Assembly: GCA_947480335.1 (NCBI GenBank) | Contig: CANKCB010000012.1 | Span: 527 to 64,526, forward strand | Length of the DNA: 64,000 nt | Direction of reading: 5' to 3' | From: Gammaproteobacteria bacterium | GTDB taxonomy: Bacteria > Pseudomonadota > Gammaproteobacteria > Eutrophobiales > Eutrophobiaceae | In this document: piece after piece, positions 1 through 64,000 of the stretch | Numbering within the stretch: the first letter of the stretch is position 1 | Layout of the letters: the number at the start of each line of letters is the position of its first letter | The notes under the pieces: model-generated | Told to the model about the DNA's origin: nothing | The model's input: only the letters and a program-made list of their open reading frames with translations | The model's database searches: none | Position numbers and translations under genes: made by a program

Positions 1-50
1 TCTATCTGGCCCAGGGCTATATTCAAGGCTTGTTTCTTTTTCTCATCCAT
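1..50 (-). CDS. recA: Recombinase RecA, 5' end only (runs off the left edge)
   Basis: The reverse complement of 1-50 reads MDEKKKQALNIALGQI, the typical RecA N-terminus. It lies downstream of pncC/cinA, the conserved arrangement. Confidence 0.9.
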   Translation of the reverse strand, partial: MDEKKKQALNIALGQI

Positions 51-258
51 TGATTTAATCTCCACTGAATTGGTTTACTGTACAGGGATTATCCCACAAA
101 ATTCGGCCAAGGTAAGTGGTCCAAACTGATAGAACCCGAATTTGTATCTACCGATAGGACTATTCGTTAAAACCGTCCAGTTTCCGGTTGTTTATTGAGA
201 TTGCAGGCTAAGCCTTTGTTTAACTTGGCTGACAATCGTCATCTGGTAACTCTTGCTA

Positions 259-756
259 TCAACTGACATGCTGGTCGATGAAATTAATCAAGCCTTGTAT
301 CGCCATCAACACCGACTGCTCTCGTATGGCGACTCTGTCCCCTTCAAACTGCAAGGTAGTGGAGCTCAGATTGTGCTCATCTGCCCAGGCAAAACAAACC
401 ATGCCCACCGGTTTCTGTTCTGTGCCGCCATCGGGCCCGGCAATACCCGTCACCGCCACACTGATATGGGCATGACTGTTTAGCAGTGCTCCTCTGGCCA
501 TCTCAATTGCTGTGAATTCACTCACCGCACCTAAATTTTCCAGTGTGAGTGCTGTCACCCCCAACATTTCCATTTTCGATGAATTTGAGTAGGTAATAAA
601 TCCACGTTCAAACCAGCGTGAACTGCCGGCGCGATCTGTCATCGCTCTGGCGATACCTCCACCAGTACATGACTCAGCCACCACGACCATCCTGTCACAT
701 GCCAGCAAGGCATTTCCAATTGTTTCTACCAGTAAGGAGACTGTTTGTTCAGACAT
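259..756 (-). CDS. pncC: CinA C-terminal domain protein / NMN deamidase
   Basis: AESCTGG, GFITYSN..K, GAVS and TGIAGPDGG motifs; upstream of recA. Confidence 0.92.
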   Translation of the reverse strand: MSEQTVSLLVETIGNALLACDRMVVVAESCTGGGIARAMTDRAGSSRWFERGFITYSNSSKMEMLGVTALTLENLGAVSEFTAIEMARGALLNSHAHISVAVTGIAGPDGGTEQKPVGMVCFAWADEHNLSSTTLQFEGDRVAIREQSVLMAIQGLINFIDQHVS

Positions 757-759
757 CGG

Positions 760-1260
<501 letters not shown>

Positions 1261-1413
1261 TCACACCTGCACATTGCAGGGGGTATCCCTGCATATACAT
1301 CAGGGTTTGTTATTCCCCAACTGGGAGGCTTGCGCCACACAGCTCACTGATCCAATTTTTCATTACTATTCATTAGGTTACAACTAGACCGGGTCTCTGG
1401 CTATTCCGCTATT

Positions 1414-2064
1414 TCAAAACAGGAAGTTGTCAATAAGCCGCTGTAATCTGAATACAACTGGCATAAACAAGTTACTGAGTATGCCGGTGAACATCAGTAA
1501 CAGGACTATCATCATGCCGTAGGCTTCCAGTCGGTTATACATTATTGACAAGCGAACAGGTAACAATGCACTGACAATGCGACTGCCATCCAAAGGTGGT
1601 ATCGGTATCAGGTTTAATACCATTAATGTGATATTGATAAAGATTCCAGCCATCGACATGGCGACAAATGGCAAGGCATAGTTCTGCTCCGCCACGCCTG
1701 AGATCAGCATCAACTTCAATAACAGGGTCCAGAAAATCAACATCAGCAGGTTTGCGGCGGGTCCGGCAACAGCAACCCAGGCCATGTCATGACGGGGCTT
1801 ACGCAAGTTGCGCCAGTCCACCGGAACCGGTTTTGCCCAACCAAGCAGAAATGGTGTAAAGATTAGCATCACAATCGGCACAAGTATGGTCCCAACCGGA
1901 TCGATGTGTTTGAATGGATTGAGCGTTAACCTGCCCATCAACCTTGCAGTCTGGTCGCCCAGCTTGCTCGCGACCCAACCATGAGCCACTTCATGAACAG
2001 TAATTGCAAAAATTACCGGTATTGAATAGATAATTATCTTCTGGACCAGGCTAAACTCAGGCAT
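1414..2064 (-). CDS. Site-2 protease family (M50) membrane metalloprotease
   Basis: HEVAH and NLIPIPPLDG motifs; several hydrophobic segments. Confidence 0.92.
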   Translation of the reverse strand: MPEFSLVQKIIIYSIPVIFAITVHEVAHGWVASKLGDQTARLMGRLTLNPFKHIDPVGTILVPIVMLIFTPFLLGWAKPVPVDWRNLRKPRHDMAWVAVAGPAANLLMLIFWTLLLKLMLISGVAEQNYALPFVAMSMAGIFINITLMVLNLIPIPPLDGSRIVSALLPVRLSIMYNRLEAYGMMIVLLLMFTGILSNLFMPVVFRLQRLIDNFLF

Positions 2065-2091
2065 GCCCGTTCATCCTGGTGCTAGTCGTTT

Positions 2092-2937
2092 TCAATCCTG
2101 CACTTCCGACCAACCGGCAGTCTGATCAGACCTTGTTTCCCGCTTTTGCCCCAGATGCTTGAAATCATAGGCATTAAAATCGGCAAGATGAGAAGGTACG
2201 ATATTCTGGACAGCAGCAAAGATTGTCTCCACCCTGCCAGGATATTTTTGATTCCAATCATTGAGTAACTGTTTCATTGCCTTACGCTGCAAATGTTCCT
2301 GCGAGCCACACAAATTACAGGGAATGATCGGAAACCCTTTGGACACAGCATATTGCTTGATATCGCTTTCCTTACAATAGGCCATTGGGCGTATGACCAC
2401 ATGCGCACCATCATCACTGAGCAGTTTCGGTGGCATCGCTTTAAGCTTTCCGCCATAGAACATGTTCAAAAACAGGGTTTCAATAATGTCATCCCGATGG
2501 TGACCCAGTGCAATCTTGGTGTATCCCTGTTCCTTGGCAAACCGGTACAAAATACCACGGCGCAAGCGTGAACAAAGTCCGCACATGGTCTTGCCTTCTT
2601 CTACGACACGCTTGACCACACTGTAGGTGTCCCGTTCCAGAATATGATAAGGCACCCCGAGTTTGCCCAGATATTCCGGTAATACATGTTCTGGAAAGTC
2701 AGGCTGTTTCTGATCCAGATTTACTGCTACCAACTCAAAACTGACCGGTGCATTACGTTGTAGACTGAGCAGAACGTCCAGCATTGAGTAGGAATCAGCG
2801 CCACCCGACAGGCAGACCATAACCCGATCGCCCTCTTCTATCATATTAAAATCTTCAATAGCCGTACCGACATTACGCCGCAGGCGTTTCTGCAACTTGT
2901 TAAAGTCGTATTCTTCTTTTCTGGAAACGGCTTCCAT
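2092..2937 (-). CDS. ttcA: tRNA 2-thiocytidine(32) synthetase
   Basis: PP-loop [29 protein letters not shown]. Confidence 0.95.
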
Positions 2938-3047
2938 CTTGGCACTTTACCCTGATAATTGTAAAAATTGATTATACGCAGATCAGGCTCTGGCTGAAAT
3001 GACTGTATTTACGGGCTGTTTGGCAACGATTTAATCTTGTTACAGAT

Positions 3048-3072
3048 AAAAAACCCCGCACTTGGCGGGGTT
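3048..3072 (-). terminator. Rho-independent terminator of the cold-shock gene
   Basis: Minus strand AACCCCGC-CAAGT-GCGGGGTT followed by a T run, just after the cspD stop. Confidence 0.85.
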
Positions 3073-3095
3073 GTACATTCCAGACAACAGCTTGC

Positions 3096-3311
3096 TCACG
3101 CTTCCTGTTGCTGCACCATCACTTCAACTGCATGGTATCCTTTTGGGCCCTGCTCTGCCTGATAAGTGACGCTTTGACCTTCAGCCAGCGTTTTGTAACC
3201 TTCCGACTTGATCGCCGAGTAATGCACAAATATATCTGCTCCCCCGTCTTTTGGTTCGATAAATCCAAAGCCCTTCGCATTATTAAACCACTTAACAATA
3301 CCATTACCCAT
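3096..3311 (-). CDS. cspD: Cold-shock domain protein, CspD-like
   Basis: [13 protein letters not shown] and [12 protein letters not shown] motifs; NNAKG/HYS pattern typical of CspD. Confidence 0.85.
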
Positions 3312-3556
3312 CTAAAGCCCCCCCATCTATAGAAAAATAGTGAATATGCAGCTGGTAAATATAACCGGCAGGAACGACTTGAATTTCACACCAGATACTA
3401 CCAATTCCCCTGTTTACTGCATGCTCAAAAACCAGAATAGACCAGATTTTCCGGTTTTGGCAAATTCCCGCCGGTTATTTCTGACCAGAATGTAGTATCC
3501 GGCTATATAAAAAACCTGATTCATGTATAATTCGCCGCCTTTTAAAGACAGCCCGT

Positions 3557-5380
3557 ATGACAGACAAAATTCGAAATATCGCCATTATCGCTCACGTTGA
3601 TCATGGCAAAACTACACTGGTTGACCAGTTGTTGACCCAATCAGGAACTTTCAGTAGTCGTGCCGTCATGCCAGAACGGGTGATGGACTCTAACGATCTG
3701 GAAAAAGAAAGAGGCATTACCATCCTGGCCAAAAACACGGCACTGGACTGGAAAGGCTACCGTATCAATATCATAGATACTCCGGGACACGCTGATTTTG
3801 GTGGAGAAGTAGAGCGTGTCTTGTCGATGGCAGATTCCGTATTGTTGTTGATCGATGCCGTTGATGGTCCGATGCCGCAGACCCGCTTTGTCACCCAGAA
3901 AGCTCTTGCGCGAGGACTGAATCCGATCGTCGTCATTAACAAAATTGACCGTGATGGCGCCAGACCGGGCTGGTGTGTGGATCAGACCTTTGACCTGTTT
4001 GATAGGCTCGGTGCCAATGACAAACAGCTCGACTTCCCTGTGATTTATGCCTCGGCAAAACAGGGCTACAGCGGTGCCGACATGCAACATATCGAACAGA
4101 ATATGGATCCGCTGTTCCGTGCCATCATTGAACACGTCCCCGCACCCGCAGTCGATGTCAACGGCCCATTCCAGTTACAAATTAGTGCACTCGACTATAA
4201 CAACTATGTCGGCATGATCGGTATCGGTCGTATCACTCGTGGTGAGATTAAACCGAATACGACGATTGCGAACGTCAAGGCGGACGGAACCATCAAACGC
4301 GGCAAGATTATGGCAATATACCGTCTGCTCGGTATTGAGCGGACTGAAATCGAAAAGGCTTCAGCCGGTGATATTATTGCAATCAGCGGTATTGAGGAAC
4401 TAAACATCTCCGACACACTGTGCCACCCGGATACCCCGGAAAAATTGCCGGCATTAATCGTAGATGAACCGACCCTGACAATGACCTTCCAGATCAATGA
4501 CTCCCCGTTTAACGGCAATGATGGTAAATATGTTACCTCCAGACAGATTCGTGAACGTCTGTTCCATGAGTTAAAACATAATGTGTCACTACGCGTTGAA
4601 GAAACTGAAGACCCTGATAAATTCAAGGTGTCCGGTCGCGGCGAACTGCACTTGGGTATCCTGATTGAAAACATGCGCCGCGAAGGTTATGAATTCAGTG
4701 TATCGAGACCCGAGGCCATACTGAAAGAAATTGATGGCGAACGCTGCGAACCTTATGAACAACTGACCGTGGATATGGAAGCTACCTATCAGGGTGCTGC
4801 GATGGAAATGCTGGGCAACCGCGGTGGTGAACTGGTCGATATGATCCCGGATGGTCGAGGTCGCGTACGTCTGGACTATGTCATTCCAGCCAGAGGTATT
4901 ATTGGTTTCCGTACTGACTATCTGACTGCCACAGCAGGCACAGGTTTAATCTATCATGTGTTCGATCATTACGGCCCGTACAAGAAATCGATCCGTAACC
5001 AACGTGCCAATGGCGTGCTGATATCCAATGGCGAAGGCAAGGCACTGGCCTATGCGCTGTTCAACCTGCAGGAACGTGGCCAGCTGATGATCGGTCACGG
5101 TACCGAGGTCTATGAAGGCATGGTTATCGGTTTGCATTCACGCGACAATGATCTGGTCGTCAATCCAATAAAAGGTAAACAGCTGACCAATATGCGTGCT
5201 GCCGGGAAGGATGATAACGTCATCCTGACACCACCTATGCGTTTGTCGCTGGAACGCGCACTGGAATTTATCAATGACGACGAACTGGTCGAAATTACGC
5301 CAAAAAATATTCGTATCCGCAAGAAAAAACTGAAAGAACACGAGCGCAAGCGCACTGGACGTCAAGCAGAACTGGCCTGA
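3557..5380 (+). CDS. typA: Translational GTPase TypA/BipA
   Basis: [45 protein letters not shown] and a BipA-type C-terminus. Confidence 0.98.
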
Positions 5381-5385
5381 GACTG

Positions 5386-5413
5386 TTAGGGGCACAGCAT
5401 GCTGTGCCCCTAA
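5386..5413. repeat. Perfect 28-bp palindrome, REP-like, probably also ends the typA transcript
   Basis: TTAGGGGCACAGCATGCTGTGCCCCTAA, 5 nt after the typA stop. Confidence 0.7.
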
Positions 5414-5529
5414 AATACCTTGCTGCACCCCTGCCAGAAAAACCGTATCGCAAAATGGTTGACACTTTAATTAGCTCTGCATACTCTCCCACGGAGATTT
5501 AACTTTTAGTTACTGTTTCGGGGGATTAA

Positions 5530-6504
5530 ATGTACCGGTCATCAGTCCGCAATCTATTCATCATCAGCCTCGTCTTTAACAGTTTGATGCTTCCTCGTGC
5601 TGTCAGTGCACAGCAAGGCACACTGCAATTACTGACACTACCAGCCGGTTCGATGGCCTATGGTGTAGGCGTGACACTCGCTGCCACGATTACCCGTAAT
5701 TCCCCGTACACAACTATTATTGCCGGTTACGGTGGGGCCCAGGTCATTGTGCCTATGCTTGAAAGTGGTCGCGCCGAACTCGCCCTGATAAATGCCAATG
5801 ATGCAGCGCAGGGTTTTCGGGGAGAGTTACCCTTTCACAAGGCCAATAATAATCTGCGTTTGATTTCGAATGCGTATGCGAATACCGTCGGTATCATCGT
5901 TGCCCGTGATTCAGACATCAAATCAATCAGCGATATCCGCGGCAAGCGAGTAACAGGGGCCTTTTCATCACATAAATCCTGCGAACAACTGGCCGAGGCT
6001 CAAATGGCGAATATGGGATTGACGCGTGATGATGTGAAAATTGTGCCAGTCAGCAGCCCTGTGGCTTCAGTTGAAGCATTGTCAGAAGGTCGTGCTGATG
6101 TGGCCTTATGTGCCACTCCCGGCATGCCGGCAATACTGGAGGCTGGTACCAAAATTGGCATACGCTATATCAGCCTGGATCCTTCTGCAGCAGCCGTGCA
6201 AAACATGAAGGCTGTCTTCACTGCCGGTGCAATTGCGCTCGAACCCAAGGGAGCCATTCCCGATCTGACCGAAGACACCTATTTTCTCGAATACGATTAT
6301 TATCTTGTTGGCAGCACACATCTGGCCGATACCGCCGTAAAACAAATACTGACTGTGCTGTGGGATCAACATGACAATCTCGTAAAGGAAAACCGCGAGT
6401 TTTCCTCCTGGTCGCCGGCACGTATGGCCCTGCCGGGCAGTACCATTCCTTATCACCCAGCTGCGATTGAATTTTTCAAAAGCAAAGGCATCACGCTTCC
6501 CTGA
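5530..6504 (+). CDS. TAXI-family TRAP transporter solute-binding protein
   Basis: Signal peptide; SDIKSISDIRGKRV and C-terminal IPYHPAAIEFFK, typical of TAXI; adjacent to a fused TRAP permease. Confidence 0.88.
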   Translation: MYRSSVRNLFIISLVFNSLMLPRAVSAQQGTLQLLTLPAGSMAYGVGVTLAATITRNSPYTTIIAGYGGAQVIVPMLESGRAELALINANDAAQGFRGELPFHKANNNLRLISNAYANTVGIIVARDSDIKSISDIRGKRVTGAFSSHKSCEQLAEAQMANMGLTRDDVKIVPVSSPVASVEALSEGRADVALCATPGMPAILEAGTKIGIRYISLDPSAAAVQNMKAVFTAGAIALEPKGAIPDLTEDTYFLEYDYYLVGSTHLADTAVKQILTVLWDQHDNLVKENREFSSWSPARMALPGSTIPYHPAAIEFFKSKGITLP

Positions 6505-6509
6505 TAAAC

Positions 6510-8408
6510 ATGAAGACGAACAGCATCAGGACGGCATCACTACTCCTGCGCGCCTTGTTATTGATTACCGGCGCAGCCTTTGTATTTGATGTGCCAGCCG
6601 ACTATTTTGGCATGGCCATCTGGCAGGAACAGATTGGACTGGTCATGATTGGGCTGGTCAGTGCCGATATTTTTATACTTTATAATCTGTCAGGCAAACA
6701 CCGCATTGAAAATAATCTCGCCTCGTCTAAAGTCGATCTGATCCTTGCTCTGATTTCTCTCATCGTATTCAGTTATTCCACCTGGAATTTTGCAGAACTG
6801 GTTGAATACGGTTATCTGGATAATCCACGCGGACTGGCTGTTTCTATCGCGGCCATCCTGCTGGTCTGCGAAACCACCCGTCGCACCTGTGGTTGGTCGT
6901 TGGTGGTGGTTCTGTTCGGGTTCTTGGTATATGGATTGACCGCCAGCCATTTCACCGGTCTGCTACAAGGTCGAGAAGTCGGTCTGTACGAGCTGATTAC
7001 CTACACTGTACTGGATCCAAGTGGTTTACTGGGTTCGTCACTGACTGTTGTGACCACAACCGTGCTCGCCTTTGTAGTATTTGGCGCCACCTTGTTTGGA
7101 CTTGGAGGAGGCAAGCTGTTTCTGGATCTGGCCATTTCCGGTATGCGTGGTAATCGTGGCGGTGCCGGGAAAAGTGCCATTATTGCCTCCACACTGTTTG
7201 GTACCATATCAGGTAGCGCTGTCAGCAATGTAGTCACCATCGGTATCGTCACCATACCGTTGATGGTACGTTCCGGCTTTAGCAAAAACGATGCGGCCGC
7301 CATTGAAGCGGTTGCCTCTACAGGCGGACAGATCATGCCACCCATCATGGGTTCTGCTGCGTTTATCATGGCCGATATGCTGGCGATACCTTATTCGAAC
7401 GTGGCCAAGGCCGCATTATTACCGGCATTGTTATATTACTTCACCCTGTTTCTGCAGGTTCATTTCCGCGCAGCAAAACAGAATATCCGCGCGCTCGACA
7501 CAGCTGAAATTCCGCCAGCGCGGGAGACCTTGCGACAGTATTGGCCATTTTTGATTCCGGTGGCTGTGCTGGTGTATCTGCTTTTCAGTAGCACCATACC
7601 TCCGCAAAAACTGGCGTTTATTTCGGCAGCGATTTGTGTAGTAGCTGCAATGATGACACCGATGCGTCCGACACGGGAACGCGTAATCAGCATCATTGAT
7701 GCCACTGGTTCGGGCATGATCAGTATTATTCCGGCAGTCGCTGTTGCCGGAATCATGATAGGCATCCTGTCGATTACCGGTCTCGGTTTTACCTTTGGCA
7801 TGAGTGTCGTCGATCAGGCCAGTGGTAATCTGTTTTTATTGTTGGTCCTGACTGCGCTCGCCTCTCTGGTACTTGGCCTCGGACTGCCAACCACTGCCGT
7901 ATATATCGTCATGGTTGGACTGGTTGCACCAGCGCTCATCACAGCTGGCGTTCCCGATCTGGCGGCGCATCTTTTTGTATTTTATTTTGGAGTGTTGTCC
8001 ATGATCACTCCTCCCGTGTGTCTGGCCGCGATGGCAGCCGCATCCATTGCCGGCAGTGATTTTATGCAAACCGGATTTTCGGCCATGAAACTCGCCTTCA
8101 CCGGATTTTTTGTTCCATTTTTGTTTGTGCTGGCACCAGGACTGTTATCGTTTGACGTATTGAGTGGCCACTACTGGCTGCAGGTCATAAGTGTATTAAT
8201 CGGTTTTACCTTGCTGGCATCCGCTTTTGAAGGCTACCTGTTCAAATTACTGGGTAGACCTGAACGTTACATGATGGTCATTCTGTCCATGTTGTTATTT
8301 GGCAGTTTGACCAGACCATTCTGGAGTCTGTTATTTGTTGGAGCAATTACGGCATGGCTACTGTGGATGTATAACACCAACCGGAATCAATCTGCGCTGG
8401 TCAGATAA
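6510..8408 (+). CDS. TRAP transporter fused (4TM/12TM) permease
   Basis: GTISGSAVSNV, EAVASTGGQIMPPIMG, GLPTTAVY and ITPPV motifs. Confidence 0.93.
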   Translation: MKTNSIRTASLLLRALLLITGAAFVFDVPADYFGMAIWQEQIGLVMIGLVSADIFILYNLSGKHRIENNLASSKVDLILALISLIVFSYSTWNFAELVEYGYLDNPRGLAVSIAAILLVCETTRRTCGWSLVVVLFGFLVYGLTASHFTGLLQGREVGLYELITYTVLDPSGLLGSSLTVVTTTVLAFVVFGATLFGLGGGKLFLDLAISGMRGNRGGAGKSAIIASTLFGTISGSAVSNVVTIGIVTIPLMVRSGFSKNDAAAIEAVASTGGQIMPPIMGSAAFIMADMLAIPYSNVAKAALLPALLYYFTLFLQVHFRAAKQNIRALDTAEIPPARETLRQYWPFLIPVAVLVYLLFSSTIPPQKLAFISAAICVVAAMMTPMRPTRERVISIIDATGSGMISIIPAVAVAGIMIGILSITGLGFTFGMSVVDQASGNLFLLLVLTALASLVLGLGLPTTAVYIVMVGLVAPALITAGVPDLAAHLFVFYFGVLSMITPPVCLAAMAAASIAGSDFMQTGFSAMKLAFTGFFVPFLFVLAPGLLSFDVLSGHYWLQVISVLIGFTLLASAFEGYLFKLLGRPERYMMVILSMLLFGSLTRPFWSLLFVGAITAWLLWMYNTNRNQSALVR

Positions 8409-8432
8409 TTCCGGTTGATTTTGAACGCGCTG

Positions 8433-8735
8433 TCAGTTGTCGGTTACTAACGAAGGCCCGATACGATTGACCCGGATTGAATCACGATAAAAGCTTGGAT
8501 GCAGTGGATCCAGTCTGACTTTCACCGCTGCCTTCTCTCCACCATAACCATCCGGATAGATCACCACATCTTCAGCAGGTAGCAGCCTGTCCATCAGTTT
8601 CATCGAACCATCCGGAAAGATGGTCAATATTTCCGGTTCTTTTTTGTCAGCGACGATCGGTGCTGCACCACACGCAGCCAACAGCGAAATCGCCAAAACC
8701 AGGCTGACTAACTTTACTTTTGATAAGTACATCAC
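8433..8735 (-). CDS. Small hypothetical lipoprotein
   Basis: Lipobox LLAAC after a hydrophobic stretch; GAGG RBS upstream. Confidence 0.75.
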   Translation of the reverse strand: MMYLSKVKLVSLVLAISLLAACGAAPIVADKKEPEILTIFPDGSMKLMDRLLPAEDVVIYPDGYGGEKAAVKVRLDPLHPSFYRDSIRVNRIGPSLVTDN

Positions 8736-9129
8736 ACTACACCTCTTTTATTAACTCTTTGATGTAACTATAGGACATCTATAGAAAATAACTGAGACTA
8801 TTTTCACAGTCAAGCAACTCTTTCGACCAGAAATTGTGGTTTATTTGTCATTTTCCAACGAAACATGGTATTAACCCGTCGTTTTCACATCTTTTGTCGA
8901 TGCTCAAAAACCCCGGTTTTTTTATTCATCTATTTACTTTGCCTGAAATTAATCAGCATTTTTGTCCCTGACATTACCAACGATAATCAGTAAGGGTCTA
9001 TCCTGTTATGTATCGAAAATAATAAGCGGTAGACCTCACGACTCGTGATTAAATATACTGAAGATTGAACAAGGGGAGACGTATTCACTACAACGGGTCC
9101 GGCCCTTTAATATCATCTACAACAGGGCT

Positions 9130-11280
9130 ATGCAGATCCAGATGCCAACAGGTTTCCTTTTCACTCTATTTCTATCGTTGTGTACCATTTGCACCGGTGT
9201 TGTTCAGGCCGCAACCGCCGAGGCAATTGCTGCCAATGAACTACCCGGCGCAAGTACCACACCGGATAGCTCCGAAAATAATATCGTCAGTTATACCGCT
9301 TCGTATTTTGCCCAGTTTCAACCGTCCACGGCACTGGACATGGTGCGTCAGGTTCCAGGATTTCGTCTTGAAAACAACAGCAGTACACGCGGTTACAGTA
9401 ATGCGCTGGGCAACCTGTTAATTAACGACAGACGACCGGCAGCAAAACAGGACCAGCCTGTCGATATCCTGTCTCGCATCCCGGCAGATCTGGTCGAACG
9501 CATTGAATTGATTAGAGGGCCTGTCCGTGAAATTGACATGCAGGGTCAGGCCAGTTTGATCAATATTGTGTTACGGGAAAATATACCGGTCTCATTGCAA
9601 TGGGACAGTTATTTGAGAAAAACATTCGAGCACGGTGGCTTGACACCGAAGGCCAGCATCTCTCTGTCGCATAACTGGCAAGGTATCGACTATAACACCG
9701 GTATTGGCTTTCGACGTTCGCGGGTTGGTAATGTAGGCGAGGAAAACATCCTGACCGGTAATAACCAGTTAACTGAAATACGTTATGGTCAACGCGAAAA
9801 CCGCAATACCTTCATTCCCGGCAACCTGAATGCATCACGCTGGTTCGGCGAAAATTATGTAAGGCTGAACCTGAATTTTCTACGGGTTGAACACATCTGG
9901 AACCAGTCAAACCGACGTCTACCACAGATTAGTGGTGGCACTGCCCGAAACCAGTATATCCACCGAACTTCCAATGAACCAAACTACGAGGCTGGACTGG
10001 ACCTCGAACGCGCTCTTGGATCTGATCTGACCGGCAAAATGATTTTGCTGTTCTCGCGTGGTTATGTGGACTCGGTCGAATCACAACGTTTACTGGATAA
10101 CCTCGGCAACCTGTTACTGGTAAGAACCGCAGATGTCTATAATGTGACCAGTGAAGCCATCTCACGACTGGAGTTTGACTGGTCAGGAATCGAGCAACAC
10201 AACATCCAGTTGAATCTGGAAGGCGCCTACAATCAACTCGATGGCAAATTCAACCAGATTGATGAAATTTGTTCTAGCAGGCGTTATATTTTTGTCCCCG
10301 GCGCAAATTCGCTTGTGGAAGAATCCCGTGGGGATTTCATGCTGAAGGATATCTGGTCACTCGGTGAATTTGAACTTGATTACGGCATGGGTGCTGAAGT
10401 TTCAACTTTGAGCCAGAGCGGTGATGTGGAACAGACTGAACATTTCTTTTTTCTCAAACCACAGACAGTATTGAGCTATTCACCAAAACAGGGCAACCAG
10501 TCGCGTTTGCGACTTGCCAGAGAAGTTTCGCAACTGAATCTGGAAGATTTTGTCAGTGCCACCGTATTTGAAGATGATGATCTGGCACTGGGTAATCCGG
10601 ATATACGCCCTTCCCGCACATGGGTAGCTGAGTTAAGTCATGAGCACCATTTCAACAAGGACAGCGTGGTCAAACTGACGGCCTATCATCACTGGATCAC
10701 CGATGTGCTGGATTTGTTACCGCTATCAGCCAGTTTTGAAGCGCCCGGTAATATTGGCGATGGGCGTCGTTGGGGCGTAGTGATCGAATCGACCTTTCCC
10801 CTGCAATGGACCGGACTGACTGGTGCCCGATTGAAACTGAAAGCGCGTTGGCAGGATTCCACCGTCGTTGATCCAGTCACCGGATTGAACCGTGTACTTT
10901 CCGATGTAAACAGCACCAGCGATTCGGATTTCTTTGATGTCGAAAACCGTTATGTTTACAACATTGATTTTCGGCAGGACTTCAAACAAAGCCGTGTCGC
11001 CTGGGGCTTTGTATTGCAAGATCGAGCGGAACAGTTACGCTACAAGGTCAATGAACTGGAAATGAATGATGATACTACGGAATTAAACACCTTCATTGAG
11101 ACCACACGCTGGTTCGATATGAAGATACGTGTCGATCTTGAAAACATTCTCGACTTTGAGGAAATCCGCAATCGCACCGTCTATACCGGCGCACGCGGTC
11201 TTTCAGCCATTCGTACATTTGAACAACGCAATCAAACCGGCGGCCCCAGAATATTTCTGACGCTTAGCGGAAGCTATTAG
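9130..11280 (+). CDS. TonB-dependent receptor (paralog of 30461-32617)
   Basis: Signal peptide, plug ALDMVRQVPGF..VERIELIRG, GNPDIRP, and a C-terminal beta-strand ending LSGSY. Confidence 0.88.
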   Translation: MQIQMPTGFLFTLFLSLCTICTGVVQAATAEAIAANELPGASTTPDSSENNIVSYTASYFAQFQPSTALDMVRQVPGFRLENNSSTRGYSNALGNLLINDRRPAAKQDQPVDILSRIPADLVERIELIRGPVREIDMQGQASLINIVLRENIPVSLQWDSYLRKTFEHGGLTPKASISLSHNWQGIDYNTGIGFRRSRVGNVGEENILTGNNQLTEIRYGQRENRNTFIPGNLNASRWFGENYVRLNLNFLRVEHIWNQSNRRLPQISGGTARNQYIHRTSNEPNYEAGLDLERALGSDLTGKMILLFSRGYVDSVESQRLLDNLGNLLLVRTADVYNVTSEAISRLEFDWSGIEQHNIQLNLEGAYNQLDGKFNQIDEICSSRRYIFVPGANSLVEESRGDFMLKDIWSLGEFELDYGMGAEVSTLSQSGDVEQTEHFFFLKPQTVLSYSPKQGNQSRLRLAREVSQLNLEDFVSATVFEDDDLALGNPDIRPSRTWVAELSHEHHFNKDSVVKLTAYHHWITDVLDLLPLSASFEAPGNIGDGRRWGVVIESTFPLQWTGLTGARLKLKARWQDSTVVDPVTGLNRVLSDVNSTSDSDFFDVENRYVYNIDFRQDFKQSRVAWGFVLQDRAEQLRYKVNELEMNDDTTELNTFIETTRWFDMKIRVDLENILDFEEIRNRTVYTGARGLSAIRTFEQRNQTGGPRIFLTLSGSY

Positions 11281-11374
11281 TCCAGTTTAGGGTTACTATC
11301 AAGTTTCAAGGTTTTTCTTCCAGCCACGAGGTTCTATCATATCCATACTCTATACCAAAACCAGCCCTGAACAT

Positions 11375-12418
11375 TTGTTCTTGCAAAACCATCTGGTCAT
11401 GTGCCCACTCACACGTAACCGCGCCATTGGCAATATTCCCAATGCCTTGATGCAGCAGTATTACTCCCAACGTGCCAGCATGGGACTGATCATTACCGAG
11501 GGTACTTCTCCTTCACCGAATGGTCTGGGTTATCCGCGTATACCGGGTATATTCTCGCAGGCACAGATCGATGGCTGGAAACCAATCACCCAGGCGGTTC
11601 ATGCTGGTGGTGCAAAAATTTACATGCAACTGATGCATTGTGGACGTATCAGTCATCCTTTAAACCTGCCGGCAGGTGCCAGACTGATGGCTCCATCCGC
11701 GGTAGCTGCTGCTGGCGAAATGTATACAGATGCCGAAGGTTTGAAACCCCATCCTGTTCCACAAGCGATGACTGATGCAGATATCAAGTCGGCCATCAAT
11801 GAATTTGTGCAGGCCGCACGCAATGCCATTAGCGCCGGATTTGATGGCGTAGAGTTACACAGTGCGAATGGCTATTTACTTGAACAGTTTATTCGACCGA
11901 ACACAAACCAGCGCACTGATAATTATGGTGGCTCAATCCAGAACCGGGCCCGCTTTGTGCTTGAAGTGGCACAAGCTACGATCAATGCCATTGGCAAGGA
12001 TAAGGTTGGTATTCGTCTTTCTCCCTATGGTGTATTCAATGATATGCCCATGTATGAAGCGATGGAGGCAGACTACGCCTATCTGGCAGAACAATTAAAC
12101 GCCGTGGGAGTCACCTACATCCATCTGGTCGATCATTCTCCAATGGGTGCACCGGCCGTACCTGACACGATCAAGCAGACATTCCGCAAGCTGTTCAAGC
12201 GCACACTGATTCTGTCCGGTGGTTATGATGCTGTGCGTGCAGAAGCGGATTTGGTTTCTAATAAATGTGATTTGATTGCGGTGGGCCGTCCTGTTCTCGC
12301 CAATCCGGATCTGATTGCACGCTGGCAATCCGGCGCAATGTTAAATGCACCAGACATGGCGACGTTTTATACCCCCGGTGCGGCAGGCTACACCGATTAC
12401 CCATTACTAGGTAAATAA
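11375..12418 (+). CDS. Old yellow enzyme / NemA-like alkene reductase (start uncertain, see findings)
   Basis: VMCPLTRNR, YYSQRAS, GFDGVELHSANGYLL, RTDNYGGS, GRPVLANPD, FY...GYTDYP. Confidence 0.92.
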   Translation: MFLQNHLVMCPLTRNRAIGNIPNALMQQYYSQRASMGLIITEGTSPSPNGLGYPRIPGIFSQAQIDGWKPITQAVHAGGAKIYMQLMHCGRISHPLNLPAGARLMAPSAVAAAGEMYTDAEGLKPHPVPQAMTDADIKSAINEFVQAARNAISAGFDGVELHSANGYLLEQFIRPNTNQRTDNYGGSIQNRARFVLEVAQATINAIGKDKVGIRLSPYGVFNDMPMYEAMEADYAYLAEQLNAVGVTYIHLVDHSPMGAPAVPDTIKQTFRKLFKRTLILSGGYDAVRAEADLVSNKCDLIAVGRPVLANPDLIARWQSGAMLNAPDMATFYTPGAAGYTDYPLLGK

Positions 12419-12429
12419 AGTCCAGTTTA

Positions 12430-12458
12430 TCCCGGGTGTGCATGGATCACACCCGGGA
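12430..12458. repeat. Strong intergenic hairpin with a CATGGAT loop
   Basis: TCCCGGGTGTG-CATGGAT-CACACCCGGGA after the OYE stop. Confidence 0.65.
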
Positions 12459-12541
12459 GTACATTTATTAACTTAACCTGCAGTACACCCGCCAGGGTTT
12501 TCCTGATTGCCAAACAAGACCGTGTAAAATACGATCACTCC

Positions 12542-13312
12542 ATGTTCCCGCTACGCGATGACAATCCACATTTTCTTACACCTTATGTAACCTGGCTGAT
12601 AGTCGGTTTGAACATACTTGCCTGGGTTCTATTACAAGGTATGGGAGCAGAACCCGCCTTGTCAAAATCTGTGTGTCTACTCGGACTCTTGCCAGCAGAG
12701 CTATTGCAATCCGCTCCAATCAACAGCGCATTCCAGATAGGGCCGGATTTGTACTGCACCGTATCGGACAGCGCATCCTGGATTACTGTGATCAGTCATA
12801 TGTTCATGCACGGCAGCTGGATGCATATCATCGGCAATATGTGGTTTCTGTGGATATTTGGTAACAACGTTGAGGATTCAATGGGACATCTGCGCTTTCT
12901 GGTGTTTTACCTTTTATGCGGACTGGCCGCAGCTGGCTTGCAAATTACTGCTGATCCCTCCTCCATCATTCCGATGGTGGGCGCATCCGGCGCGATTGGT
13001 GGCGTAATGGGTGCGTATATCATGTTGTACCCACGTGTTACCGTGCATATGTTTGTAGTACTTGGTTTTTACATGACCACCTTTGCCATGCCGGCATTCT
13101 GGATGTTGGGTTACTGGTTTGTGTTACAACTGCTCGGTGGTTTCAGTTCTGTTGGCGCAAGCGGTGGTGGCGTTGCATTCTGGGCGCACATAGGAGGATT
13201 TGTTGCCGGGGCCCTACTGATACTCATTTTCCGTGATGTCGAACTGGTCAGACGTCATCCATATCATGGATGGCATAAGCGGTCAGTGAACCCGTATCGA
13301 CGTCTGCGCTGA
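12542..13312 (+). CDS. Rhomboid-family intramembrane serine protease
   Basis: MFMHGSWMHIIGNM, catalytic GASG and AHIGG. Confidence 0.93.
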   Translation: MFPLRDDNPHFLTPYVTWLIVGLNILAWVLLQGMGAEPALSKSVCLLGLLPAELLQSAPINSAFQIGPDLYCTVSDSASWITVISHMFMHGSWMHIIGNMWFLWIFGNNVEDSMGHLRFLVFYLLCGLAAAGLQITADPSSIIPMVGASGAIGGVMGAYIMLYPRVTVHMFVVLGFYMTTFAMPAFWMLGYWFVLQLLGGFSSVGASGGGVAFWAHIGGFVAGALLILIFRDVELVRRHPYHGWHKRSVNPYRRLR

Positions 13313-13386
13313 ATATCTATCTGCACAAGGGAGCCTGCAACCCTGTCGTAATACTCCGTCATATTGTTTCTCCATATCATCATATT

Positions 13387-13420
13387 CTTTAACCAGCCTG
13401 TAACCCTTGTTAGATAGAAT
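13387..13420 (+). promoter_or_regulatory. Putative PhoB-dependent promoter (Pho box plus -10)
   Basis: CTTTAAC-cagc-CTGTAAC ends exactly 10 nt before TAGAAT (13415-13420). An extra in-phase half-site CTGTCGT is at 13343. The site precedes a phytase operon. Confidence 0.6.
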
Positions 13421-13490
13421 GCTTCTCATTTAGATACGACAACACATACTTGTTATCTATTTTTACATTAACCAAGAGGAGTTTTTTTTC

Positions 13491-16199
13491 ATGTTTAAAT
13501 TCAATAACTTGAATAAGCGACCATTTCTCCTTGTTCTGCTAGCACTTGGTGTTGCCAGTAGCACAGGTATTCTGACTACAGAAGCCCAGACAGGTGGCGC
13601 TGTAGAAGAAGTGAAAGTAATAGGACGACGGCCTATAGCCGAAGGTAATGCCGCCGCGCTTGCGGCACAACGCGCTTCTGATTCACTTGTTAGTGTAATC
13701 GCCGCTGACTTGATCGGAGATTTGCCTGACCAAAACGTAGCATTTGCAGTCGGTCGATTGCCCGGCGTTGCAGTAGAGCGTGACCAGGGTCAAGCACGAT
13801 ATATAAACTTGCGCGGTGCCCCGGTGTACTGGACCACCTTGTCTTTCGATGGCCTCAGCGTTGTAAGTCCGGAAGGACGTGCTTCACGCTTTGATAACAT
13901 TCCATCTGCAATTGCGAGCCAGATTACTGTTGAAAAAGCAATTGTGCCATCCATGGCCGGTAATACCGTGGCGGGTAACGTCGATATCCGCACACGTCGT
14001 GCGTTTGATTATCCAGGCCAGAAGATCACTGGCAAAATTGGTGCCGGTAAAGTCGAGCTCGGCGGCGGTGATGAAGTAGACACTGCACTGGTCTATTCGA
14101 ACATCTTTTTGGAAGGCAAACTTGGAGTAGTAGCGCAGGGTTCGTACTACAGCCGCGAAATGGCGACGGATAATTGGGAAACTGATCCGTACCTCAGTAA
14201 CATCACCAACCCAACCAAACACTTCGCGCGCGAGCATGAGAACAAGCATTACCGCCTGACGCGCGAGAATATTTCTGCGACGATGCGATTTGATTATAAA
14301 ATCGATGAAGAGAATACAGTTTTTGCGAGCACGATCAACACTCTGTACCATGACGATGAGTTGCGCGATAATTTCATCACGCGTCTGGATCAGGGCACTG
14401 ATGCGTCCGGCGCGAGCTATACGAGCGCGGGTTTTATCAATAATAACGACCCGACTTTCGGCACCTCCTATGGTGCACGTATCAATGCCCGTATTGATTA
14501 TCGAGATAGTAAGGAATACACATCGACCAATACTCTGGGCGGTGAGCACGACTGGTCGGATTGGGATGTGTCGTGGCGCCTGAATCACACTTTTACGCAG
14601 GATGGTCGCGACACTCCCGTGACAGCAGCGTTGCAAAGTCCTTCTAGTTTTCTCTTACGACCGACTGTGGAATATGATCTCCGTGATGGTGATGTAAACA
14701 CCATACGTTTATTCCGTACGACCGGCGTTACCGGTGAACGCATTAAAGGCGAACAGGTCACCAAGATAGAAGACTTCGATTTTCCCATGCAGAGCATTTC
14801 GCAGATAGAAGGTGCTGATAAAACCCGGGCAGAAACAGTCAAACTTGATCTCGGCCACATGTCAAAACTGTTTTCCCTGCCGACCAAAATCCAGCTTGGT
14901 GGTCTCTATACAGACCGCACCAAAACCTCCAAGGATACAAACTATCTGCGAAGCTTTTCGACAGGCACCATTCCAAAATGGTCTGACTTTGCAACCAATA
15001 TTGGTTACCTTGGCAACCAGGATTTGAATTACACCTTTCGTTATACCGACAAGACCATCACCACTGATTTCATGAACGAACAGATTCGCAACGGTACTGC
15101 CAAATTGCAGGACACACGTGCGAATTATTGGGAAGTGACTGAAGCTATTGGTGCATTGTATGGCATGGCCACAACGGAATTCACCTGGGGTAATATTGTA
15201 TATGGTGCACGTGTCGAGCAAGTTGAAAATACTGGCAAAGCGTACGTGGCTTTCCCCGCTACCGGCAGCACACCTGCAGAAACGAGACTGGTCGAAACCA
15301 AAAGTGAAGACACGCTGGTTTATCCAAGTGCGCACTTGAACTGGAATTACAGCGATAACATCAAGCTGCGTTACAGTCTGACGACCTCAGCGTCGCGTGC
15401 TGACTTCGATGACCTGCGTCCAAACTTTACAATTAATGATGCGGCGCAAACAATTTCCGGCGGTAATCCTGATGCGAAACCTGAAAAGCAGACTGGTCTC
15501 GACGCTTATCTTGAATGGTACATGCCATCAGGTGATTTCTTTTCTGCGGGTGTTTTCTACAAGGACATCAAAGATGTACTCGTGCAACAGGCAAGCACCT
15601 TTGGTCTGGATACACTGGATGTGGCGGGCATAGATCGTTCAGGTTATCAGCAGACCAGCGTTGGCAATGCAGCTGATGGCTATCTGAAAGGTTTTGAACT
15701 GGCTTATGTCGCGAGCGCAGAACGCCTTGTGCAAAGCATGAACCTGCCCGACTGGATGGGGGGCTTTGGTCTAAGCTTCTCCGGCACATGGACTGATTCA
15801 GAAGTGAATATCCCGTCTGTTGGTGGTGTCCCCGAGCGGACCATCAGTGTGCTGGGTACTTCCGATCGAGTATATAACCTGCAGGGAATCTACGAAAAAT
15901 ATGGTCTGACAGTCAGGCTTGCTTATCAGTATCGTACACCGTGGGGTCAATCAGTTGGCACTTACAGGGTAATCAATGGCAAAGTCTATCCAGTTGATAA
16001 TGGTGATATCTACTGGGACACCGACGACGAAATGGATTTGTCTGTGCGTTACCAGATCAACCCCAGGATCGAGGTGTTTATTGATGCGGTCAACCTTACC
16101 AACAAAGGTGCGCGTCGTTACGGTGATGAATCACGTTACCCGATCGAATACGAAAAATTTGGTCCGCGTTATATCGGTGGTGTCCGGTTCAACCTGTAA
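13491..16199 (+). CDS. TonB-dependent receptor, phytase-associated
   Basis: TonB box EEVKVIG, LPDQNVA..RLPGV..RDQGQARYINLRG, GGNPD; ends GVRFNL. Confidence 0.93.
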   Translation: MFKFNNLNKRPFLLVLLALGVASSTGILTTEAQTGGAVEEVKVIGRRPIAEGNAAALAAQRASDSLVSVIAADLIGDLPDQNVAFAVGRLPGVAVERDQGQARYINLRGAPVYWTTLSFDGLSVVSPEGRASRFDNIPSAIASQITVEKAIVPSMAGNTVAGNVDIRTRRAFDYPGQKITGKIGAGKVELGGGDEVDTALVYSNIFLEGKLGVVAQGSYYSREMATDNWETDPYLSNITNPTKHFAREHENKHYRLTRENISATMRFDYKIDEENTVFASTINTLYHDDELRDNFITRLDQGTDASGASYTSAGFINNNDPTFGTSYGARINARIDYRDSKEYTSTNTLGGEHDWSDWDVSWRLNHTFTQDGRDTPVTAALQSPSSFLLRPTVEYDLRDGDVNTIRLFRTTGVTGERIKGEQVTKIEDFDFPMQSISQIEGADKTRAETVKLDLGHMSKLFSLPTKIQLGGLYTDRTKTSKDTNYLRSFSTGTIPKWSDFATNIGYLGNQDLNYTFRYTDKTITTDFMNEQIRNGTAKLQDTRANYWEVTEAIGALYGMATTEFTWGNIVYGARVEQVENTGKAYVAFPATGSTPAETRLVETKSEDTLVYPSAHLNWNYSDNIKLRYSLTTSASRADFDDLRPNFTINDAAQTISGGNPDAKPEKQTGLDAYLEWYMPSGDFFSAGVFYKDIKDVLVQQASTFGLDTLDVAGIDRSGYQQTSVGNAADGYLKGFELAYVASAERLVQSMNLPDWMGGFGLSFSGTWTDSEVNIPSVGGVPERTISVLGTSDRVYNLQGIYEKYGLTVRLAYQYRTPWGQSVGTYRVINGKVYPVDNGDIYWDTDDEMDLSVRYQINPRIEVFIDAVNLTNKGARRYGDESRYPIEYEKFGPRYIGGVRFNL

Positions 16200-16224
16200 G
16201 ACAGTAGCAACAAGAAGAACACAG

Positions 16225-17307
16225 ATGCACTTTATACAAAGTGTGACCCTGAAAGTAGGGGCGGGACTGTTAATCGCAGTCTCGCCGCTCGCTATATTTT
16301 CCTCCGACAGCATTGCGGATGAAGCAGCGTTGACGCCTCGAACAGTGACCGAGGCCGTACGCTACGACACAGATGACCCTGCCATCTGGATCAACACGGC
16401 TGACCCTGCTGCCAGTCTCGTCATCGGTACCGACAAGGATTCTGACGGTGCACTCTATGTTTTCGATCTGCGTGGAAAAATACTACATGACAAGGTGGTT
16501 CGCGGCTTGTTGCGCCCCAACAATGTCGATATTGCATATGGAATCATGGTGGGTGGTAAACTCATTGACGTCGCGGTAGTTACCGAACGTTATGCACATC
16601 GTCTGCGTGTATATCGCTTGCCCGATATGACACCAATCGATGGTGGTGGTATTCCTGTGTTCGAAGGCGAGCAGGCACGCGATGTAATGGGTATTGCTCT
16701 ATACACGCGACAGAGCGACAGTGCACTGTTTGCGATTGTAAGTCGTTCAGATACTTTCGCTCCCACAAATGGCTACCTGCATCAGTATCGTCTCGTCGAT
16801 GATGGGAGCGGACAAATCAGAGGGTTGTACACGCGTGCATTTGGTGCCTGGAGTGGTGTAAAGGAAATTGAGGCAGTTGCTGTCGATAATGAGCTTGGTT
16901 ATGTCTATTACAGTGACGAACATTATGGAATCCGCAAATATCTTGCGGATCCTCTCGCTGAAGATGCCGATGATATGCTCGCAGAGTTTGGCAAAACCGA
17001 CTTCACGTCGGATCATGAGGGAATATCCATTTACAAGCGCGACGATGGTACTGGCTATCTGCTCATATCGGATCAGCAGGCTGATCTGTTCAATGTATAT
17101 GCACGCGAAGGAACACACGGCAATCCGAACGAGCACAAACTGCTCGCACGGATCAGGCTAAGCACCATAGAGAGCGATGGTAGTGACATTTCGTCCGTTG
17201 CTCTACCGGGTTTTGAGGGTGGATTGTTCGTCGCGATGTCTACAGACAAGACCTTTCAATTCTACGCAGTGAAAGACCTGTTACGCGCCGCCAATCTGAC
17301 ACCGTAA
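16225..17307 (+). CDS. Beta-propeller phytase (3-phytase)
   Basis: DTDDPAIWI, IGTDK, RPNNVD, EIEA, DHEGISIY, SDQ, ESDG. Start moved to the ATG at 16225, which gives a signal peptide and removes the overlap with the receptor. Confidence 0.92.
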   Translation: MHFIQSVTLKVGAGLLIAVSPLAIFSSDSIADEAALTPRTVTEAVRYDTDDPAIWINTADPAASLVIGTDKDSDGALYVFDLRGKILHDKVVRGLLRPNNVDIAYGIMVGGKLIDVAVVTERYAHRLRVYRLPDMTPIDGGGIPVFEGEQARDVMGIALYTRQSDSALFAIVSRSDTFAPTNGYLHQYRLVDDGSGQIRGLYTRAFGAWSGVKEIEAVAVDNELGYVYYSDEHYGIRKYLADPLAEDADDMLAEFGKTDFTSDHEGISIYKRDDGTGYLLISDQQADLFNVYAREGTHGNPNEHKLLARIRLSTIESDGSDISSVALPGFEGGLFVAMSTDKTFQFYAVKDLLRAANLTP

Positions 17308-17549
17308 GCGCTGCTTGCCCTGCGGCCAAACATGCTTTTTTCTGGATAAGTGTGGTAATCCACAAAACCTCCAGCTATTAATCCCTGTGCTTGATAAAAT
17401 GTTGACAGTACGCACCCGCAGCACTGACTTTAACAATAATCACTGAGCGTCTGTCGAAGATTATGTAAAAACTGAACTTCATACAGAGAATTAATCATTT
17501 GAATCATGCCAGACCTAGGCTTCTAGCCATTCGATCTCTCAACTTCAAG

Positions 17550-17578
17550 TTGTCTTATTTTAGTAACAAATAAATAAC
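17550..17578 (+). promoter_or_regulatory. Possible Pho-box-like 11-bp-periodic repeats
   Basis: TTGTCTT / TAGTAAC / AAATAAC at 17550, 17561 and 17572, upstream of a receptor-phosphoesterase pair. The context is AT-rich, so the match is weak. Confidence 0.35.
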
Positions 17579-17637
17579 ATTAAATTAGTAATTGTAATTT
17601 ACATTCGCGCCACTTAAAACAACACCGGAGTGACCTG

Positions 17638-19890
17638 ATGTATACATTATTCCATAAGTTTACGAGAACTTACCTGCCTGCAGTTCTGTTAATCTCAGGC
17701 ATCACACTTTCAAACCTGGTAGCGGCTCAACAAAATAACTCCAAAGTAGAAGTTATTACCGTTACTTCTCAAAAAGTAGATGTGGGTTCAGTTGCACCAA
17801 CACAGTCTTCGTTAAAAGCAACACAACCGCAATCAATCATAAACCGTTCTTTTTTTGAAGATGCCAAGTCTCCGGCCAGTGATTTCTCTTCAATTGCAGC
17901 TATCGCACCAAGCGTATCAGCTGGCATATCTCCGAACGGACCAGGTCTTTCCGAAACCAAGAATGGCCTGCGTGGATTCAAGGATGGTGAATACAATATA
18001 ACCTTTGATGGCGTACCTTTCGGCGATACCAACGGCCCCACACACCATTCAACAGCTTATTTCCCTGCTGAAGTGCTAGGCATGATCGACGTTGAACGTG
18101 GACCAGGTAACGCCAGCAATCTGGGTCAGGCTACCTTTGGCGGTTCCATCAATCTGTTTTCACGCGATTTGGCAAAGAAACAAACCATTTCTCCGATTGC
18201 CTCTATGGGCTCTGATAATACACGACTGCTGGGCATGCGCTTTGATTCTGGCGATATCGATCAGTATGGTGATCTTAACTTTGCTATTAATGCGCAAAAA
18301 TTGACCAGTGATGGTTACAGGACCAACAGCCCGATTCAGGGTAAAAACCTGATGCTGAAAGCCCAGAAGCCTTTTGGTGAAGGCACAGTCTTAACTGTGA
18401 ACTTAAATCACAACTCTAACTGGTATTATCAGAACGATAAAGAATCCGGTCTCACCCTGGCACAGGCAACTTTGCTGGGCAAAAATTACGCCTTGGGTCT
18501 GGATCCTTTAAAAGCAAACTATACTGAATACAATCGCGTCGCCAAGTCTACCAACTTTGATTATGTCCGACTTGAAAGTGAGCTGGGTGCAGGTTGGGCA
18601 ATTGATAACAACGCTTACTATTATGAATACACAAATAATGGCCTTTCGTCCAAAGCAACAAATCTGACCGCGGGTTTCAGTAACGTGAAAACGATCACTA
18701 ACGCGACAATTACCAACCAGATGGATGGCTACAAAAAGACTAACGAATACTCGGTCAGGGGTGATATTTTTAAAGTCACCAATCAAACGAGTCTGGGTCT
18801 GGCACGAGTTGGATTGTGGGCGGAAAAGGCAGACACGCATCGTTCGCAGTATGAATTTAACCTGTTGAACGGTATTACGCCTAACTATAATCAAGCCAAG
18901 GTTGTTGGTGCACCAGTTGAATCACCACTGGCCACCTTTAATAATACCGTGTATGAGCAGGAATCCGGTTGGAAACAGTACCAGCCTTTCGCTGAGTTTG
19001 AATGGCAGGCAATGGACAATCTGAAAGTGACGCCCGGCGTGAAATATATGCATACCGTGCTTTCAATTGATGCAACTGTAAACCAGACAGCTCGTATCGA
19101 ACAGCATCTGGATAAAACCTTTACGGCGACACTGCCATTCCTGACAGCCAACTATACTATCAACCCCAATATGTCTGTTTATGCACAATATGCCAAAGGC
19201 ATGCTGGTACCCGACATCAGTGCTTACCAGAGCGCCAATGCCGATGCCTCAGATATTTATCCTCAGACATCAACCAATTACCAGACGGGATTTGTCTATC
19301 AACTGGATAAACTCGCCTTTGATGCTAACGTTTACTACATCGACTTTAATAACAAAATCGCTGTGGTACCAGGTAGCCCTGCTTCGCAACCTATTTTCTA
19401 TAATGAAGGTGGAGTAAAGCATAAGGGTCTGGAAGGTCAGGTTACTTATGCCCTTACTGAAAGTTTCTCGCTTTATGCAAATGGCTCACTTAACCGCGCT
19501 GCAACCAAAGCGACTGGTCTGCAAACAGCGGGCGTACCCGACACCACATCGGCATTGGGCGTACTCTACCGGTCCGGTGGCCTGGGTATAACACTCTTTC
19601 AAAAACGTGTAGGTAGAACTTACGCGCTGGATGATGAAGGCTACCCTCTGGATGCATACGGAACCACTGATTTGAATCTGTCTTATAAGATTTCCAATCT
19701 TGGAGCCGGTTTTGACGGTATCAAGCTGGCATTGGGTATCAATAACCTGCTGGACAAGGAAGATATTATTTCAGTTAAACCCACTAACACCACTTCTGGC
19801 ACCGCCGCTTATGGTACACCCAGTGACACAGACACTTTCCTGTGGCAGCCAGGCCGGACCTATATGGTTACACTCAGAGCTGAATATTAA
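17638..19890 (+). CDS. TonB-dependent receptor
   Basis: EVITVT TonB box, LRGF.DG, FDGVPFGDTN, VERGPG..GQATFGG; ends LRAEY. Confidence 0.93.
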   Translation: MYTLFHKFTRTYLPAVLLISGITLSNLVAAQQNNSKVEVITVTSQKVDVGSVAPTQSSLKATQPQSIINRSFFEDAKSPASDFSSIAAIAPSVSAGISPNGPGLSETKNGLRGFKDGEYNITFDGVPFGDTNGPTHHSTAYFPAEVLGMIDVERGPGNASNLGQATFGGSINLFSRDLAKKQTISPIASMGSDNTRLLGMRFDSGDIDQYGDLNFAINAQKLTSDGYRTNSPIQGKNLMLKAQKPFGEGTVLTVNLNHNSNWYYQNDKESGLTLAQATLLGKNYALGLDPLKANYTEYNRVAKSTNFDYVRLESELGAGWAIDNNAYYYEYTNNGLSSKATNLTAGFSNVKTITNATITNQMDGYKKTNEYSVRGDIFKVTNQTSLGLARVGLWAEKADTHRSQYEFNLLNGITPNYNQAKVVGAPVESPLATFNNTVYEQESGWKQYQPFAEFEWQAMDNLKVTPGVKYMHTVLSIDATVNQTARIEQHLDKTFTATLPFLTANYTINPNMSVYAQYAKGMLVPDISAYQSANADASDIYPQTSTNYQTGFVYQLDKLAFDANVYYIDFNNKIAVVPGSPASQPIFYNEGGVKHKGLEGQVTYALTESFSLYANGSLNRAATKATGLQTAGVPDTTSALGVLYRSGGLGITLFQKRVGRTYALDDEGYPLDAYGTTDLNLSYKISNLGAGFDGIKLALGINNLLDKEDIISVKPTNTTSGTAAYGTPSDTDTFLWQPGRTYMVTLRAEY

Positions 19891-19913
19891 AATTTAGCCA
19901 GAGCACACGATAA

Positions 19914-21188
19914 ATGACTAATGGCAGAAAGTTAATTCAAATCTTCATTGGTCATTTATCGGGGTTATTTTTAATTCTGGCCTCAGCATCATCAGGTGCT
20001 GAGGCCTTATACAGCTGGATCCAGTATGTGCCTGATGGCATGGAAGCACGTGTCATTACCAACGAAGGTACCTGTCCTGTTGTCCTGGCAGATGGTCAAA
20101 AACTGCAAATGTCACAACGCTCAAACCCAGGTGAACAGTACCCGATTTTTGTATGCGCCTTGTTATTGCAAAAAGTAACGGGTCAAATTGAAATTGAAGG
20201 AAAGATTCTTCCCCTCGCCAAAAGCTTACCACAACGGATACTGATCATTGGCGACACGGGATGCCGGCTCAAGGTTGATCGTTTTCAGGCTTGTAACGAC
20301 CCGGTTGAGTGGCCTTTTCGTACTGGTGCGGCGTTTGTTGCCAATCTTAAACCTGATCTGATCCTGCATGTCGGTGATTTTCATTATCGTGAAACTCCCT
20401 GCCCTGAAGGTAATACAGGTTGTGCAGGCAGCCCCTATGGTGATTCCTGGGCTGTTTGGGAAGCCGATTTTTTTGCACCTCTGGGGCACCTTTTAACGGC
20501 GGCACCGTGGGTATTTGTACGCGGAAACCATGAGGAATGTGAGCGTGGGGGACGCGGTTGGGCACGTATACTCGACCCTTACGCATGGTCTTCGGACACA
20601 GGGTGTATCGGTCCGGGAGAACCTTATCTCGTTGATCTGGGTGGTATCAAACTTGCTGTAGTCGATGTTTCAACTGCGGATGAAGAAAAAGCGAATACAG
20701 AACAAGCGGCTCGTTTCAAATCTGAATATGCCTCCGTGGCAAAGTCTGCTTCTGGCTCGCCAGTCTGGATTGCACAGCATCGTCCCATCTGGGCACTGGA
20801 AGAGACAAAACCACAGTTTTTGGGTGATAACAAAACATTAGCACTGGCAGCTCGCTCAGGACTCTCAGACAACATTCAGACTATATTATCTGGCCACCAT
20901 CATGTACTGGAAGTAATAACCTATGATGAGAATTATCCTGTGCAGACACTCTCTGGCAATGGCGGCGACACACTGGCGACTGGCGTACCCGAAACTTCAG
21001 ATGGATTTGTTATCAATGGTGTTAAAGTCAAAAAAGGCATAGCCAAATCCGGTGTATTTGGTTACAGCCTTCTGGAACGCGCTGATAAAGCACCGACTTC
21101 ACCCTGGGTATTCAGCGGATTTGATTATCAGGGTAATTTATTGCTCAAGTGCACACTGAAAAACCGTGATGCAATCTGTGGTCAATAA
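19914..21188 (+). CDS. Exported calcineurin-like metallophosphoesterase
   Basis: GDTG, VGDFHY, RGNHE, QHRP and SGHHH metal-binding motifs; signal peptide. Confidence 0.88.
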   Translation: MTNGRKLIQIFIGHLSGLFLILASASSGAEALYSWIQYVPDGMEARVITNEGTCPVVLADGQKLQMSQRSNPGEQYPIFVCALLLQKVTGQIEIEGKILPLAKSLPQRILIIGDTGCRLKVDRFQACNDPVEWPFRTGAAFVANLKPDLILHVGDFHYRETPCPEGNTGCAGSPYGDSWAVWEADFFAPLGHLLTAAPWVFVRGNHEECERGGRGWARILDPYAWSSDTGCIGPGEPYLVDLGGIKLAVVDVSTADEEKANTEQAARFKSEYASVAKSASGSPVWIAQHRPIWALEETKPQFLGDNKTLALAARSGLSDNIQTILSGHHHVLEVITYDENYPVQTLSGNGGDTLATGVPETSDGFVINGVKVKKGIAKSGVFGYSLLERADKAPTSPWVFSGFDYQGNLLLKCTLKNRDAICGQ

Positions 21189-21193
21189 TTAAT

Positions 21194-21811
21194 TTATTCA
21201 GGAAATCTTGGTAGTTTCTTCGCTTCTTTCGGTAACGGATATTCAGCTATATTCATCTGCATGGCCAATAATGTGTAGTACGCATTGATACCAGTTAAAT
21301 CAACCACGCCCTGATTACCAAAACGTTTTTGTACGCGTTCGTAGGTGGCATCACTGACACGCTTGTTTCGGTGCAGTTCGATCGAAAAATCATAGACGAT
21401 CTGTTCATCCTCACTCATGTTTGCGGGACGCCGACCGTCCGCAATCGCGTCTGCCACTTCCTGCTTAATACCCGCTTTCAGCGCGATTGGATAATGCACA
21501 TGCCATTCGTAATCCTGAGTCCATTCACGCGCTGTTATCAATATGACAAATTCACTCAGGGTATTTCCTATCGCTGACTTGTAACGCAAATAATCACCCA
21601 TGGCCCGGGTCTGGCTCATCAGTTTAGGACTATGCATCAATGGCTCGAATGGACCAAACACAGCAGTTTTGCGTGCGGCCATAAATTCGTCTGCCGCCTG
21701 TTTTTGTTCAGTAGTGTACTGATCTGGTGAGATCACTGGCAGTCTCGGTTCAGAATGCGCAACCGAAGTGGCACCCAATGTCAGCAACAGCGTAGAGAGT
21801 AGTGATTTCAT
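21194..21811 (-). CDS. Carboxymuconolactone decarboxylase (AhpD-like) family protein with signal peptide
   Basis: GPF..LMHSP, LSEFVIL.TAR.W.Q.YEW.VH...A.KAG; N-terminal signal peptide. Confidence 0.85.
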   Translation of the reverse strand: MKSLLSTLLLTLGATSVAHSEPRLPVISPDQYTTEQKQAADEFMAARKTAVFGPFEPLMHSPKLMSQTRAMGDYLRYKSAIGNTLSEFVILITAREWTQDYEWHVHYPIALKAGIKQEVADAIADGRRPANMSEDEQIVYDFSIELHRNKRVSDATYERVQKRFGNQGVVDLTGINAYYTLLAMQMNIAEYPLPKEAKKLPRFPE

Positions 21812-21857
21812 CCTGTGGTCCTGGTAATAGTTAAAAACCGAAGTAACAATCTGAACG

Positions 21858-21890
21858 AAGTGCGGATACCGGATTGCGGTATCCGCACTT
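21858..21890. other. Intra-operon hairpin (14-bp stem)
   Basis: AAGTGCGGATACCG-gattg-CGGTATCCGCACTT between two co-oriented genes. Confidence 0.6.
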
Positions 21891-21896
21891 TCCGCA

Positions 21897-23591
21897 TCAG
21901 GGTGTCAGCGCTTCCAGATGGGTAATGGTTGCACCATGCTGGTCACCCACCCAGAAACTGGATAACTCATTCGGACCGCCTTTCCATACTTCAACATGGC
22001 GAATATTGGTCTCATGCGGTAACAGGTACTGATTGATTTTACCGGTCGATGGATTCAGGCGGATAATCAAATCGTTGTCCATACCACCTGACCACAAATA
22101 GGCCTTATCGTCATACTGTGCATCATATGGACGAGTCGAAAATGTCGGCATGGTCCAGTTACCTTCAAACTTGCGGGTTTTGGTATTGAACATCAGCAAA
22201 CCATTACCAATAAAGTCGGCACACCAGAGCCGGTCCTGATTGTCCATGTGTCCACGACGGCAACCCTTGCGATCATCTGGCATGGTAAACCATTCGGTTT
22301 TCAGATCCTTGGCAGAGGTATTCCAGAGATTATGGTTGCGAAATGAAATGCCCCACAGATTATTGCTGCTATCGGCAATCACATCGTAAGCCTGGGCTGG
22401 AGGGCTTCCTTCAGGATATTTAATATGGGTAAACTCGCCCGTAACCACATGCAAACGCCAGGATCCCTGGCCGCCCTTGTCACCACCGCCAGCTACATTG
22501 AACCAGAGGTTACCATCCACTTCCATCCGCTCCGGATCAATCATGGTGATATGACCATCGGCCATGTCTTTTTCGTCAATCGGCAACTTGAAATAATCCA
22601 TCTTGCCGGTTGCCGGGTCGAGCCGTACCAGTTGGTTCTGCTCCATATTGCCGAACCAGACCTTGCCTGTTGGATCCAGATCAATTTGCAGTCCACCCTG
22701 CGCCACGCCATTTGCACGACGTAACGGTACTTCATACTCCTTGACGACACCGGTCTTCGGATTCAGCATACCAATAAACTGCGTATTGAAATCGGAATAC
22801 CACACGTTACCTTGCGCATCAAATGCTTCGTCATGTGGTGCGGCGTCGGGTCGGGGCAGATCATATGTAGTATAAATAACCTTGGTATCCTCGCCTTTCG
22901 GTCGTGGCAAGGTCTTCAATTCAAATGGCCACACTTCACGCGCACTCAGGTTAATTGAAGCGATATATTCACCTACGCTGACCTGGGTTTTGCTCGGTTC
23001 TTTCGCCATCTGCTCGGCAAAATCGGTATCCACCCAGGGGTGTTCAGGCGAGGCATTGTTCGTGTGCAGACCCATACGCTGTACCACCTTGATCATCTCT
23101 TCCGGAGGGTGTTTGGAGAACAACGGGCGTTGCAGCGTATGGCAATTAACACATTCGCCCAGTGGTTCGCCCTTTTCGCCGGCACTCATAATCCACTCAC
23201 CGTTCGACAACTGTTTACCAAGCTCCAGCTTGTCAGTCACTTCATTTAATTTCAGATCCAGCGTGGTAGCCTTGCCAGCTCCAATCGTAACGGTAGTGGC
23301 TACGGGTAGCTTATAAGCAACCACACGTATAGTGATGTCATATTTGCCATCCGTCAGGCGGTCATCCGGAAAGCTGTACACCCCCTTGTCATTACTGACC
23401 ACTGTGATGGTGATTGTGCCACTCTGCTTTTTCGCACTGACCAGCACACCTTCCATTACGCCTTCCTTTTGTGAGCTGACTGTACCATTCAGCACTGCGG
23501 CGCTGACCGGACTGATACACACGATTACACCCAGTACGACCATGTTGAGTGCTTTGATCACTGATCCGTAATTGTGAATTTTTCTGAACAT
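21897..23591 (-). CDS. Exported protein: carboxypeptidase-regulatory-like domain + c-type heme (CxxCH) + Vgb-like beta-propeller
   Basis: GTV....MEGVLVSA..ITITVVS...G.YSFP; CVNCH; repeated PHD..D..G.VW / IG.L.PKTG..KEY blades. Confidence 0.8.
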   Translation of the reverse strand: MFRKIHNYGSVIKALNMVVLGVIVCISPVSAAVLNGTVSSQKEGVMEGVLVSAKKQSGTITITVVSNDKGVYSFPDDRLTDGKYDITIRVVAYKLPVATTVTIGAGKATTLDLKLNEVTDKLELGKQLSNGEWIMSAGEKGEPLGECVNCHTLQRPLFSKHPPEEMIKVVQRMGLHTNNASPEHPWVDTDFAEQMAKEPSKTQVSVGEYIASINLSAREVWPFELKTLPRPKGEDTKVIYTTYDLPRPDAAPHDEAFDAQGNVWYSDFNTQFIGMLNPKTGVVKEYEVPLRRANGVAQGGLQIDLDPTGKVWFGNMEQNQLVRLDPATGKMDYFKLPIDEKDMADGHITMIDPERMEVDGNLWFNVAGGGDKGGQGSWRLHVVTGEFTHIKYPEGSPPAQAYDVIADSSNNLWGISFRNHNLWNTSAKDLKTEWFTMPDDRKGCRRGHMDNQDRLWCADFIGNGLLMFNTKTRKFEGNWTMPTFSTRPYDAQYDDKAYLWSGGMDNDLIIRLNPSTGKINQYLLPHETNIRHVEVWKGGPNELSSFWVGDQHGATITHLEALTP

Positions 23592-23877
23592 GACTTACCC
23601 CTCCCGTGAATGATGTAGTAGCAATATAACCGGCAGTACACTCTTTCTGTTTCAATATGAAATGCGCTTTGCGTGTAGAATATCCTGCAGACATTGCCGC
23701 CCGATCCTCACACTATACCCTTAATAAATTCAGATCAAAATGTATCGAATCACGGTCATGATTAGCTCAGTTTCCTGCATCGCAACAAATCCTGCGCTCC
23801 CGGATTTGCCCTACATTATCACTGGAGAATTCTGCTAGTATTAGCGACCAAACCAGCATCACGACGGGGGGTCGAAC

Positions 23878-25788
23878 ATGCACACAATCATCAGATACAC
23901 TCTTATTATACTGAGCATGATGTTCTGCTCATGTTTTGTGCAGGCCCAGACCAACACAACAACTTTGCGACCAGGCGCCCCTGACACGATTATCTACAAC
24001 AGCAAAATCGTCACCATGGATGATGCTTCCTTTTCATCATCACCCGGTACGATAACGCAGGCAATGGCCATCCTCGGCCATGAAATTCTGGCACTCGGCA
24101 GTAATGAACAAATCCGGGCGCTGGCAGACAAGCATACCCGGCAAATCGATCTGAAAGGTCGCACTGTGATGCCCAGTTTTATCCTCACACATGGCCACCC
24201 GACCGATCGAGTATGGGAATCTGGCTTCACTTCGTTGCGACATGTCCTGCCTGAAGGCAATGAATATATCGTGATTCGTCTGCTGAAAGGAACGCCGGAA
24301 GAACAAATCGCCAGTTTTGAGTCTGTACTAAAAGAGGCGGTCTCAGTGGCTAAACCGGGTCAGTGGATCATGGTTGGTTCTGATTGGGGTGCCAATTACG
24401 AATACATGTCACGTTTAATTACTGAATTCTGGAAACATATCAGTGTGGAACAACTGGACCGACTGGCTCCGAACAATCCGGTGCGCATCAAGAACAGTAC
24501 AATTGATGGCCTGCTGAATACACGCGGCGAAGAAGAAGTGAAAAAAGTATTCGCTGATTACACGGCTCGTGGCAATCGCGGACCAACCGGACGCATGCTC
24601 GAACCGGATGTAATTCTGCACAACAAGGTCTCAGTCAACGCCGATCTGATTGAAGCAGAAATGTCGCTGTGGACTGCACACGGTATCACTGCATTTGGTT
24701 CAGCACCGTACACCTTGAATAATCTGGGAGCGCTATCGCAGCTGGATCGTGAAGGCCGTATGGCAGGTCGCTATGGCTGGAGCTATACCGGTCCTAATCT
24801 GGATTTTACCAGTATCAAGATGGTCTCTTCGTTACTGGGTAGCGGTTCTGATTATCTGTGGAATGTCGGAGCGCAAGGGGAATGGTCCGGCGGTGATTGC
24901 ACCACTATCGCCGCACCGGAAAAAGTAAAGAAACACGAAAGCTGCGCACTGGGTAATGGAGATCCTGGCCGCGAAGAAAAGGAATTCATCGTGCGCACTG
25001 GCGGTCGCATTGCTGCCATGCACTCGGGTGGAGACAAGGACATCGACAACCTGCTTGATATCATTGAGGAACAAAGCAAGGCCGCAGGCATGAGTCTGGA
25101 GGATATACGCAAACGTCGACACACCTTTGATCATTCCTCCGGAGCACCACGCCCGGATCAGATCCCGCGCATCAAGAAGCTCGGCATGATGGTCAGCATG
25201 TTGAATACGATGCTGTGGGAAAATAACCGTTCCTATGACGCCTCGTACCGGGTTAAGAACTATGGTGAGGAATATGCTGGCTGGATTGTGCCACGGCAAA
25301 GTCTGACCAAGGCCGGTGTGATGAACTCACAGGAAATTGACCGGCCCTTGCCGCAGTTTGTGTTTTATAACGTCTGGGTCGGCATGACCAGATATAACGA
25401 AGCCTGTGGTCGTGCATTCGGTCAGGAAGAAGCAACCGATCTGGTCACGCAGCTAAAAGCATTAACCATCTGGGGCGCACATTATTTACTACGTGAGAAA
25501 CGCTTTGGTTCGCTTGAGCCGGGCAAACTGGCTGATTTCGTGGTACTGGATCAGGATATCTTTACCATCGATACGAATAACATTCCTAAAACGAAAGTAT
25601 TGATGACCATGCTGGGCGGCAAGATTGCCCATTTGCTGCCAGTACTTGCAACAGAAATTGGACTTGAACCAGCGGGGCCAGCCACCTGGCCTACAAAACC
25701 GCTGGAAAACCGGTTTGTTTTCAAGGGGCCGCCCAAGGTTTGCCCGGCATTCAAACCGGACGGTTTCCCGGGCCGGGTACCGGAATAA
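23878..25788 (+). CDS. Exported amidohydrolase-3 (YtcJ-like), full length
   Basis: IDLKGRTVMPSFILTHGHP, MHSGGD, HTFDH, GSLEPGKLADFVVLD; signal peptide. Confidence 0.88.
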   Translation: MHTIIRYTLIILSMMFCSCFVQAQTNTTTLRPGAPDTIIYNSKIVTMDDASFSSSPGTITQAMAILGHEILALGSNEQIRALADKHTRQIDLKGRTVMPSFILTHGHPTDRVWESGFTSLRHVLPEGNEYIVIRLLKGTPEEQIASFESVLKEAVSVAKPGQWIMVGSDWGANYEYMSRLITEFWKHISVEQLDRLAPNNPVRIKNSTIDGLLNTRGEEEVKKVFADYTARGNRGPTGRMLEPDVILHNKVSVNADLIEAEMSLWTAHGITAFGSAPYTLNNLGALSQLDREGRMAGRYGWSYTGPNLDFTSIKMVSSLLGSGSDYLWNVGAQGEWSGGDCTTIAAPEKVKKHESCALGNGDPGREEKEFIVRTGGRIAAMHSGGDKDIDNLLDIIEEQSKAAGMSLEDIRKRRHTFDHSSGAPRPDQIPRIKKLGMMVSMLNTMLWENNRSYDASYRVKNYGEEYAGWIVPRQSLTKAGVMNSQEIDRPLPQFVFYNVWVGMTRYNEACGRAFGQEEATDLVTQLKALTIWGAHYLLREKRFGSLEPGKLADFVVLDQDIFTIDTNNIPKTKVLMTMLGGKIAHLLPVLATEIGLEPAGPATWPTKPLENRFVFKGPPKVCPAFKPDGFPGRVPE

Positions 25789-25809
25789 AGTTTCAGGTAC
25801 TGATACACA

Positions 25810-26160
25810 ATGCGAGCTATATTCGGCTTGTTGCTGTTATTCATTTCATCACTATTGATAGCCAGTGATGAGGAGTCTCTGGGCGGACCTTATGCACAGT
25901 TTGATCCGGAAACCGGCTTTTATTCATCGGGCCCACCTACGAACAGTTCACCACCGCCTGTACATCAGGCTCCTCCACCGGTAGCGGCCACACCGGCACC
26001 GGTGGCTGTTACACCGACAGAGATAAACCCGGTAACTGACACTCCTGGCATTCGCGTTGCCGACGAAGAAATAAATACCGCTATATTGGTTCTGGCAGGA
26101 TCAGGCATCTTGTTATTGGGTGCGTATTTTGCCTTACGTCGCAACCGCAATCCGGGATAG
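25810..26160 (+). CDS. Small exported Pro-rich protein with a C-terminal membrane anchor
   Basis: Signal peptide, P/T/A-rich linker, then a hydrophobic helix and RRNR tail. Confidence 0.7.
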   Translation: MRAIFGLLLLFISSLLIASDEESLGGPYAQFDPETGFYSSGPPTNSSPPPVHQAPPPVAATPAPVAVTPTEINPVTDTPGIRVADEEINTAILVLAGSGILLLGAYFALRRNRNPG

Positions 26161-26179
26161 CTCAATTCTTTAATGTGAT

Positions 26180-26345
26180 AGTGGATGCTGGCCTGCGCGA
26201 CCCACAGGATGTGGGAAATGTCGCGAGACGCCTGCATGGATGTAGGCGGTAGAAAACGTCTGGACCTAATTTTCCAACAGCGCTCGAGGAGCCAAAGCTG
26301 GAGACAGGATGTCCGAAGAGACCAGAATGACAAGCATGGAAATAA
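26180..26345 (+). ncRNA. Candidate CsrA/RsmA-binding RNA or GGA-hairpin repeat element
   Basis: Nine GGA triplets in about 160 nt, three of them in ACAGGATGT/CATGGATG hairpin loops. Confidence 0.5.
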
Positions 26346-26428
26346 CGCCAGACCAATACGCGTGTTCCTTCTGTACCTGTTCGCTATTGGATTACACTGG
26401 TACAAAATGACATCACACGGGGGATACC

Positions 26429-26887
26429 ATGAATTTTCCTAAACCAATTTTCACCACGCTCACATTCGTACTGGTGCTGGCAGCCAGCACCGCAATGGCA
26501 CATCCGGGTGACCTGCCGGACGATTTGCTCGCCTATGTTAAACGCGACGGTCTGATGCATTTGATCAAGGGACAACAATACATCCTGCAGGAAATGCTGA
26601 TTGGTAAACGCGAGGTGAATCAGCAGGAATTTGTACGCGCGGCCAAATCATTGGCCTCGCTGTTTTCCATGGTCCCAAGTACTTTTGAAAAAAATCTGAC
26701 AATCGATGTGTCCCGCGCAAAACCGGAAATCTGGCAGAACTGGGATGACTTCACGGCACGGGCGGCCGAATTCCAGAAAATTGCGGAAGAGATTGCCGCG
26801 ATGGGAGAAATCCGCGGCGCAGAAGCGACAATGGAAAAGGTACGGTTATTTGACTGCAACAGCTGCCACGATATTTACCGGGAATAA
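26429..26887 (+). CDS. Cytochrome c' (class II cytochrome c)
   Basis: Signal peptide, SRAKPEIWQNWDDF, and C-terminal CNSCHDIYR. Confidence 0.9.
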   Translation: MNFPKPIFTTLTFVLVLAASTAMAHPGDLPDDLLAYVKRDGLMHLIKGQQYILQEMLIGKREVNQQEFVRAAKSLASLFSMVPSTFEKNLTIDVSRAKPEIWQNWDDFTARAAEFQKIAEEIAAMGEIRGAEATMEKVRLFDCNSCHDIYRE

Positions 26888-26893
26888 GCGTTA

Positions 26894-27460
26894 TCAGGCA
26901 CGCGACATAAACTTGCCGGTACTGGTATTGATGCGGATCACTTCACCAATTTCTAGATATTCGGGTACTTGTACTTCCAGTCCGGTCACCAGTTTTGCCG
27001 GTTTGGTGCGACCGGTAGCAGAAGACCCTTTGATCCCGGGCACGGTGTCAACCACTTCCATATCAACAGACTGCGGCAGTTCTATGCTAAGGAGCACGCC
27101 GTCCATGATCAGTGCGGTCATGCCTTCTAAGCCCTCGGTAATATAACCAAGCAGGTCTTCAATCGTGTCGCCATTCACTTCATACTGGGAAAAGTTTTCA
27201 GTATTCATGAAGATATAATTATCGCCATCCTTGTACGAAAACTGCACCGCCTCACGCACATAGTCAGCTTCCTTCAGGTAATCATCACTTTTATACGATT
27301 CATCCAGTTTCTGGCCAGTCTGCAAATTGGTAAACCGGAATTTATACAGCGTGGACGCACCACGCGACGACGGGCTTTTCGCTTCGACCGACTTTACGGC
27401 ATGAGGGACACCGTCGATATCAACAACCATACCACGTTTGAGTTCACTGGCTTTAGGCAT
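26894..27460 (-). CDS. efpL: Elongation factor P-like protein EfpL/YeiP
   Basis: Start MPKASELKRG (ATG at 27460); loop SPSSRGAST with Arg at the tip; SATGRTKPA; VQVPEYL. Confidence 0.9.
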   Translation of the reverse strand: MPKASELKRGMVVDIDGVPHAVKSVEAKSPSSRGASTLYKFRFTNLQTGQKLDESYKSDDYLKEADYVREAVQFSYKDGDNYIFMNTENFSQYEVNGDTIEDLLGYITEGLEGMTALIMDGVLLSIELPQSVDMEVVDTVPGIKGSSATGRTKPAKLVTGLEVQVPEYLEIGEVIRINTSTGKFMSRA

Positions 27461-27711
27461 ATGCAATCCTGATTTAATAAGTTGTAGACTAAGTACAAGG
27501 CGCCAGATCGTGCATTGAAACTGGCACCAATGCAAGAGCAAAACCCGGTATAAAGCAAGCCTGGCATGTGTTTATCCAGACATACACGCAGACAATATCG
27601 ATTCTTAGCATCTCTGGGACGTTTATTTCCTGAGAATTTCAGGTATTGACTCTCAATCTGATACAGGAATGGCTACAATGGAATCCTGTTTTTCACTCTG
27701 GAACAAGCACC

Positions 27712-28632
27712 ATGCATAATCATGCACTCGATCCCTGGCAACATTCGCATAACTTTGTCACGGATTATCATCTGGGCGAAAAAAACACGACCCAGGTGAT
27801 GGTGTTGACCGCAGTGATGATGCTAATAGAAATCATCACCGGCATGTGGTTCGGCTCCATGGCATTGCTCGCGGACGGTTGGCATATGGCTACCCATGTG
27901 GCCGCATTCAGCATTGCCCTGTTCACCTATCGCTATGTACGTGGCAATGCAAATAATCCACGTTATACCTTTGGTATCGGCAAGGCTGGTGTACTCGGAG
28001 GATTTGCCAGCGCAGTAGCGCTCGCTGTTGTTGCCTTGTTGATGGCAATGGAGTCAATTGTGCGCATGCTGGATCCGCAAGCAATTCATTTCAATGAAGC
28101 CATCGGGGTAGCCGTTCTCGGTCTGATTGTGAATCTGATCAGCGGCTGGATACTGGATGATCATCATGATGCAGACCACGACCACGACCACGAACATGAG
28201 CATCAGGATCACAATATGCGGGCCGCCTATATGCATGTACTCGCTGATGCACTTACCTCAATATTTGCCATTATTGCGCTGATTGCGGGCAAGTATTTCG
28301 GCTGGATCTGGCTGGATCCGATCATGGGCGTGGTCGGTGCCATTGTCATTTCACGCTGGTCGTATGGACTGGTGCGCGACACAAGTCATATCCTGCTGGA
28401 CGGAGGAGTGGATGAACAAACCCGTGCGCTGATTCAGCAAACGATAGAGCAGGATGCGGATAATCGCATCACGGATCTGCATGTGTGGCATATCAGTACT
28501 GACCACTATTCGGCAAGCGTTTCGCTGATTACACACCACCCCCAGCCGCCGGAATACTACAAGCAATTACTGAAAGATATCCCGCATCTGGTCCATGTTG
28601 TGATTGAAGTGAATCAGTGTAAGCAAACCTGA
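27712..28632 (+). CDS. dmeF: CDF-family Co/Ni efflux transporter
   Basis: SMALLADGWHM, His-rich loop HHDADHDHDHEHEHQDHN, AYMHVLADALTS. Start set at ATG 27712. Confidence 0.9.
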   Translation: MHNHALDPWQHSHNFVTDYHLGEKNTTQVMVLTAVMMLIEIITGMWFGSMALLADGWHMATHVAAFSIALFTYRYVRGNANNPRYTFGIGKAGVLGGFASAVALAVVALLMAMESIVRMLDPQAIHFNEAIGVAVLGLIVNLISGWILDDHHDADHDHDHEHEHQDHNMRAAYMHVLADALTSIFAIIALIAGKYFGWIWLDPIMGVVGAIVISRWSYGLVRDTSHILLDGGVDEQTRALIQQTIEQDADNRITDLHVWHISTDHYSASVSLITHHPQPPEYYKQLLKDIPHLVHVVIEVNQCKQT

Positions 28633-28659
28633 ACCATAAACCCAAAGAGAGTTGATTGA

Positions 28660-29007
28660 ATGAGTGAACTGCCTCCCTGCCCTAAATGCCATTCTGTATA
28701 TGTCTATGAAGATCGCGCATCGCTGGTCTGCCCTGAATGCGGTCATGAATGGATAGCGGGTACTGACACAAGTGTCCCCGATGCTGATTCAGGCCTGATT
28801 GCGAAAGATGTCCATGGCACATTATTGACTGATGGCGACTCCGTCGTGGTGATCAAGGATTTGAAAGTGAAAGGTTCTTCCTCTGCTGTCAAAGTAGGAA
28901 CCAAGGTCAAGAACATTCGTCTAGTGGAAGGCGACCATAATATTGACTGCAAAATCAGCGGAATCGGCGAGATGAAACTCAAATCCGAATTTATCAGGAA
29001 AGCCTGA
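28660..29007 (+). CDS. yjdM: YjdM/PhnA-like zinc-ribbon protein
   Basis: [34 protein letters not shown]. Confidence 0.92.
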
Positions 29008-29053
29008 ACTGCGAAAACAGTCTATAATTTCGTAAAACACAGGGGGAGTGTGA

Positions 29054-29806
29054 ATGAAACAGTGGATGATCATCTCGCTTCTGGCCTCATTACTGTCCGT
29101 TGCAAGCGCAGACGACAATACCAACCGGACAGGCGAATACACCGCCAGCTCCACGATACTTGAGCTGATGGGGGAAGAACAGGCCCGTTCGTTTGAGGAC
29201 AAGGTTGCGATGAATGCACCCGTCAGCTGGGAAATCTATGTGCCGGAAAACTATGACCCGGCCAAACCGGCCGGTGTGCTGGTGTTTATCAACTCGAAAG
29301 ACTCAGGCAAAATCCTCAACGAATGGAAAGACCTGATGGCAAAGCACAATCTCATCTGGATTGGTGCGAACAAGTCTGGCAACGATAGTTCCATCCCGCA
29401 AAGAGTCGCTTACGCCATACTCGCGCCCAAAGTGATAAATACTCATTACACGATTAATACCGAGCGGGTTTATCTATCCGGCTTTTCCGGTGGCGGCAGA
29501 ATGGCCAGCATGGTGGCCACCGAATATAACCGCATATTTAAAGGCGCCATCTATAACAGTGGTGCTAATTTCTGGGGCGAATCAGTTTTGACCCGCTATC
29601 AGGAAATGAGCAACAACCGTTATGTGTTCGTAGCCGGCACGGAAGATTTTAACATGGAAGATACGAAACAGGTTTATAACGATTATCTGGACGCCGGAGT
29701 CAAATACAGCAAACTGATCATCGTACCCAACATGCCGCACAAACGACCCGGCGCGGACATACTGGATACGGCAATAAACTATCTGGATTCACGTGCGACA
29801 GAGTAA
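29054..29806 (+). CDS. Exported alpha/beta hydrolase (esterase/depolymerase-like)
   Basis: Signal peptide, YVPENYD, RVYLSGFSGGG nucleophile elbow, late Asp and His. Confidence 0.75.
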   Translation: MKQWMIISLLASLLSVASADDNTNRTGEYTASSTILELMGEEQARSFEDKVAMNAPVSWEIYVPENYDPAKPAGVLVFINSKDSGKILNEWKDLMAKHNLIWIGANKSGNDSSIPQRVAYAILAPKVINTHYTINTERVYLSGFSGGGRMASMVATEYNRIFKGAIYNSGANFWGESVLTRYQEMSNNRYVFVAGTEDFNMEDTKQVYNDYLDAGVKYSKLIIVPNMPHKRPGADILDTAINYLDSRATE

Positions 29807-29946
29807 TGATGCTGTACCGTAAAAAATTCAGAGGTATTTACTCTATTATCCCTATATGCAATTTGCATTATTTAAAGTGCCATCCGATATACCGAATTCA
29901 AACGTAGGATCAGATCCAGATATTAACAACCAAGCAGGATATAATT

Positions 29947-30297
29947 ATGGCCAACTATACCAGACGAGATACACTGAAAAATATTACAAGTGGTCTAGCA
30001 GGAGTGGCAATTGTATCTGCCATAAATACTAGCCCTGCTACAGCCAAGTCTCAAGTAACAATACCAAATGCATTCACAATTAATCATGAAATAGTTCCGT
30101 TGGGTTTTGAGCCGAGCAAGCTTGAAGGTTTGTCTGAAATATTAATCACTTCACACTGGAAAAATAACTATGGCGGCTCGGTCAAGGCACTGAATATTAT
30201 CAGGCAGCGGCTGAGGGATGCGTTGACTGACGATAATTTACCTGCGTATATTTATAATGATTTGAAACGAGAGCATTACTTCGAGCTTCAGGAATAG
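29947..30297 (+). pseudogene. Truncated Tat-exported Fe/Mn superoxide dismutase-family gene
   Basis: TRRDTLK Tat signal and LSE.LI.SHW.NNYGG.VK.LN...LKREH match the SOD N-terminal domain. The gene stops before the second His ligand and the whole C-terminal domain. Confidence 0.7.
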
Positions 30298-30333
30298 AGA
30301 AATTGTGGGCAGAGTAAAAATCAAAAAAGAAAT

Positions 30334-30410
30334 TGGCGCGCCTGACAGGACTTGAACCTGTAACCCTCGGGTTCGAAGCCCGATACTCTATCCAATTGAG
30401 CTACAGGCGC
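30334..30410 (-). tRNA. tRNA-Arg, anticodon UCG
   Basis: GCGCCTG acceptor stem, D-loop with A20, anticodon arm TCGGG-CT-TCG-AA-CCCGA, GGTTCAAGTCC T-loop, G73 and encoded CCA; 77 nt. Confidence 0.96.
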
Positions 30411-30460
30411 GTTGGGTGGAGATCACAATTTTAATTATACAACACCTTGCGGCGCTCGCG

Positions 30461-32617
30461 TTAGAACGATCCGCTCAGTGACAGGCCAATTTCACGACCG
30501 TCGGTACGGTCCTGTATTTGTTTGCGTGATACCGGTGATACGTCTCGCTGGCCGGTATATATTGTGCGTTCACGCAGCTTGCTGCGGTCCATTGCGTTGT
30601 TGAATTCCAGCCGGGTTTTTAACCCAAACCAACGGGTGGTTTCAACAAACAGGTTCAACAGCGGGTCCTTGTCTCGCACATCGCATTCATTCACCTTATA
30701 TACAGGTAGTTTTGCCTCAAAGGTAACATCAGCGCCCCAGGCCACCCGCTCTGCCTCAAAATCCTGGCGGTAATCGACCACAACTACATATTCGTTATCG
30801 TTATCAAAAATACTGCGGGTATTATTGCTGTCAGACAGGATAGTTGCCGTCAGTGAACGTGTTTTACCGGTAACCGGGTCGACCACACTGGAATGCTGCC
30901 AGCGCGAATTTACATTGATACGGGCATTATCAAGGCCAATCCAGCCGAGCTTCAGCGTGCCTTCCAACTGAATGCCGTAACGCTTGCCGTCGCCGATATT
31001 GCCGGGGGCTTCATCATTGATAGATACCGGAATAAGATCCTGCACATCCGTAATCCAGTGACGGAAGAATGTCAGCTTAATCACACTCTGCTGACCGAAA
31101 CGCTGCTCATATCCGAACTCGGATTTGATTGTGCTTTCCGGTTTCAGATCCGGGTTGCCGAGGGACACATCATCGTCCAGCAACAGACTGGCACTGATAA
31201 AATCGTCAAACAACAATTGAGCGACGTCTCTCGCTACGCGGAGTCTAAACTTGCTGGACTCACCAGGCGTATAACTCAACTCTGCATGCGGCTTTAAATA
31301 GAACAACCTGTGGTCCGCGTTCGCAATGCCGGATTGCGACAGTTTTGACCCTTCTGCTCCCATACCATAATCCAGTTCATACTGACCCAGGGTCCAGGTG
31401 TCTTTTAACAGAAAATCCACACGATCTTCGGAGATAGCCGTTGTGGCTCCGGGAACCACGATTGATCGGGAGCCTGTACTGGTTTTTTCCGTTTGCAATT
31501 CCTCGTTATCGACCAGATTATAGCTGCCTTCCAGATTCAGCCTGATTGTGTGTGCAGCAAGGCCGGTCCATTCAAACTCGGATCGGGCGATGGCTTCCTT
31601 TTCGATCTGGTAGGTATCTTTGAGTAATTCAGCTGTAAGGATGGCCGCTGAATTGATACTGCGCTGGGTGGAGGCAGCATCTTCAGCTTCACGACTGAAA
31701 AACAACAGGGCATTACCGGCCAGATCCGGCGTGAAGTTATGTTCGGCGGTCACACCCATTTCAAACTGTAATTCATCACTGACACCGCGGGTCAGTTCGT
31801 TACGTGTACCCTGCCCGACTGGCGTGCGATGGGAAGTGAATCTGTCTACACCATTCTGAATTCCAAACTGGGAGTTCCAGGTAAGCAGCGTGTCTTCGGT
31901 ATACCACGTGGACGCAGTCAAATCGAAATTGGCTTCGAATTCTTTAGCAAAGCCATGTTCCTGACGCTGTTCAGTCAGCTTGCCATTACCATCAACGATG
32001 TGTTCATCATTACGTTCGCTGAATGATTTTCTGAACACATCCAGACCGCCGTTGAAGTCGATGCCACGCCAGCGATCTGACAAGGCAATATTGGAAAACC
32101 AGGGGACAGTATTCATGTCCGTATTATGATAAGCCTTCATTGACCAGCGTACGGCGGCCGGCGTATCTGTGCGCAGTACCACGTTCGCTACCTGTGGTTC
32201 TCCCAGCAATTCAATGTCACGTACCGGACCCCGGATCAATTCTATTTTTTCTACCTGACTGGCCGGCACGCGATCCAGAATCGAAGGCACGGTAACGCGT
32301 TTACTACTGGGGCGTCGACCATCAATCAGTACATTACCCGTGTCACTGCCGTAACCGCGGAGTTCGCCACCAAAATTCAGACGAAACCCCGGTAACTGTT
32401 TGAGCATATCCAGTGCTGAACCGGGACGGAAACGACTGAAAAAACCGGCCGGATAGCTGACCACATTCTCATCCACGGCAACGGGTCGGCTGGCGGCATC
32501 CAGTGAGTCATCACCTGGCGTAGTCGAATTTTCTGTCTGTGCCATCAAGGTTGTGGCAAACGGAACCATACAAATTAATACCAGCAGAATTCTTAATCCG
32601 ATTTTTGTAGTAGACAC
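30461..32617 (-). CDS. TonB-dependent receptor (paralog of 9130-11280)
   Basis: ALDMLKQLPGF, VEKIELIRGPVR, GNPDLKPE, EAPGNIGDG; ends LSGSF. Confidence 0.88.
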   Translation of the reverse strand: MSTTKIGLRILLVLICMVPFATTLMAQTENSTTPGDDSLDAASRPVAVDENVVSYPAGFFSRFRPGSALDMLKQLPGFRLNFGGELRGYGSDTGNVLIDGRRPSSKRVTVPSILDRVPASQVEKIELIRGPVRDIELLGEPQVANVVLRTDTPAAVRWSMKAYHNTDMNTVPWFSNIALSDRWRGIDFNGGLDVFRKSFSERNDEHIVDGNGKLTEQRQEHGFAKEFEANFDLTASTWYTEDTLLTWNSQFGIQNGVDRFTSHRTPVGQGTRNELTRGVSDELQFEMGVTAEHNFTPDLAGNALLFFSREAEDAASTQRSINSAAILTAELLKDTYQIEKEAIARSEFEWTGLAAHTIRLNLEGSYNLVDNEELQTEKTSTGSRSIVVPGATTAISEDRVDFLLKDTWTLGQYELDYGMGAEGSKLSQSGIANADHRLFYLKPHAELSYTPGESSKFRLRVARDVAQLLFDDFISASLLLDDDVSLGNPDLKPESTIKSEFGYEQRFGQQSVIKLTFFRHWITDVQDLIPVSINDEAPGNIGDGKRYGIQLEGTLKLGWIGLDNARINVNSRWQHSSVVDPVTGKTRSLTATILSDSNNTRSIFDNDNEYVVVVDYRQDFEAERVAWGADVTFEAKLPVYKVNECDVRDKDPLLNLFVETTRWFGLKTRLEFNNAMDRSKLRERTIYTGQRDVSPVSRKQIQDRTDGREIGLSLSGSF

Positions 32618-32818
32618 TTAAATTAGTCTCCAGACTGGAAGTGATATTTCAAAATATGAAACGGTGATGACATTACCCATTCAACCCTATAAATACAAGC
32701 GTATCGGTGGTTTTTAGGCCTGTTTTCACACTTAATCCTTTTTGATTAATCGACTGTTCAGCTTACCTCTGATGTCATTCCCTGTTAAAATTTACCCAAA
32801 TCTATAGAGGGTATTTTT

Positions 32819-35806
32819 CTGTCCAATTTACTTTTTCTCGCCCGCATACTCGGCAAGCGGTCTTTTCTGGTCTTTTCCCTAGTAACGTTTCTGATTGTAT
32901 CGATCCTGGCCTCGGTCAATATCGCCTCACGCTATGCACTGAAACAGTATGTAGATGACCAGCTGGGAAGAATCAACTGGGACATTTCGGGATACCAGTC
33001 CGGTGATGTACACGCCATTCGTGAGGTTTCACGCACGATGCGCACCACCGATGGCATACTCAAGCACAATAATCTGATCTTCCTGAAAAACTCACTGACG
33101 ACCGAAGACATTGCCTACATTGATAATCAGCCAATGCGTATGCCCTGGCTGTCATTATTAACCACCTCTGATATTTCCATGCTGCCACTGAGTATTCGCC
33201 CGACAACCGGCAAGGCGGTGTTGGTACTGGTCGGCACCAAGGCTCAGATGGGCAATGCCTATGCCGAGTTGCAAAATCGCAAACGGTTCCAGTTAAAGCT
33301 GGAAAACCATCATATGCTTGATGAACCAGTCGACCCAAGTCTGCCGGTGGAAGAACATGTCGATAGCCCCCAGGATTTGGTCAGTATTGAAGTACTGGAT
33401 CTGGAGCTGGAACGCACCATGCGTATTGAACGCAACGATTTGAATCGCTGGTTCCTGGAACAAACCAGTTCACCGTCACTGATACCTGAAATTGGCGCGA
33501 TCCTGGTCACGCCTTATGATGAAAGCCTGATATTCAAATTTGATGCGCTGGCGCGAGGTATCGTCACGGCCCACCATGAAGAAGGCGGGGATGTGCATGA
33601 AGAAGCCGGCAATTATTTTCCGGATATTATTCATTTGATGAAAATCGATACCAACCGGATGATTTCCGGATGGGACATCAGTGGTTCCTTGCTGAATCTG
33701 ATCAATTTGCAAAGCTATCTGAATGAACGGATCTTCAGTATCGGCCCGCGCGTGTTTCTCGATAACTCTACCCGGGTATTGCTGGAACGCATGAATGAAA
33801 CAGCGAAACGGGTCGGGCTGATCAGTCTGTTGATTGCACTACCGCTGATCTGGGTCGGCTGGATCCTGATGGGTAATTTGTCTGGAATGTTATTATTAAA
33901 TGAGCGCCGCAAGTTTGGTTTGATGCGCCTTCGGGGTGTATCTGGTCGGGCGATGGGACGGGCTTTACAGTTATCGATTGGTTCGGGTGCGCTGCTAGGC
34001 GGCAGCATCGGCGCAATCGCAGGTACCTTGTTACCACTGTGGTTATATGAGGGTAGCCTGTTACCACTGCATCTGATCCTGATTGTCCAGCAACCGTATA
34101 TCTTGCTCACCTTTATTATTATCGGTGTAGTAGTTGCCCTTGCGGTCAGCCGCAAACTGGTCAGATATGCATCCACTATTTCGCCACTGGAAGCGTCCGG
34201 TCGGGTGGTATCTTCGGAAACGCGTCAGGCTACCGTGCGTTTCGGTATCACCGGATTGCTGGCTTTGCTGCTGGGTAGTTACAAGATCCTTGCGTGGATA
34301 TTCAATTATTCGATAGCTACATCAACCGAAATCAAATGGCTAATTACCTTTGACCATGCGCTCGATTTTGCTGGCTTCCCGCTGTTTGTTTATGGACTGG
34401 TCACATTCCTGGTATCGCGCCAGTCGTTAATGAACCATGTGTTACAGATGATCGTCGCTCTCATCGGCGGCCCGATGCACCACCTGACCCTGAAACACAT
34501 TGCCACCCGCCCGCAACGGGTTGCCGGGTTTCTGCTGATCGTCGCAATGATGACCACCATAGGACTGTATCCGACGGTGATGACCGCCGTGTTTGATAAC
34601 AAGATCGAACGCGGCACCCGTGTACAGGTGGGTTCTGATATCCAGCTGACACTGAATGCGTCAGATATCGTCAGCAATGATTTGTTGGCCAGTGGTGGTG
34701 TCGGCGTTCAGTATCAGGCGATATCGCAAAAAATTCCTGAATTAATCAAAACGATGCAGGGCGTGGAAGGTGTGCGTAATGTTAGCTGGACCCTGTTTGA
34801 AGGTGTGTCCGATGGTGTCTATATACCGGGCTATGGTTTTAATGGATTGCCACTGTATTTCCTGCCAAACCCGCAAGAATATAGCGATACCGTGTATGCA
34901 GAGGAATCACTGGCGCAACAGGGCACATTCTCAGAACTGATGTCAGGAATTAAACTGGGCAAGGTCATCCTTTCACCGGCTGTGGCCTCATTTCTAGAAA
35001 AGGCACCGGGAGAATCCACCCAACTTGGTCGCCAGACGGATGGAGAGAAAATGGTTGAAGCCACCATTGCTGGTGCAACCTGGTATTTGCCCGGCAGCCC
35101 GCTGGTGTCAGTGACTGACCGCGAGTCGTTCGATGCGGCACGAGTGGATTATGTTAATCATCTGTTCTCCAATAATGCCTATATCGCGCTTGACCCAAAT
35201 CAGGCGGCTATCAAGGACCTGGACGTGCTGATTTCCGGAATCCAGTTTGCCGTACAACTGATGCCAGGTTTTGATGCGGAACAGGTCAGCGCCAATCTGA
35301 TCAAGGCCTTGCCGATAGAACCATCAAACATCCGTAGCTACGATCAGGAAATTCGCAAGATTGGCAGTGATATGTATATATTTCTGGCCCGCCAGAACGT
35401 ACAGATTTACCTGATAGGCGGATTACTGCTGGCCATCATTGGTATCCTGTCTGTGGCTTATACCAATTATATGGAAGACCGTCGCACGCTGGGTCTGTTA
35501 CGGATACGCGGTGCCGGGCCAGGAGCGATGTTACGCTTTTTTGGTTCAGGCATTTTTGCACCCTCGTATATCGGTTTGATCATAGGCATTGTGGTGTCAC
35601 TGATTGTCGGTTTTGGCATCACCAATCTGGTCTGGCAGTTGCGCGAGATTAAAAATATCCTGTTGTATCTGGTAACACATCTCGCCATCTCCGGATTGAC
35701 TGTGGTGATAACGGTCATCCTGTTCGCGGTCATTACCCTGGTTGGACTGGTATTTAGTCGCTGGGCATTCCGCAAATCGGTACGTGAAGGATTGAGCGAT
35801 AACTGA
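32819..35806 (+). CDS. Large MacB/FtsX-family ABC permease (probable CTG start)
   Basis: Two ERR.(F/L)GL.R.RG FtsX motifs and two large periplasmic regions. The frame is open 73 codons upstream of the ATG at 33038, encoding TM1, back to a CTG 7 nt after AGAGGG. Confidence 0.85.
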   Translation: MSNLLFLARILGKRSFLVFSLVTFLIVSILASVNIASRYALKQYVDDQLGRINWDISGYQSGDVHAIREVSRTMRTTDGILKHNNLIFLKNSLTTEDIAYIDNQPMRMPWLSLLTTSDISMLPLSIRPTTGKAVLVLVGTKAQMGNAYAELQNRKRFQLKLENHHMLDEPVDPSLPVEEHVDSPQDLVSIEVLDLELERTMRIERNDLNRWFLEQTSSPSLIPEIGAILVTPYDESLIFKFDALARGIVTAHHEEGGDVHEEAGNYFPDIIHLMKIDTNRMISGWDISGSLLNLINLQSYLNERIFSIGPRVFLDNSTRVLLERMNETAKRVGLISLLIALPLIWVGWILMGNLSGMLLLNERRKFGLMRLRGVSGRAMGRALQLSIGSGALLGGSIGAIAGTLLPLWLYEGSLLPLHLILIVQQPYILLTFIIIGVVVALAVSRKLVRYASTISPLEASGRVVSSETRQATVRFGITGLLALLLGSYKILAWIFNYSIATSTEIKWLITFDHALDFAGFPLFVYGLVTFLVSRQSLMNHVLQMIVALIGGPMHHLTLKHIATRPQRVAGFLLIVAMMTTIGLYPTVMTAVFDNKIERGTRVQVGSDIQLTLNASDIVSNDLLASGGVGVQYQAISQKIPELIKTMQGVEGVRNVSWTLFEGVSDGVYIPGYGFNGLPLYFLPNPQEYSDTVYAEESLAQQGTFSELMSGIKLGKVILSPAVASFLEKAPGESTQLGRQTDGEKMVEATIAGATWYLPGSPLVSVTDRESFDAARVDYVNHLFSNNAYIALDPNQAAIKDLDVLISGIQFAVQLMPGFDAEQVSANLIKALPIEPSNIRSYDQEIRKIGSDMYIFLARQNVQIYLIGGLLLAIIGILSVAYTNYMEDRRTLGLLRIRGAGPGAMLRFFGSGIFAPSYIGLIIGIVVSLIVGFGITNLVWQLREIKNILLYLVTHLAISGLTVVITVILFAVITLVGLVFSRWAFRKSVREGLSDN

Positions 35807-35900
35807 CCAGCGTCTTCATGCTGGCGAGAGAAGAACGATACGCCGGTATGCGATATGCGGACAGGCGCAATAAAAAAGTAGACTAAAGGAATAACAATAG

Positions 35901-36608
35901 ATGAGTGGAACAGAAACAATGATACAGATCGATAAGGTCGTAAAAAAATACATGACGGCCGCTGGCGAAGTAACGGCACTGAAACAAATCGACTGGCAAA
36001 TTGGCCGGGGTGAAGCGATTGCCATCATGGGGCCAAGCGGCTGCGGTAAAACCACACTGCTGAACCTGGTAGGTTCAATGGACAATGCCTCGGAAGGTTC
36101 GATCATCGTTGATGGTCTGGACGTGACGCGGATGACAGAACGCCAGGCAGAAAATTATCGACTGAAAAAAGTCGGCTTTATCTTCCAGTTTTTTAATCTG
36201 GTGCCCTCGCTGTCCGCGATGGACAATCTTGAATTACCGATGATACTGGCCGGTGTACCCAGACCCCAACGTCTGGAGAAAGCCCAGAAACTGTTGCAGA
36301 CAGTTGGTCTGGGTGAAAAAGGCCATAAACGCCCGGAAGAACTGAGCGGTGGCGAGCAACAACGCGTCGCGGTCTGTCTGGCTCTGGTTAATGATCCGGA
36401 TCTGATACTGGCTGACGAACCTACCGGAAATCTGGATGTAGCAAATATGGAAATCATCACACGGTTACTGATTTCGCTGGCAAAGGATCAGGGTAAAACC
36501 GTAATTGTTGCAACGCATGATCAGAAAATGGCAGATACCTTCCCCACCATCTTCCGAATGCGTGATGGCAAATTTGAATCACACGTGGTTTCTGACCGGG
36601 ATCACTAG
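35901..36608 (+). CDS. LolD/MacB-type ABC transporter ATP-binding protein
   Basis: GPSGCGKT, GFIFQFFNL, LSGGEQQRV, ILADEPTGNLD, ATHD. Confidence 0.95.
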   Translation: MSGTETMIQIDKVVKKYMTAAGEVTALKQIDWQIGRGEAIAIMGPSGCGKTTLLNLVGSMDNASEGSIIVDGLDVTRMTERQAENYRLKKVGFIFQFFNLVPSLSAMDNLELPMILAGVPRPQRLEKAQKLLQTVGLGEKGHKRPEELSGGEQQRVAVCLALVNDPDLILADEPTGNLDVANMEIITRLLISLAKDQGKTVIVATHDQKMADTFPTIFRMRDGKFESHVVSDRDH

Positions 36609-36666
36609 ACAATGATCGGGTATGATCATTCATCATATTTATCTGCATTTATCAGGAGTATCAAGT

Positions 36667-38481
36667 ATGCGTAATTTTCGAATGGTATTACTCACGCTGG
36701 GACTGACCACTGTCTACCAGTTGGCTGATGCACAGGACCATTTATCTGCTGAACAACAGAAGATGACGGCTCAGGAACGCAATCTGGTATATGCCCCCTG
36801 GGACCCGTCTCAGATGCCTGAATTACGAAAAAAAATCGGTTTGATCGGGCCAGGTACGAAAACCCCTTTTCCACAAGCCCGTTTCCCCAGCTATCTCAAA
36901 ACACCGGAAAGCGTGGAAGAACTGATGCCACAAGCCCAATATGCCGTTCAGCAAAAAGGCGGTCGTTCACCTTTGGGGCTGGTTGATCCAGGTGACATTG
37001 TTTTAATACCGTTGCCACATACGGCAGATCCTCTGGTTCAGGAAGCGATCAAACGCGCCTTCACCGCAAGACGGGTAGAAGTAAGATTGATCTATGAATA
37101 CGAGCTGGCCGGAATTTCCAAAGAAGATCTGGATACGATTACCCGGATTCAAAATGTATTCAAGGCCGGTGATGGACAGCAGGAACTGAACTACCTGCAA
37201 ATCACCGGTGCAATGGATAACTGGGATGCGGCCGTGAAATGGACCAGGGATCACGATCCGGTATTGGCTGACGCGACATGGCCAGCATTTAAATACCCTA
37301 ACGAAAGAGTGGAAACACTGGCAAAATATTTCCAGAAGCTGATTGATGCAGCCGTAGTCAAGTACCTGGATGAACATCCTGAAGTGAACAAGGTATTCTG
37401 GCGTACTGGTGGCAGACCCTTTGCCATGCACGCATTGAAACATCATGCCCAGAAACTGGTCGGTAATTATACTTACCTGAATAATTTCGACATCATGAGT
37501 AAGGTCCCGGCCTATCCGTCAGATGTCTGGCGCATGATTGAAGGCAAGATGATTGAGCCGATGGCCTATACCGATCGGGTTGAAGTGACTGACCCGGAAG
37601 GCAGTGCCTTTTATTTTGAATTGACGCCAGAGCAGGCAAAAATCTGGTCGCAAGGCTCTTATCTGCAGGGTCATATTTTCATGATCCCTTCCCAGTCATC
37701 GGGTATTTATCCGTTCTCGTTTATTTCATATCCGGCACAGAATAATGACTGGCTGCCAACTATCCAGATGACCACTGCAAATGGCGTGATTGCTTCAAGC
37801 AATAGCCATGCATCCAACCATCCGCGCATGGAAATACATATCAAAAATGGTTATGTGCAGGACGTCATTGGCGGTGGATTCTATGGTGATGGTTTCAGGT
37901 TATGGCTGAAATATCCCAAAATCAATGAATTGACCTGGCCGTTCCAGAAGAATCCGGGATTCTGGTGGTTGTTTGAAGCAGGTACCGGTACCAATCCAAA
38001 ATACTTCAAGCACCCGGGTGAAATGCTGGTGGGTGATAACCTGTCTGAACGCAATGCCGGTGGTGTCATACACTGGTCATTCGGCGCTGAAGTAAAAAAC
38101 GGTCCGGAAAAGGACAAGGAAAAATCAGCACGTTCACCTGATGCGATCGAGTTCGGCAAGCAGAACCAGGTGCCTATCGGACACGCCATGCATAATCATA
38201 CCCTGATGCCCACCTACCAGATTCGTCTGCATGATTCTGGCAAATGGCAGACGGTCATTGAGCATGGTCAAATCATGGCCAGCAATGATCCGGAAGTACG
38301 TGCGATAGCATCACGCTATGGTAACCCGGACGAGATATTGCGTAGGGACTGGATCCCTGAAATTCCGGGCATCACCGCACCGGGTAATTATAACAAGGAT
38401 TATGCCTCCAACCCCGGCAAACACTGGCTGAAATGGGCGCACAGCATACTCGACAATACTAATAAGTACATGGGTGAATAG
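36667..38481 (+). CDS. Exported protein with a C-terminal M29 aminopeptidase/NicX-like region
   Basis: Signal peptide from ATG 36667 (AGGAG RBS); VEVTDPEGS, I.IKNG.V.DV.GG, FEAGTGTNP, SER..GVIHWSFG, HNH. Confidence 0.6.
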   Translation: MRNFRMVLLTLGLTTVYQLADAQDHLSAEQQKMTAQERNLVYAPWDPSQMPELRKKIGLIGPGTKTPFPQARFPSYLKTPESVEELMPQAQYAVQQKGGRSPLGLVDPGDIVLIPLPHTADPLVQEAIKRAFTARRVEVRLIYEYELAGISKEDLDTITRIQNVFKAGDGQQELNYLQITGAMDNWDAAVKWTRDHDPVLADATWPAFKYPNERVETLAKYFQKLIDAAVVKYLDEHPEVNKVFWRTGGRPFAMHALKHHAQKLVGNYTYLNNFDIMSKVPAYPSDVWRMIEGKMIEPMAYTDRVEVTDPEGSAFYFELTPEQAKIWSQGSYLQGHIFMIPSQSSGIYPFSFISYPAQNNDWLPTIQMTTANGVIASSNSHASNHPRMEIHIKNGYVQDVIGGGFYGDGFRLWLKYPKINELTWPFQKNPGFWWLFEAGTGTNPKYFKHPGEMLVGDNLSERNAGGVIHWSFGAEVKNGPEKDKEKSARSPDAIEFGKQNQVPIGHAMHNHTLMPTYQIRLHDSGKWQTVIEHGQIMASNDPEVRAIASRYGNPDEILRRDWIPEIPGITAPGNYNKDYASNPGKHWLKWAHSILDNTNKYMGE

Positions 38482-38487
38482 ACTCGT

Positions 38488-39363
38488 ATGCGCTATTCAA
38501 TAAAACGTAATTTGCTGAATCGTTCGTCGAGGCAAACCCGGCTCTGGCTATCCACCCTGGCAATGTTTTCCCTGCTCTGGTGTCAGTTAGCCAGCGCCGT
38601 GGAGCTGGATGTACCGTATGTCGAAACGCCGGACGATATCGCCACGCTAATGATGGATATGGCACAGATTACGCCAGAGGATTACGTTATTGACCTGGGC
38701 ACAGGCGATGGTCGTCTGGTTCTGGCTGCCGTAAAACGAGGCGCTACCGGACTCGGTGTGGATCTGGATCCGCAACGTATCGAGGAAGCCAATGCAAATG
38801 CCCGCAATGCGGGTGTAACAGACAAGGTCAAATTCGTCATCGGGGATCTGTTCAAGACTGATATCAGCCAGGCAACAGTGTTGACATTATTTCTGAACAG
38901 CGAAGTCAATATGCGACTCAGACCAATACTGTTTGAGCAACTTAAACCCGGCACCCGTGTGGTTTCTCACAACTTTGATATGGAAGATTGGCAACCGGAT
39001 CAGCAGCAAGAGCTGATGGTCAATGACCGGAATAACTACTATATACACGATATTTTTTACTGGGTAATTCCTGCCAAGGTAGAGGGTGATTGGCAATGGC
39101 AGATGGGCAAGGACCAGTTTCAGATGTCTGTCAGCCAACAGTTTCAGACTATAGAAGCAGAACTCCGGATCAATCAACAGACGCTCATCGTCAAAAATGC
39201 CACGGTAACAGGCACAGAATTGAAAATCACCGCTGTTAATGCTGACGGCAGTCAGGAATATATATTGAATGGACAGGTCACGGATAACAACATCACTGGC
39301 ACTATCAGCTCGGGGTTTGCTGGTGGTGACAAGCCGACAAACTGGCATGCCACAAGAAAGTAA
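38488..39363 (+). CDS. Class I SAM-dependent methyltransferase with signal peptide and C-terminal beta domain
   Basis: LDVPYVETP, VIDLGTGDGR, LKPGTRVVSHNF; hydrophobic leader ending ASA. Confidence 0.88.
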   Translation: MRYSIKRNLLNRSSRQTRLWLSTLAMFSLLWCQLASAVELDVPYVETPDDIATLMMDMAQITPEDYVIDLGTGDGRLVLAAVKRGATGLGVDLDPQRIEEANANARNAGVTDKVKFVIGDLFKTDISQATVLTLFLNSEVNMRLRPILFEQLKPGTRVVSHNFDMEDWQPDQQQELMVNDRNNYYIHDIFYWVIPAKVEGDWQWQMGKDQFQMSVSQQFQTIEAELRINQQTLIVKNATVTGTELKITAVNADGSQEYILNGQVTDNNITGTISSGFAGGDKPTNWHATRK

Positions 39364-39403
39364 TCAGCACAGCAAGTTATACTTCAACTCGCTGCCAATA
39401 CAG

Positions 39404-40156
39404 TTACTCGGGGTTTAACACCCCGCCATATTGAGAGGTCGATGCGGCCGCCGCCGGCTCCGGATTGGTTGCTGTGGATGTAGCTGGTTCTTCTGCCAGA
39501 GTAGCGGCCAGACTTTCAAATCCCATATTTTGCAACCATTGTCGCAGATGGAACCTGAAGTCTGCGCTTGCCGTCCGTTCATTAAATTTTGCTTCAGCTG
39601 CGACCAGTTTTTCGGTTGTCTGTTGCAATTTTCTGTAAACCAACATCTTGTCCAGATAGGTGTCCGTCAAATCAAACATGTAGGCGGTAATTCCATCGGC
39701 ATCCAGATCACTGGCAAAGGCTTCCTGACTTTCCATGTCTGCAATGTAATCGATTAGTTCCATGGCAATTTCTATCACATGCATACCAGTAACCGAACGG
39801 CCAGCCTGTGGATTGTCTTTCAGCGTGCTGGGCAACTGCAGGGAGATACCATCGGCCTGTTGCATATGCAGTAACATGCCATCTACTTCTTCCTTCAATA
39901 CTGTCAGACTGACTTTTAGCTGACGTAATTGCGGATCAGGCCATTCAGTAACTTCTCTTCTTTCCAGTGCGATATCACCAATAACCTGTTTGACCTGTTC
40001 TATCGATTGCTCGACCTGGTCATTTTTGTTGTCAATCATGAAGCTGTTCCACGGGCCCTCGCCATGGGCATAAGAACATACAGGATGGATCAGCATTAGA
40101 ACTGATATCAACAGAGACAAGTAGTTTGGAGGATTAGTTTTCATAAGCGTCGTCAA
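39404..40156 (-). CDS. Hypothetical exported, mostly helical protein
   Basis: 250-aa ORF with a signal-like leader (..VCSYA/HGEG) and a low-complexity A/T/E tail; last gene of the receptor-amidohydrolase run. Confidence 0.7.
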   Translation of the reverse strand: MTTLMKTNPPNYLSLLISVLMLIHPVCSYAHGEGPWNSFMIDNKNDQVEQSIEQVKQVIGDIALERREVTEWPDPQLRQLKVSLTVLKEEVDGMLLHMQQADGISLQLPSTLKDNPQAGRSVTGMHVIEIAMELIDYIADMESQEAFASDLDADGITAYMFDLTDTYLDKMLVYRKLQQTTEKLVAAEAKFNERTASADFRFHLRQWLQNMGFESLAATLAEEPATSTATNPEPAAAASTSQYGGVLNPE

Positions 40157-40202
40157 TCTGGCGTACAGAATAACAGACAGGTGTGGGTTGAGGCTATCGA
40201 TG

Positions 40203-40230
40203 CTGGCGGCGGTAAGCTTACCGCCGCCAG
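40203..40230. repeat. Perfect 28-bp GC-rich palindrome
   Basis: CTGGCGGCGGTAAGCTTACCGCCGCCAG, intergenic. Confidence 0.7.
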
Positions 40231-40255
40231 ATCGTTTAATATTTTACTGCCTGCT

Positions 40256-41590
40256 TTACTTTGAGGCGACCGGTGTTTCCAGCTGTACCGGTGCGTCCTT
40301 GTCAGTCCAGACCAGTTCACCATTGATGAACGTCATCGTAACCTTGTTCTTGGAAATGTCCTCATCCGAACCGGACAGATAGTCCTTGTCGAGTACGACG
40401 AAGTCGGCATATTTGCCTTCTTCCAGACTGCCAGTCATCTTGTCCGAGAACATCGAGAAGGCTGACCAGATCGTTACCAGCTTCAAGGCAACAACACGGT
40501 CAACGGCTTCAGCCAGGTTTATGACTTCACCGGTCTTGTCATTCTTGCGGGTAACAACCGCTTGCAAGCCTTCAAAGCCACCGTATTCAACTGCAACGTG
40601 CACACCAGCATCCAGTGCCGATTTGATTGGCGCAATCTGGGTTATATCACCACCCATATAGCGTTTTACGAAACCGGGTTCATCGTTAAATGCGCGATGC
40701 GGATCAACGACGAGCGTGAAATTGTATTTCTTGGCAACTTCATGCATCTTCGGATCATGTCCCAGCAAGGTACCATGTGCAAAGGTATGACGCATCGAAC
40801 GTACACGTTCCAGTGTCAGATCACGATTAACCGCCATGGCCTTTTCAACATACTCACCGGCCGTCAGGATCATGCCAGGACCTACACCGTGCATACCGAC
40901 AAAACGCCAACCTGACTGCAAGGCACCAACCAGCAATGCCTCTGTTGAAGCCGAAGCTACGTCCGGACAGTTTTCCATTCTGGGATCTGACAAGGGCTTG
41001 AAGCCATGCATACAAGGACCATTAACGGTATCGCCATCACCTTCAGAACCGACACCACCGAGCCAGAGCCAGGGATTACCATCTTCCATCTTGGTCCAGA
41101 AATAACCACGGTCAGAGTAGAAGGCACGTACATGCTCATCACCATAAATAGGCTGACGGGCCTGTTCAAAATGCCAGCCGAACCGAACCGGTAACTTACC
41201 GTCTTCCCGCAACAGCAGATACATCGCGGAAACTTCAGTGGCCTTGTCCAGACGTGATTCAAACTGGGTAATACCCTGTGGCCAAAGTGCAGTCTTCACA
41301 TGTTCCTTGAAGGCCTGTCCGAGTTCATAGGGCGATGGTGCGGCACCCATGGCGACTGTCTGGAAATGGCTCCAGGGCGGGGAGGTCGTCATAACCACAC
41401 GTTGTCCGACGTTTTCAACACCCGGGTTACTTGCCTCAAGACCTGAGCGCAAGGTCGGCCAGACTTCCATAATGTGCGTTACGGCTGATTCATTCAGCAA
41501 GCGTGCACGATGCCCAGCCATTACCACGCCGGAAACCAGCAGGGTCATGGCCAGAATTACTATCTTTGTACCAGTTTTGTTGATATTCAT
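40256..41590 (-). CDS. Amidohydrolase-3 (YtcJ-like) C-terminal part with its own signal peptide
   Basis: GITQFES, GMHGVG, RHTFAHG, GSLEEGKYADFVVLD; no N-terminal HxH region. Confidence 0.85.
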   Translation of the reverse strand: MNINKTGTKIVILAMTLLVSGVVMAGHRARLLNESAVTHIMEVWPTLRSGLEASNPGVENVGQRVVMTTSPPWSHFQTVAMGAAPSPYELGQAFKEHVKTALWPQGITQFESRLDKATEVSAMYLLLREDGKLPVRFGWHFEQARQPIYGDEHVRAFYSDRGYFWTKMEDGNPWLWLGGVGSEGDGDTVNGPCMHGFKPLSDPRMENCPDVASASTEALLVGALQSGWRFVGMHGVGPGMILTAGEYVEKAMAVNRDLTLERVRSMRHTFAHGTLLGHDPKMHEVAKKYNFTLVVDPHRAFNDEPGFVKRYMGGDITQIAPIKSALDAGVHVAVEYGGFEGLQAVVTRKNDKTGEVINLAEAVDRVVALKLVTIWSAFSMFSDKMTGSLEEGKYADFVVLDKDYLSGSDEDISKNKVTMTFINGELVWTDKDAPVQLETPVASK

Positions 41591-41655
41591 TTTTACTTAC
41601 TCCTTCAAGCTGCGTTTGGTTTGTAGTGTCGTACTGACAACAAATTCATGCCTGC

Positions 41656-42420
41656 TTATTTTTCAAATTCAAACGTGAATAATTCTTCAATGACGGGGTC
41701 GCCATTCTCAGCCTTGGTCACGTGATACCAGACACCGGGTGCCTTATTGCTGATGTGGATACCACCACCACTCATCAATACGGCCGGGTTGTCCGGAATG
41801 ACTTCACTCAATTCATCGGTACCGATAGGTGCATCACCTTCTTTTGGTGCACTCATCATGAACGATACTGAACCCAGATCCGGAAATTCTTCACCGTTCG
41901 GGAACAGTTCGATACCTATCCAGGCGGAAGGATCAATTTTCTCACGGGCCTGTAATGCGCCGACAGCCTTGGCCACCTTGGCCATGGTTTCTTCAGCATT
42001 TTTGGCCACCACGAGATTGATGTAGTAACCCACCAGTGCTCCCGGCAACTTGAACATATGACGGGCAATATCTTCCATCGCACCCTGTGGGTGATGGTGA
42101 TTGTTGACGATACCCGGAATAACGGTCTTGCCTTTCAGATCCATCACTTTGGTGTTCGGTCCTTTCAGTGCAAGCATGTCCTTGCTCGAACCGATTTTCA
42201 GAATCTTGCCATCACGCACAGCCATCGCTTCAGCAATAGTGCCAGGATTGCTGTTATAGGCAGTATCATCAATGGTGATTATCTTGGCGTTGTGGACGAT
42301 TAAATCAGGATACTTGACCAGAATGTCAGGAAGAGCCTGAGCATTGGCATTGGATGAAACCAGAGTTACAAATGACAAGATTACTGCGAGTGTTGGTGCA
42401 AGAATCAGTTTACGCATCAT
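41656..42420 (-). CDS. Amidohydrolase-3 (YtcJ-like) N-terminal part with signal peptide
   Basis: PDLIVHNAKIIT, AEAMAVRDGKI, DLKGKTVIPGIVNNHHHP; ends shortly after PDNPAV. Confidence 0.85.
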   Translation of the reverse strand: MMRKLILAPTLAVILSFVTLVSSNANAQALPDILVKYPDLIVHNAKIITIDDTAYNSNPGTIAEAMAVRDGKILKIGSSKDMLALKGPNTKVMDLKGKTVIPGIVNNHHHPQGAMEDIARHMFKLPGALVGYYINLVVAKNAEETMAKVAKAVGALQAREKIDPSAWIGIELFPNGEEFPDLGSVSFMMSAPKEGDAPIGTDELSEVIPDNPAVLMSGGGIHISNKAPGVWYHVTKAENGDPVIEELFTFEFEK

Positions 42421-42476
42421 ACTACCCCCTTTACCTCAATGAATTAACACATTAAACCCTGTACCCAGAGTCTGGA

Positions 42477-42505
42477 AAGGCCCGATCCTTCTGGAATCGG
42501 GCCTT
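42477..42505 (-). terminator. Hairpin after the TonB receptor (attenuator or mRNA stabiliser)
   Basis: AAGGCCCGAT...ATCGGGCCTT 10-bp stem with only a short U tail. Confidence 0.55.
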
Positions 42506-42528
42506 CGCAAACCAACTAACAGACTAAA

Positions 42529-45243
42529 TTACTGAAAATTATAGTGGAACTTGATGCCATAGGTAATGAAATCACTGGTATCCCGATTACGGCTTTCAAA
42601 TGCTTCCGGGCTCAGGTCGTTCTCTATGTGATAAGACGGATTCGGGTGGAACAGGTTATGGGCATAGGCTGACCATTTCCAGTTCTCATCGCTATCACCG
42701 AATGAGGCATTCAGGCTCATATCACCATGTTTGTCCATCATGCTTACCTTGCTAAAACCTGTGTTGTCGGTGATATAACCATCCGAGTAGTAGGCATTGG
42801 CATTAAAGCCCAACTGATAGTTGGTCAGGAACGGCATAGTGTAGTCTGCATCCACCACAAACTTCCAGTCAGGCGAGTTCGCACCCTGTTCACCACTACG
42901 GTCAATTACACCGGCAGTGGCAGACGTCAGTACGCAGCCAGTAGCCGATGGGTTGGCTACTTCAACTTCGGTACAGGTGGAGATGAAGTCTACCATCGTG
43001 TTCTTCATGTACACGCCACCACCTCGCAGTGTCAGATTATCCGTCGCTGCATAATCCAGCGAGAATTCAATACCCTTAACTTTCTGTTCACCTGCATTAG
43101 TGAATGAAATAAAGGCGTTAAATTCGAGCGCCTGTGTTGCGCCAATTTGCAGGTCGGTGATTCTGGTCTGGAATAAAGACACGTCGTAACGTAAACGTCC
43201 ATCCATCACCTTGCCTTTCGCACCTAACTCCATATGCTGGGCATATTCCGGGTCAAACTGGAACTCCTCGTATGCCTTATCAAATGCGCAGGTACTATTG
43301 CAAGTTGCGGTCGCTGCAGCAGCAGTCGGTATGGTTGCCAGACTGGCATCTGCACCACCGGCTTTGAACGACTCTACGTACTTACCGTATAAGGTATGAT
43401 CATCGGTTAAGCGATAAGTCACACTGAACTGTGGGTCGATCTCGTCACCTGAGAACACACCTTTAGGTCCAGTAATACCATCCCAGTTATTGGCAACTGG
43501 CGTTCTGATGCCGGTATAGCCAATGGCTGTCGCGCCATTCCATACGCTCTGACCATTCAGGGTACCCGCCGTAAGGGCCTGCGGGTTCGCAGCAACCTGT
43601 GCAGCTGTACATCCGAAAGCAGCTGTAGCTACGCCTGTGCAACCTGAGCCAGATCCATTTGCCGGGGTAGTAATTGCACCCGTGACATTGCTACGGACAA
43701 TCCAGCGGTCAGTTGAACCCCAGATTGCCGTAGTCTTTTTAACACGGCTGAAACGTCCACCGGCGCTGAGTGTCAGCTTGCCATCCATAAATCCGTTGTA
43801 GGATAGATTGGCAAACGCACTCTTCCAGTTGCCATCACCGACCATGTCCTTGAAACGTATGGGTTGCTGGGCATTCGCACGCAAGAACAGTGCCTTGTAA
43901 TTTTCCTCGATTTTCTGGGTGTACAGACCAGCCATCCACTCCCAGTCTCCGCCTGTGGCTGAAGAAGCCCGCAGTTCCTGACTGATTGCATCATAGTTAT
44001 GATCGCGATACTGCGTATTGGACAGTGTCAAACCATAACGATTTTCACGCAGGGTTTCGCGTTCAAACTGATCATAAGATGTCAGTGAGCTCAACGTTAT
44101 GCCGTTGTCCAGTTCATAGCTGAGATCAAGGTAGGTGCTCCACGGGGTCAGTTTCTCATAACCCTCGGTCACATTCGTACCCGCATAGGCCTGCATCAAC
44201 TGATTGCCGACATCGCGAATATCAAACGAAACCAGTTTGTCAGTATCACGGAAGGTACCGGTTGGGGCAAAGAAGGGGCCATCCGAGGATCGACCGATCG
44301 GTGCACCTTTATCGTCACAATCCGGCAATGGAGTGAAATTAATCTTGCTGCTACCTGTACCTGCACCTGTACCTAACGGCGGAGCAAAGTAAACGCTGGT
44401 AAAGTTACCTGGAGTGGTGGTTGCCGTCATACGCTGACAAATTGCCGTACCTTCAGCACCCTTGTTCAGGTCTGCCGTGTCAAACTTGGCTGTGGCCTGG
44501 AATGCTTCAGTCGGTTTCCACTGGGCAATAATACGACCAGCCTTGTTTTCGTAGTTGGGGAATTTATCTCCTGAAACCACATCCTGCAGATAACCGTCTG
44601 CGCTGTCGTATTTAGCCGCGACGCGAATACCAAATGTGTCAGTAACAGGTCCACCGGCAGCCGCTTCAACTACCTTGGTACCAAAGTTGGCGACTGAAGC
44701 GTCTACATAGCCTTCCCATTCAGGGGTTGGCTTGCGGCTGGTGATGTTAAACGCACCGGCAATCGCATTCTGGCCGAAGTAAACCGGCTGCGGTCCTTTC
44801 AGGATTTCAACCTGTTGTACGTCCAGGAATGAAAGTTTAATCATCGAGGTACGGGCATAATGCACGCCGTCGAGGAAGATCGGGGTTGACTGTTCAACGG
44901 TAAACGCGTCGGTGGTCGCTGCACCCAGACCACGTACAGACATACTGGGTCGTAAGTGTTCAGGCTCAACGATAACTGTCGGAGTAAACTGTGCCATTTC
45001 ATCCAGTGCGCGGTATCCCTGCTGTTGCAGGAAATCACCGTTAATTGCTTCAAGAGAAATCGGTACGTCCTGCATGGACTGTACCCTGCGCTGCGCAGTT
45101 ACAACGATTTCTTCCAGAGCAGCCTGAGCCATAACCGGACTGGTACTGACTGCGGACATGGTCATCACGCCTGCAATGGCTGAAACGATGGCTGTGTATA
45201 CCGAAGACTTGCGGTATCGATTTAGTTGAACTGTCTTATGCAC
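42529..45243 (-). CDS. TonB-dependent receptor
   Basis: LEEIVVTAQRR..SMQDVPIS, VEILKGPQ..FGQNAIAG, FDPE; ends FHYNFQ. Confidence 0.95.
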   Translation of the reverse strand: MHKTVQLNRYRKSSVYTAIVSAIAGVMTMSAVSTSPVMAQAALEEIVVTAQRRVQSMQDVPISLEAINGDFLQQQGYRALDEMAQFTPTVIVEPEHLRPSMSVRGLGAATTDAFTVEQSTPIFLDGVHYARTSMIKLSFLDVQQVEILKGPQPVYFGQNAIAGAFNITSRKPTPEWEGYVDASVANFGTKVVEAAAGGPVTDTFGIRVAAKYDSADGYLQDVVSGDKFPNYENKAGRIIAQWKPTEAFQATAKFDTADLNKGAEGTAICQRMTATTTPGNFTSVYFAPPLGTGAGTGSSKINFTPLPDCDDKGAPIGRSSDGPFFAPTGTFRDTDKLVSFDIRDVGNQLMQAYAGTNVTEGYEKLTPWSTYLDLSYELDNGITLSSLTSYDQFERETLRENRYGLTLSNTQYRDHNYDAISQELRASSATGGDWEWMAGLYTQKIEENYKALFLRANAQQPIRFKDMVGDGNWKSAFANLSYNGFMDGKLTLSAGGRFSRVKKTTAIWGSTDRWIVRSNVTGAITTPANGSGSGCTGVATAAFGCTAAQVAANPQALTAGTLNGQSVWNGATAIGYTGIRTPVANNWDGITGPKGVFSGDEIDPQFSVTYRLTDDHTLYGKYVESFKAGGADASLATIPTAAAATATCNSTCAFDKAYEEFQFDPEYAQHMELGAKGKVMDGRLRYDVSLFQTRITDLQIGATQALEFNAFISFTNAGEQKVKGIEFSLDYAATDNLTLRGGGVYMKNTMVDFISTCTEVEVANPSATGCVLTSATAGVIDRSGEQGANSPDWKFVVDADYTMPFLTNYQLGFNANAYYSDGYITDNTGFSKVSMMDKHGDMSLNASFGDSDENWKWSAYAHNLFHPNPSYHIENDLSPEAFESRNRDTSDFITYGIKFHYNFQ

Positions 45244-45600
45244 AATAGCACCCCCAAAAAATGTAGAGAGAATTTTAAAAAATATGTCTGCTGATCATTC
45301 CATCTGGCCGACGTAAAACCTGTTTCATCTGCCTGACATCTCATTCACGATAACGAGTCATAAACGTCGGGCAGACGAATGAGTGTGCGCAGATTACAAC
45401 TATATTGTGCAGATAACAACAGCAGCTTTATTGTGCGTCACAGCAATTAATCAGTGGATTTTAATGCAGTGATAACGATTTTAATCACGGAACAATTCAG
45501 TTTTATTTACCCGTAATACTGTCTGGTGTGACATGTATACAACAGTAAACAGCGTGGACATTTAGCGATCTATGCAATTGTGCAAAAATTAGGGATATTC

Positions 45601-46092
45601 TTAAGCCCCGAACAAGATGCCTGTGTAAAGCTTGTGACCAAGCAATACCACAAATAACAGATACAGGACGGCGGATAAACAAAAAGTGATCGTCGCCGTT
45701 TTCTTGAGTGAGTTTCCACCTGTACGTATAAATGCAAACAGAAATACCGGGGCTGTAACTTCAAATCCCACCAGATAAATACCCAGAACAATGGCGCCCA
45801 GCCAGGATATACCAATAATTTCCTTATGAAGTAGCGCCTTCTTTTCCAGACTGGATGTGGAGACTTCGGCAGGCTGCAGCGTCGTCAGGGAATGTCTGTA
45901 ACGTTGTATCTGCAGTATTAATTCAGCGCTGGTTAACCCCACAAAGATCCAGCCTATCAGCCGGGGAAACAAGCCACTGCCACCTTCAAAGTCAAATGCC
46001 ATAACCAGCACAGTAACTGCTATGGCCAGCATTAATGCCGCAACGAACAAAAGTACCAGTTGGCTGGCTGTCGGGGTATCAGAATGACTCAT
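45601..46092 (-). CDS. tctB: Tripartite tricarboxylate transporter small subunit
   Basis: Four TM segments, FP motif, YLVGF, LYLLFVVLL; follows tctA. Confidence 0.82.
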   Translation of the reverse strand: MSHSDTPTASQLVLLFVAALMLAIAVTVLVMAFDFEGGSGLFPRLIGWIFVGLTSAELILQIQRYRHSLTTLQPAEVSTSSLEKKALLHKEIIGISWLGAIVLGIYLVGFEVTAPVFLFAFIRTGGNSLKKTATITFCLSAVLYLLFVVLLGHKLYTGILFGA

Positions 46093-47588
46093 ACACTGAC
46101 CCTCTTACGTGCACGGATTATCTGGAAAAAACGCAAGGACAAAGCGGCCATACAGATTAAAAAGATTATCAGTGTGGTCTTGTCACGGAAAAATCCCATT
46201 CCGTCTCCCCCAAACATCAACATCGATTGTGTGTAGTTTTTCTCCATTAACTCAGCCAGTACAAGTGCGATGACCACCGTAATACGGGGATAATCAAACT
46301 TTCGCATCAAGTAACCCAATATTCCAAAAATAGCCGTGACAAAAGTATCGCCCACGGAATTTCGAATTGTAAAAGCGGCTACGAATGCAATAACCATAAT
46401 TGAGGGTACGAGCACTGTTATATTAATCTTGGCCACCTTGATGATATATCGTGTCGACATCAATACGATGACGTTGCTCAGAACGGTGGCTATCAGAATC
46501 GCAATGATCAGGGTAAAAATTGTCCATTCACGCTCTATCAACAGCATCGGCCCCGGATTCAAACCATGCAGGATCAGCACGCCCAGAAAGATTGCCATTT
46601 CAGCGCCGCCTGGCATACCAAACGCCAGAGTTGGTATAAGAGATCCACCATCCTTGGCATTATTGGATGCCTCCGGTGCAATCACGCCGCGTATATCACC
46701 CTTGCCAAAATTTTCATTGTTTTTACAGGTGGTGGCTGCAAAGGTATAAGCCATAAATGAACCCACCGTGCCGCCGACGCCCGGAATTGCACCCATTACC
46801 GTTCCAATCGCAGAACTGTACATAACCAGTTTCCATTCCTTGAACGATTCAACAACACCATCCCAGATTCCGGTGATATTTTCATCGATCCCATCTTTAG
46901 CTTTTGCTGCCGATTCATTCGTTACGTACAGAGTCAGCATTTCAGAGATAGCAAATAATCCTATCAAGGCAGGAACCAGAGACATGCCATCCCACAGATA
47001 ATCAATGCCAAAGGTATAGCGCTCTGAACCTCCGATATCATCGTATCCGATAAAACCTAAAAACAGGCCGGCACATCCCGCTATCAGACCACGCAGCATA
47101 TCTCCACCCGCCGCAGTCAATGCGGTGAGACCCAGTACAGCCATCATGAAAAAGGCAGGTGGACCAAACCATAATACGATGGCCTTTGCCACCGGTAGAA
47201 TTGCTACAAGAACCGCCAGACCGAAAACACCTCCAATTGTTGATGCGCCAGCTGCCGCACCGATCGCAAGTCCAGCCTTGCCTTGTTGTGCCATCGGATA
47301 ACCATCAAAGCAGGTCGCCGCATTTGGAGCTGTACCTGGTGTGTTCAGCAATATCGATGTAACCGCACCACCGGCCGAGACCGCGCCCATGACTCCACCC
47401 ATCAGGATGATTGCCTGCTCGGGCTCCATACCAAACGTGAGCGGTAATAACAATGCAATCGCCGCTGCACCACCCAGACCCGGAACAATGCTAAACATGA
47501 TGCCTACCATCACGCCGATCATCAGATAAAAAATATTGTAGCCATCCCCTATCAAATAGAGGACGGCTGTAATCATTGAATCAAACAT
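46089..47588 (-). CDS. tctA: Tripartite tricarboxylate transporter large subunit
   Basis: SILLNTPG, DGYPMAQQG, APEASNNA, IPTLAFGMPG, PGP. Confidence 0.95.
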   Translation of the reverse strand: MFDSMITAVLYLIGDGYNIFYLMIGVMVGIMFSIVPGLGGAAAIALLLPLTFGMEPEQAIILMGGVMGAVSAGGAVTSILLNTPGTAPNAATCFDGYPMAQQGKAGLAIGAAAGASTIGGVFGLAVLVAILPVAKAIVLWFGPPAFFMMAVLGLTALTAAGGDMLRGLIAGCAGLFLGFIGYDDIGGSERYTFGIDYLWDGMSLVPALIGLFAISEMLTLYVTNESAAKAKDGIDENITGIWDGVVESFKEWKLVMYSSAIGTVMGAIPGVGGTVGSFMAYTFAATTCKNNENFGKGDIRGVIAPEASNNAKDGGSLIPTLAFGMPGGAEMAIFLGVLILHGLNPGPMLLIEREWTIFTLIIAILIATVLSNVIVLMSTRYIIKVAKINITVLVPSIMVIAFVAAFTIRNSVGDTFVTAIFGILGYLMRKFDYPRITVVIALVLAELMEKNYTQSMLMFGGDGMGFFRDKTTLIIFLICMAALSLRFFQIIRARKRVSV

Positions 47589-47617
47589 TGAAATTAAAGC
47601 TCGCGGTATGCTTGTTG

Positions 47618-48595
47618 TTATTGATTAGGATTATTGAGATTGGCCTTGAATTTCTCGTAATAGGTGAAATTATCATTGATCGCTTTAGCGGCATCTTCAC
47701 CATTAAGTGGAGCAACATCCATCGCAGCTCCAGTAGCGGCAGCAATAAATTCGGGATCAGCCATCGTCTTTGAAAAAGCATCCCTTAACTGGGCCAACAA
47801 GGCAGGCGCCATGTCTGGCGGTCCAGCAATTGAACGTTGAACGTTTAGTGGTGCCAGATCCGGATAACCAAGTTCGGCAAACGTTGCCACTTCCGGCAAA
47901 TGACTGCTGCGATTATTTCCAGTTACAGCCAACGGTCGCAGGCTGCCTGACTGGATATACTGCGTTGCGGTAGAGATTGGCGACATGGTGACATTGCCAT
48001 CTCCACGCACCAGAGCGACTAACTGATCTGTCGTACCCGCATAGCCGGTAAGAAATGTCGGATTTTTGCTCATTAAGCCCATTTGCTCGGCCATAATCTG
48101 GATGGCGGCCAGAACAGTCGTTCCATAACCGATCGAAACAAAGGTAATCTTTTCCTGGGCTTTCAGATCATCCAGCGTATTAATAGCGGATGCCGACTGA
48201 ACCAGCAGTACATAATCCTGTGATTCAACCCGACCTAACCAGCTTAATTTACGCAAATCATAATCAACTTTTTCACCTGTTATGCTCGGTAATACCAGTC
48301 CAGGAAGATTGAAAATTCCAAGTGTATATCCATCCGGTTTGGCGCGGTAAACAGTGGATGTGCCACGACGACCTCCGGTACCCGGAATATTCTCCGGCAA
48401 GACTGAAATACCTCCACCCAGATGTTTTTCAAAGAAATGGGCAAATACACGTACTGTCGTATCAAATCCTCCACCCGCTCCGTAAGGAATAACTATCGAG
48501 ATATTTTCCTGCGGAAACGTTTCTTCTGTCTTTTGTCCACATCCTGACAAAAGCACGGTTAATAACGTGAACAGCAACGTCATTATCTTTTTCAT
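47618..48595 (-). CDS. tctC: Tripartite tricarboxylate transporter binding protein (Bug/TctC), lipoprotein
   Basis: LLSGC lipobox; IPYGAGGGFD, ENIPG.GG, AKPDGYTL, LPEVATFAELGY. Confidence 0.92.
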   Translation of the reverse strand: MKKIMTLLFTLLTVLLSGCGQKTEETFPQENISIVIPYGAGGGFDTTVRVFAHFFEKHLGGGISVLPENIPGTGGRRGTSTVYRAKPDGYTLGIFNLPGLVLPSITGEKVDYDLRKLSWLGRVESQDYVLLVQSASAINTLDDLKAQEKITFVSIGYGTTVLAAIQIMAEQMGLMSKNPTFLTGYAGTTDQLVALVRGDGNVTMSPISTATQYIQSGSLRPLAVTGNNRSSHLPEVATFAELGYPDLAPLNVQRSIAGPPDMAPALLAQLRDAFSKTMADPEFIAAATGAAMDVAPLNGEDAAKAINDNFTYYEKFKANLNNPNQ

Positions 48596-48725
48596 TTGTT
48601 CACTCCCTTCATCAACGTCATACGGCGTAAGGTTACGATAGATTACTGATTAAATGCAAACGTATTTCAGCAGGAGAATATTGATAAAAAAACTGACAAA
48701 TACTGAACAATCGTTTTCAGCTTTT

Positions 48726-49661
48726 TTAATGCAACCCTTCGTGTGCATGGACACGCGCGATTGTAGCAAAATCACGTACCGGTTTTGCAGCCGGATCAAA
48801 CGCGGGTAACGCATCCCCAGCGACAGCGACACGTTCCATATGGCGCGGATGGGGATAATAGTCATTCACGGCATAATGCTGACACAGGCGATTATCCCAG
48901 ACCACCAGAGTGCCGGGTTGCCAGCTCAGACGATACTGATACTCGGGAATACTGGCCTGTTGATAGAGTATTTCAAGTAAATTGCGACTTTCCAAATCTG
49001 ACATGCCTTCCAGCCTCAATGTAAACTGGCGGTTCACAAACAATACCCGCTGCCGGGTTTCTGGATGGGTGATCACCACCGGATGGGATGGGTTAGGAAA
49101 CATTTCTTCCATCTGCAACAGTTGCGCACGTTTGGCCTCGTCCCCTTTATAAAGCACCCGGAAATTCTTGAAATCATGTAGCGCAGTCAAGCCAGTTATA
49201 AACTCACGCAACTTTGGACTCAGGCCTTCGTAGGCAGCACACATGTCTGCCCACATGGTATCGCCGCCATATTCGGGAATCTGCATGCAACGCAAAATCG
49301 TGAATTTGGTCGGGAATTGACGGAAGGTCAGATCTGCATGCCACACATCGGTTGATAATACGGGATGATCCTTGTCATTCTTGATAATTTGAAGCTCAGG
49401 CAGATCTTCACGCTGAGGCCTGAACGGGTTCTGTTCCAGTGGGCCAAATCGACGAGCAAACTCAACCTGTTGTTCTGTAGTGATATGCTGGTTACGGAAG
49501 AAAATCACCTTGTGTTCAAGCAGGGCGCTGTAGATACGCGAAAATGCGCTGTCAGCGAGTGGGCGGGACAGATCAATTCCACGAACTTCTGCACCGATTA
49601 ACCGGTGACAGCGGACGACTTCCGGTTCGCCGTTGATCTTGCCAGTCATTTCTGCACTCAT
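48726..49661 (-). CDS. TauD/TfdA-family Fe(II)/2-oxoglutarate dioxygenase
   Basis: IGAEVRGIDL, WHADLTF, GGDTMWA, HPVV..HPET, WDNR..QHYA. Confidence 0.93.
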   Translation of the reverse strand: MSAEMTGKINGEPEVVRCHRLIGAEVRGIDLSRPLADSAFSRIYSALLEHKVIFFRNQHITTEQQVEFARRFGPLEQNPFRPQREDLPELQIIKNDKDHPVLSTDVWHADLTFRQFPTKFTILRCMQIPEYGGDTMWADMCAAYEGLSPKLREFITGLTALHDFKNFRVLYKGDEAKRAQLLQMEEMFPNPSHPVVITHPETRQRVLFVNRQFTLRLEGMSDLESRNLLEILYQQASIPEYQYRLSWQPGTLVVWDNRLCQHYAVNDYYPHPRHMERVAVAGDALPAFDPAAKPVRDFATIARVHAHEGLH

Positions 49662-49703
49662 TCAGTTCATTATCCGGATAATCACGCCTTGACGACCATA
49701 GTG

Positions 49704-50699
49704 TTATTCGATGCGTCCGTGTATAGGGACAAACAATTCTTCTATTGGCATTTCCTTCGCAATGAAATTCTGCTGGCGCATGTATTTCACAAAGGCCTCC
49801 AGGGTAGGACGGTTTTCTTCAACGCCATAGGCCCACAGATCCTTGCCAAATATTTCATCCAGCTCATATAAATCATCATATAACCAGGGCAACATAGTGC
49901 GCTGAGCAGCGGAGAAATACATCTTGTCGAGCGCCCATTTTCTGGACTCAAGAAATGCCTTGAACAGACTGGTGGCTATCCAGCGGTTCTGCTCATAAAT
50001 TTCACGGCGAATCGCCACGGTGTGCATAATCGGATGAATCTTGTACTCGCGATAATATCGTTTTTCTTCCTCACGCGGATTGGCAAACAGTCGGGTGACC
50101 TTATCCTGATCAGTACGCAGAGAATCTGGCAGACGCGAGCCGAGCAACGCATCGATTTCACCGTCGCGGAGCATGTCAGACAATGATTTGTTCGAGGTGT
50201 TCTGCACGATGGTCACTGGTTTGAGCAACTTTGGCGGCTTGGGCGGTTTGCCATGTGTACCGGCCTTTTCCACCGCGCCCTGTACCCAGGTTACACCGGA
50301 CAGATCGACGCCATAAATATTTTCCAGATCGCCTCGTATCCAGATGGCCGCTGTCATCGTATATAACGGCACACCAATACGTTTGCCAGCCAGATCTTTT
50401 GGAGACTTGATTCCGGACTTGCGATTGATACAGATAAATCCATGACGGAAGGCTTTCGACGGAAATACTGGCAGGGCAACAAAAGGACTATTACCTTTCG
50501 ATGTCATTTCCACATGTTCTGACAGTGACAATTCCGACATATCAAATGCCTTGTCACCGACCATCCGATCAAATATTTCACGCGGGGCCTGTATTTCAAG
50601 ATAATTAAGGTCTATGCCTTCCACTTCTATCCTGTTGTAGGCAAGGGCTTCCATTCTGTCGTAAGGACCGCACGCAAAACTCAATTTCAATTTGGACAT
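49704..50699 (-). CDS. 4,5-dihydroxyphthalate decarboxylase-like protein (periplasmic-binding-protein fold, no signal peptide)
   Basis: ACGPYDR, FDMSELS, ALPVFPS..FRH, GVP.Y.MTAA.W.RG, PIMH, YGVEENR. Confidence 0.82.
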   Translation of the reverse strand: MSKLKLSFACGPYDRMEALAYNRIEVEGIDLNYLEIQAPREIFDRMVGDKAFDMSELSLSEHVEMTSKGNSPFVALPVFPSKAFRHGFICINRKSGIKSPKDLAGKRIGVPLYTMTAAIWIRGDLENIYGVDLSGVTWVQGAVEKAGTHGKPPKPPKLLKPVTIVQNTSNKSLSDMLRDGEIDALLGSRLPDSLRTDQDKVTRLFANPREEEKRYYREYKIHPIMHTVAIRREIYEQNRWIATSLFKAFLESRKWALDKMYFSAAQRTMLPWLYDDLYELDEIFGKDLWAYGVEENRPTLEAFVKYMRQQNFIAKEMPIEELFVPIHGRIE

Positions 50700-50835
50700 G
50701 TAGATTTTCCTTTTGGGTTACTGGTGGTTCTGATGATGCCAAAGTATAGCAGCAGTTATTTAACTTGAGTACAAAGCGCTTGCGGGCCGATCAGCTTGTT
50801 GTGACCAGCCCGCGTTTGTTGCGAATCAGTGCTGT

Positions 50836-51594
50836 TTATTTTTTGTCTGGCGCCGGTTCTGGCTTGGTTACCATATGACCGCAACCGCATTTATTTGCCC
50901 AATATTCCCAGGCTCGCCAGGTTTCTGTTGAGTATGGGCTGTACCCACGATTACGTGCATCTATCTCGCCCTGAGACAGTGACTTGATTTTGCCACCCAA
51001 CCTGACAGCCGCTGACAAGGCGCGGGCATTTCGAGGCAAATAGACTGACATACGTACGACTTCAATCAACGAGCGAGCCGCCGAGGCAAAGCCATGGCCA
51101 CGCATCAGGGCAACATTGTTCTTCGCCAATGTTTTGGCGAGATCCCTTCCCTGTTCGACATTGGCTACCAGTAAATTGGTATCACCAAACCGATCAGCAA
51201 TGTCCCACACTGGAACATGCGCGCCGATAAAACTGCCTGAATGGATAACCGGACGTAACGGAGTACCATCGGCAATACCATACGGCAGGATCTCTTCGGC
51301 ATGGGCATGCACTACAGCAAGTACATCTGGCCGTGCTTCAAAAATACTGCCGTGAATAAACCGCTCAAGATACAGTGGCCGGGTATCGCCATTGACCGGA
51401 TTGCCTTCCAGATCCAGCTCGACGATGTCATCGGCTGTGACCAGTTCCGGCGCCAGTGAGCGCGCAATAAAAAAAGTATGCGGATTGGCAGGATTACGGA
51501 CACTGACGTGACCATAGGCATCAACCACTTCTTCCCTGGCTAAAATTCGATTGGCGATTACAAGATCGTTAATTATGCGTTGCTTTTCATTCAT
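50836..51594 (-). CDS. Class II aldolase/adducin-family protein (possible decarboxylase)
   Basis: YGHVSVR, ERFIH..I..ARPDV.AVVHAH, LMRGHG. Confidence 0.9.
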   Translation of the reverse strand: MNEKQRIINDLVIANRILAREEVVDAYGHVSVRNPANPHTFFIARSLAPELVTADDIVELDLEGNPVNGDTRPLYLERFIHGSIFEARPDVLAVVHAHAEEILPYGIADGTPLRPVIHSGSFIGAHVPVWDIADRFGDTNLLVANVEQGRDLAKTLAKNNVALMRGHGFASAARSLIEVVRMSVYLPRNARALSAAVRLGGKIKSLSQGEIDARNRGYSPYSTETWRAWEYWANKCGCGHMVTKPEPAPDKK

Positions 51595-51857
51595 GGCTGA
51601 ATCTTCCCGCGTTCGTTAATGTAAGTGAAATGCCGGGAAACACAGACACCCTACGATCCTGAATCCCCCTGGATTTACCCTATCGTGAGAATAGGGCCAA
51701 GTCAAGATAACGGCAACAGTGTCGCCGCTGTTAGTTGAAATCAGACATACAGAAACCTGCCCGGGCTATACATCGTACTGACCGAATCGAAACTCGGATT
51801 TTTCTGGTACAGTGTTTATTATTAACTCAAATTGGCACTGAACCAGCCGGGGGAATT

Positions 51858-53210
51858 ATGTTGAAAAAAATCACCAACCTGTCAGTCAATCTGGTGCAAA
51901 AATATTTACCGGATCCCTTTCTGTTCTGCATTCTACTGACACTAGTGGTGTATGTCGGCGGTATGCTGATGACAGCACAAGGACCGATTGCGATGATTAA
52001 CCACTGGTATAACGGTTTCTGGAATCTGCTGGCGTTTTCCATGCAAATGGTACTGGTACTTGTCACCGGGCATACGCTTGCGCAGGCTCCAGTCATGCAA
52101 AAAGCACTGAAAGCATTGGCCAAACCTGCTAATACTCCGGCGAAAGCGATACTGTTTGTAAACTTTTTTGCATCAGTGGCCTGTTTGCTTAACTGGGGGT
52201 TTGGGTTGGTAGTCGGCGCTCTGTATGCTCGTCAGCTGGCCAAAGATGTAAAGGGAGTCGACTATCGACTATTAATTGCTTCAGCCTATGCCGGATTTCT
52301 GGTCTGGCACGGCGGACTTTCCGGCTCCATACCTTTGACATTGGCAACGGCCAGCCCGGAACTGGCCAAGATTACAATGGGAGTGGTCGTCGATCCGGTT
52401 TCAACTTCCACTACCATATTTTCGACATTTAATATGGTCATCGTAATGGTCCTGTTATTCACTGTTCCATTCATCTGTCTGTTCATGCACCCGGATCCAC
52501 AATCTACAATCAGCGCGGATCCGTCCACATTCAAGGATACTGCTCGTCAGATAGACACGGCTCAAGCCAATAAGTCCCCGGCTGACTGGATGGAACACAG
52601 TTCACTTTTCTCGCTACTGGTTGGATTGTTGGGTCTGATATTTGTTGTCAGCTACTTTTATCAGTCCGGATTTGAGCTGAATCTGAATATCGTCAATTTT
52701 ATTTTCCTGTTTGCTGCCATCATTTTGCATGGAACGCCACGGCATTTTCTGGATGCCATTAATGAAGCGACCAAAGGCGCTTCAGGCATTATTCTGCAAT
52801 TTCCGTTTTATGCGGGAATCATGGGCATGATGACCGGTGCCAATGCCGAGGGTGTATCCGGCGCCATTTTGATGTCTAACTGGTTTGTTGATACAGCCAC
52901 AACAACGACCTTCCCGCTGTTTACATTTCTCAGTGCGGGTCTGGTCAATTTCTTTGTACCCTCCGGCGGCGGCCATTGGGCAGTGCAGGCGCCAATCATG
53001 ATGCCAGCCGGTGCAGCACTGGGCGTCCCTGTAGCCAAGACTGCTATGGCGATTGCCTGGGGAGATGCCTGGGCCGACATGATACAACCCTTCTGGGCAT
53101 TGCCAGCACTGGCTATTGCCGGATTGGGTGCCCGCGACATCATGGGCTACTGTATAATTATCCTGCTGTACTCTGGACTGATTATTGGCGCAGGCCTGAC
53201 ATTTTTATAG
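51858..53210 (+). CDS. atoE: Short-chain fatty acid transporter
   Basis: YLPDPF, LLAFSMQM, WHGGLSGS.PL, LQFPFYAGI, PSGGG.W, IQPFWALP. Start set at ATG 51858. Confidence 0.93.
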   Translation: MLKKITNLSVNLVQKYLPDPFLFCILLTLVVYVGGMLMTAQGPIAMINHWYNGFWNLLAFSMQMVLVLVTGHTLAQAPVMQKALKALAKPANTPAKAILFVNFFASVACLLNWGFGLVVGALYARQLAKDVKGVDYRLLIASAYAGFLVWHGGLSGSIPLTLATASPELAKITMGVVVDPVSTSTTIFSTFNMVIVMVLLFTVPFICLFMHPDPQSTISADPSTFKDTARQIDTAQANKSPADWMEHSSLFSLLVGLLGLIFVVSYFYQSGFELNLNIVNFIFLFAAIILHGTPRHFLDAINEATKGASGIILQFPFYAGIMGMMTGANAEGVSGAILMSNWFVDTATTTTFPLFTFLSAGLVNFFVPSGGGHWAVQAPIMMPAGAALGVPVAKTAMAIAWGDAWADMIQPFWALPALAIAGLGARDIMGYCIIILLYSGLIIGAGLTFL

Positions 53211-53228
53211 ACGAATAGACCACTGGAT

Positions 53229-54587
53229 ATGAAACCGGTTTATACCAACGCAACCAGCGCACTTGAAGGACTACTCAAGGATAACCTGACGCTTGCCGTA
53301 GGTGGATTTGGACTGTGTGGGATACCGGAGAACCTGATCAAGGCGCTGCGTGATAGCGGGGTCAAAGGACTGACTGTCGCCAGTAATAATGCTGGCACTG
53401 ATGAGTTCGGACTCGGCCTGTTATTGCAGACACGTCAGATCAAAAAAATGATTTCATCCTATGTGGGAGAAAATGAACTCTTCGAGCGTCAGTATCTTAG
53501 CGGCGAACTGGAACTCGAGCTCACCCCGCAAGGTACACTGGCAGAAAAACTCCGGGCTGGTGGAGCCGGCATTCCGGCATTTTATACACGCACCGGGTTT
53601 GGCACGCTGCTCGGCAAAAACAAACCGGTACAAAATTTCAATGGCAAGGACTACATACTCGAAGAAAGTATTACCACCGATCTGGCACTGATACGGGCAT
53701 GGAAAGCCGACAAGGCCGGGAATCTGATATTTCGATATACCGCCAATAATTTCAATATGGCCTGCGCCAAGGCAGGACGCACCACTATTGTTGAAGTGGA
53801 AGAACTGGTAGAGATAGGTGAACTGGATCCAATGCATATCCATCTGGCCGGAAATTATGTGGACCGAATCGTCATCGCTGACGCGCTCGAAAAACCAATC
53901 GAACAACTCACCGTAGCAGGCCAGTTGAACATGAAGGGGTTTACCCCCATTCGCGAATGGCAGGCCAGACGCATCAGCCAGGAATTTCGGGACGGTATGT
54001 ATGCAAACCTCGGAATTGGTATGCCCACACTGGTGGCCAACTATATCCCTGAGAACATCACCATTACCCTGCATGCGGAAAATGGACTGCTCGGAGTAGG
54101 TCCGTTTCCACAAGCAGGTCAGGAAGATCCGGATCTGATTAACGCCGGCAAACAAACCATTACCTGGTCACCCGGAGCTGCATTCTTTGACAGTGCTGAA
54201 TCCTTTGCCATGGTACGGGGCGGACACATCGACCTGTCAGTACTTGGCGCAATGCAGGTATCGCAGTTTGGTGATCTGGCCAACTGGATGATTCCCGGTA
54301 GCATGGTCAAGGGTCCAGGCGGCGCGATGGATCTGGTCTCCGGCGTCAAAAAAATTATTGTGATGATGGATCACTGTGCCCGTGATGGTTCTTCCAAACT
54401 GATGTCAGAGTGTACGCTACCGTTGACAGGGAAAAATGTGGTCAATATGGTTGTGACGGATCTGGGAGTATTTGAAGTCGATGCTAGTGCAGGATTGACC
54501 TTGATAGAACTAGCACCTGGCTCCTCGCTGGAACGGGTCAGGGAGAAAACCGCTTGCCCGTTCCGGGTGGCCGAACAGATCAACTAA
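53229..54587 (+). CDS. Single-chain (fused A+B) 3-oxoacid CoA-transferase
   Basis: GGFGLCGIPENLI and PQGTLAE (A part); NLGIGMPT, catalytic ENG, DLANW and GGAMDL (B part) in one ORF. Confidence 0.93.
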   Translation: MKPVYTNATSALEGLLKDNLTLAVGGFGLCGIPENLIKALRDSGVKGLTVASNNAGTDEFGLGLLLQTRQIKKMISSYVGENELFERQYLSGELELELTPQGTLAEKLRAGGAGIPAFYTRTGFGTLLGKNKPVQNFNGKDYILEESITTDLALIRAWKADKAGNLIFRYTANNFNMACAKAGRTTIVEVEELVEIGELDPMHIHLAGNYVDRIVIADALEKPIEQLTVAGQLNMKGFTPIREWQARRISQEFRDGMYANLGIGMPTLVANYIPENITITLHAENGLLGVGPFPQAGQEDPDLINAGKQTITWSPGAAFFDSAESFAMVRGGHIDLSVLGAMQVSQFGDLANWMIPGSMVKGPGGAMDLVSGVKKIIVMMDHCARDGSSKLMSECTLPLTGKNVVNMVVTDLGVFEVDASAGLTLIELAPGSSLERVREKTACPFRVAEQIN

Positions 54588-54638
54588 ACCACTGTGATTT
54601 TTAACAGTTTCAATAACGCAGTTTTCACCATTTAAAAA

Positions 54639-54667
54639 TTGACTTCGGGCACTGCCAAAGACACAAT
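54639..54667 (+). promoter_or_regulatory. Sigma70-like promoter
   Basis: TTGACT-17 nt-CACAAT, 60 nt upstream of the hydrolase gene. Confidence 0.5.
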
Positions 54668-54727
54668 TCTCCGTGTATTGCTTGTTCACATACTTTCACT
54701 GTAACTAACTGCATCCGGGAATTCACC

Positions 54728-55525
54728 TTGGCACAACTGACTGTTTCAAATGGTAAAACCATTTCCTATCATGATAGCGGCACGGGAAAAACCATCCTGT
54801 TCCTGCATAGTTTTGGACATAACAAAAACCTGTGGTATCCACAGCTGACCCATTTTCTGGAGCAGGGTTACCGGGTTATTGCCCCGGACATGCCCGGTCA
54901 TGGCGAGTCCTCATTTGACCCGGCCAGACATACCGTCGATGGCATTGCTGACTCATACATTGAGTTTCTGGAAAAACTGGGAGTGACAAAAACAGTGATC
55001 GCCGGCATATCAATTGGTGGCTATATCACTCTGAAGATGATGGCAAAACGTCCGGATCTGTTCACAGCCATGGTGATGATTTGCACCAAGGCTGAAGCCG
55101 ACACGGATGAAATCAAGGCACGTCGACGTGCACAGATAGATAATATCCGTAACAATGGCCTGCAAAGTTTTGTGGAGACTACCGCACCGAAACGTGTTGC
55201 ACCGCGAATTGTTGCCGAACGTCCCTGGGTGGTCGACTGGATCAAGATGATGAACTATACGGTAACTACGGATGCGAATGCGGCCACGCTGGAAGCAATG
55301 GCACTGAAACAGGACGACACACCGACATTGGCAAAGATTACCGTGCCGGCACTGATACTATCCGGCAGTCATGATATTTTTATTCCGGCTGAATCACCGC
55401 ATAACCTGAAAAATGGCATAAAAAAATCGGAACACCACGTCATTCAGGATGCCGGACATGTGGCCAGTCTGGAAAATCCAACGGAAGTAAACCGCTATAT
55501 GGAATCCTTCCTGAAATCAATATAA
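54728..55525 (+). CDS. Alpha/beta hydrolase, PcaD (enol-lactonase)-like
   Basis: FLHS, PDMPGHGES, GISIGG, G.HD, AGH...LENP. Confidence 0.85.
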   Translation: MAQLTVSNGKTISYHDSGTGKTILFLHSFGHNKNLWYPQLTHFLEQGYRVIAPDMPGHGESSFDPARHTVDGIADSYIEFLEKLGVTKTVIAGISIGGYITLKMMAKRPDLFTAMVMICTKAEADTDEIKARRRAQIDNIRNNGLQSFVETTAPKRVAPRIVAERPWVVDWIKMMNYTVTTDANAATLEAMALKQDDTPTLAKITVPALILSGSHDIFIPAESPHNLKNGIKKSEHHVIQDAGHVASLENPTEVNRYMESFLKSI

Positions 55526-55567
55526 CTACTGTCTATTAAACATTAACCAAAGCAAAAGGGGTCGAAC

Positions 55568-56497
55568 TTGAAATTACTGACATTTACCACGGATCCGAAT
55601 TCCAGACAGAAACTGGGTGCACATCTTGAAGGCACGACTATCATTGACATGACCAGAGCGTACGAACTGGTTACCGGATCGACTGCGCCGGACTGGTTCA
55701 ACTCAGTCAGCAATCTGTTGCAGGGCGGTGAACCAGCGATGGCTTTGGCCAGGGATATTTATAAAAAAGCCCAGGGCAGCAAGGATGGTTCACTCCGCTA
55801 CGACATGGGAAAAATCAAGTTCCATCCGCCAGCCGGAGACCGTGCCAAAATCATGTGCGTAACCATGAACTATGCCGGCCATGCACAAGCGAGCGGAAGC
55901 AAGCCATCAGAAGATCCCTATTATTTTCTGAAGTTTGCTACCGTTATGACAGCACACGGGCAACCCATCTGTCATTCCAAAACATCAAACAAACATGATA
56001 GTGAAATTGAGCTGGGAATTATCATTGGCAAACGTGGCAAATATATTTCCCGCGAAGACGCGATGGATTATGTCGCTGGCTATACTGTCGTTAACGACTT
56101 CACCTTCCGTGATCGCCGTTCTCTCTCCGCGGATCCGAACAATGCACGTTTACACTGGTTCACACTGAAAAACCTGGATAATGCATTTCCGATAGGTCCG
56201 TGGCTGGTAACCAAAGACGAGATCCCAGACCCGTACAAACTGGAAATTAAATTAACACTGGACAATGATCCAGATCATAAACAGATTGGTACTACCGACG
56301 GTATGATGCATAAAATTTCGGATTTGATCTATCACGCTTCGAATGGATTGACTCTGGAACCGGGCGATGTAATCGCCTCGGGAACACCGCACGAAGTTGC
56401 TTTTGGCAAGGAAAGATGGCTCAAAGATGGCGATATACTGAGGGCAGAGATTACCGGCATCGGTGCGCTGGTCAATCCGATCAAGGCGGAATCCTGA
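55568..56497 (+). CDS. Fumarylacetoacetate hydrolase-family protein
   Basis: NY..H, DSEIELG, GYTVVND, PIGPWLVT, LEPGDVIASGTP. Confidence 0.92.
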   Translation: MKLLTFTTDPNSRQKLGAHLEGTTIIDMTRAYELVTGSTAPDWFNSVSNLLQGGEPAMALARDIYKKAQGSKDGSLRYDMGKIKFHPPAGDRAKIMCVTMNYAGHAQASGSKPSEDPYYFLKFATVMTAHGQPICHSKTSNKHDSEIELGIIIGKRGKYISREDAMDYVAGYTVVNDFTFRDRRSLSADPNNARLHWFTLKNLDNAFPIGPWLVTKDEIPDPYKLEIKLTLDNDPDHKQIGTTDGMMHKISDLIYHASNGLTLEPGDVIASGTPHEVAFGKERWLKDGDILRAEITGIGALVNPIKAES

Positions 56498-56532
56498 AAT
56501 CTGGCTGATTTTTTAATTGATGACACAAAAAG

Positions 56533-57648
56533 GTGAACGATATGAATAAACAGGCAAAAACACCCAGAGAATTATTTATTGAGGACTTGCTGGAAAATAA
56601 TTTCACAACCTTTTTTGTTGCCACCCATCCAAAATATTCCAAAAGTAATCCAGCGTTTCGTTTTACCGAAACGCCGGTAAGTGCAGCGGTACCCTATTCA
56701 TGGCAATACGCAGAAGCCAGAAAGAGACTGATGGAACTGAGTACCTTGCTAACCCAGGAAGAAGCAGAACGCAGAAATATTAATTTCGTTAACCCGGCCA
56801 TCAAGGATTTCATGCCGGGCGCTGCCCTCCCCTCGTTGCGCGGTGGTATACAACTGCTGTTGCCTGGCGAGAAAGCGTTTTCTCATAGGCATTCAGCCAA
56901 TGCTTTCCGTCTGGTACTGGAAGCTCCGAAAACCGGAGCCTACACCACAGTTGAAGGTAATAAATTACCCATGAGCAAAGGTGATTTGATCCTGACACCA
57001 AACTGGACCTGGCATGATCATCATAATGAAGGTGATTCACATGTAATCTGGTATGACGGTCTGGACGTATTGATGGCGTACTGGTTGGGCGGTGTGTTTT
57101 ACGAAGAAATGAAGGACGGCTCAGGTAGCCATCAGTATCAGCCTATCCTGCACCAGTCAAACTCGGTTACCGATGTTTATGGTTCAGGATTGATACACCG
57201 CAAAAAAATGTTTCCTGATCATATTCCGATTTCAGACAATACACTGATCTACTATCCATACAGCAAGTCCCGCCAGTTACTGAAAGATCTGACCGCACAA
57301 GGTGCAGGGGATCCTTATGAAGGAGTATTGGTTGAGTACATCAATCCATTGACGACAGGTCCCACTTTCCCATCGATGGGGACTTCTATTCGTCAGATTA
57401 ACGGCAAGTCCAGCATAGAAGCAAAGCACCGGACAGAAAATGTCATGCATATTCTGCTGGAAGGCTCTCTGACGTTCCATCTGCCTGACAACAAGACCTT
57501 TACAGTCAGTTCTCACGATGTAACAGCAATACCTTCCTGGGTTCCCTACAGGATAACGAATAATGAGAAAGAACCCGCTGTACTGTTCACCCAGACCGAC
57601 AGGCCAGTATTCCAGGCACTCGGATTCTACCGGGAACAAATCGCCTGA
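56533..57648 (+). CDS. Gentisate 1,2-dioxygenase-like bicupin
   Basis: AERR....NP, QLLLPGE.A.SHRHS, TPNWTWHDH, DGLD, YINP.TTGP, IPSW, DRPV..ALG. Confidence 0.88.
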   Translation: MNDMNKQAKTPRELFIEDLLENNFTTFFVATHPKYSKSNPAFRFTETPVSAAVPYSWQYAEARKRLMELSTLLTQEEAERRNINFVNPAIKDFMPGAALPSLRGGIQLLLPGEKAFSHRHSANAFRLVLEAPKTGAYTTVEGNKLPMSKGDLILTPNWTWHDHHNEGDSHVIWYDGLDVLMAYWLGGVFYEEMKDGSGSHQYQPILHQSNSVTDVYGSGLIHRKKMFPDHIPISDNTLIYYPYSKSRQLLKDLTAQGAGDPYEGVLVEYINPLTTGPTFPSMGTSIRQINGKSSIEAKHRTENVMHILLEGSLTFHLPDNKTFTVSSHDVTAIPSWVPYRITNNEKEPAVLFTQTDRPVFQALGFYREQIA

Positions 57649-57724
57649 GTTTCAACATGTGTGCATCAGCAGCAGCAATAATCCCGACTGATGATGCACA
57701 CGTTAACCAGTCACTTCTGATTTC

Positions 57725-59458
57725 TTGATAACAAAACTGCCTGTAGTCATTTATTGCGCACTTGCAGTGCTGTATACGAGCCATGCTGCCTATGCACAGT
57801 CTGCAGATTCAGCATATAACGAACGCAATGCAACAGCATGGTCTACTGACATTGATGGCTTGCCAGTTGCACAGGCGACACAAACTGTCGAGCTGAAAGA
57901 CGGTAATGAATTTACCATCACTGCCGGCTATGTACAAAAACTGGTGGGTAATCGTAGCTTGCGTATGCTCGCTTATAATGGTTCGATTCCTGGACCATTT
58001 ATCAAGGCCGATCAGGGAGCTACCATTACTATCCATTTCAACAATTCTACCGACCTCGACCTTACCTTGCATTCACACGGAGTGCGCGTTGATAACCTTT
58101 CAGACGGTGTTCCCGGCGTAACTCAGGACAGCGTAAAACCTGGAGCAAGTTACACCTACAAGATTAAATTTCTGGATGCCGGCGTCTACTGGTATCACCC
58201 GCATACACGCGAAGACTACGCACAGGAACTCGGCTTATACGGTAATTACCTGATCACACCGTCTGTCGCCAGCTACTGGAACCCGATAGACAGGGAAATA
58301 CCACTGATCATTGACGACATTCTGATAGAGAATGAACAGATTGCCAGTTTCTGGCATGAATATACCAATTACGCCTTGCTCGGAAGATTTGGTAACGAGT
58401 ATCTGGTTAACGGAGAGACTGGCTACAAATTGAATGTACGTCAGGGAGAGCGCATCCGGTTTTTTGTCACCAATGTTTCCAATGCGCGTACCTATAATCT
58501 TGCCATCAGCAACACACCCGTCAAACTTGTGGCAGCAGACATTGGCCGGTTTGAACATGAACAGCATGCAGACAATTTTTTAATCTCGCCGGCAGAACGG
58601 GTTGTAATGGAGACTTGTTTCGACCAGCCGGGCCACTATATGTTGCAACATACTATGCCCGGTCAACAAATCCAGCTCGTGGATTTTTCAGTATCGGCAG
58701 ATAATGGCAACCCGTGCGGAGTCGATTTTAAAAAACCGCATGATAATGCAGAGGTGATTAAAGAGTTCGCTGGGTTCCGCAATCTACTGGCGACTGCACC
58801 GGACAAACGTTTGTTACTTTCGATTTCGCTTGCTGGTCAGCAAATTGATCATAGCCAACACATTCATGCCAGCGGTCAAGCGTCCACGCCAGTTGCCGCA
58901 TCCATGCCAGACCACGCCAGCATGAATCATGACCCAAAGGCTACTCAGGGAACAAACAGTCCAGCCGTTGCGGGAAAAGAGCTGCTTGCAGAGCAACTGA
59001 AAAAAATCCAGTGGGATGATCCACAACACAGTGATCGCCTCCGCAAAACTCCGGAGATATACTGGAAACTGATTGATGAGCAGACGGGCAAGGAAAACCA
59101 GCTGATTGATGACTGGGTATTTAAACAAGGTCAACTGGTAAAAATCAGACTGACCAATAATCCTAAAGCCGATCATGTCATGCAACATCCGGTGCATCTG
59201 CATGGTCAGCAATTTGTTGTACTCTCTACAGACGGGGTACCGAGCACGAACCTGGCCTGGAAGGATACTATGCTGCTTTTACCCGGTCAGTCTGTAGATT
59301 TGCTGGTACAAATGAACAATCCAGGGGTGTGGATGTTGCATTGCCATATATCTGAACATCTACAGGCAGGAATGTCGCTGAATTTCCGTGTTGAGGACAA
59401 GAATGGGTATGCCACCGGAGATGACTACCGTGCAGGAGCGCCGCATACACATCATTGA
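57725..59458 (+). CDS. Multicopper oxidase
   Basis: LHSHG, WYHPH, HPVHLHG, HCHISEHLQAGM; His/Met-rich insert. Confidence 0.93.
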   Translation: MITKLPVVIYCALAVLYTSHAAYAQSADSAYNERNATAWSTDIDGLPVAQATQTVELKDGNEFTITAGYVQKLVGNRSLRMLAYNGSIPGPFIKADQGATITIHFNNSTDLDLTLHSHGVRVDNLSDGVPGVTQDSVKPGASYTYKIKFLDAGVYWYHPHTREDYAQELGLYGNYLITPSVASYWNPIDREIPLIIDDILIENEQIASFWHEYTNYALLGRFGNEYLVNGETGYKLNVRQGERIRFFVTNVSNARTYNLAISNTPVKLVAADIGRFEHEQHADNFLISPAERVVMETCFDQPGHYMLQHTMPGQQIQLVDFSVSADNGNPCGVDFKKPHDNAEVIKEFAGFRNLLATAPDKRLLLSISLAGQQIDHSQHIHASGQASTPVAASMPDHASMNHDPKATQGTNSPAVAGKELLAEQLKKIQWDDPQHSDRLRKTPEIYWKLIDEQTGKENQLIDDWVFKQGQLVKIRLTNNPKADHVMQHPVHLHGQQFVVLSTDGVPSTNLAWKDTMLLLPGQSVDLLVQMNNPGVWMLHCHISEHLQAGMSLNFRVEDKNGYATGDDYRAGAPHTHH

Positions 59459-59568
59459 ACCAGTGCTTGTCAGAATACAGTAGATTCAACCATGCTCATG
59501 ATTCCCTGAGAATTCCAGGCCGGTACAGGCCTTTACCAAGTTCAGATAAAGTCGTAACATGAACGGCT

Positions 59569-60225
59569 ATGTCTAAACTTTCCGTCACACGATTAACCAG
59601 CGCGCGCATACCGACCGAGTACGGCGAACTTCAACTCTGTTATTACGCCAATACAGCGGATCACAAGGACCATCTGGCATTTTACCTCGGTAATATCAAT
59701 CAGGCCGAGGATGTGCTGGTACGAGTCCATTCTGAATGTTTTACCGGTGATGTGATGAAATCCCGACGATGTGATTGCGGTGAACAGCTGGATCGCTCCC
59801 TGCAGCTGATATCAAACGAGGGCCGCGGGGTGGTAATTTATCTGCGTCAGGAAGGACGCGGCATCGGACTGTTGCAAAAAATCAAGTCCTATAACCTGCA
59901 GGATGCCGGTCACGATACTGTCGACGCAAACCTGATGCTGGGGCATCTGGCAGACGAACGTGATTACACGGTGGCAGCCCGTATTCTTGAAGATCTGGGT
60001 GTAAAATCGATCCGCTTGATGACCAATAATCCGGACAAGATCAATGCACTGGAAGATGAAGGCATCAAGGTAAATGGTCGTGTTGAACTGGAATGCGCGA
60101 TCACCCCGGATAATGAACGTTATCTGACAACCAAAGCCGAGCGCATGAATCATATCCTGAAATTGGGCAATTATGTTCCGGTACTATCAGTCTCCGGCAA
60201 ACATGAACCTCAACCAACAGATTGA
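59569..60225 (+). CDS. ribA: GTP cyclohydrolase II
   Basis: RVHSECFTGD..SRRCDCG.QL, QEGRGIGL..K..Y.LQD, LMTNNP.K. Confidence 0.95.
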   Translation: MSKLSVTRLTSARIPTEYGELQLCYYANTADHKDHLAFYLGNINQAEDVLVRVHSECFTGDVMKSRRCDCGEQLDRSLQLISNEGRGVVIYLRQEGRGIGLLQKIKSYNLQDAGHDTVDANLMLGHLADERDYTVAARILEDLGVKSIRLMTNNPDKINALEDEGIKVNGRVELECAITPDNERYLTTKAERMNHILKLGNYVPVLSVSGKHEPQPTD

Positions 60226-60922
60226 AGCCTGGTTAATCTCCCGCAAGGGTAGTTTCCGTTCTGCTAATCGTCCCTTTGTCACTCTGGCGTATGCGCAAAG
60301 CTGGGATGGCAGTATTACCACCCGACAAGGTGAAAGCCTGCCATTAAGCGGTACTGAATCAATCCGCCTCACTCACCAACTACGTAGCCTGCATGATGGT
60401 ATTCTGGTTGGCATAGGCACGGTACTCACTGACAACCCGCAACTCACTGTTCGGGAATGGCAAGGCCAAAACCCACAGCCCGTTGTACTGGACAGCCTGT
60501 TACGCATGCCATCCACGGCGAAACTATTACAACATCCCGACAAACGCTGCTGGATACTGACCTCCCAGGACAGTCATAATAACCTTGAACAACACGCTGA
60601 GATATTTACCCTGAAAGATGAGAATGCCACAGAACAGCAAATTCCGTTAACCAGTGCACTCAGTTTTCTGATGAACAAGGGTATAAGCACATTGATGGTT
60701 GAAGGTGGTGCAACGGTGATAACGGCGTTTCTGAAAGCAGGTCTTGCTGATGCGCTGGTGATGACAGTTGCACCCAGACTTATTGGTGGATACAAGGCCG
60801 TAGGGGATCTTGGACTAATCCCTGCCAATCAATTACCACAGATTCATCCGATACATTGGAGCAATCTGGGTGAAGATTTGATTGTCTGGGGTGACTTGCA
60901 ATATGGGAAACCTGTCTCTTGA
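60203..60922 (+). CDS. RibD C-terminal-type pyrimidine reductase (no deaminase domain)
   Basis: PFVTLAYAQSWDG, HQLRS.HD.ILVGIGTV..DNPQL, VEGG. Start set at ATG 60203. Confidence 0.88.
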   Translation: MNLNQQIEAWLISRKGSFRSANRPFVTLAYAQSWDGSITTRQGESLPLSGTESIRLTHQLRSLHDGILVGIGTVLTDNPQLTVREWQGQNPQPVVLDSLLRMPSTAKLLQHPDKRCWILTSQDSHNNLEQHAEIFTLKDENATEQQIPLTSALSFLMNKGISTLMVEGGATVITAFLKAGLADALVMTVAPRLIGGYKAVGDLGLIPANQLPQIHPIHWSNLGEDLIVWGDLQYGKPVS

Positions 60923-61950
60923 AAGCGAGTCAGCTCTGGTTTACTCGCCCTGGCGAAGTTGAAATCCGGCAGTTTGTCTTACCGGAACTGCGTGCGAATG
61001 AAGTTCTTGTACGCACTTTGTATTCTGCCATCAGTGCAGGCACTGAAATGCTGGTTTATCGTGGCCAATTACCTGCGGAACTGTCCCTGGACGCCACACT
61101 TACGGTGCACAACCAAAAACCGGTCTACCCCATCCAATATGGATATGCTGCAGTTGGACAAATTGAGCAGGTCGGTAATGAACTGGATGCCTCATTGATA
61201 GGCAAACACGTTTTTGCATTCCAGCCACATGCGAGCCATTTTGTCTGTGCGCTAGATGATTTAATTATTGTCCCTGACATGACCGACCCCCTTGATGCAG
61301 TATTTCTGGCAAATACGGAAACAGCGGTCAGTCTGGTACTGGATAGCAAACCGCTACTTGGGGAAAAAATAGTTGTCCTGGGACTAGGGGTTGTCGGTTT
61401 ACTAGTGACAGCTATTCTGTCCCGATTTCCATTGGGAGAGTTGCATGTACTGGACAAAATACAGCAACGACGCAATCTGGCTAGTAAATTCAGCGTATAC
61501 TCTGCTGGCAGTCCGGACTCTATTACAGATGTGGATAATTTGAAATCCAGACTTGGCAAGCAGGAAATCACAAATGGTGCCGACCTGATATTCGAACTGA
61601 CCGGTTCACCTGAGGCGCTGAATCTGGCTATTGAATTATGCGGTTACTCCGGACGTATCGTAGTGGGCAGCTGGTACGGGACCAAAACAGCCGAATTAAA
61701 ACTTGGCGGCAGTTTTCACCGCAACCGAATCCAGATTATCAGCAGCCAGGTCAGTACCATTGCGCCGGAATTACGTGGACGTTGGGACAAGGCGAGACGG
61801 TTTTCTACGGCCTGGCAAATGATTGAAACAATCCAGCCACAGACATTGATTAGCCATAATATTCCCTTTAATTCTGCCGCCGACGCTTATCAACTGCTGG
61901 ACAAAACACAGGGTCAAACCATACAAATTGTCTTTGATTATAATAACTAG
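60919..61950 (+). CDS. MDR-family (zinc-binding dehydrogenase-like) oxidoreductase
   Basis: SAISAGTE, YGY..VG, GLGVVG, SWYG, FH.NR..I.SSQV. Confidence 0.85.
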   Translation: MKASQLWFTRPGEVEIRQFVLPELRANEVLVRTLYSAISAGTEMLVYRGQLPAELSLDATLTVHNQKPVYPIQYGYAAVGQIEQVGNELDASLIGKHVFAFQPHASHFVCALDDLIIVPDMTDPLDAVFLANTETAVSLVLDSKPLLGEKIVVLGLGVVGLLVTAILSRFPLGELHVLDKIQQRRNLASKFSVYSAGSPDSITDVDNLKSRLGKQEITNGADLIFELTGSPEALNLAIELCGYSGRIVVGSWYGTKTAELKLGGSFHRNRIQIISSQVSTIAPELRGRWDKARRFSTAWQMIETIQPQTLISHNIPFNSAADAYQLLDKTQGQTIQIVFDYNN

Positions 61951-61973
61951 AACGTAACAGGGGGTTTTGATAA

Positions 61974-62351
61974 ATGTATACCGTCTCCGTAAAACGTGAT
62001 TTTATTGCACGTCATTTTCTGATTGGTGGTGACTGGGGACGCGAAAATGAACCACATGCACATCAATATGTAGCCGAAATTCGCATGCAAAGTGCTGAGC
62101 TGGATCAACATGGTTATCTGGTCGATATCGTGAGAATTGAAGCTGAACTGGGTTCCATGATTGACTACTTTCGAGATCGTCTGCTCAATGATCTACCTGA
62201 ATTCAAGGGGCTCAATCCGAGTATTGAACATTTCAGCCGCATCATTTGCCAACGCCTGTTGGCAGGAATTCAACCACCAGGCACAGGCAAGATAGCCGTG
62301 CGTTTGTGGGAAAATGAAACCTGCTGGGCTGCGTGGGAACAGAACTATTAA
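61974..62351 (+). CDS. 6-pyruvoyl-tetrahydropterin synthase (COG0720)-family protein
   Basis: F.A.H, HAH.Y, G.LVD, LND, NPSIE, WENE..WA T-fold motifs. Confidence 0.88.
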   Translation: MYTVSVKRDFIARHFLIGGDWGRENEPHAHQYVAEIRMQSAELDQHGYLVDIVRIEAELGSMIDYFRDRLLNDLPEFKGLNPSIEHFSRIICQRLLAGIQPPGTGKIAVRLWENETCWAAWEQNY

Positions 62352-62360
62352 AGCCAACAC

Positions 62361-63446
62361 ATGCGTGTCGGTATTCTTATTTATGGTGATATTGCTTCTC
62401 AAAGTGGCGGCTATCTCTATGACCGTCAGCTAGTTAACTGCTTACAGCAACAGGGTGATACGGTTGAAATTTTCAGCCTGCCATTTCAGCCGTATTCAAA
62501 GGCAATATTTAACCAATATGATTTGAACAAAGTGGTGAATACAAAACTGGATGTGCTCATTCAGGACGAGCTTGTCCATGCTTCTGTTTACCGTTCAAAT
62601 CAACAGTTCATCCGACAAACAGGCATACCTGTTGCCGGGCTGGTGCATCTGTTTTCTGCCTATGCCGACCAACCGTTGCATCGTCGTTTGCTGCTACGTT
62701 ATACCGAACGTGCATATATAAATACAGTCAACGGACTGATCCTGAATAGCAACAACAGTCTGCAACAGGCGAAAAGCCTGATTGGCGGCAATAACATGCC
62801 CCCACACCTGGTCGCGGTTCCGGCAGGAAATAATTTTGGCAACGTGCAGATACCTGAAACTGCAAAACTGACATCTAAAAGTGCACCATTAAAGTTACTC
62901 TATGTGGGAAATGTAATTCGTCAAAAAGGCCTGCATTTAATCTTGCATGCCATGCAGCGTTTACCAAAAAACCGATTTACACTGACTGTTGCCGGCCGGC
63001 TAGATATGGAGCCTGATTATGTAAACAGAATCAGGCAAACCATCGTGGATCTAAATCTGTGTGACCAAGTTAAGATTACCGGCCCACTGGACAGGGAGCC
63101 ACTGGCAATAATTTACCAGTCACACCACCTGTTTGTGTTACCTTCTGTAAATGAAGCCTACGGCATCGTTTATGTTGAGGCACAGCAGTTCGGGTTACCG
63201 GCCATTGCAACAACGGCAGGGGGGGCGAGAGAAATAATCTCGGACGGGGAAACCGGTTATTTAATCAAACCAGGTGACATAACCACGCTGACCAAACTAT
63301 TGAACACGTTGAACGATGACAGACAATTACTGCAAGCACTCGGAACCAACGCTCTGAATGCCTATCGGCAACACCCGGCCTGGGATGATACCGGCAAACA
63401 AATCAGAAATTTTTTACATCAACTGATTTCACCAAGGGAGAATTAA
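62361..63446 (+). CDS. Glycosyltransferase family 4
   Basis: SGGYLYDR, VG....KG, PS.NEAYGIV.VEA...GLP. Confidence 0.92.
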   Translation: MRVGILIYGDIASQSGGYLYDRQLVNCLQQQGDTVEIFSLPFQPYSKAIFNQYDLNKVVNTKLDVLIQDELVHASVYRSNQQFIRQTGIPVAGLVHLFSAYADQPLHRRLLLRYTERAYINTVNGLILNSNNSLQQAKSLIGGNNMPPHLVAVPAGNNFGNVQIPETAKLTSKSAPLKLLYVGNVIRQKGLHLILHAMQRLPKNRFTLTVAGRLDMEPDYVNRIRQTIVDLNLCDQVKITGPLDREPLAIIYQSHHLFVLPSVNEAYGIVYVEAQQFGLPAIATTAGGAREIISDGETGYLIKPGDITTLTKLLNTLNDDRQLLQALGTNALNAYRQHPAWDDTGKQIRNFLHQLISPREN

Positions 63447-63447
63447 T

Positions 63448-64000
63448 TTGTTACGCGAATCATTTGATTACGTTGATTATCTGGAAATGAAACGTTCTGT
63501 AGATGACGACAGCCTGAACAAAGAAGTGTGGGATGCCATGGCAACCTGGATGAATTCACAACAAAAAAACCGTGCTTCCCTACGCATACTGGAAATCGGG
63601 GCAGGCATCGGGACCATGATTGAGCGTTTGCTGGATCATGAATTACTGTGTTTATGTGAGTATACAGCAGTTGAGCTGGAGTCCGGTTTCCGTGATGTGG
63701 CTATGCAACGTCTGCGTCACTGGGCACATGACCACGCCTGTGACTTCCAGCAGATAAACTCATCTACCTGGTTGCTATCTGGCAAACAGAGCAAGATTAC
63801 CGTGCACTGGATACAAGGTGATGCATTACAGATAGCCAATCAGACATTACCGGATTCTTTTGATTTGATAATTGGTCATGCCGTTATAGATCTGCTACCG
63901 GTTCCAGCGTGTATGCCGAATTTACTTGCACGTCTTACCCGAGAGGGGGCCTGTTATTTCAGTCTGAACTATGCGGGTGAAACTCTATTTCTGCCAGCTG
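63448..64000 (+). CDS. Class I SAM-dependent methyltransferase (partial, runs off the right edge)
   Basis: TTG 63448 after GGAG; MLRESFDYVDYLEMKRSVDD..LRILEIGAGIGTM..GDA..FDLIIGHA; frame open to the window end. Confidence 0.85.
   Translation, partial: MLRESFDYVDYLEMKRSVDDDSLNKEVWDAMATWMNSQQKNRASLRILEIGAGIGTMIERLLDHELLCLCEYTAVELESGFRDVAMQRLRHWAHDHACDFQQINSSTWLLSGKQSKITVHWIQGDALQIANQTLPDSFDLIIGHAVIDLLPVPACMPNLLARLTREGACYFSLNYAGETLFLPA

Follow-up and report, generated by a model that had tools for sequence, protein, structure and literature searches.

Two neighboring genes in the 64,000-nucleotide stretch analyzed here (the window; contig CANKCB010000012.1 of a gammaproteobacterium) resemble different parts of a single YtcJ-like amidohydrolase (PF07969). 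Adjacent ORFs that divide one family between them usually point to a frameshift, and the locus raises the question of whether a gene has been broken here or whether two exported products make up one enzyme. The features considered are collected in Table 1.

Table 1. Features of the split-gene locus and its surroundings (window coordinates).
Feature	Position	Strand	Description
Hypothetical secreted protein hyp250	39404-40144	−	no family; invariant His at the predicted mature N-terminus
Hairpin after the C stop	40203-40230	−	12 bp, G+C, no U tail
C-subunit gene	40256-41590	−	ORF, 444 aa
C-subunit leader	41516-41590	−	25 residues, predicted to end in VMA before GH; precedes GHRARLLNESA
Spacer, N stop to C start	41591-41655	−	65 nt, contains GGAG at 41600-41603
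N-subunit gene	41656-42420	−	ORF, 254 aa
H108-H109-H110 codons (HxH metal motif)	42091-42099	−	from ORF and alignments
N-subunit leader	42340-42420	−	27 residues, predicted to end in ANA before QA; read from the ORF
TonB-dependent receptor	42529-45243	−	directly upstream; Pfam Plug and TonB_dep_Rec
TctB, TctA, TctC; TauD-family dioxygenase; NMT1/SsuA-like binding protein	45601-50699	−	Pfam

The two genes and their shares of the PF07969 family

The product of the N gene consists of a Sec-type leader, the N-terminal part of a composite β domain and barrel strand 1 with the HxH motif (residues 102-113, PGIVNNHHHPQG), followed by a helical segment and then by 40 residues of a lineage-specific insert. 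H108 and H110, which correspond in the alignment to the DAHxH of canonical YtcJ-like members, were invariant in 40/40 N-halves. Against PF07969, the protein matched profile positions 1-35 (E 2.5e-4), its 21.1 bits lying under the 29.7-bit cutoff, and of 23 NCBIfam amidohydrolase models it covered the first ∼70 positions only. The ORF, the N-terminal β region, and the HxH that the initial annotation had given for this gene were confirmed. In one point that annotation needs correcting: the protein does not stop at PDNPAV (SEVIPDNPAV, residues 205-214), as 40 more residues follow. These are homologous to an insert in unsplit relatives of ∼700 aa and are absent from paralogs of 625-666 aa; the break therefore lies inside that insert.

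The product of the C gene carries a Sec-type leader, the auxiliary His27 at its predicted mature N-terminus, barrel strands 2-8 with the candidate ligand residues E183, H234, H272, and E335, a pair of cysteines (C193/C208), and the C-terminal part of the composite β domain (GSLEEGKYADFVVLD near the C-terminus). It matched PF07969 at positions 291-471 (E 6e-19; 69.3 bits, above the gathering cutoff of 29.7), with PF01979 positions 188-345 as the second Pfam match, and covered what the N protein leaves of the amidohydrolase models, including their last positions. The same division was apparent from the unsplit paralog at 23878-25788, of which residues 35-108 aligned with the N protein (46% identity) and residues 263-583 with the C protein (28%). 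Predicted mature C resumes, as had been claimed, at the segment after PDNPV: its start aligned both with the residues after PNNPV in that paralog and with the His of the "DGH" in canonical YtcJ-like proteins. The later His motifs ascribed to it (H234, H272) are present. The gene also has a ribosome-binding site of its own, GGAG located 9 nt ahead of the ATG, and (A)GGAG precedes the C start in 7/7 orthologous loci. Folding of the region around the hairpin after the C stop gave −38 kcal/mol over a 103-nt stretch (z −4.95); the hairpin was not among the sites listed by a terminator pattern scan, and promoter and terminator patterns yielded none on the minus strand, sites being fewer than in shuffles.

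Leaders were called by a heuristic combining Kyte-Doolittle hydropathy, charge, and AxA, and by inspection. On this basis, both chains display Sec (type I) features, namely a positive n-region, a core of ∼10-15 residues, and small residues at −3/−1, and neither leader of the window pair contains RR or Cys (no twin-Arg, no lipobox). A variable hydrophobic leader starts 40/40 aligned N-halves. The leader that the initial annotation had assigned to the C protein recurred in 76/78 C-half clusters: the n-region is positive, the core is hydrophobic, and a small-x-small site directly precedes a conserved (G/A/S)HR; the leader sequence is not conserved across clusters but its character is kept. The C gene likewise has a leader in 7/7 orthologous loci. 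Nonsynonymous divergence (dN) was 0.29-1.8 in the N leader versus 0.06-0.18 in mature N, and 0.14-1.25 in the C leader versus 0.03-0.14 in mature C. Homology to fused forms restarts exactly at the predicted mature end of C, and natural fused forms have an unrelated linker where the C leader sits. If the C leader were an uncleaved signal anchor, the same two-chain enzyme would stay attached to the inner membrane on its periplasmic side, which would agree with the strongly hydrophobic core (mean Kyte-Doolittle 3.18 over 10 residues). However, this core of ∼12-13 residues is short for a membrane span, the small residues at −3 and −1 stand just ahead of (G/A/S)HR in those 76 clusters, and conservation begins exactly at the predicted +1/+2 position, His27, which makes tethering improbable. 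Each chain would instead leave the cytoplasm unfolded, guided by a Sec-type leader of its own that is then removed by cleavage.

Conservation of the split and its single-chain relatives

The paired arrangement recurs in other genomes. The N-then-C pair occurs in 8/8 other genomes of the genus, in which a C gene follows 15/15 N genes, and C follows N in 15/20 metagenome loci, the remaining 5 ending or breaking too early to tell. Database searches retrieved 181 N-like proteins, of which 120 were listed and 114 of these are 235-275 aa long, and 78 C-like clusters of 420-500 aa, with identity down to 36-40%. Both halves are under strong purifying selection (dN/dS 0.015-0.07): dN/dS was 0.030-0.072 for mature N (9/21 pairs with finite dS) and 0.015-0.065 for mature C (11/21 pairs), the other pairs in each case being saturated at synonymous sites. 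In seven orthologous loci, the spacer measured 65, 56, 30, 73, 53, 56, and 63 nt. Because the spacer is variable and no constant frame is kept across the junction, read-through, frameshift, and recoding are excluded. DNA contigs from two studies (in the first, one of 13.6 kb) were identical over 40200-42500, and relatives share the split, which speaks against an assembly error. RNA-library contigs from two further studies cross the junction (41198-41777 and 41552-41861), although such contigs are no proof of a transcript. In run X13, some stretches of both genes had no RNA-contig cover, an observation that carries no evidential weight.

That the locus represents a pseudogene, an assembly error, or one protein made via programmed recoding is thus countered by the conservation of the pair, purifying selection, the variable spacer and frame, the dedicated and recurrent ribosome-binding site and leader, and the identical assemblies, and must be regarded as exceedingly improbable. 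As the initial annotation had argued, the pair is not the product of a frameshift or nonsense mutation; the data support an evolved two-gene enzyme rather than a broken gene. Distances among N proteins and among the adjacent C proteins were strongly correlated (Mantel r 0.97, 24 pairs, 0/2000 permutations as high), which would arise from linkage alone too. There was no sign of recent transfer, G+C being flat (0.45-0.51) across 30-52 kb. A profile scan of genome contigs with the C alignment found mostly generic amidohydrolases, with 1/80 loci (L001) belonging to the split family; in the ESM Atlas, C matched PF07969 clusters only, and no NCBIfam model was above cutoff for N, C, hyp250, or hyp619.

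The break is positioned within a lineage-specific variable insert, which comprises 60-110 residues after PxNP in this lineage, and natural single-chain sisters have a variable linker exactly there. PF07969 is also the recorded family of P0027, a relative in which the two parts are naturally fused. For all three split clades there is a sister or near relative that is unsplit and whose linker differs, and in two loci (L138 and L140) an unsplit 696-aa form is located behind TctCAB, the place that the pair occupies in the genus. A single split-only clade was rejected by the AU test (p 6e-98). The tree requires three changes and fits one fission and two re-fusions as well as three fissions; judged from these sequences, split and single-chain forms are interconvertible.

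The stoichiometry of the pair is a separate matter. One-N/four-C operons were found in three genomes (G003, G006, and G007), their C genes diverged and intact, and arrays of at least three C genes in loci L001 and L135. Multiple C genes per N gene mean that stoichiometric 1:1 pairing is not obvious. A C gene without N at the operon head was not seen wherever the contig allowed a look. As to extra constraint on the shared N in arrays, identity did not discriminate: N (90-94%) was no better conserved than the C genes (92-97%).

A putative metal site distributed over two chains

According to the alignments, and in line with the proposal that two gene products share the metal-site residues, the HxH resides on N, and the β5 His, the β6 His, and the auxiliary "DGH" His reside on C. 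H27 and N33 of the C protein were invariant in 40/40 C-halves and align with the "DGH...N" after PxNP of canonical members; H234 and H272, likewise invariant, fall on the motifs HAIGD and EH in PDB 3ICJ, the best solved relative (E 3e-15), and in canonical members. The canonical strand-4 column of the carboxylated Lys is, by alignment, occupied by Gly181. Two columns on, the invariant E183 stands where the canonical K..DG motif has its Asp, and unsplit relatives of the same lineage lack the carboxylated Lys as well. The nearly invariant E335 lies two columns before the canonical strand-8 Asp (GTD/STD), whose alignment column is ambiguous. As far as the alignments tell, the metal site is different from the textbook binuclear one.

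The fold argument builds on how far each protein covers the family profiles and on the amidohydrolase fold as known from textbooks. The two genes most likely encode two chains of one periplasmic metal-dependent YtcJ-like (PF07969) amidohydrolase. Alternatively, C could be self-sufficient or paired with something else; N would then be a small periplasmic protein in its own right, for instance a regulator or a remnant retained in some other function. The operons with four C genes and the C arrays fit a C chain without need of N equally well, and a site that lacks the canonical bridging Lys is atypical anyway. Yet C on its own would lack strand 1 of the barrel as well as the HxH ligands, and of the composite domain it would have the C-terminal half only; the HxH is invariant in every N-half aligned, N evolves at a dN/dS of 0.03-0.07, every C operon seen had N at its head where the contig allowed, and both parts are kept by the single-chain sisters. 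A self-sufficient or otherwise paired C next to an independent N is, consequently, an unlikely explanation.

For the two-chain enzyme, the separately exported pieces most likely reassemble outside the cytoplasm, the N and C chains co-folding in the periplasm. N would contribute the first half of the small composite β domain, strand 1, and the HxH ligands; C would contribute strands 2-8 with H234, H272, and probably E183/E335, the auxiliary His at its new N-terminus, the remaining half of the composite domain, and probably a disulfide, C193-C208. The break would sit in a variable surface insert, which the sister single chains would bridge by an unconserved linker.

All PF07969 enzymes used for comparison are single polypeptides: 3ICJ and 3IGH (Pyrococcus), BwBSH1, Turicibacter mBSH, and N-substituted formamide deformylase. 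The present pair resembles them in family assignment by profile and in the aligned HxH, "DGH" His, and β5/β6 His. It differs from them in having two genes and two leaders, in the Gly that occupies the Lys column with the invariant Glu two columns on, and in the insert of 60-110 residues; a stop codon, a spacer, a ribosome-binding site, and a second leader interrupt what is one chain there, and this arrangement is conserved. BwBSH1 and Turicibacter mBSH are described as metal-dependent taurine-selective bile salt hydrolases, with BwBSH1 being Sec-exported and having the ligands H110, H112, KCX373, H441, H474, and D583 plus the auxiliary H196 (10.64898/2026.04.05.716592; 10.64898/2026.04.05.716488). 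The auxiliary role of H27 in the C protein is assigned after H196 of BwBSH1 (10.64898/2026.04.05.716592). Among solved structures, the N-half profile matched PDB 3GGM best (E 1.8e-9), an 81-residue chain of Bacillus thuringiensis (BT9727_2919), which is much shorter than the N protein and covers the β region and HxH only; no paper on it was found in the literature searched.

Within the amidohydrolase superfamily, urease is the classical case of an enzyme with several subunits, whose genes are fused or separate depending on the lineage; its α chains alone turned up in the search that yielded 3ICJ. Urease is cytoplasmic, and the whole barrel and all metal ligands reside in the α subunit. The cut described here, in contrast, parts strand 1 and the HxH from strands 2-8 and divides the composite β domain. 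The initial annotation knew of no description of such an arrangement, and no split or heteromeric PF07969 enzyme was found in the literature searched; nor did that literature contain a (β/α)8-barrel metalloenzyme that is naturally cut after strand 1 and has its metal ligands on two separately exported chains.

Gene neighborhood and possible use of a shared chain

The pair is embedded in a gene neighborhood suggestive of uptake. An orthologue of the TonB-dependent receptor takes the same position in L101 and L102, and a paralog is located downstream in L103, L104, L120, and L121. Upstream of the pair, TctB/TctA/TctC form a tripartite tricarboxylate transporter; among seven genus loci, synteny comprised TctCAB in 7/7, TauD in 7/7, and the NMT1-like gene in 6/7. 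The family is greatly expanded in this freshwater gammaproteobacterial genus, with 24 copies in 2.4 Mb, and a TonB-dependent receptor gene lies within 8 kb of 13/24 copies. A probable route would lead from the TonB-dependent receptor via periplasmic hydrolysis to TctABC import of the acid product. Because of the TauD and SsuA-like neighbors, amides of taurine or sulfonates are the first guess at a substrate, and the neighborhood thus gives a weak hint at taurine or sulfonate conjugates. Rfam had no match at E ≤ 0.1 in 38000-50000, and hence no riboswitch hinted at the substrate.

On the other side of the pair, hyp250 adjoins split pairs in 13 loci and has the phyletic pattern of the split pair, with 31 representatives in 1.84 billion proteins. 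The His at its predicted mature N-terminus was invariant in 25/25. No credible match to hyp250 was obtained in Pfam (9 families, each with 1-2/25 members, best E 7e-4), there was no relative in PDB (best E 0.09), and the ESM Atlas returned nothing; it contains structures of neither hyp250 nor C. More tentatively, and with the balance rather against it, the split may be modular: the exported N with its HxH and strand 1 would be a common cassette that completes several diverged C chains in the periplasm, and hyp250 could be a dedicated partner of such two-chain enzymes in assembly or metal delivery. The amphibolic glutamine amidotransferase subunit TrpG/PabA of Bacillus subtilis, in which one common subunit serves several partners, is a possible analogy to the one-N/four-C operons. 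It differs in that each subunit there is a complete domain and the active sites are separate, whereas the exchangeable piece here would complete one fold and one site. If the split is indeed modular, several specificities would be obtained from one common piece; the one-N/four-C operons suggest such combinatorial diversification of specificity.

Public records label the ∼250-aa N proteins "hypothetical," and the C proteins resemble truncated amidohydrolases, such that annotation pipelines may call N/C pairs of this kind pseudogenes. The two-chain enzyme would be a natural test case of TIM-barrel fragment complementation, and would also allow probing how unfolded chains meet and load metal in the periplasm. 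For the organism, the copy number of the family and its proximity to receptor genes point to an uncharted use of amide-linked dissolved organic matter.

Two adjacent genes for the probable two parts of one amidohydrolase

ORF reading and coverage by the PF07969 (YtcJ-like amidohydrolase) and NCBIfam profiles bore out the two ORFs reported in the initial annotation, the N gene carrying the HxH metal motif and the C gene the later His residues (see the table). The N protein, whose leader ends ..ANA|QA, has the beta region found at typical amidohydrolase starts, with HHH at residues 108-110. Its PF07969 match covers positions 1-35, and in 23 NCBIfam amidohydrolase models it reaches no further than the first ~70 positions. 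The C protein starts with a 25-residue leader ending ..VMA, followed at once by GHRARLLN, and contains H234, H272 and, close to its C-terminal end, the motif GSLEEGKYADF; it matches positions 291-471 of PF07969 and, in two NCBIfam models, the last ~50 positions alone. On alignment, N is the start and C the rest, and the unsplit paralog (636 aa) spans both. A TAA and 65 nt separate the two genes, and an AAGGAG ending 9 nt ahead of the ATG of the C gene agrees with the claim that this gene has its own RBS, as the leader does with the claimed Sec signal. The proposed split point after PDNPV stood only in part: homology of C resumes at the predicted mature N-terminus, but N does not end there and extends 40 residues beyond PDNPAV. 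This tail aligns to an insert of the ~700-aa unsplit relatives that neither the 625-666-aa paralogs nor canonical YtcJ-like proteins have; the cut therefore falls within this lineage-specific insert.

Features of the split amidohydrolase locus and its surroundings
Feature	Position	Strand	Description
N gene	41656-42420	-	254-codon ORF
C gene	40256-41590	-	444-codon ORF
hyp250	39404-40144	-	next gene after C; secreted, probably helical
NMT1/SsuA-like, TauD-family dioxygenase, TctC, TctA, TctB block	45601-50699	-	upstream of the pair; conserved within the genus
Hairpin	40203-40230	-	perfect 12-bp G+C hairpin between C stop and next gene
SAM-methyltransferase-like protein	38488-39363	+	leader-like N-terminus
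Exported protein	36622-38481	+	619 aa; no known family
Unsplit paralog	23878-25788		636 aa

Whether the pair is merely a broken gene can be judged from its relatives. With C as query, 5.8 billion proteins yielded 190 matches, and the 120 listed included 78 clusters of 420-500 aa (identity down to 36%); N as query yielded 181, 114 of the 120 listed being 235-275 aa long (identity down to 40%). A look for longer relatives of N turned up just four at E <= 1e-20. An orthologous N gene was present in 8/8 other genomes of the genus (69-84% identity), and in the six in which the locus was read the gene order was TctC-TctA-TctB-(TonB receptor)-N-C-hyp250. The spacer between N and C measured 30-73 nt in seven orthologous loci, and (A)GGAG always preceded the leader ATG. 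The frame relation of N to C was not constant over these loci, which rules out a fusion of both by programmed read-through or frameshifting. Constraint was strong, with Nei-Gojobori dN/dS of 0.030-0.072 for mature N (dS finite in 9/21 pairs) and 0.015-0.065 for mature C (11/21), the remaining pairs being saturated at synonymous sites. Logan contigs from DNA runs of two studies, the source sample possibly among them, were identical to the window over 40200-42500, which speaks against an assembly error. Two metatranscriptome libraries gave contigs (93-96% alike) over most of the N and C genes; the junction was spanned by two contigs (41198-41777 and 41552-41861), which in contigs is no proof of a single transcript, and the sole indel there was one base in an A-run of the spacer. 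Given the conserved pair, the low dN/dS, the variable frame and the identical contigs, a frameshift or nonsense break was rejected, as the initial annotation had held. N and C are thus a genuine two-gene version of a known enzyme family, conserved and under selection, each piece with its own predicted export. No description of a split PF07969 enzyme was found in the literature searched, supplementary files being outside its scope.

Leaders, linkers and the history of the split

In 76 of the 78 C-half clusters, a positive n-region, a hydrophobic window (10 residues, mean hydropathy at least 2.27) and small-x-small right before the conserved (G/A/S)HR were present; the two others look like truncated gene calls. 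Neither a twin-arginine motif nor a lipobox Cys was found in the leader. Its sequence is not conserved (dN 0.14-1.25 vs 0.03-0.14 in the mature part), which is the manner in which signal peptides evolve. Single-chain relatives have an unrelated linker in place of the stop, spacer and leader of the window: it is 25 residues long in P0027, of low complexity in P0241, and measures 32 residues in two tandem genes of genome G001. The homology of these relatives to C picks up exactly at the predicted mature N-terminus. There, His27 of C falls in the column of the canonical 'DGH' His, given in the available text of a study on the taurine-selective bile salt hydrolase BwBSH1 as the auxiliary catalytic residue H196 (10.64898/2026.04.05.716592). 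Split clade B has unsplit sisters in two tandem 736-737-aa genes at locus L198 (G001:C57). The linker in these genes ends in a stretch similar to the clade-B leader c-region just ahead of AHR, so that linker and leader may be homologous, in either direction of change.

In ML trees of the C region, all split and ~700-aa unsplit forms made up one group apart from the 625-666-aa forms (support 98-100), within which three split clades (A, B and C) were robust (support 99-100). Clade A, to which the window pair belongs, has the unsplit P0027 as its sister or near relative, and clade B the G001 pair; the trees gave clade C no firm place relative to the remaining long forms. A split-only clade was rejected (AU p 6e-98). 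The tree requires three state changes, for which an old fission plus two re-fusions would do as well as three fissions at one and the same loop; under either history, the one-chain and two-chain states interconvert. At two loci (L138 and L140), an unsplit 696-aa form lies behind TctCAB, the slot of the N-C pair in the genus, which argues that the two chains would rebuild the enzyme of the single-chain form. Over 24 pairs, distances of N proteins correlated with those of the C proteins next to them (Mantel r 0.97), and 17/24 pairs had a nearest neighbor common to N and C; the pair is inherited as a unit, although linkage alone would yield the same correlation.

Distribution and genomic neighborhood

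The genome carrying the window contains 24 ORFs of the family in 2.42 Mb. Two split pairs are complete, and a third C gene sits where its contig ends; the rest comprise three forms of ~700 aa, fifteen of 625-666 aa and a 357-aa fragment. A leader-like N-terminus was present in 23/24, and a TonB-receptor-like gene lay within 8 kb of 13/24. The same genome has 19 TonB-receptor-like and 8 TctC-like ORFs; exported PF07969 amidohydrolases are greatly expanded in it, and genomes of the genus give 10-41 matches each. Outside the genus, the split type was rare among the genomes sampled: 1/11 genomes of one other genus of the family, 0/101 genomes of the remaining genera searched and, at E <= 1e-25, 0/300 genomes from elsewhere in the class. 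Database matches were labeled Woeseiaceae and unclassified Gammaproteobacteria, and the runs containing window DNA were freshwater and lake metagenomes.

No relatives of hyp250 were found in Pfam, NCBIfam or PDB, and it had 31 representatives among 1.84 billion proteins. The first residue past its leader is an invariant His (25/25). In phyletic pattern it matches the split pair (8/8 in the genus, 0/32 elsewhere), and at 13 loci, which cover two different split clades, it adjoins the pair. Its possible roles are those of a third component or subunit, a metal-delivery factor or an assembly factor. The hairpin behind C, without U tail (z -4.95), could be an RNA-stabilising, attenuating or REP-like element. 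The leader-like N-terminus of the methyltransferase-like protein is odd for a SAM enzyme, and the 619-aa exported protein also occurs beside unsplit forms in G001.

Conserved upstream in the genus are a TonB receptor, TctCAB, the TauD-family dioxygenase (7/7 loci) and the SsuA/NMT1-like gene (6/7). The available text of two 2026 preprints describes hydrolysis of taurine-conjugated bile acids by PF07969 enzymes (10.64898/2026.04.05.716592, 10.64898/2026.04.05.716488). Taken together, hydrolysis of taurine or sulfonate amides in the periplasm is a reasonable first guess for the function, albeit a weak one; the acid product would be imported through TctABC.

Proposed sharing of fold and metal site by two chains

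Read on the established topology of the amidohydrolase fold, profile coverage suggests that the N chain would provide barrel strand 1, which bears HxH, together with the N-terminal strands of the composite domain (a beta domain), and the C chain strands 2-8 and the C-terminal strands back into this domain. HxH is invariant in 40/40 N proteins, as are H27, E183, H234, H272, C193 and C208 in 40 C proteins, with E335 nearly so (at least 90%); the C193/C208 pair fits an oxidising compartment. In an alignment including canonical YtcJ-like proteins, the carboxylated-Lys column, in the stretch of C residues 181-187, is Gly, followed by an invariant SEG, and the strand-8 Asp column is ambiguous, with Glu335 near that position. 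Both features are common to the unsplit relatives of this lineage; unlike canonical YtcJ-like enzymes, the lineage, split and unsplit, is without the carboxylated Lys. Its metal site appears to differ from the textbook one and may be of a different type.

Three genomes (G003, G006 and G007; loci L109, L107 and L112) have four C genes in a row behind a single N gene, with gaps of 10-75 nt, which leave no room for N remnants. Every one of these C genes has its own leader and all conserved residues; copies are 60-70% identical among themselves and 92-97% between genomes (dN/dS 0.011-0.032 for orthologs). Locus L135 holds N and three C genes, L001 at least four C genes. A single N chain that serves several C chains would account for the duplication of C alone after the split. 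Extra constraint on the array N was not found, N being no more constrained than the array C genes. That the C protein needs no N would be another explanation of the arrays, but a less likely one. The N and C chains presumably need each other, and their assembly into one enzyme is strongly implied.
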